DNA of 20,000 nt from an uncultured virus (IMG/VR IMGVR_UViG_3300043570_001522) (taxonomy: Duplodnaviria > Heunggongvirae > Uroviricota > Caudoviricetes): IMG/VR virus record IMGVR_UViG_3300043570_001522. The stretch is one strand, 5' to 3'. This document shows positions 1 through 20,000 of the stretch, one piece after another (positions within the stretch are counted from its first letter, which is position 1; every line of letters begins with the position of its first letter). The notes beneath the pieces were generated by a model that saw nothing but the letters and a program-made list of their open reading frames with translations, ran no database searches and had not been told where the DNA came from. Made by a program: the position numbers and the translations under genes.

Positions 1-1
1 T

Positions 2-3000
2 AATAGTATTCAGCAAGAAATAATTAATAAGTTATTTCATGTTGCCATTAGTTCAAAAGAAGAAATAGATTCATTGTCTGCAAACTTAAGTGACACTGCT
101 TCTGCTAATACAATTGTGGTTCTTAATAAAGAAGATCATACCTATGTAGATATTACTAATAGAGAAATCTATAAATCAGTTACTACAGCAATCAAAGGTC
201 AACTTGCTAATGAAGAAGATGTACAACTTAATTTAGCCATTGGAAATGATGTAGATGCTTTATTAGATGCAATTATATCAGAGCAATCATTTGATGAAGT
301 ATTTCCTAGCATGAAAGTTTTAGATGAGAAACTAGCTGGAGAAATGTTTGACATGTTGGAAGAACAACTTACTCAATTAATTCCTCAAGGTGCCGTTGGT
401 ATTTCTCAAGTAGTTGTATTTGATGAAGCAACAAAACTTGCTGGTACAGCTGACTTAGTTGTTATAGATAAGAATGGTAAAATTAGAATTGTGGATTTAA
501 AGACAAGTAAAAATTCTATTTATGATAGAACTTTTGTTGACTCAATTAAAAATAAAGTACCAGGTAGAACTCAAGGCACTAAATATGAAATCAAAGAATA
601 TGAGTTAAAAGATGATATGCCTGCTTTAGATGCAGAAGGAAAACCTATCTTAAATGCTGATGGTACACCAAAAATATTTCTTGGTAGTGACCTTAAAAAA
701 ATTCATGGGGTTGATAAACTATCAACCATGGCTCAACACAATCTTCAAGTAAATCTTTATAGACGTATGTTTGAAAACATGGGTTATACTGTTTATGAAG
801 GAGACGGTGGTGCTATTACATTTCATATACAAGCAGACATAACTGGTGTAGGAAAAGACCAAGTGTTTAATAATAACTTCAGATTAGATGGTAGGGTTGA
901 ACATCCACTATCTGAAAACTTATTATATGTTAATATGCTTGTCCCATCTGTAATGAATAATACAGAAAAAGAAAGCCTTGATAGAGCAATTGGTAATGCA
1001 GAAGATGCTATTTACCGTGGTGATCAAGATATAGAAGCATTAGAAAAAATTGCTGATACAATTGATGCTCAACAATATCCGGAGTATAATACTATTTTTG
1101 ATGCATTACAAAACTATAGTCTTGCTTTAGTAGAACAAGACAAAGCATTAGATAGACTTAAGACTAATGTTTATAGAGACAAAACTAAAGAACAAACGCG
1201 TGATGATATTGCAAGTACATTAGCCTACATTGCTAGCAATATTAATACAGGACCAATAGCTAGATCTCAAACCTACACTAATTTATTAAGAGCTTCTTTA
1301 AATCAAATGCAAAAATTTACTGCATATGTTTTGGATCCAGCTAATATAAACAAACCTGAGTATATTACCTATGCATTAAACTTCAATAGATTCTTAAGTA
1401 CATTTGAAGCTTTGTATTCAATTAAAGATTCTAAGGAACTTAACGCTACACAAAGAACACTAGTTCTTCAGATGCAACTTGAACAAAATAAGCTTATTGG
1501 TACAAGTGGTAAAGAAGGATTAATAAATGATGCTATTATTAACTATGTAAAAGAAACTATTAGAACCAGATCAACTAATGATTGGGGCGGTCAAGGTAGT
1601 GCATTTACAGAAGATATGTTAGATGATCTTATGACTATATCTCCGGATATTGCAATGGATGCATTAAATGTACAAGATATGGCTACTCAAAAAGATACCA
1701 TACTTGCAGTAATGGATAAAATATATAAGAGTCAAAAACAAAAACTTTTAGATCAAATTGAAGAAAGAGAATTTTCAATTAGAACTGCAGGTAATGAGTT
1801 ATTAAAACTTTCAGGAAATAAAGATCTTCAAAGTCTTTATGACTTTATGTTGGAGTATGATAAGGATGGTGAATTTACTGGGTTCTATACTCAAAAAATT
1901 GGCCAACAATATTATTCAATGCAACAAGCATTGAGAAGTCAACTTTATGATGATAATGGTAATCCATATGAATACAGAGACGTAAGTAATTTAGATAAAG
2001 CAAAGCCGGAAGATATTAAATACAACATTGATCTTGCTAAAAAGAAAGCTGCATTTAGCAAATTCTTTCAAGCTGAAGGATCAAATGCTAATGGTGAATT
2101 GATTGATGGTGAATTTCATAAATATACTGATGAGTTTAAACAAGCTAGAAGTAGATATGAATTTTGGGTACCATCTAAAAATAAAGAATATGGAACTTGG
2201 TATAGAAAACCAAGAATATCAGATAGGGACTACGCTATATATGAAGCCAAGTATTATAACTTTGGTACATATACTAAAGCATTAAGAACTAATGGTCAAC
2301 CAACAGGAGCAATAGCAAAAGAACAAGTATTACGTTCTCCAAAAGTTAAGTTTAGAGTGGCTAGAGAAATATCTGAATCTGGCCAAGATATGCGTAGTAA
2401 AAAGTATGCTGCATTAATGGATCTTAATAAAACAGATGCATTAAGTGTTGCTCAAAGAAATTTTTATAATATGTTTATTACATATTATGAAACTGAATTA
2501 TTAAATAAATTACCACAAAGTATCAAAGATCAAATGTCAGGACGTGTTCCTATTGTTAAAAATAATATTTTAGATACTTTAAAAGACCAACCAAACATTG
2601 TATCTAAAATGTATGCTAATACAGTTAGATCTATTAAGAACTTTACACAAGAGACAGCAACACAAAAGAATGTTTTACTTGATGAACAAGGTAATTTTGT
2701 TGATTCACTTCCTATATTCTATACAGGTAAGTTAAGAGTAGATGAAGATCTTGCTAATGTTGAAACAGAGATAACAGCATTACAAGATAAAAAGAGAAAG
2801 GGATTAATTGGTCCTGAAGCATATAAACAAGAATTGTTATTACTTAATGGTAAAGCAGCACAACTTAGGAGTCAACCTTCATTAGGAGAACTTAATAAAG
2901 ACATGACTAATGCTTTACTTAAGTTTAGTGCAATGGCAGAACATTATGAAGTGATGGGTGAAATTGAAGACACTCTTACTGCAATGGTAAAAGTTATTGA

Positions 3001-4618
3001 AAATAGAACATATACTCCAGCTGATCCATTAATAGTTACAGGAACAAGAATTGACAATAAATTTAAAAAAGTAGGTACAATTAAAGGTACAGACTCCAAT
3101 GCTTTAAGAAGAGCTAAGAAATACATGTCAATGATTTACTATGATAATGAGCTTGCAACAAAAGGAATGATTGATAAAGTTGCTGATGAGCTTATTGGTC
3201 TATCTTCATTATCTTATGTAGCATTTAACCCATTTGGTAACCTTAATAACTATGTTATGGGTAGAATCAATAATGGTATTGAAATGTTAGGTAGTAGATA
3301 CTTTAGTAAACAAAACTATGCCAGAGCTTCTAGAGAATATAATGTGCAAGGTATTCCAGGATTATTAGCTAGAACAAGTGCGGCTGCAACTGATATTGCT
3401 GATATTGTTACACTAGGGAAAGCTGGATTAAAAAAATCAGACTATGATGCAAATAAACCTAATACTAAATATGAAGCTTTTGTAGATATGTTTAGAATGA
3501 TGGATAAAGCTACAGATATCCGTGAAAATACTTCTGAGTTTGATAGCAAATCTATTTGGTCTAGATTTAAAGAATGGGGATATGTAATACAAGATGCTGC
3601 TGAATACAATGTGCAAAGTAAAGTTGGTATGGCTATACTTATGGATGTTACAATTAAAAACAGTAGCACTGGAGAAACATTATCACTTTATGATGCATTC
3701 CAATATAATTCAGATACTCATAAAAATGAATTAATGCCTGGGTATGATACTATTATAAATAAAAATGGAAGTGAGCAACCATACAGTGATCAATTTAGAT
3801 ATGATTTAAGAAATGAAATTAGAGAGGTGAATAAACAAATTCACGGTAACTATGCTAAAGAAGATAGAATGGTTATTCAAGGACATACTCTTGGGAATTT
3901 AGCAACACAGTTTCACAAGTGGGTAGCACCTGCAATTAGAGCTAGATTTAGAAGAGAATACTTTGATCAAAATTTAGGATGGATTGAAGGTAGATATAGA
4001 TCTTTCTTTAAATTTTTAAATCATGCTAAAGGTGAAATAGTCCGTGGTAATTTTAATATAAATCCTGCTAAGTATAATGAAAGTTTTAAAGAAGCATATG
4101 GTTTCACAGGACAAGGTGGAAATCTAGATCAAAGAGCTGAAGATAAACTTAGAGGTTTTTATAGAACAACTGGTGAAATTGGTATTATGTTAAGTATTGT
4201 TGTATTAAACTCATTATTGGCCGGTATATTAGCTGGTGATGATGATGATGAAGAGTTAACCAAAAGATTAAAAAATCTTGTAAGACTACAAGGAGACAGA
4301 ACATATAAAGAGATGGTATTATTTACACCATTGCCTGAAGGTTTAAAACAACAATATGCGTTAATGAAATCACCAATTGCAACTACAAGAACATTAGGTG
4401 AATTAGGTGAAGCAATATCATTAAGTTATATGACACCATTAGCATATATATATGAAGGTAAAGATGGATTTTATGCTGATAAAGATTATGTATATCAAAA
4501 CAAACCTAATAAAGGTCAATTAAAATTATACAAAAACTGGGCAGATGTTGTTCCTATTTTATATTCTATACAGAAATGGGATAATATGATCAAAGCACAA
4601 GATTTCTACATCAAGTAA
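2..4618 (+). CDS. Giant virion-associated (probably injected/cargo) protein, 5'-truncated, with PD-(D/E)XK nuclease-like domain and a C-terminal hydrophobic helix
   Basis: The frame is open from position 2 (aat agt att cag...), so the TTG at 74 is probably not the real start. Motifs HTY..SVTT, AGTADLVVIDKNGKIRIVDLKTS and QVNLYRRM are typical of RecB-like PD-(D/E)XK nucleases. The long body is followed by hydrophobic GIMLSIVVLNSLLAGILAG near the C-terminus. This resembles the giant proteins of crAss-like phages. Confidence 0.7.
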   Translation, partial: NSIQQEIINKLFHVAISSKEEIDSLSANLSDTASANTIVVLNKEDHTYVDITNREIYKSVTTAIKGQLANEEDVQLNLAIGNDVDALLDAIISEQSFDEVFPSMKVLDEKLAGEMFDMLEEQLTQLIPQGAVGISQVVVFDEATKLAGTADLVVIDKNGKIRIVDLKTSKNSIYDRTFVDSIKNKVPGRTQGTKYEIKEYELKDDMPALDAEGKPILNADGTPKIFLGSDLKKIHGVDKLSTMAQHNLQVNLYRRMFENMGYTVYEGDGGAITFHIQADITGVGKDQVFNNNFRLDGRVEHPLSENLLYVNMLVPSVMNNTEKESLDRAIGNAEDAIYRGDQDIEALEKIADTIDAQQYPEYNTIFDALQNYSLALVEQDKALDRLKTNVYRDKTKEQTRDDIASTLAYIASNINTGPIARSQTYTNLLRASLNQMQKFTAYVLDPANINKPEYITYALNFNRFLSTFEALYSIKDSKELNATQRTLVLQMQLEQNKLIGTSGKEGLINDAIINYVKETIRTRSTNDWGGQGSAFTEDMLDDLMTISPDIAMDALNVQDMATQKDTILAVMDKIYKSQKQKLLDQIEEREFSIRTAGNELLKLSGNKDLQSLYDFMLEYDKDGEFTGFYTQKIGQQYYSMQQALRSQLYDDNGNPYEYRDVSNLDKAKPEDIKYNIDLAKKKAAFSKFFQAEGSNANGELIDGEFHKYTDEFKQARSRYEFWVPSKNKEYGTWYRKPRISDRDYAIYEAKYYNFGTYTKALRTNGQPTGAIAKEQVLRSPKVKFRVAREISESGQDMRSKKYAALMDLNKTDALSVAQRNFYNMFITYYETELLNKLPQSIKDQMSGRVPIVKNNILDTLKDQPNIVSKMYANTVRSIKNFTQETATQKNVLLDEQGNFVDSLPIFYTGKLRVDEDLANVETEITALQDKKRKGLIGPEAYKQELLLLNGKAAQLRSQPSLGELNKDMTNALLKFSAMAEHYEVMGEIEDTLTAMVKVIENRTYTPADPLIVTGTRIDNKFKKVGTIKGTDSNALRRAKKYMSMIYYDNELATKGMIDKVADELIGLSSLSYVAFNPFGNLNNYVMGRINNGIEMLGSRYFSKQNYARASREYNVQGIPGLLARTSAAATDIADIVTLGKAGLKKSDYDANKPNTKYEAFVDMFRMMDKATDIRENTSEFDSKSIWSRFKEWGYVIQDAAEYNVQSKVGMAILMDVTIKNSSTGETLSLYDAFQYNSDTHKNELMPGYDTIINKNGSEQPYSDQFRYDLRNEIREVNKQIHGNYAKEDRMVIQGHTLGNLATQFHKWVAPAIRARFRREYFDQNLGWIEGRYRSFFKFLNHAKGEIVRGNFNINPAKYNESFKEAYGFTGQGGNLDQRAEDKLRGFYRTTGEIGIMLSIVVLNSLLAGILAGDDDDEELTKRLKNLVRLQGDRTYKEMVLFTPLPEGLKQQYALMKSPIATTRTLGELGEAISLSYMTPLAYIYEGKDGFYADKDYVYQNKPNKGQLKLYKNWADVVPILYSIQKWDNMIKAQDFYIK

Positions 4619-4687
4619 TTATATGCAATTGCATATTGCAATACGCAATATAACCAATACTATATGTAGAAACATATAATGAATGAG

Positions 4688-4733
4688 AAAGCCATCATTA
4701 AACCTTAAAAAAGGACTTAGTGATGGCTTTTTC
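4688..4733. terminator. Intrinsic (probably bidirectional) terminator hairpin
   Basis: Stem aaagccatcatta...tagtgatggcttt with one G-U pair, inner cctt/aagg, followed by a T run. It lies between convergent genes. Confidence 0.75.
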
Positions 4734-4761
4734 ATACATTAAATTAACTTATAAGTTAATT

Positions 4762-4941
4762 TTAGTTATTCATTTTAGAAGAAACTATTAGTTCTCCTTT
4801 CTTAAACAAGTCTTCTACACATATTTGTGATAAATTAAACATATCTGATATATCTTGGGCAGACAATATAGGATATCTTTCTTTATATTCATATATTAAG
4901 AGTTTGGTTTTATTTGTCAATTTAGTTTTATTGTCTTTCAT
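4762..4941 (-). CDS. Small protein, possible helix-turn-helix (59 aa, not in the ORF track)
   Basis: Manual translation MKDNKTKLTNKTKLLIYEYKERYPILSAQDISDMFNLSQICVEDLFKKGELIVSSKMNN*. The segment LSAQDISDMFNLSQ looks like an HTH. Its start overlaps the end of the upstream ORF. Confidence 0.55.
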   Translation of the reverse strand: MKDNKTKLTNKTKLLIYEYKERYPILSAQDISDMFNLSQICVEDLFKKGELIVSSKMNN

Positions 4942-5167
4942 TCTTGGATTGTTTAATTAATTCTCTTTCATCTTCAAAAACATATCTATATTTAACATCT
5001 TTGTATTCTTCCATTATCCATGGATTTTCCAGCTTTCTCCAAAAGTTTTTATCATCTTTTGTTTCTACAGCTAAAATTATATGGGAATCATTATATCCAC
5101 ATACATGACCTTTATATTTTTTATGCACTACTTGCATATTTTTATATTTTTCAAATACTTGTTTCAT
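4928..5167 (-). CDS. Hypothetical protein (79 aa)
   Basis: ORF with an A-rich leader, packed in tandem with its neighbours. Confidence 0.65.
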   Translation of the reverse strand: MKQVFEKYKNMQVVHKKYKGHVCGYNDSHIILAVETKDDKNFWRKLENPWIMEEYKDVKYRYVFEDERELIKQSKNERQ

Positions 5168-5176
5168 ATTTTATTT

Positions 5177-5368
5177 TTAATTATTATGCATATTTGCATA
5201 ACTGATTGTAAAAAAAATAAAGCCAATTTCTATACCTGATACAAGACGGTAAACATCATCTTCACATAAAACTTGACAGTTGATAAACTTTAGACCCAAT
5301 ATAGGTTCTGTTGGCAAAAGCTCTATATTAAATCTGTTTTTAAAAATTAAAGGGTTGATTTTATTCAT
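5177..5368 (-). CDS. Hypothetical protein (63 aa)
   Basis: First ORF of the small inverted operon, ending 9 nt before the next gene. Confidence 0.55.
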   Translation of the reverse strand: MNKINPLIFKNRFNIELLPTEPILGLKFINCQVLCEDDVYRLVSGIEIGFIFFTISYANMHNN

Positions 5369-5402
5369 AATGAATTTTTGGTTTAAGTTAATTTTATAAA
5401 AT

Positions 5403-5419
5403 TATTTTTGTATATTATA
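5403..5419 (+). promoter_or_regulatory. Putative promoter: TAnnTTTG (-7-like) overlapping a TTGTATATTATA motif
   Basis: tatttttg at 5403-5410 matches the Bacteroidota -7 consensus. ttgtatattata at 5408-5419 recurs at 6194-6205. Confidence 0.45.
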
Positions 5420-5472
5420 GGTGTATAGTTTAGGCAATAGCCTAGCAAATATAAGATATATATATATTTATA

Positions 5473-5859
5473 ATGAAAAATAGAATAATTAATATTTTCA
5501 GTTATTATGATACTGAACCAATGGAAATACTTATTGGTTTAATATGGTTTATCCTGTTGCCAATCATATGGTGCTTTGAGTTTTCTTGTAACTTATTTAT
5601 CATTATCCCAAGTATTTTATTGGGTATAGCTATGATTAAAGCAACATGTTCTCATCCAATTAAAGTTAGAAAAACTTTATCTTACGGATCATTTATCTTC
5701 TCCATTTTTGTAATTCTAGCATTTGTATTTAGAGGTGCAATGGACAATCCTTCTCATTGGTTATGGTTTTTACCATCAATTATATCTTTTTTAAACCTAA
5801 CAGCAATGACATCAAAATATTATAGAAAACAAAAACAAAGTAGCCATGACATCATATGA
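5473..5859 (+). CDS. Multi-pass membrane protein (about 4 TM), first gene of the lysis-associated block
   Basis: Four hydrophobic segments and a basic C-terminal tail. It overlaps the next gene by 14 nt. Confidence 0.7.
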   Translation: MKNRIINIFSYYDTEPMEILIGLIWFILLPIIWCFEFSCNLFIIIPSILLGIAMIKATCSHPIKVRKTLSYGSFIFSIFVILAFVFRGAMDNPSHWLWFLPSIISFLNLTAMTSKYYRKQKQSSHDII

Positions 5860-6160
5860 TAATTTAACAACTGTATTAGTCACAATGATGACTGTTCTAT
5901 TCTCTGCTGGAGCATGGAAATTTTATGAAAAAAAAATAAAGTTAAAAACTGAGTTAGAACGGGAAGATAGAACTGATCAGAATATGTATAGAGATGATTT
6001 AAGAGATAGAGTCAGAAGGCTTGAACAATTACTTACAGACAGTGCAATTGAAAAAGATGTAATGAGAGAACAAATCCTTTCACTTACTAAAGAAGTAACG
6101 GCATTACATGTAAAAGTTGAGTACTTAGAAAAAGAAAATCAAAGACTTAAGAATATTTAA
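5846..6160 (+). CDS. N-terminal TM plus coiled-coil protein (holin/antiholin-like candidate)
   Basis: TM LTTVLVTMMTVLFSAGAW followed by heptads (LRDRVRRLEQLL, LTKEVTALHVKVEYLEKEN). Confidence 0.65.
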   Translation: MTSYDNLTTVLVTMMTVLFSAGAWKFYEKKIKLKTELEREDRTDQNMYRDDLRDRVRRLEQLLTDSAIEKDVMREQILSLTKEVTALHVKVEYLEKENQRLKNI

Positions 6161-6168
6161 GCAACTTA

Positions 6169-6205
6169 TATATTTGGTTTTATATATTAGAAGTTGTATA
6201 TTATA
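6169..6205 (+). promoter_or_regulatory. Putative promoter: TATATTTG plus TTGTATATTATA
   Basis: tatatttg at 6169-6176 fits TAnnTTTG. ttgtatattata at 6194-6205 lies 30 nt upstream of the ATG at 6236. Confidence 0.45.
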
Positions 6206-6235
6206 TATAAGTAATATTAATCAAAATTAAAAATT

Positions 6236-6448
6236 ATGTTTAAAAAAGTATTATTGGCTACATGGACTTCTTCATTAGAGAAATTTTGGAATTTTATTTT
6301 ACCAAAAACACCAATTAATGAAATTGAAGTGAGAAGTGTATTAGTTAAGCCAAAAATTGAAGATATTGTTGATACAGTTAAAGTTGCACCAGCTAAACCT
6401 AAAAAAAAATATTATAAATCAAAACCTAAAGTAAATACTAAAAAATAA
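6236..6448 (+). CDS. Small Lys-rich hypothetical protein
   Basis: 70 aa ORF ending in the basic tail PAKPKKKYYKSKPKVNTKK. Confidence 0.65.
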   Translation: MFKKVLLATWTSSLEKFWNFILPKTPINEIEVRSVLVKPKIEDIVDTVKVAPAKPKKKYYKSKPKVNTKK

Positions 6449-6462
6449 TTTACTCATACTAA

Positions 6463-7572
6463 ATGAAAAATTTATCAAAAGAAGAGTTATTAAGTAGACT
6501 TGAAGCAATTAATAGAAGTAATGCTATTATCTACTTTGATCTTAGTGGTATTATACTAGGAGTAAATGACATTTTTTTGGAAGCAATGGGTTATGGTGCG
6601 AGTAATCATGATGAACTTATAGGTAAACATCATAGTACTTTTGTATGTGAAGAATATGCAAAGTCAACTGAATATGAAAAATTTTGGGACATATTAAGAA
6701 GTGGTAAATACTACCAGGGAGAATTTGAGAGAAGAAGAAAAGATGGAAGTCTTATTAATCTTCAAGCAACTTATAATCCTATTTTTGATGATAGTGGTAA
6801 GATTACTAAAATAATGAAGATTGCTACTGACATTAGTGCTATTGTTAGTAGTAAAAAACAGATAGATGCTATCAATAGAAGTACAGCTCTTATTAGTTTT
6901 AATACTGACGGGTTTATAACAGATGTAAATCCTATATTTTTACAAACTATGGGGTATAAATCCAATGAAAAAGATAAAGTCATTGGAAAGCATCATAGTA
7001 TTTTTGTAAGTTATGAATATTCAAAGTCAGATGAGTATGCTAAGTTTTGGGAGAATTTAAGAAAAGGTACATTCTTTGATGGGATATTTGAAAGAAGGAA
7101 AGTAGATGGATCTATTGTTTATTTACAAGCATCATATAATCCTGTACTTGACAGTAAAGGTAATATTACAGATGTAGTTAAAATTGCAACTGATATTACT
7201 GAAGCTGTAAACAGTAAAAAGAAAATAGATGAACTGTCAAATAATTTAGCAGTTGAATTAAAAAACTCTGAAAAACTTAAAGACGCAATAGAAAAAGAAA
7301 AAGATGCTGCTTTAAATGACTTAGATGCAGTATTAAAAAAGAGTCAAAATGAATTAATAAAAGTAATTGTCAAATGTGCTTTGGCAGTTATATTAGGAGT
7401 TGGAGTTGTAACAACTGTACTATATTGGGCAGCTATTATAACAAATAAAGAAACTCAAATAATTGGATCAACATGGAGTAATATGTTTAGTGTATTATTA
7501 ACTAATGCATTTTCAATAGTAGGTACAATTATGGGCATTAAGTATGCCACACAAGAAGGTAGTAACAAATAA
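6463..7572 (+). CDS. Tandem PAS-PAS / coiled-coil / 2-TM membrane protein directly upstream of the endolysin
   Basis: Two internal repeats (aa ~13-125 and ~134-246) carry PAS/PAC hallmarks: AINRS..I.F..G.I..VN..FL..MGY, IGKHHS.FV, FW..LR.G, R.DGS, LQA.YNP, KIATDI. A coiled coil spans aa ~247-298 and hydrophobic helices lie at aa ~301-326 and ~333-359. Confidence 0.9.
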   Translation: MKNLSKEELLSRLEAINRSNAIIYFDLSGIILGVNDIFLEAMGYGASNHDELIGKHHSTFVCEEYAKSTEYEKFWDILRSGKYYQGEFERRRKDGSLINLQATYNPIFDDSGKITKIMKIATDISAIVSSKKQIDAINRSTALISFNTDGFITDVNPIFLQTMGYKSNEKDKVIGKHHSIFVSYEYSKSDEYAKFWENLRKGTFFDGIFERRKVDGSIVYLQASYNPVLDSKGNITDVVKIATDITEAVNSKKKIDELSNNLAVELKNSEKLKDAIEKEKDAALNDLDAVLKKSQNELIKVIVKCALAVILGVGVVTTVLYWAAIITNKETQIIGSTWSNMFSVLLTNAFSIVGTIMGIKYATQEGSNK

Positions 7573-7583
7573 AAAAGAACAAG

Positions 7584-8051
7584 ATGCAACTGAGTAAAAA
7601 TTTAGCACTAGCAGAAGTAACAAGAAGTGAAACTGCAAAGAGAAAAGGAATTAGTAATATGCCAACTCCAGAACACATTGAAAATTTTAAAAAGTTAGCT
7701 GAGAATATATTCCAGCCAATTAGAGAACACTTTGGAGTTCCTATTCATATCTCATCAGGGTACAGAAGCAAGGCTCTTAATACTGCTATTGGAGGAAGTT
7801 TATCTTCACAGCATTGCCAGGGTGAAGCTATTGATATTGATATGGATGGTAGTGCAAGTGGTGTTACTAATGCAGATGTATTTAAGTACATCAAAGATAA
7901 TTTAAATTTTGATCAAATGATTTGGGAATTTGGTACTGATAAAAACCCTGATTGGGTACACGTATCTTATGAGTCAACCGGTAAACAAAGAAAACAAATT
8001 TTAAAAGCTGTAAAAGCTGGAGGAAAAACAAGCTATGTACCATATAAGTAA
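7584..8051 (+). CDS. Endolysin, peptidase M15 family (Zn-dependent)
   Basis: Motifs ISSGYRS..LN..IGG, SQHCQGEAID and WVHVS give the His/Asp/His zinc ligands of M15-type peptidases. Confidence 0.88.
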   Translation: MQLSKNLALAEVTRSETAKRKGISNMPTPEHIENFKKLAENIFQPIREHFGVPIHISSGYRSKALNTAIGGSLSSQHCQGEAIDIDMDGSASGVTNADVFKYIKDNLNFDQMIWEFGTDKNPDWVHVSYESTGKQRKQILKAVKAGGKTSYVPYK

Positions 8052-8370
8052 GTTTATAAAACAACAATGGCTTGGATCCATTTTAATTGTACTGTTCTTC
8101 CTATTCTTGTTTTATGGAATAGGACAGAATAGTGAATTGAAAAAAGAAAAGGAAGCTCTTGAAAAAGACATTGAAGTGCTTGAGCAAAAGGAACTATTAC
8201 ACTGGTATAAACTTGATAGTTTAAAGGTTAGTGAAAGCACTATAATCAAAAAAGAAAAAATATTAATACAAATACAACATGACACAATTAAGGTTATTGA
8301 TACTATGTCTACTAGTGAGCTTCAAAAGTATTTCACAAACAGATACTATCAAAAAGATAGTATTAGATGA
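8035..8370 (+). CDS. Inner-membrane spanin (Rz-like) candidate
   Basis: N-terminal TM (WLGSILIVLFFLFLFYGIG) followed by a coiled coil. It overlaps the 3' end of the endolysin gene. Confidence 0.6.
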   Translation: MYHISKFIKQQWLGSILIVLFFLFLFYGIGQNSELKKEKEALEKDIEVLEQKELLHWYKLDSLKVSESTIIKKEKILIQIQHDTIKVIDTMSTSELQKYFTNRYYQKDSIR

Positions 8371-8746
8371 AAGAGTTGGTAGAGAAGTTGTAAAAGATCT
8401 TATTAAAGGAGATGTTTGTAGACAGCTTTTAACTCTTAAGAATGAAAATATTAAGAACTTGCAAGAGCAGAATAAAGAACTTGCAGAGATTATAAAAATT
8501 AAAGACAGTATTCTTTCTAAGAAAGATGATATAATTACTATTCAAGATAAAGCTATTGGTTGGTGGAAAAAACCTGAGCTTCATGGATATCTAAGAGTTC
8601 AGACTGTAAATATCAGTTTAGTTGATCCTTATTTATTTGGAATTGTAATGGTGGAATTTCCAAAGATTAAAATAGGAGGGCAATATTTTGTACAACCAAA
8701 TAATCCAACAGGGTATGGATTAATTCTTGAATATAAATTATTTTAA
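8279..8746 (+). CDS. Secreted coiled-coil protein overlapping the Rz-like gene; outer spanin analogue
   Basis: It overlaps the previous gene by 92 nt in another frame. It has a signal peptide (MTQLRLLILCLLVSFKSIS/Q), a coiled coil and a beta-strand-like C-terminus ending GYGLILEYKLF. Confidence 0.6.
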   Translation: MTQLRLLILCLLVSFKSISQTDTIKKIVLDERVGREVVKDLIKGDVCRQLLTLKNENIKNLQEQNKELAEIIKIKDSILSKKDDIITIQDKAIGWWKKPELHGYLRVQTVNISLVDPYLFGIVMVEFPKIKIGGQYFVQPNNPTGYGLILEYKLF

Positions 8747-8750
8747 ACTA

Positions 8751-8900
8751 ATGGCAGCTAAAGCAAAAACACAAACAACAACATTCAAACCTACTGTAAA
8801 AGTAAGCAGACCTGGTGTACATGCTAAAAAGTCAACTTCTAAATTAAAATCTAGTAAAAACTATAAAAAAAGTTATGTTGGCCAAGGTAAAAGAAGATAA
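8751..8900 (+). CDS. Small basic protein (49 aa, not in the ORF track)
   Basis: Manual translation MAAKAKTQTTTFKPTVKVSRPGVHAKKSTSKLKSSKNYKKSYVGQGKRR*. It starts 4 nt after the previous stop and resembles small basic phage proteins ending Y.GQG. Confidence 0.7.
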   Translation: MAAKAKTQTTTFKPTVKVSRPGVHAKKSTSKLKSSKNYKKSYVGQGKRR

Positions 8901-8949
8901 TTTTTATGTTTATTTACATAAAAAAAAAGATAAGGACAAGGTAAGTAAT

Positions 8950-9096
8950 ATGGAAGATTGGGAATTAACAATAGAATTTCATTGGCCGCATGATAGATTT
9001 GCGTTGGGATGGGATTACATTCCTCCTGATAGGACTTTCAATTATACTACTATTAAATTTTATTTATTATTTATTACATTTACATTAGATTATTAA
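8950..9096 (+). CDS. Hypothetical protein (48 aa)
   Basis: MEDWELTIEFHWPHDRFALGWDY... The ATG at 8950 is preferred over 8875, which lies inside the upstream gene. Confidence 0.55.
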   Translation: MEDWELTIEFHWPHDRFALGWDYIPPDRTFNYTTIKFYLLFITFTLDY

Positions 9097-9108
9097 AAAA
9101 TTAAAACT

Positions 9109-9393
9109 ATGAAAGCTCAAGGTTTACAACAAGGTAAGATTTCAAAACAAAAAGTAAAACTTTTATGTAGAGAAGGAGGGGAATTAGATGATGCTATGTT
9201 ATCTTCTATGGTTGAAAAAATGAGAAAAGGTGGTGATGCCATGAGATATGCAACAAGTGCTGATGGTTCAACAAAAAAACAAGCATATAAAATGGGTGGT
9301 TGGATTGATGAATATGGAAGCTCAAAAAAGAAAAAATATATGAATGGTGGACAACCAACATCTTTTATATACTCAGGTCCATCTAAAAAATAA
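9109..9393 (+). CDS. Small basic protein with repeated GG motifs
   Basis: Contains CREGG, MRKGG, YKMGG and YMNGG. Confidence 0.7.
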   Translation: MKAQGLQQGKISKQKVKLLCREGGELDDAMLSSMVEKMRKGGDAMRYATSADGSTKKQAYKMGGWIDEYGSSKKKKYMNGGQPTSFIYSGPSKK

Positions 9394-9398
9394 TAACT

Positions 9399-9998
9399 AT
9401 GAATATTTTAACTGACGTATTAAGTTTAATAAGAAGAGGTGTGTTTGTAAAACAAGCACAACCTGATGATGTTATTGTAATTGGTGTAAATGAGCAACCA
9501 GATATGACTGGTGTTGCTTCACCAATACCATATAAATCTGTTAAGCTTATCAAGGTTAAAGATCTTAAGATTGCACCTGCATTTTGTGATAATGAAAATA
9601 CTTATTATTATCCAGAAGCTGGAGTAATTGGTCCATTTAAAGAACAAATAATTGATCCGGTAACTAATGTTTGTACAAATTATTTTAGATCTTTTATGTC
9701 ATTAAGTCCTAACTTGCTTATTAATGAATCAATTGACGGTGATCTTATTGAACTTACTACTACAGGTGAACCTAATACTGCAGCTAATTTAGGTACAGGT
9801 ACGGGTTTATATGCTAGTAAAGTAGGTGAAACACTTAATTTTAAATCATTAAAAGGTGTAGGTGTATCTATAACTCAATCAGCAACTGAAGTAACTTTAA
9901 ATTATGCAACAAGAGTGGTATTAACTTCACCTGATGGTGGCCTATGGCAAGTCACTGTTAATGATCTAGGAGTACTTGAAACAGCACTAATATCATAA
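9399..9998 (+). CDS. Putative virion structural / tail-fibre-like protein
   Basis: Gly/Thr-rich segment NTAANLGTGTGLYASKVGETLNFKSL and C-terminal VLTSPDG..WQVTVNDLG, both resembling phage fibre proteins. The N-terminus resembles that of 11118..12284. Confidence 0.55.
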   Translation: MNILTDVLSLIRRGVFVKQAQPDDVIVIGVNEQPDMTGVASPIPYKSVKLIKVKDLKIAPAFCDNENTYYYPEAGVIGPFKEQIIDPVTNVCTNYFRSFMSLSPNLLINESIDGDLIELTTTGEPNTAANLGTGTGLYASKVGETLNFKSLKGVGVSITQSATEVTLNYATRVVLTSPDGGLWQVTVNDLGVLETALIS

Positions 9999-9999
9999 A

Positions 10000-10266
10000 A
10001 TGAGAACTGAAAAAAAAATAAGTTGGATTAAAGGTTTGCTTCAAGATGAAACAGGTATTCCCTCATCAAAAAGATTTGTTGGTATTATAGCAGGTCTTGT
10101 TTTATCTTTCACGCTTATTGTAAATCAATTTACTCCAAAATTAACAGATCCATCTCCTGTATTAGTTAATGCAGTTGCAATGTTAGCATTTGGATGTTTG
10201 GGATTGGCTTCTGTAGATAAAATTTGGGGTAAAAGAAATTCAGAAAATATAAACAATAACCAATAA
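10000..10266 (+). CDS. Two-TM membrane protein (holin-like candidate)
   Basis: 88 aa, SSKRF motif followed by two hydrophobic helices and a charged C-terminus. Confidence 0.55.
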   Translation: MRTEKKISWIKGLLQDETGIPSSKRFVGIIAGLVLSFTLIVNQFTPKLTDPSPVLVNAVAMLAFGCLGLASVDKIWGKRNSENINNNQ

Positions 10267-10268
10267 AT

Positions 10269-10505
10269 ATGAAAGTCATGATTAGTAAAGAAAGCAAAGC
10301 AGAAGAACGCAAATGGCAAATTCAATCTGCATTAAGCACACTGCAAAGAGCTGAAGAAATTAAAAATGATACATCTTTAATGAGAGATGTTAAAAAAGCT
10401 GCCGGTATGGAAGCTAAGAGATTACAAACATTAGCTAATGGTGGTAGTGTTATATCAAGTGCTAAAAAAGCACCTGTTAAAAAAGTAGTAACTAAAAAAA
10501 AATAA
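10269..10505 (+). CDS. Small basic hypothetical protein
   Basis: ORF in operon context with LANGG and a Lys-rich tail. Confidence 0.65.
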   Translation: MKVMISKESKAEERKWQIQSALSTLQRAEEIKNDTSLMRDVKKAAGMEAKRLQTLANGGSVISSAKKAPVKKVVTKKK

Positions 10506-10511
10506 GACAAA

Positions 10512-10760
10512 ATGGGAACTCCTAAACAAGGCATTTCTTTTCCAGCTCAAGGATTAGTATACCAAAGAGAAACAACAAATGGATATTATGATCCTACATC
10601 TATACCTGCAGCTATTCAACAAAAAAAGAATCAAGCTAAGGTATTAAGAAGTATTAAGAAAGCAAAAGATGGAATTAATATTCCAAGATCAAGTACAAGA
10701 GCAAAAGAACCAGTACAATCAGCTGCATTTAAAAGCGGTAATTGTGGATATAAAAAATAA
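10512..10760 (+). CDS. Small basic hypothetical protein
   Basis: ORF tightly packed in the operon. Confidence 0.65.
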   Translation: MGTPKQGISFPAQGLVYQRETTNGYYDPTSIPAAIQQKKNQAKVLRSIKKAKDGINIPRSSTRAKEPVQSAAFKSGNCGYKK

Positions 10761-10766
10761 ATAATT

Positions 10767-11111
10767 ATGGCAACTATAGTAGCACAAAGAATATTACAAT
10801 CAGGATTAATTCCTGCTTACTCTGCAGCATCAGCTGGTGGAGATAAACTTGTTAATACGGGAATACAATATTTTCATGTTAAAAATGACAGTGGTGTTAC
10901 TATAACTGCAAACGTAGTACCAATAGTAACAGTATTCATTGATCCTGTATTAGGAAAACTTATTAAACAAACTGCAAGTTTAGTATTAACTGCAGGTCAA
11001 TCAGGATTTTTAGGACCATTTGAAACAGGTGCTTTTAATGATACACAAGGATTTATAACAATAACTTGTACAGCTACTGCTTCAGTAACTATAGCTGCAC
11101 TTTATATTTAA
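10767..11111 (+). CDS. Putative small beta-rich virion protein
   Basis: Ala/Thr/Gly/Val-rich 114 aa with a beta-strand pattern (AASAGGDKLVNTG..FHVKN), located among late genes. Confidence 0.5.
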   Translation: MATIVAQRILQSGLIPAYSAASAGGDKLVNTGIQYFHVKNDSGVTITANVVPIVTVFIDPVLGKLIKQTASLVLTAGQSGFLGPFETGAFNDTQGFITITCTATASVTIAALYI

Positions 11112-11117
11112 ACAATT

Positions 11118-12284
11118 ATGAGCAATTTTATACAAGAAGTATTAGGATTACTAAACAGAAATCAAAAAAAGATAACTTTAGATAAAAATAAAGATTGGTT
11201 TGAATTTGGTAAACTATATCAAACTGGTACATTAAATACCGGAACTTCATACAGCCCTAAAATGGACCCTTTTGTAATTAAATGGGGTGATTTTGTTTGT
11301 CAAGCTACAGAAGATATGACAAGAACTTTACCCGGTCAAGGTAATCTTGGTTATATTCCTGTATACACTGATCCATCAGGATCTTGTAGTTGGGATACTT
11401 TAAAAGATTCTATTATTACACAGAATACACTTAATACCACCATTAATATTGCAGGTAATTTAGTGGTAAGTGGTACAGTAAAATTAGATGGTACTATTCA
11501 AGATAATGTTCCAGATAAAGTTCTTGTTATAGATGGAAGTAATATTGTTAGATGGAGAGCTGCAAGTACAATTAGTGGTGGTGGTACAGTAACTGCAGAC
11601 AATGGTCTTACAATGAGTACTGCTACTAATGTAAGATTAGGGGGAACATTGACACAGGCTACTATTATTTATACAGGTTCAGCTACAACAAATACTTTTG
11701 ATATTAGGTCAGGAACATCAGGTAGTAGTTTTACAAGATTATATATTGACCCATCTCCATCAGGTTACACACAAATATCATCCAATGATAACATAAATTT
11801 CATAAAAGTAAATAATACAAATATTGAAATAGGTGCTGGTAAAGTATATATGTATAATTTAGATACATCAACGGCAAATAATATATTATACTATGATTCA
11901 ACTACAAGTAAAGTAACTTATGGAATAGCTCCTCAACCGCCAAAAATATTTGTAGCAAAACTTACTCAATCTGGAGTACTAGCACCAACTATGCTTACAG
12001 TATATGATTCTTTTGGTGGTACTATAATATGGACATGGGATTATATTAGTCCAGGTGTATATAGATTAACAGCTAGTCAACCTATTTTTGATATTAATAA
12101 AACAGCATATTATATTATACCTGATGCAAAAAACTATCCCGGAGGACCAGCAAAACCTTATATAGCAATGATTAGAAGATATAGTGATACAGAAGTATAC
12201 ATAAACACATGGGATATAGGATCAACTACAGGGTATGGTGATGATTGGCTTAATAGAGCTACATTAAAAATTGAGTTTTACTAA
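11118..12284 (+). CDS. Putative tail fibre / spike protein
   Basis: Thr/Gly/Asn-rich, with fibre-like motifs (ADNGLT, VRLGGTLT) and a distinct C-terminal domain (FVAKLTQSG..AP ... PGVYRLT ... LKIEFY). Confidence 0.6.
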   Translation: MSNFIQEVLGLLNRNQKKITLDKNKDWFEFGKLYQTGTLNTGTSYSPKMDPFVIKWGDFVCQATEDMTRTLPGQGNLGYIPVYTDPSGSCSWDTLKDSIITQNTLNTTINIAGNLVVSGTVKLDGTIQDNVPDKVLVIDGSNIVRWRAASTISGGGTVTADNGLTMSTATNVRLGGTLTQATIIYTGSATTNTFDIRSGTSGSSFTRLYIDPSPSGYTQISSNDNINFIKVNNTNIEIGAGKVYMYNLDTSTANNILYYDSTTSKVTYGIAPQPPKIFVAKLTQSGVLAPTMLTVYDSFGGTIIWTWDYISPGVYRLTASQPIFDINKTAYYIIPDAKNYPGGPAKPYIAMIRRYSDTEVYINTWDIGSTTGYGDDWLNRATLKIEFY

Positions 12285-12303
12285 TAATTAAAAAATAAAT
12301 AAT

Positions 12304-12465
12304 ATGAAAAAATATCAAATGGGTGGAACTAGTCAATCATATACAAGTGATGAATTAAATCCTAATAAAATTAAAAGTCCAGTTGCACCTAATCCGTCAT
12401 TTGTTCCATCTGGTTCAGGAAGTCAAATGAAAAAAGGAGGTTCAGTAAAATCTAAAAAATGTTAA
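12304..12465 (+). CDS. Small protein with GG motifs (53 aa, not in the ORF track)
   Basis: Manual translation MKKYQMGGTSQSYTSDELNPNKIKSPVAPNPSFVPSGSGSQMKKGGSVKSKKC*. It fills the gap between two genes. Confidence 0.65.
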   Translation: MKKYQMGGTSQSYTSDELNPNKIKSPVAPNPSFVPSGSGSQMKKGGSVKSKKC

Positions 12466-12468
12466 ACT

Positions 12469-12741
12469 ATGGCAAAGACAGCTGCATGGCAAAGAGCCGA
12501 AGGTAAAAGTAAGAGTGGTGGATTAAATGCTAAAGGTGTTGCTAGTTATAGAAGAGAAAATCCAGGTAGTAAACTACAGACTGCGGTAACTAAAAAGCCT
12601 TCAGAATTAAAACCTGGTAGTAAAGATGCTAAAAGACGTAAATCCTTTTGTGCAAGAATGTCAGGAGTTAAAGGTCCAATGAAAGATGAAAAGGGTAAAC
12701 CTACAAGAAAAGCATTGGCTTTGAGAAAATGGAACTGCTAA
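12469..12741 (+). CDS. Conserved basic phage protein (DUF6321-like)
   Basis: Motifs AWQR.EGK..SGGLNAKG.ASY, RRKSFCARM and ALRKWNC, recalled from a widespread phage family. Confidence 0.65.
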   Translation: MAKTAAWQRAEGKSKSGGLNAKGVASYRRENPGSKLQTAVTKKPSELKPGSKDAKRRKSFCARMSGVKGPMKDEKGKPTRKALALRKWNC

Positions 12742-12792
12742 TATAGCAAAGTAAATGTTAAAACAAGAACGTAAAATTAAAACTAAATAAAA

Positions 12793-13140
12793 ATGAGAAA
12801 ATGGTTAGTTAAAAATTTTGTATTAGATTATATGCTTACAATATTTAATAAAACATATAATGCTCCAAGAGCAAGTAGAATAATTTTTCCAATATTTGTA
12901 ATTACAGGAAGTCTTGTAGCAACAAACCCTGATTGGCCAACTCCTACTGTTTTAATTTGGGTTATGTATTTAGTTACTGCAATTAGTTTGTTTTTTGGAT
13001 TTATTTATTTTAGAATATATCCAGCTAGTTGGGAAGAATTAGATGATTTTCAAAAATTTCAATATGGATTTTTTAAAGGTGAAACTTTATCATCAGAACA
13101 ATTTACAGAATGGCTTAAAATTAAAAATAAATTTATATAA
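12793..13140 (+). CDS. Membrane protein (2 TM)
   Basis: Hydrophobic segments IIFPIFVITGSLVA and VLIWVMYLVTAISLFFGFIYF. Last gene of the + arm. Confidence 0.7.
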   Translation: MRKWLVKNFVLDYMLTIFNKTYNAPRASRIIFPIFVITGSLVATNPDWPTPTVLIWVMYLVTAISLFFGFIYFRIYPASWEELDDFQKFQYGFFKGETLSSEQFTEWLKIKNKFI

Positions 13141-13145
13141 TTGAT

Positions 13146-13187
13146 TGGGCATAGTAGCTAATATAATAGTTATTATGCCCATTTTTT
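13146..13187. terminator. Intrinsic terminator at the convergence of the late and early arms
   Basis: Stem tgggcatagtagcta / tagttattatgccca with two G-U pairs, a 6-nt loop and a following T tract. Confidence 0.8.
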
Positions 13188-13194
13188 ATATATT

Positions 13195-13413
13195 TTATTT
13201 AACATGTTGTCTACTTTTATCTTTACAAACTACAAAACAATTACTTTTCCTATTATCTCTTGTAATTACTTGAGTTCCATCATGAAATGTAGTCAACCAA
13301 CAATATTCCGTATTATCTTTAGAAATTTTTCCTTGATGAATGACATTACCAACACGTAATAAAGCTACTCCAGGATCTATGTCATCTCTAACATCTATTA
13401 TAATTCTACTCAT
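13195..13413 (-). CDS. Hypothetical protein
   Basis: ORF with a 4-nt ATGA overlap to the upstream gene. Confidence 0.65.
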   Translation of the reverse strand: MSRIIIDVRDDIDPGVALLRVGNVIHQGKISKDNTEYCWLTTFHDGTQVITRDNRKSNCFVVCKDKSRQHVK

Positions 13414-13622
13414 TTTTCTTTTTCTAAAGGTTCTTTAAAAGCAGGAGTATCATCTTCTTTCCAGTTAGTTAGAAGTTTCCATTTAGCAAAAAGCACTTTA
13501 GATTTTTCAACATAAAATAAGGGAATAGTCCTCATTTTATAAATGCTTTTAATTTCTTTTTCTACTGCTTCTATTTTTTCACCTAATTCATTTTCAGTAT
13601 AAGAGCGGCCTTTATTCATCAT
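13410..13622 (-). CDS. Hypothetical protein
   Basis: ORF with 4-nt overlaps on both sides. Confidence 0.65.
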   Translation of the reverse strand: MMNKGRSYTENELGEKIEAVEKEIKSIYKMRTIPLFYVEKSKVLFAKWKLLTNWKEDDTPAFKEPLEKEK

Positions 13623-13975
13623 AATTTTTTATTTAAAGTTTCTACTAGTTTTAATATAAATTTTATCATTTCTTCTTTTTTAGTATAAAAGTATAATTCA
13701 TTATTTGTTGTTAAATAAAATGTATAAAAGTAATGCCCATCACTACACGTATACATTTGCCCTTCATAAATTGTTTTTTTATCAAATAGTTTTCTAGATG
13801 AAATTATTTTTAATCTTTGATCAAATAAACATACACTGTCTTTTCCAATTTCAAAATATCCATTTTTGTTTAGTGGTTGAAATTTACCTAAGTTATCTCT
13901 AATAAAAGAGTTATCATAGTAATATTCTTGAGAATAAGAAAATATTGAGCATAATAATAGAAATGTTATTTTCAT
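13619..13975 (-). CDS. Secreted hypothetical protein
   Basis: Signal peptide MKITFLLLCSIFSYS followed by Gln, in the Bacteroidota SPI style. Confidence 0.65.
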   Translation of the reverse strand: MKITFLLLCSIFSYSQEYYYDNSFIRDNLGKFQPLNKNGYFEIGKDSVCLFDQRLKIISSRKLFDKKTIYEGQMYTCSDGHYFYTFYLTTNNELYFYTKKEEMIKFILKLVETLNKKL

Positions 13976-13986
13976 AATCTTTTTGT

Positions 13987-14199
13987 TTAATTATCAAACC
14001 ATTTAATTCCTAAACATATATCCATCATTTTTCTATGTAACCATTTTGGTTTTTCTGTAAGGCAAAGTTGTAAACAACCATCTCCTTTTCCAATTTGATA
14101 ATAACCTACATAATTAAATGTGTTTATTGCAAAAGATAACGGCTCACTATACTCCAGCTTAATTTCAGATTTGTTAATATCTGTATTTTTGTAGTTCAT
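13987..14199 (-). CDS. Hypothetical protein
   Basis: ORF in operon context with a 4-nt overlap. Confidence 0.6.
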   Translation of the reverse strand: MNYKNTDINKSEIKLEYSEPLSFAINTFNYVGYYQIGKGDGCLQLCLTEKPKWLHRKMMDICLGIKWFDN

Positions 14200-14405
14200 A
14201 ATTTCTTTATTTCTTGTTTAACTTTGTACAACCTACTTTTTTTATTATAAATTACATTTTCTTGTGGTATAACTTTTACTTCACTAATTAAAATTTTACA
14301 AGGTTCATCAAAGTAATGAATATAATTAGGATCTGTTTTTAAAACCATACCAGCTTCACAATATTTTGGATTAATTCCTTTTGGTTGAAAATAAATTGTA
14401 CTCAT
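14196..14405 (-). CDS. Hypothetical protein
   Basis: ORF in operon context. Confidence 0.6.
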   Translation of the reverse strand: MSTIYFQPKGINPKYCEAGMVLKTDPNYIHYFDEPCKILISEVKVIPQENVIYNKKSRLYKVKQEIKKL

Positions 14406-14410
14406 AGTTT

Positions 14411-14686
14411 TTATTTTAAAAATATTTTAAGTGTTTTACCATCATCTTGGTACTGCAATTCTACATCTTTAGCATTATAGTTTGTGTATGCTCTACCCTT
14501 ATATGGTAGTGAATGTTGTATTACTTCTACTCTTGTTACTTTAGGAAGAACAAAAGTTGTTTTTAAACCTTCTGGTTTACATTTATCACAATATAAATCT
14601 TTAGTCAACCCTGTAGATATTATTACACTACATTTATGACACAAAGTTGCACCATTACCATTATTAAATTTATGTATTGGTTTCAT
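14411..14686 (-). CDS. Hypothetical protein with an N-terminal CxxC...CxxC zinc-finger
   Basis: CHKC and CDKC motifs. Confidence 0.65.
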   Translation of the reverse strand: MKPIHKFNNGNGATLCHKCSVIISTGLTKDLYCDKCKPEGLKTTFVLPKVTRVEVIQHSLPYKGRAYTNYNAKDVELQYQDDGKTLKIFLK

Positions 14687-15246
14687 TTTTTTTTAATTAA
14701 ATATTTATTATTCCATGTTGATCTTTTATTATGAGAATCTTTCCATGGCCAAGTCATTCTTGCTTTATGTAAATTTTTATCTGAATAGTTTTTCCACCAT
14801 AATGCCATTTCCCAATATCTATCATCATCACCATCTGGTGCATGCCAATGCATTACAAACTGCCAATGAAAGAAAAATATATAAAATGCAGGAGCCCATT
14901 CAAATCTAGGTGAATCATATTTATCTTTCCAACCTAATTCATTTTTTTGAATGCTCCAAGGCCAACCTATTTGGATCCAATAATGATTACCAAAAATTGG
15001 TACTATCCAATCTTTAGCACGCCTAACCATAGGCATATTTTTAAATTTTTCTCTATTACGGTAATAAGGATAATCTAAAATTTCTTTATTTAACTCTTTT
15101 TGAGTTTTGGGTATTAATCTACGTATACTAATTATATTCTTATTAAAGCCCATAGGCCAGAAATATGGTGTACCATAGATTATTTTTCCTAAATAGTACT
15201 TTTTTACGGGTGGTACAAATACACCCTTTAAATCACTTATTTTCAT
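14683..15246 (-). CDS. Trp-rich hypothetical protein
   Basis: 187 aa ORF with many Trp residues (LGWKDKYDSPRFEW). Confidence 0.7.
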   Translation of the reverse strand: MKISDLKGVFVPPVKKYYLGKIIYGTPYFWPMGFNKNIISIRRLIPKTQKELNKEILDYPYYRNREKFKNMPMVRRAKDWIVPIFGNHYWIQIGWPWSIQKNELGWKDKYDSPRFEWAPAFYIFFFHWQFVMHWHAPDGDDDRYWEMALWWKNYSDKNLHKARMTWPWKDSHNKRSTWNNKYLIKKK

Positions 15247-15379
15247 ATCCTATAATATTATTTATCCACCATTTTTTAAATTTAGATGACTCAGGTAATT
15301 TAATTACAAATTTATCTAAAATTATAATAGATATAAAAATTGTTAATTCAATAACCAATAAAATGATGAGTATTTTCAT
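15233..15379 (-). CDS. Small membrane protein (48 aa, not in the ORF track)
   Basis: Manual translation MKILIILLVIELTIFISIIILDKFVIKLPESSKFKKWWINNIIGYENK*. Confidence 0.55.
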   Translation of the reverse strand: MKILIILLVIELTIFISIIILDKFVIKLPESSKFKKWWINNIIGYENK

Positions 15380-15381
15380 AT

Positions 15382-15555
15382 TTAATTTAATTCATTTTTG
15401 AACATATAAAAAGCAGTTAAAACTTCATTCCAGTATTGGGACATATAAGAATCTAAAACTACTAAGTATAAACATTGTAATATATGTTTTTCTCCATCAG
15501 ACTCTCCAAGTCTAATAAAAATTTGTTTGGCTTTTTCTTTTGTTGTTATATTCAT
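15382..15555 (-). CDS. Hypothetical protein (57 aa, not in the ORF track)
   Basis: Manual translation MNITTKEKAKQIF...QYWNEVLTAFYMFKNELN*. It fills the gap, with 2-nt spacing to the next gene. Confidence 0.55.
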   Translation of the reverse strand: MNITTKEKAKQIFIRLGESDGEKHILQCLYLVVLDSYMSQYWNEVLTAFYMFKNELN

Positions 15556-15559
15556 TTTT

Positions 15560-15594
15560 TAAAAGGTAAAGGGGATGATCTTACTCATCCCCTT
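15560..15594 (-). terminator. Intrinsic terminator-like hairpin downstream of the DUF932 gene
   Basis: Perfect 10-bp stem aaggggatga / tcatcccctt with a 6-nt loop. On the - strand it is followed by a T-rich tail. Confidence 0.65.
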
Positions 15595-15610
15595 GTTGGT
15601 TTACCTATAA

Positions 15611-15682
15611 TTACTTTGGATCATTTGTTATGCACAAATAAAAGCATATAAAAGCAAATATAGCTGCTAACAAAATCCACAT
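15611..15682 (-). CDS. Possible 23-aa hydrophobic peptide
   Basis: MWILLAAIFAFICFYLCITNDPK*, starting 2 nt after the DUF932 stop. Confidence 0.35.
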   Translation of the reverse strand: MWILLAAIFAFICFYLCITNDPK

Positions 15683-15684
15683 AA

Positions 15685-16593
15685 TTAATCTTTCATTAAA
15701 TAGATGTCTTGCACTAATTTTGAGTGTGTAATATCTTCATCTATCTCAATAGCATTTTCATTCCACTCTTGCATGGTGATATCTAATGCTAGATCTTGAG
15801 TTGTATCAAACGCAGACAAATCCAATGTATCATTCATTGTAATATTCATCTTTGATAAAACTCTGGCCGTCATAAAGTCATGAAAGTTTTGGCTATCAGA
15901 TAACCAATCTCTTGGATGAGCTTTTTTCAATGCATGTGTTACATGGTTATAGAATGTCCAAGCATTTTCTTGATCACATTCATAATCATATGTTGGCTTT
16001 TCTAACTCAGCCTTAACACAAGACATTTGTGCTGCATCAAGAATATCTTCATTGATATAAAGTCTACCTGCAATCTCAGCTTGTTCTTGTAATGATAATG
16101 CAGTGTTTCTCATTGCATCTCTATCAGTAAGAATACGTTTGTAATACTTTTCACCATTCTTGATTTGATTAGAAATTTGCATTCTAATATCATGGTCAGC
16201 AGATCCAGTATGCTTTCTTCTAAAGTTCATCATGTCACCGGCAACCATACCATTATGACAAACCATAACATATGCACCTATTGCGCATTGAAAACGTGTA
16301 CTCTTATCATAAGAGTTTGTCCAGGCAAACATCATCCCTAACTCTTTCTCCTCCATAATAGTAGGATCAACAGTGTTAATTGGTAAGATATGATATATGC
16401 CTTGTGCTACATTGGCATTCATATTTGCTCTATATATTTCTTTTTGAATAACAAAACCACTATCTGTTAGTAGTTGTATTGTGTTATCTATCACCTGTTT
16501 GTGTGATATAACTGTATAACTTTTACCATGATTTGGTAAAGGTGCATTTTCTAGGTAATTCCTAGTGGTCTCTTTTGGTTTATTATAACCCAT
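15685..16593 (-). CDS. DUF932-family phage protein
   Basis: Motifs Y.VISH, NSYDKS, GAYVMVC.NGM, RRKHTG and NAWTFYN.VT.ALK. Confidence 0.8.
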   Translation of the reverse strand: MGYNKPKETTRNYLENAPLPNHGKSYTVISHKQVIDNTIQLLTDSGFVIQKEIYRANMNANVAQGIYHILPINTVDPTIMEEKELGMMFAWTNSYDKSTRFQCAIGAYVMVCHNGMVAGDMMNFRRKHTGSADHDIRMQISNQIKNGEKYYKRILTDRDAMRNTALSLQEQAEIAGRLYINEDILDAAQMSCVKAELEKPTYDYECDQENAWTFYNHVTHALKKAHPRDWLSDSQNFHDFMTARVLSKMNITMNDTLDLSAFDTTQDLALDITMQEWNENAIEIDEDITHSKLVQDIYLMKD

Positions 16594-16615
16594 AATGTTA
16601 AACTTTTAAAGTGTA

Positions 16616-16624
16616 AATATACAA
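16616..16624 (-). promoter_or_regulatory. Putative promoter motif TTGTATATT
   Basis: Same core as at 5408 and 6194, located 22 nt upstream of the DUF932 ATG in a 60-nt intergenic gap. Confidence 0.4.
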
Positions 16625-16653
16625 AAAATGTTTAGATAACCAAGAAATAAATC

Positions 16654-16956
16654 TTATTTATCTTTTACAAATTGTCCATCAATCATTTTACCGGTTCTTT
16701 TACTAATTACATTATATGCAGATTCAAGACATTCTTCTAAAGATAATCCTTGCATTTTTGCTTGAATGATTAATGTAACTACAATATCCCCAATAGCATC
16801 AATGATCTCAGGTCTATCATTTTTATTGATTGCTGTACATAATTCTGTACATTCTTCTAATGTTTTTAGTGCTTGAGCCATTGGTGTAGCTTTTTCTAAA
16901 ATACCTTTGTCTGCAGCCCATTGTTCTACTGCGCATTCTAATTCAAAATAATCCAT
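16654..16956 (-). CDS. MazG-like NTP pyrophosphohydrolase
   Basis: Motifs KTLEECTEL, DAIGDIVVTL and AYNVISKRTG fit the all-alpha NTP-PPase EExxE...DxxxD pattern. Confidence 0.85.
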   Translation of the reverse strand: MDYFELECAVEQWAADKGILEKATPMAQALKTLEECTELCTAINKNDRPEIIDAIGDIVVTLIIQAKMQGLSLEECLESAYNVISKRTGKMIDGQFVKDK

Positions 16957-16957
16957 G

Positions 16958-17308
16958 TTAGTTTCTTTTTTTTTGTATTAAGTTATAAATTTCACTCCAA
17001 GTTTTTGGTAATCCCATTAAACACTTATCATCTATATAAATATCTGCAGAAATCTTTCTACAGTCTTGTTTATAGAATTTGATAAGTTCAGGGCAATTGC
17101 TGTTTATATAGTGGTAATTAATACCATGGTGGTCTAAAAAGTCTTGTGCTAATCCTTCATACTTGCCAGTTCTGCAAGTATTAATGATTATAGTGTGTCC
17201 TTCATTATAGAGAATATTAATATAGGTGTCAGCATCTTTTTTTAATGCACCTACTTCAGGCCAAGCTAATTCAGCTATTGTACCATCAAAATCAATTGCT
17301 AATATCAT
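16958..17308 (-). CDS. HAD-superfamily hydrolase (minimal, capless)
   Basis: Motif I AIDFDGTI, motif II INTCR and motif IV ADIYIDDK. Confidence 0.85.
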   Translation of the reverse strand: MILAIDFDGTIAELAWPEVGALKKDADTYINILYNEGHTIIINTCRTGKYEGLAQDFLDHHGINYHYINSNCPELIKFYKQDCRKISADIYIDDKCLMGLPKTWSEIYNLIQKKRN

Positions 17309-17721
17309 TAATCAGCTATTACAATCTTATTTCCACTTCTATAATGCAACTCTTGTAAAATTATTTTCTCAAACCATGGTTCTATTTTACCTCCCATATA
17401 TTTGATAATATTTTCCAGGTGATCATTAGACATTTCTTCTACTGATTTATATGATAAAGGTGATTTACCATCTTTACCTCTATTACCCCAATGCGCAGCA
17501 CTTCTGTTCATCATATGATCTTCTGATAAATAGATAGTAGAACTTGTGTCAACTAAATTAAGGTCTTTACCTCCATAACGTTGATATGCTGTTCCGCCAT
17601 CTACCATTGTTTTATTTTCACAATCACATGTTTTGTAATCATGTCTATGATATGATACAAGTACTTCTTTACAACTTTTACACTGTACCCTATTCAGTAT
17701 TATTTGTTCTAGTCCAGTCAT
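17308..17721 (-). CDS. Conserved phage Zn-binding hypothetical protein
   Basis: CKSC...HRHDYKTCDC...VDGG pattern. Confidence 0.7.
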   Translation of the reverse strand: MTGLEQIILNRVQCKSCKEVLVSYHRHDYKTCDCENKTMVDGGTAYQRYGGKDLNLVDTSSTIYLSEDHMMNRSAAHWGNRGKDGKSPLSYKSVEEMSNDHLENIIKYMGGKIEPWFEKIILQELHYRSGNKIVIAD

Positions 17722-17848
17722 AATTTATCATTTTTTTTAAATGTTTATACATTCTATTTCCTAAACACCATGGGCAGGGACCATTGTTTCTACATTGGTG
17801 ACTTACTGCTTTGGCTCCGGTTAGTTTCTTCTTGATAGTCCTACTCAT
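17690..17848 (-). CDS. Small Cys-containing basic protein (52 aa, not in the ORF track)
   Basis: Manual translation MSRTIKKKLTGAKAVSHQCRNNGPCPWCLGNRMYKHLKK..., with a CRN.G.CP.C.GNR motif. Confidence 0.6.
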   Translation of the reverse strand: MSRTIKKKLTGAKAVSHQCRNNGPCPWCLGNRMYKHLKKMINYDWTRTNNTE

Positions 17849-17854
17849 AATGAA

Positions 17855-18013
17855 TCAGTATAATTTAATTCTATAACTCCATGGTGATGCAGCCATATAC
17901 TGATTAGAATAACAATCTTTCCAGTAATGAATTTTTTTTCCTGCAACACTGTCATAAAAACCCTCTCTTGTGGTTTTGACCATTGTCCATCTACTTATTA
18001 AATTTTTTACCAT
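17855..18013 (-). CDS. Hypothetical protein
   Basis: The start is probably the ATG at 18013 (MVKNLISRW...). The longer tracked ORF overlaps the upstream gene extensively. Confidence 0.55.
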   Translation of the reverse strand: MVKNLISRWTMVKTTREGFYDSVAGKKIHYWKDCYSNQYMAASPWSYRIKLY

Positions 18014-18197
18014 TTTTTTTCTTTTTTTTATCTTCAAAAACAAGAGGTTTAATAGCTGCTTTTTTATAGGTTCTTTGCCAATTATAAACTTGTGAATCTT
18101 CATCACAAGCTATAGTTTTTATAGGTTTATTTTTCATGTTTTCATCTATCATGTAATTCAACCTTCTTAAGTTTCTTTGGGCTTTAGGACTTAACAT
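17991..18197 (-). CDS. Small basic hypothetical protein
   Basis: ORF starting 3 nt after the upstream stop. Confidence 0.55.
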   Translation of the reverse strand: MLSPKAQRNLRRLNYMIDENMKNKPIKTIACDEDSQVYNWQRTYKKAAIKPLVFEDKKKKKNGKKFNK

Positions 18198-18200
18198 AAC

Positions 18201-18623
18201 TTATCTACTACATTCAACAAATGATTCTGGGTACTCTTTTAATGCTTCAAGGTATTTCTCTATAAAAGGAACAAAGTGCTTATATAACCCCCATCCATTT
18301 GGTGAATCAAAGGTTTTATAATGTGCTGGCCTGGCTATCATATCTTCTAAACCCTTCTCAATAACAGGTATTATTTCATATCCTCTTACTGGATTATTTT
18401 CTTCAAAGTCATATTCAGCTTGATAATCACCTTCAGGAATATTATATCCTTCTTTTAATTGGTAAGGTCTCCACAGTGCTTCATATATACCAGCTTCACT
18501 GGCCATCTTTCCAAGATTATGTGTTATGTTAGATGAATATAAAGCTTCTCTTTGTGGCTCTAAGGTTTTACCTTCATCATAACTCACGTGATAATTCCTA
18601 TACAATGTTACGTCCAAACTCAT
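18201..18623 (-). CDS. Conserved phage hypothetical protein
   Basis: Motifs MSLDV.L, NITHNL.KMA, LWRP and NGWG.Y recur in phage proteins of unknown function. Confidence 0.75.
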   Translation of the reverse strand: MSLDVTLYRNYHVSYDEGKTLEPQREALYSSNITHNLGKMASEAGIYEALWRPYQLKEGYNIPEGDYQAEYDFEENNPVRGYEIIPVIEKGLEDMIARPAHYKTFDSPNGWGLYKHFVPFIEKYLEALKEYPESFVECSR

Positions 18624-19279
18624 ATTATGTTTTCTTTTGTTAGTATTTCTTTCACTTTCTCTACAAGATCTTCTATTGTAGAATCATTTACTATTGTATA
18701 ATCAAACTCTGCATCATCAAGAGCTGTTTCACTTGAATGTAACATAGCATCAAAAGATAAAAAATCAGGTCTTGTTACTCTAATTGTAATACCTTCTCTT
18801 TCCTCTACAGCTTCCATTTCATTAGGAAATCTCATGTCTGTAATAATCCAGTTAGGATACCAATCTTTACGTCCATCACTCCATAGCCTATAATCAGCAA
18901 ACAAAGCATTTACCCATACATTTGTATGTAATCCTTCACGCATTGCTTCTGTACCAAGTTTTTGAAGAAACTCTCTTACAGTCATTGGTTCAGGAGGTCT
19001 ACGATCTCTGTATTTAGATTTTACATCCCAGTTTTTTTCAAGATTAGTCTTTTTAAAGTCTTGGTCTTCAAATTTCTCTACAGGAATACCTGATAGTATA
19101 CTGCCAATTTGTTTTAATTTACCAGCAAATTTTTTTACATCAAAAACATTTGTACTACCATCATAAGCTTCAAAGCTTATAGGATACATTTCTAAAGATT
19201 TATCTCTAGTTAACCATTGAATAATTTTACCAACAGTATCTTTACCACTTCCTATCTTTCCATTTATACCTATAATCAT
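18620..19279 (-). CDS. Deoxynucleoside monophosphate kinase
   Basis: P-loop IIGINGKIGSGKDT plus FAGKLK, REFLQKLGTE, ITDMRFPNE and HSSET, as in T4 gp1-like dNMP kinases. Confidence 0.9.
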   Translation of the reverse strand: MIIGINGKIGSGKDTVGKIIQWLTRDKSLEMYPISFEAYDGSTNVFDVKKFAGKLKQIGSILSGIPVEKFEDQDFKKTNLEKNWDVKSKYRDRRPPEPMTVREFLQKLGTEAMREGLHTNVWVNALFADYRLWSDGRKDWYPNWIITDMRFPNEMEAVEEREGITIRVTRPDFLSFDAMLHSSETALDDAEFDYTIVNDSTIEDLVEKVKEILTKENII

Positions 19280-19569
19280 TGTGTTAATTTTTTAAATTTT
19301 GGACTACAACCTAATAATATACCTCTTGACACAGCTTCTCTACGCCATTTAGGTAACTTAGATTCCTTTAGATGTCTCTTGACAATCTCTTCATATATTT
19401 CTTGATCTATTAAATAATCATTGTATGGAATAATCTTTTGACCCCGCTCATTTAATTCAGCAGATTCAAGTAAATAGTTCCAACTTACAGATGGTTCTGA
19501 CACAGCATACAATTCTGTATATATGCTGGTCATAACATCATTTATTTTTTTATCTAATGCATTAGTCAT
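19276..19569 (-). CDS. Hypothetical protein
   Basis: ORF between the polymerase and kinase genes, with a 4-nt overlap. Confidence 0.7.
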   Translation of the reverse strand: MTNALDKKINDVMTSIYTELYAVSEPSVSWNYLLESAELNERGQKIIPYNDYLIDQEIYEEIVKRHLKESKLPKWRREAVSRGILLGCSPKFKKLTQ

Positions 19570-19572
19570 AAG

Positions 19573-20000
19573 TTAAAATAATCTCAGTTGATTTGATGAT
19601 ACAGTCAAAATGCCATTTATTTCATTTTCTATAGCTTGTAAATAATAACCTTTATCAATATTATATGTTTCCCATTTGGGTTCCATTTTCATTTTATTAA
19701 AAATTGCCTGTATCCACTTTCCGGCCTCTAACTGTATTTCTCTTTTATCAACACTATTAACCTTTATAATTTTAACTCCACTTTTAGATATATAATATCT
19801 ATTGATTTTTTGAAGTTCTTCTTCTACAAAAACACCTTGTTTGATAGATCTGGCCACACATTTCCAATCACCGTTTGATTTACTACCAATACAATAATCA
19901 AGTATGTTTTTATTTTGCTCTAAGTATTCTTCAGGAAGAACATTATGTACAAAATACTGATAGATTGCTTTAGGTATAACCAATTTTGATTTGTTTTTGT
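19573..20000 (-). CDS. C-terminal end of a DNA polymerase (family B, crAss-like type); gene begins beyond the window
   Basis: The frame is open to the window edge (..KNKSKLVIPKAIYQYF). LQKINRYYIS and NIDKGYYLQAIENEI match the thumb/C-terminal pattern of phage PolB, and nucleotide-metabolism genes are adjacent. Confidence 0.65.
   Translation of the reverse strand, partial: KNKSKLVIPKAIYQYFVHNVLPEEYLEQNKNILDYCIGSKSNGDWKCVARSIKQGVFVEEELQKINRYYISKSGVKIIKVNSVDKREIQLEAGKWIQAIFNKMKMEPKWETYNIDKGYYLQAIENEINGILTVSSNQLRLF

What the first reader, a model, noticed from the sequence alone, without database searches (positions are those of the whole stretch)
6463..7572. PAS-PAS-coiled coil-2TM protein next to the endolysin: candidate sensor-gated holin or lysis timer
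Seen: two tandem PAS/PAC domains (aa ~13-125 and ~134-246), a coiled coil of about 50 aa, then two hydrophobic helices and a short tail. The gene ends 11 nt before the M15 endolysin, which is followed by spanin-like genes. Established: this PAS subtype (IGKHH..FW..L..G..LQASYNP..K.ATDIT) is typical of soluble chemoreceptors such as Pseudomonas BdlA. PAS domains often sense redox, oxygen or small ligands through cofactors and normally drive an MCP, histidine kinase or GGDEF output. No such output is present here; the only effector is a small 2-TM module the size of a class II holin. Inference: the phage captured a bacterial sensor module and fused it to a membrane effector, so lysis timing could be coupled to host redox, oxygen or metabolic state. 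I do not know of a characterised equivalent.
Basis: partly seen in the sequence, partly recalled or inferred. Interest (0 to 1): 0.9.

Follow-up and report, generated by a model that had tools for sequence, protein, structure and literature searches.

The report
PAS sensor fused to lysis-cassette hairpin
An uncultured lake-water phage encodes, just before its cell-wall-cutting enzyme, an optional protein that joins two cytoplasmic PAS sensor domains through one long helix to a phage-only, almost invariant two-helix membrane hairpin; it probably lets a signal inside the host adjust when the cell is burst, but nothing has been tested at the bench.

Summary
Window 6463-7572 (+) encodes a 369-aa protein with two Pfam PAS domains, one long helix, two membrane helices and an 8-residue tail. 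It ends 11 nt before an M15_3 endolysin.

- **A conserved output module.** The C-terminal helix plus hairpin is a family of its own, absent from Pfam. At least 579 relatives lie in viral contigs, 4 in 185,579 species genomes (all MAGs), and none in cultured phages.
- **Swappable inputs.** The module carries two PAS, one PAS, a GAF domain, or a small N-terminal domain. In that last form a phage-encoded PAS histidine kinase and a receiver protein sit just upstream (48 of 48 and 45 of 48 well-flanked loci).
- **Lysis linkage.** Of 80 PAS-PAS loci, 69 have an endolysin of one of four families within three genes.
- **Optional gene.** It is present in only 25 of 80 loci chosen by a near-identical endolysin, and separate holin candidates are present, so it is unlikely to be the holin.
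- **Strong selection.** Residues 331-363 are invariant in 81 sequences despite saturated synonymous change.

Best reading (about 0.5): an accessory, sensor-driven regulator of lysis timing. The cofactor, the signal and the membrane action are unknown. Eight earlier notes of this scan reached the same reading on other DNA.

The parts
6463..7572 (+). Gene for the PAS-PAS-helix-hairpin protein (369 aa, P0001)
   Evidence: ORF list and translation. Relatives of 367-388 aa and 85-100% identity fill the best 120 of 4022 hits.
6526..6837 (+). PAS-A (aa 22-125)
   Evidence: Pfam PAS_3 and PAS_9. PAS fold in the model with pLDDT about 90.
6886..7209 (+). PAS-B (aa 142-249)
   Evidence: Pfam PAS and PAS_4. 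It is 56% identical to PAS-A.
7198..7347 (+). Cytoplasmic part of the long connecting helix (aa 246-295)
   Evidence: The model shows one unbroken helix at 246-327. The small-N-domain relative has the same single helix.
7348..7443 (+). Membrane helix 1 (aa about 296-327)
   Evidence: Hydropathy segment 296-328. It continues the connecting helix in the model.
7444..7479 (+). Short outer loop (aa 328-339)
   Evidence: Turn at 328-330 in the model. From residue 331 onward the loop is invariant in 81 sequences.
7480..7545 (+). Membrane helix 2 (aa 340-361), with a stripe of small and polar residues (N340, S343, T347, N348, S351, G354, T355, G358)
   Evidence: Residues 331-363 are invariant in 81 sequences. 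At 30 of 33 sites there is more than one codon but a single amino acid. G354 and T355 are invariant and N340, L345, F350 and I352 nearly so across the wider family.
7546..7572 (+). 8-residue cytoplasmic tail and stop codon
   Evidence: Translation. This is the least conserved part.
7584..8051 (+). M15_3 endolysin, 11 nt downstream
   Evidence: Pfam PF08291 at 1.2e-20 and phrog_894 endolysin at 1.2e-39. Gap read directly from the sequence.
8035..8370 (+). Spanin-like gene: N-terminal membrane helix plus helical region
   Evidence: Hydropathy segment 7-35. Only sub-threshold Pfam hits. The role is assigned by anatomy alone.
8279..8746 (+). Spanin-like gene overlapping the previous one; signal-peptide-like N-terminus
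   Evidence: Translation. Relatives (cluster 7) recur downstream of the PAS gene in 13 loci. No family match.
10000..10266 (+). Small 2-TM protein (88 aa), the most likely holin of this phage group
   Evidence: Two hydropathy segments. Relatives lie within three genes of the PAS gene in 53 of 80 loci. In many loci that lack the PAS gene they lie within about 300 nt upstream of the endolysin (read by eye, not counted). No Pfam or PHROG match.
5473..5859 (+). Multi-TM protein (128 aa) upstream
   Evidence: Hydropathy. It is 36% identical (5e-19) to a protein that lies between the receiver gene and the hairpin gene in 18 of 82 kinase-type loci.
5846..6160 (+). Membrane helix plus helical protein (104 aa)
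   Evidence: phrog_2658 'hol-like chemotaxis' at 8.3e-8. Relatives lie one or three genes upstream of the PAS gene in 9 of 80 loci.

Best explanation
The gene encodes an accessory, sensor-driven regulator of lysis timing.

**Proposed mechanism**
- The tandem PAS pair sits in the cytoplasm and reads an intracellular cue. Its nature is undetermined; a flavin or redox signal or a small ligand is most plausible.
- The signal passes down one continuous helix, probably in a parallel dimer as in Aer, histidine kinases and NifL.
- This repositions a two-helix membrane hairpin (N-in, C-in).
- The hairpin then changes when the lethal membrane lesion forms and the soluble M15 endolysin is released.

**How the hairpin acts.** I favour self-association into a gated leak that dissipates the membrane potential and so fires whichever holin is present. 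The reason is that the hairpin is invariant while the co-resident holins vary. Direct binding to a holin, as an antiholin does, is the second option.

**Related form.** In related phages the same hairpin module carries a small N-terminal domain instead of PAS. It is preceded by a phage-encoded membrane PAS histidine kinase and a stand-alone receiver. The window's protein is therefore the one-piece form of a phage signalling pathway.

**Shown:** architecture, conservation, linkage to lysis genes, optional presence, alternative inputs.
**Inferred:** dimerisation, the cue, topology, and any effect on lysis.
For: 1. **Architecture.** Two PAS domains, then a single helix at 246-327 running into a hairpin.

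2. **Lysis linkage.** 69 of 80 related viral loci have an endolysin cluster within three genes. The clusters are GH19, PG_binding_1+phrog_3000, M15_3 and GH24. In 43 of 80 the endolysin is adjacent, and 76 of 80 have an endolysin, a Phage_holin_4_1 or the small 2-TM gene nearby. Among loci with at least four genes on each side, 51 of 55 hold an endolysin. The gene lies before or after the endolysin in different phages, while the other flanking genes differ.

3. **Conserved output with interchangeable inputs.**
   - Searching aa 247-369 alone found 97 representatives. In the rows that span most of the query the module sits at the C-terminus.
   - The inputs are two PAS, one PAS, GAF (2.5e-17), a C2H2 finger (sub-threshold), or a conserved small N-terminal domain.
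   - The small-domain form is preceded by a PAS+HATPase_c kinase in 74 of 82 loci and by a Response_reg protein in 74 of 82. With at least four genes on both sides the counts are 48 of 48 and 45 of 48.
   - No receiver was found in 0 of 80 PAS-PAS loci.
   - The kinase PAS region matches the window-type PAS pair at up to 36% identity over 264 aa.

4. **Selection.** Residues 331-363 are invariant in 81 sequences. Third-codon-position identity there is 0.62, as low as elsewhere in the gene.

5. **Viral only.** At least 579 relatives in viral contigs against 4 in 185,579 species genomes, all MAGs.

6. **Accessory gene.** Present in 25 of 80 loci selected by an 83-94% identical endolysin.

7. **Tight spacing.** It runs in the same direction as the endolysin with an 11-nt gap.
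Against: - No experiment and no cultured phage carries the module.
- No expression data were found.
- Lysis cassettes are also common sites for unrelated accessory genes, so position alone does not prove function.
- No single holin family always accompanies the module. Of 55 well-flanked PAS-PAS loci, 12 have neither of the two recognised holin types.
- Linkage is looser for the kinase-type form. An endolysin lies in 30 of 48 well-flanked loci and a holin in 34 of 48.
- The related loci are not independent. Many are near-duplicates, and each search kept only the best 80.
- Each cluster's family name rests on one representative.
- The cofactor is unknown. The nearest solved PAS domains are flavin sensors by my recollection (MmoS 1.1e-11, Aer 3.1e-6, NifL 6.4e-5). 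In the stretch where MmoS reads IVNSGY and NifL reads ILSNGT and several phage kinases and hairpin fusions read IVNSG, this protein reads FVCEEY and FVSYEY.
Confidence: 0.5

Rival explanations
1. It is the holin itself. A class II-type 2-TM hole-former carries a large cytoplasmic sensor that gates hole formation.
For: - It has two membrane helices with predicted N-in, C-in topology, directly upstream of a soluble endolysin.
- No Pfam-recognised holin lies in the window.
- Helix 2 carries a stripe of small and polar residues that could line a pore.
Against: - It is optional among phages with a near-identical endolysin: 55 of 80 loci lack it, and 13 of 21 with at least 3 kb on both sides.
- Phage_holin_4_1 genes occur in 36 of 80 loci and a small 2-TM gene in 53 of 80. 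The window itself has a small 2-TM gene at 10000-10266.
- Its 369 aa, with a 295-aa cytoplasmic part and a tail holding one basic residue, is unlike known holins (recalled knowledge).
- It matches no holin family.
Confidence: 0.1
2. It is a late-expressed membrane effector that is not about lysis timing. Possible roles are superinfection exclusion, shutting down host respiration or transport, or acting on a conserved host membrane protein. On this reading it merely sits in the lysis region as accessory genes often do.
For: - Its distribution is optional and moron-like.
- The extreme conservation of helix 2, whichever holin is nearby, suggests a conserved partner such as a host protein.
- Linkage to lysis genes is weaker for the kinase-type form.
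Against: - It is found beside four different endolysin families and in different gene orders, while the other neighbours are not conserved.
- It matches no defence family. The only hit is one sub-threshold match at 0.0037 over the helix.
Confidence: 0.25
3. It is a decoy of host signalling. The membrane-tethered PAS pair would titrate a ligand or partner of a host PAS sensor, and the hairpin would serve only as an anchor.
For: - The PAS pair resembles cellular tandem-PAS chemoreceptors, at 42.6% identity to a PAS-PAS-MCP.
- One source names the family 'methyl-accepting chemotaxis protein'.
Against: - The hairpin, not the PAS pair, is the most conserved part.
- The hairpin also occurs without PAS, behind a phage kinase and receiver.
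- An anchor would not need 33 invariant residues.
Confidence: 0.05

Closest known systems
Lysis inhibition of phage T4: holin T with antiholins RI (periplasmic) and RIII (cytoplasmic). PMC11413866 and PMC8385771; only the search listing and the start of each abstract were seen.
   Same: A phage-encoded accessory protein in or near the lysis genes makes lysis timing depend on a signal.
   Different: - RI and RIII have no PAS, GAF or kinase input and no sequence similarity to this protein.
- RI is reported to sense superinfection from the periplasm and to bind the holin's periplasmic domain.
- Here the sensor is cytoplasmic and holin binding has not been shown.
Lysis inhibition in Vibrio phage ICP1. 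PMC7182436; listing and start of abstract seen. The gene names TeaA and ArrA are recalled or come from earlier notes.
   Same: It is a second example of regulated lysis timing by a holin and antiholin pair outside the T-even phages.
   Different: The proteins are unrelated and no sensor domains have been described.
Aer-type aerotaxis receptors: PAS, then a membrane hairpin, then HAMP and an MCP domain. The solved PAS domain 8DIK matched at 3.1e-6. The architecture is recalled.
   Same: A cytoplasmic PAS domain sits N-terminal to a two-helix membrane hairpin with both ends in the cytoplasm.
   Different: - Aer continues after the hairpin with HAMP and a kinase-control domain.
- This protein ends 8 residues after the hairpin, so the hairpin is the output and not a tether.
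Soluble tandem-PAS chemoreceptors of the BdlA and McpS type. Passages of PMC8694187 were read. A natural example is the PAS-PAS-MCP in locus L243.
   Same: They share the same tandem PAS arrangement and PAS subtype, at 42.6% identity over aa 13-266.
   Different: - Their output is a methyl-accepting signalling domain, which is absent here.
- That paper predicts FAD for BdlA and McpS from sequence only.
Class II holins and pinholins, such as S21 of phage 21 (recalled knowledge)
   Same: Two membrane helices, N-in and C-in, encoded next to the endolysin. A small-residue stripe on one helix.
   Different: Those proteins are about 70-100 aa, are essential for lysis, and have charged C-terminal tails. 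This protein is 369 aa and optional, and it matches no holin family.
Phage-encoded signal receptors: VqmA of vibriophage VP882, which has a PAS domain (PMC8284805, listing and start of abstract), and the AgrC-like kinase of phage phiCDHM1 (PMC3901668, passages read).
   Same: Phages carry their own PAS receptor or histidine kinase in order to sense a cue.
   Different: - VqmA is a transcription factor that governs the switch from lysogeny to lysis.
- phiCDHM1 has no response regulator and its kinase has no identified receptor domain.
- Neither ends in a membrane effector in the lysis cassette.
LytSR control of LrgAB and CidAB holin-like and antiholin-like proteins in staphylococci (recalled knowledge, not checked here)
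   Same: A two-component system is wired to holin-like membrane proteins.
   Different: That system is cellular and acts through transcription. Here the receiver has no DNA-binding domain and the pathway is encoded by the phage.

Membership tests
PAS domain superfamily | Sequence match to PAS profiles above the curated cut-off | tested here: met
   PAS_3 at 90.4 bits (cut-off 25.6), PAS_9 at 83.6 and PAS at 59.2, two stretches each.
PAS domain superfamily | PAS fold: a five-stranded sheet flanked by helices | tested here: met
   Two such folds in the model with pLDDT about 90. The top Foldseek matches are tandem-PAS sensors: MmoS, DosP, NifL, LOV-HK and FixL.
Flavin-binding PAS (NifL, MmoS and Aer type) | Conserved cofactor-contact motif in the helical region | tested here: inconclusive
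   The nearest solved sequences are MmoS, Aer and NifL. In the aligned stretch MmoS reads IVNSGY and NifL reads ILSNGT, and some phage kinases and hairpin fusions read IVNSG. This protein reads FVCEEY and FVSYEY. The identity of the contact residues is recalled, not tested.
Methyl-accepting chemotaxis protein (the name one source gives) | MCP signalling domain | tested here: not met
   No MCPsignal hit. Only PAS families were found.
Aer-type receptor | HAMP and a kinase-control domain after the membrane hairpin | tested here: not met
   The protein ends 8 residues after helix 2.
Holin (class II or pinholin) | Two membrane helices, N-in and C-in, encoded beside the endolysin | tested here: met
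   Hydropathy and the model; 11-nt gap to the M15 gene. Topology is inferred from the cytoplasmic nature of PAS domains.
Holin (class II or pinholin) | Match to a known holin family | tested here: not met
   No holin family in Pfam or PHROGs for P0001 or for its C-terminal 123 aa.
Holin (class II or pinholin) | Indispensable part of the lysis cassette: present wherever the cassette is | tested here: not met
   Absent from 55 of 80 loci with an 83-94% identical endolysin, and from 13 of 21 with at least 3 kb on both sides.
Holin (class II or pinholin) | Forms a lethal membrane lesion that releases endolysin | not testable with these tools
   This needs expression in a holin-defective lysogen.
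Antiholin or lysis regulator (a functional class) | Changes the time of holin triggering, usually by binding the holin | not testable with these tools
   Only genomic linkage is available.
New family: long helix plus hairpin module (alignment A1 and the C-terminus of P0001) | C-terminal helix, membrane helix 1, short loop with a conserved W-S-N, and membrane helix 2 with the conserved T-N-(S/A)-F-S-I-x-G-T stretch | tested here: met
   phmmer with aa 247-369 gave 97 representatives, 70 of them at 1e-10 or better. See also the alignments.
Two-component system (related loci, not the window) | A histidine kinase with an ATPase domain and a receiver with the phospho-acceptor Asp, encoded together | tested here: met
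   One representative of each was scanned: HATPase_c 4.4e-15 plus PAS_3 4.9e-14, and Response_reg 2.4e-7 (31.3 bits, cut-off 30.2). The receiver consensus keeps the acidic pocket and an invariant Asp in VFVDLN (residue roles recalled). The two genes are adjacent in 74 of 82 loci. The window itself has neither gene.

The most novel reading that the evidence does not exclude
A large group of uncultured aquatic phages owns a complete signalling pathway. It comes either as one-piece PAS or GAF fusions or as a kinase-to-receiver relay. It ends in a dedicated, phage-only membrane hairpin that acts as a holin-independent, signal-gated trigger or brake of lysis, by dissipating membrane potential. On this reading the moment of host lysis is a decision computed from the host's internal state and not a fixed holin clock.
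Probability: 0.3. Interest if true: 0.9.

Novelty: categorically new. Interest (0 to 1): 0.8.

Why it matters
**What is known.** Lysis timing is a central life-history trait of phages. Known control is either a holin 'clock' or, in a few phages, antiholins that respond to superinfection.

**What would be new.** A cytoplasmic sensor domain, or a whole phage-encoded two-component system, wired to a lysis-cassette membrane protein would be a new layer of control: lysis tuned to the host's redox, energy or metabolite state. It would also be a signalling output that is neither DNA-binding nor enzymatic.

**Scale.** The family is abundant: at least 579 viral contigs hold the module. The window's own stretch is held at half or more of its words by seven lake-water runs from seven studies, one of which may be the window's own sample.

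**Testability.** The hypothesis can be tested directly with synthetic genes, even though no host is in culture.

**Possible use.** The hairpin with swappable sensors could serve as a compact part for programmable lysis.

Tried and rejected
- **Complex prediction.** The hairpin (aa 285-369, alignment A2) was folded with the window's small 2-TM protein (alignment A3). The result was no verdict, score 0.00 in two runs. It is not evidence either way.
- **Sequencing runs.** No RNA holder was listed, so nothing can be said on expression.
- **ESM Atlas** on aa 247-369: no usable hit.
- **Promoter and terminator scan** of 4600-10600: 33 promoter-like sites against 37.4 expected and 1 terminator-like site against 1.2 expected, so it is uninformative.
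- **Cultured phages.** megablast of 5400-9000 found no match. tblastn of a small-domain family member (P0149) found no match. tblastn of P0001 found only 3 weak PAS matches.
- **Best of those three matches (MT836939.1).** It is a high-GC PAS-PAS-MCP beside a resolvase and a GGDEF/EAL gene. It looks like cellular DNA and is not a phage relative.
- **Own genome.** None is held for this window.
- **PADLOC.** One sub-threshold hit at 0.0037 over the helix and nothing else.
- **Heptad count** on aa 247-300: inconclusive.
- **Literature.** Seven searches found no paper on a PAS- or kinase-coupled lysis protein of a phage. Papers outside the open-access library were not searched.
- **'Simple membrane anchor' reading.** Rejected because the hairpin is the most conserved part of the protein.
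Full report
**1. The observation**

- Window 6463-7572 (+) is an ATG-started ORF of 369 aa.
- Pfam finds two PAS stretches at aa 22-125 and 142-249: PAS_3 9e-26, PAS_9 1.3e-23, PAS 5e-16 and PAS_4 1.9e-13. It finds no other domain. The two PAS domains are 56% identical, so they arose by tandem duplication.
- Hydropathy gives two membrane segments at about 296-328 and 341-359.
- An AlphaFold2 model built on a 56-row alignment has mean pLDDT 82.9 and pTM 0.41. It shows two PAS folds, one unbroken helix at 246-327 that runs from the end of PAS-B into the first membrane segment, a turn at 328-330, and a second helix at 331-365.
- The stop codon is at 7570-7572. After 11 nt comes the ATG of a Peptidase_M15_3 endolysin: PF08291 at 1.2e-20 and phrog_894 at 1.2e-39.
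- Downstream lie an overlapping pair of genes, 8035-8370 and 8279-8746. The first has an N-terminal membrane helix and the second a signal-peptide-like N-terminus. They are spanin-like by anatomy only.

The only caveat is that 'coiled coil' is supported as a long helix and not by a dedicated predictor.

**2. The setting**

- The window has about 30% G+C.
- It carries phage genes: a tail protein PHROG, DUF6321, MazG, dNMP kinase, DUF932 and a DNA polymerase fragment.
- No close cultured phage exists.
- The best isolate matches are Flavobacterium phage MaF61 (endolysin, 59.5%) and Cellulophaga phages (dNMP kinase, 37%). A Bacteroidota host is therefore a weak inference.
- Seven runs from seven studies hold at least half of the sampled words of 5400-8800, and all are labelled lake-water metagenome. 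One of them may be the window's own sample.

**3. The protein family and its neighbours**

*How common it is.* The protein search gave 4022 hits with E at or below 0.001 among 7999 scored candidates. The best 120 are all 367-388 aa and 85-100% identical. In IMG/VR, 281 stretches encode a relative, and the best 80 were kept (80-92% identity).

*Method.* I called ORFs in these 80 loci and clustered the neighbours. One representative of each large cluster was scanned against Pfam and PHROGs.

*Neighbour families found.*

| Cluster | Family | Members |
|---|---|---|
| 2 | GH19 endolysin | 29 |
| 3 | PG_binding_1 + phrog_3000 | 28 |
| 5 | M15_3 endolysin | 18 (17 loci plus the window) |
| 6 | GH24 lysozyme | 18 |
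| 4 and 11 | Phage_holin_4_1 | 25 and 11 |
| 1 | small 2-TM protein | 53 |
| 7 and 21 | secreted proteins with a C-terminal membrane helix | 13 and 8 |

*Linkage counts.*
- An endolysin cluster lies within three genes in 69 of 80 loci, and is adjacent in 43 of 80.
- Some lysis-type cluster is near in 76 of 80.
- Of the four loci without one, two have only one gene downstream and two (L042, L055) have long flanks.
- In loci with at least four genes on each side, 51 of 55 hold an endolysin.
- The other neighbours are not conserved: ribonucleotide reductase, glycosyltransferase and many unknowns. The PAS gene lies before or after the endolysin in different phages.

*Caveats.* The loci are not independent, since many are near-duplicates. 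They are the best 80 of 281. Each cluster's name rests on one scanned member.

**4. The gene is optional**

- I selected 80 viral loci by the endolysin alone (83-94% identical to the window's). Of these, 25 carry a hairpin-module gene and 55 do not.
- Among the 21 loci with at least 3 kb on both sides, 8 carry it and 13 do not.
- In many of the loci without it, the small 2-TM gene lies within about 300 nt upstream of the endolysin. This comes from reading the listing and was not counted.
- The window has its own small 2-TM gene at 10000-10266.
- This argues against the PAS protein being the holin.

**5. The C-terminus is a module of its own**

- *Search.* aa 247-369 alone were searched against 1.84 billion representatives. 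There were 97 hits at E 0.001 or better, 70 of them at 1e-10 or better. In the rows that span most of the query, the matched stretch ends within a few residues of the protein's C-terminus. Most hits are 100-260 aa long.
- *N-terminal parts* (reading of all 97 sequences, with a rough pattern count):
  - About 35 have a conserved small N-terminal domain with an L-E-G-N-I-L-K motif and a basic stretch.
  - One has two PAS domains.
  - Two (P0123, P0136) have one PAS, and one search confirmed PAS only for P0136. The third sequence that the pattern counted as 'one PAS' was not identified.
  - One has a GAF domain (PF01590, 2.5e-17).
  - One has a C2H2 finger below the Pfam cut-off.
  - The rest are fragments or have unrecognised N-termini.
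- *No known family.* The module has no Pfam family and only weak matches to phrog_1544 of unknown function.
- *Shape.* A model of the small-domain form (pLDDT 91.0) again shows a small head, one helix of about 120 residues and a hairpin.
It found 4 in 185,579 species genomes, all MAGs, and none in 50,697 phage records.

**6. A phage-encoded two-component system drives the same module**

*Gene order.* In 82 loci of the small-domain form, the upstream genes are a protein of about 410 aa and one of about 145 aa.
- The larger protein has PAS_3 (4.9e-14) and HATPase_c (4.4e-15), with two N-terminal membrane helices.
- The smaller protein matches Response_reg (2.4e-7, 31.3 bits against a cut-off of 30.2).

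*Counts.*

| Gene | All loci | Loci with at least four genes on both sides |
|---|---|---|
| Kinase | 74 of 82 | 48 of 48 |
| Receiver | 74 of 82 | 45 of 48 |

*Details.*
- The receiver consensus keeps the acidic pocket and an invariant Asp (residue roles are recalled knowledge).
- Of the 12 kinase genes inspected, some have the same PAS subtype as the window, three (the 546-aa L162 kinase, L161, L111) have an IVNSG-type PAS, and three (L128, L148 and the 407-aa L162 gene) have none.
- The window-type PAS pair matches the kinase PAS region at up to 36% identity over 264 aa.
- The two sets of phages also share holin, endolysin and small 2-TM genes at about 67-68% identity.
- No receiver occurs in any of the 80 PAS-PAS loci, and the window has neither kinase nor receiver.

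*Conclusion.* The window's protein is best read as the one-piece form of this pathway.

*Weaker linkage.* Linkage to lysis genes is looser for the kinase type. An endolysin lies in 30 of 48 well-flanked loci and one of the two holin types in 34 of 48.

**7. Selection**

- In 81 PAS-PAS sequences, residues 331-363 (the end of the loop and all of helix 2) are invariant.
- At 30 of these 33 sites there is more than one codon, and pairwise third-position identity is 0.62. That is as low as in the coiled region (0.62) and lower than in the PAS domains (0.68-0.71).
- The invariance therefore reflects purifying selection and not recent spread.
- One of the six search patterns lay in this stretch, which biases the sample slightly. 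However, the wider family shows the same conservation.
- Helix 2 carries a stripe of small and polar residues: N340, S343, T347, N348, S351, G354, T355 and G358.
- The co-resident small 2-TM proteins are far more variable, with a mean column identity of 39%.
- No holin family is universal. In 55 well-flanked loci, 18 have the small 2-TM type only, 6 have Phage_holin_4_1 only, 19 have both and 12 have neither.

**8. The sensor**

- *Nearest solved structures.* By sequence these are MmoS 3EWK (1.1e-11), Aer 8DIK (3.1e-6) and NifL 2GJ3 (6.4e-5). By fold they are tandem-PAS sensors of several cofactor types.
- *Cofactor.* From recalled knowledge the three sequence neighbours bind FAD. In the aligned stretch MmoS reads IVNSGY and NifL reads ILSNGT, and some phage kinases and hairpin fusions read IVNSG. 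The window protein reads FVCEEY and FVSYEY there.
- *BdlA type.* A paper on Pseudomonas PAS domains predicts FAD for BdlA and McpS from sequence (PMC8694187, passages read). I did not compare BdlA itself.
- *Verdict.* The cofactor is undetermined.

**9. Mechanism**

*Shown.* The architecture, the conserved output with swappable inputs, the lysis linkage, the optional presence and the selection.

*Inferred.*
- The PAS domains are cytoplasmic, so the hairpin is N-in and C-in.
- The long helix pairs in a dimer and transmits a conformational signal.
- The hairpin changes when the membrane lesion forms.

*How the hairpin acts.* The hairpin is invariant while the holins around it vary. I therefore favour a partner that is itself invariant: the hairpin's own copies (a gated leak that collapses membrane potential and fires any holin) or a host component. 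I rank this above binding to the variable holin.

*Odds.*

| Reading | Confidence |
|---|---|
| Sensor-driven lysis regulator | about 0.5 |
| Holin itself | 0.1 |
| Membrane effector unrelated to lysis timing | 0.25 |
| Signalling decoy | 0.05 |

**10. Comparison and novelty**

*Closest known systems.*
- T4 lysis inhibition (PMC11413866 and PMC8385771; listing and start of abstracts only).
- ICP1 lysis inhibition (PMC7182436; listing and start of abstract only).
- Aer-type PAS-hairpin receptors (architecture recalled; PAS match).
- Phage receptors such as VqmA of VP882 (PMC8284805, listing).
- The AgrC-like kinase of phiCDHM1, which has no response regulator (PMC3901668, passages).

None of these joins a sensor domain or a phage two-component system to a lysis-cassette membrane protein.

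*Literature.* Seven searches found no description of such a system. Subscription-only papers were not searched.

*Earlier notes.* Eight earlier notes of this scan describe the same kind of protein on other genomes with the same reading. I reached the reading before that call and re-derived each step here. They are not independent evidence.

Noticed in passing
L081-L160 (for example L132:422-1657 and L106:3732-4169): Related phages encode a complete two-component pair directly upstream of the hairpin-module gene. The kinase is membrane-bound and carries a PAS domain; the receiver stands alone with no DNA-binding domain.
   Followed up: yes
window 74-4618 (+): A 1514-aa protein whose N-terminus matches the PD-(D/E)XK nuclease family (2.8e-5) and exonuclease PHROGs. 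The remaining roughly 1300 residues have no match.
   Followed up: no
window 5473-5859 and 5846-6160 (+): A multi-TM protein and a membrane-helix-plus-helical protein overlap by 14 nt. In kinase-type loci a single protein of about 166 aa (set B cluster 7) has the multi-TM part followed by a helical tail with a similar M-Y-R-x-D-L motif. The window may therefore hold a split form. The second ORF hits phrog_2658 'hol-like chemotaxis'.
   Followed up: partly
window 8279-8746 (+): This spanin-like secreted protein has no standard lipobox and ends in Y-K-L-F, which resembles the C-terminal signature of outer-membrane proteins. Relatives in other loci instead end in a membrane helix, like unimolecular spanins.
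   Followed up: no
L243 (MT836939.1, 3538-8227): This record is filed as 'UNVERIFIED Bacteriophage sp.'. It is high in G+C and encodes a resolvase, a PAS-PAS-MCP chemoreceptor and a GGDEF/EAL protein, so it looks like cellular or plasmid DNA and not a phage.
   Followed up: partly
P0126, P0132, P0152, P0157: Some representatives join the hairpin module to odd N-termini: a dehydrogenase-like start, a glycosyltransferase, or the two membrane helices of the phage kinase. These may be real fusions or artefacts of assembly or gene calling.
   Followed up: no
window 12469-12741 (+): A 90-aa DUF6321 protein (6.4e-25). Its PHROG matches cover the C-terminal ends of much longer proteins, so it looks like a free-standing copy of a domain that is usually fused.
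   Followed up: no
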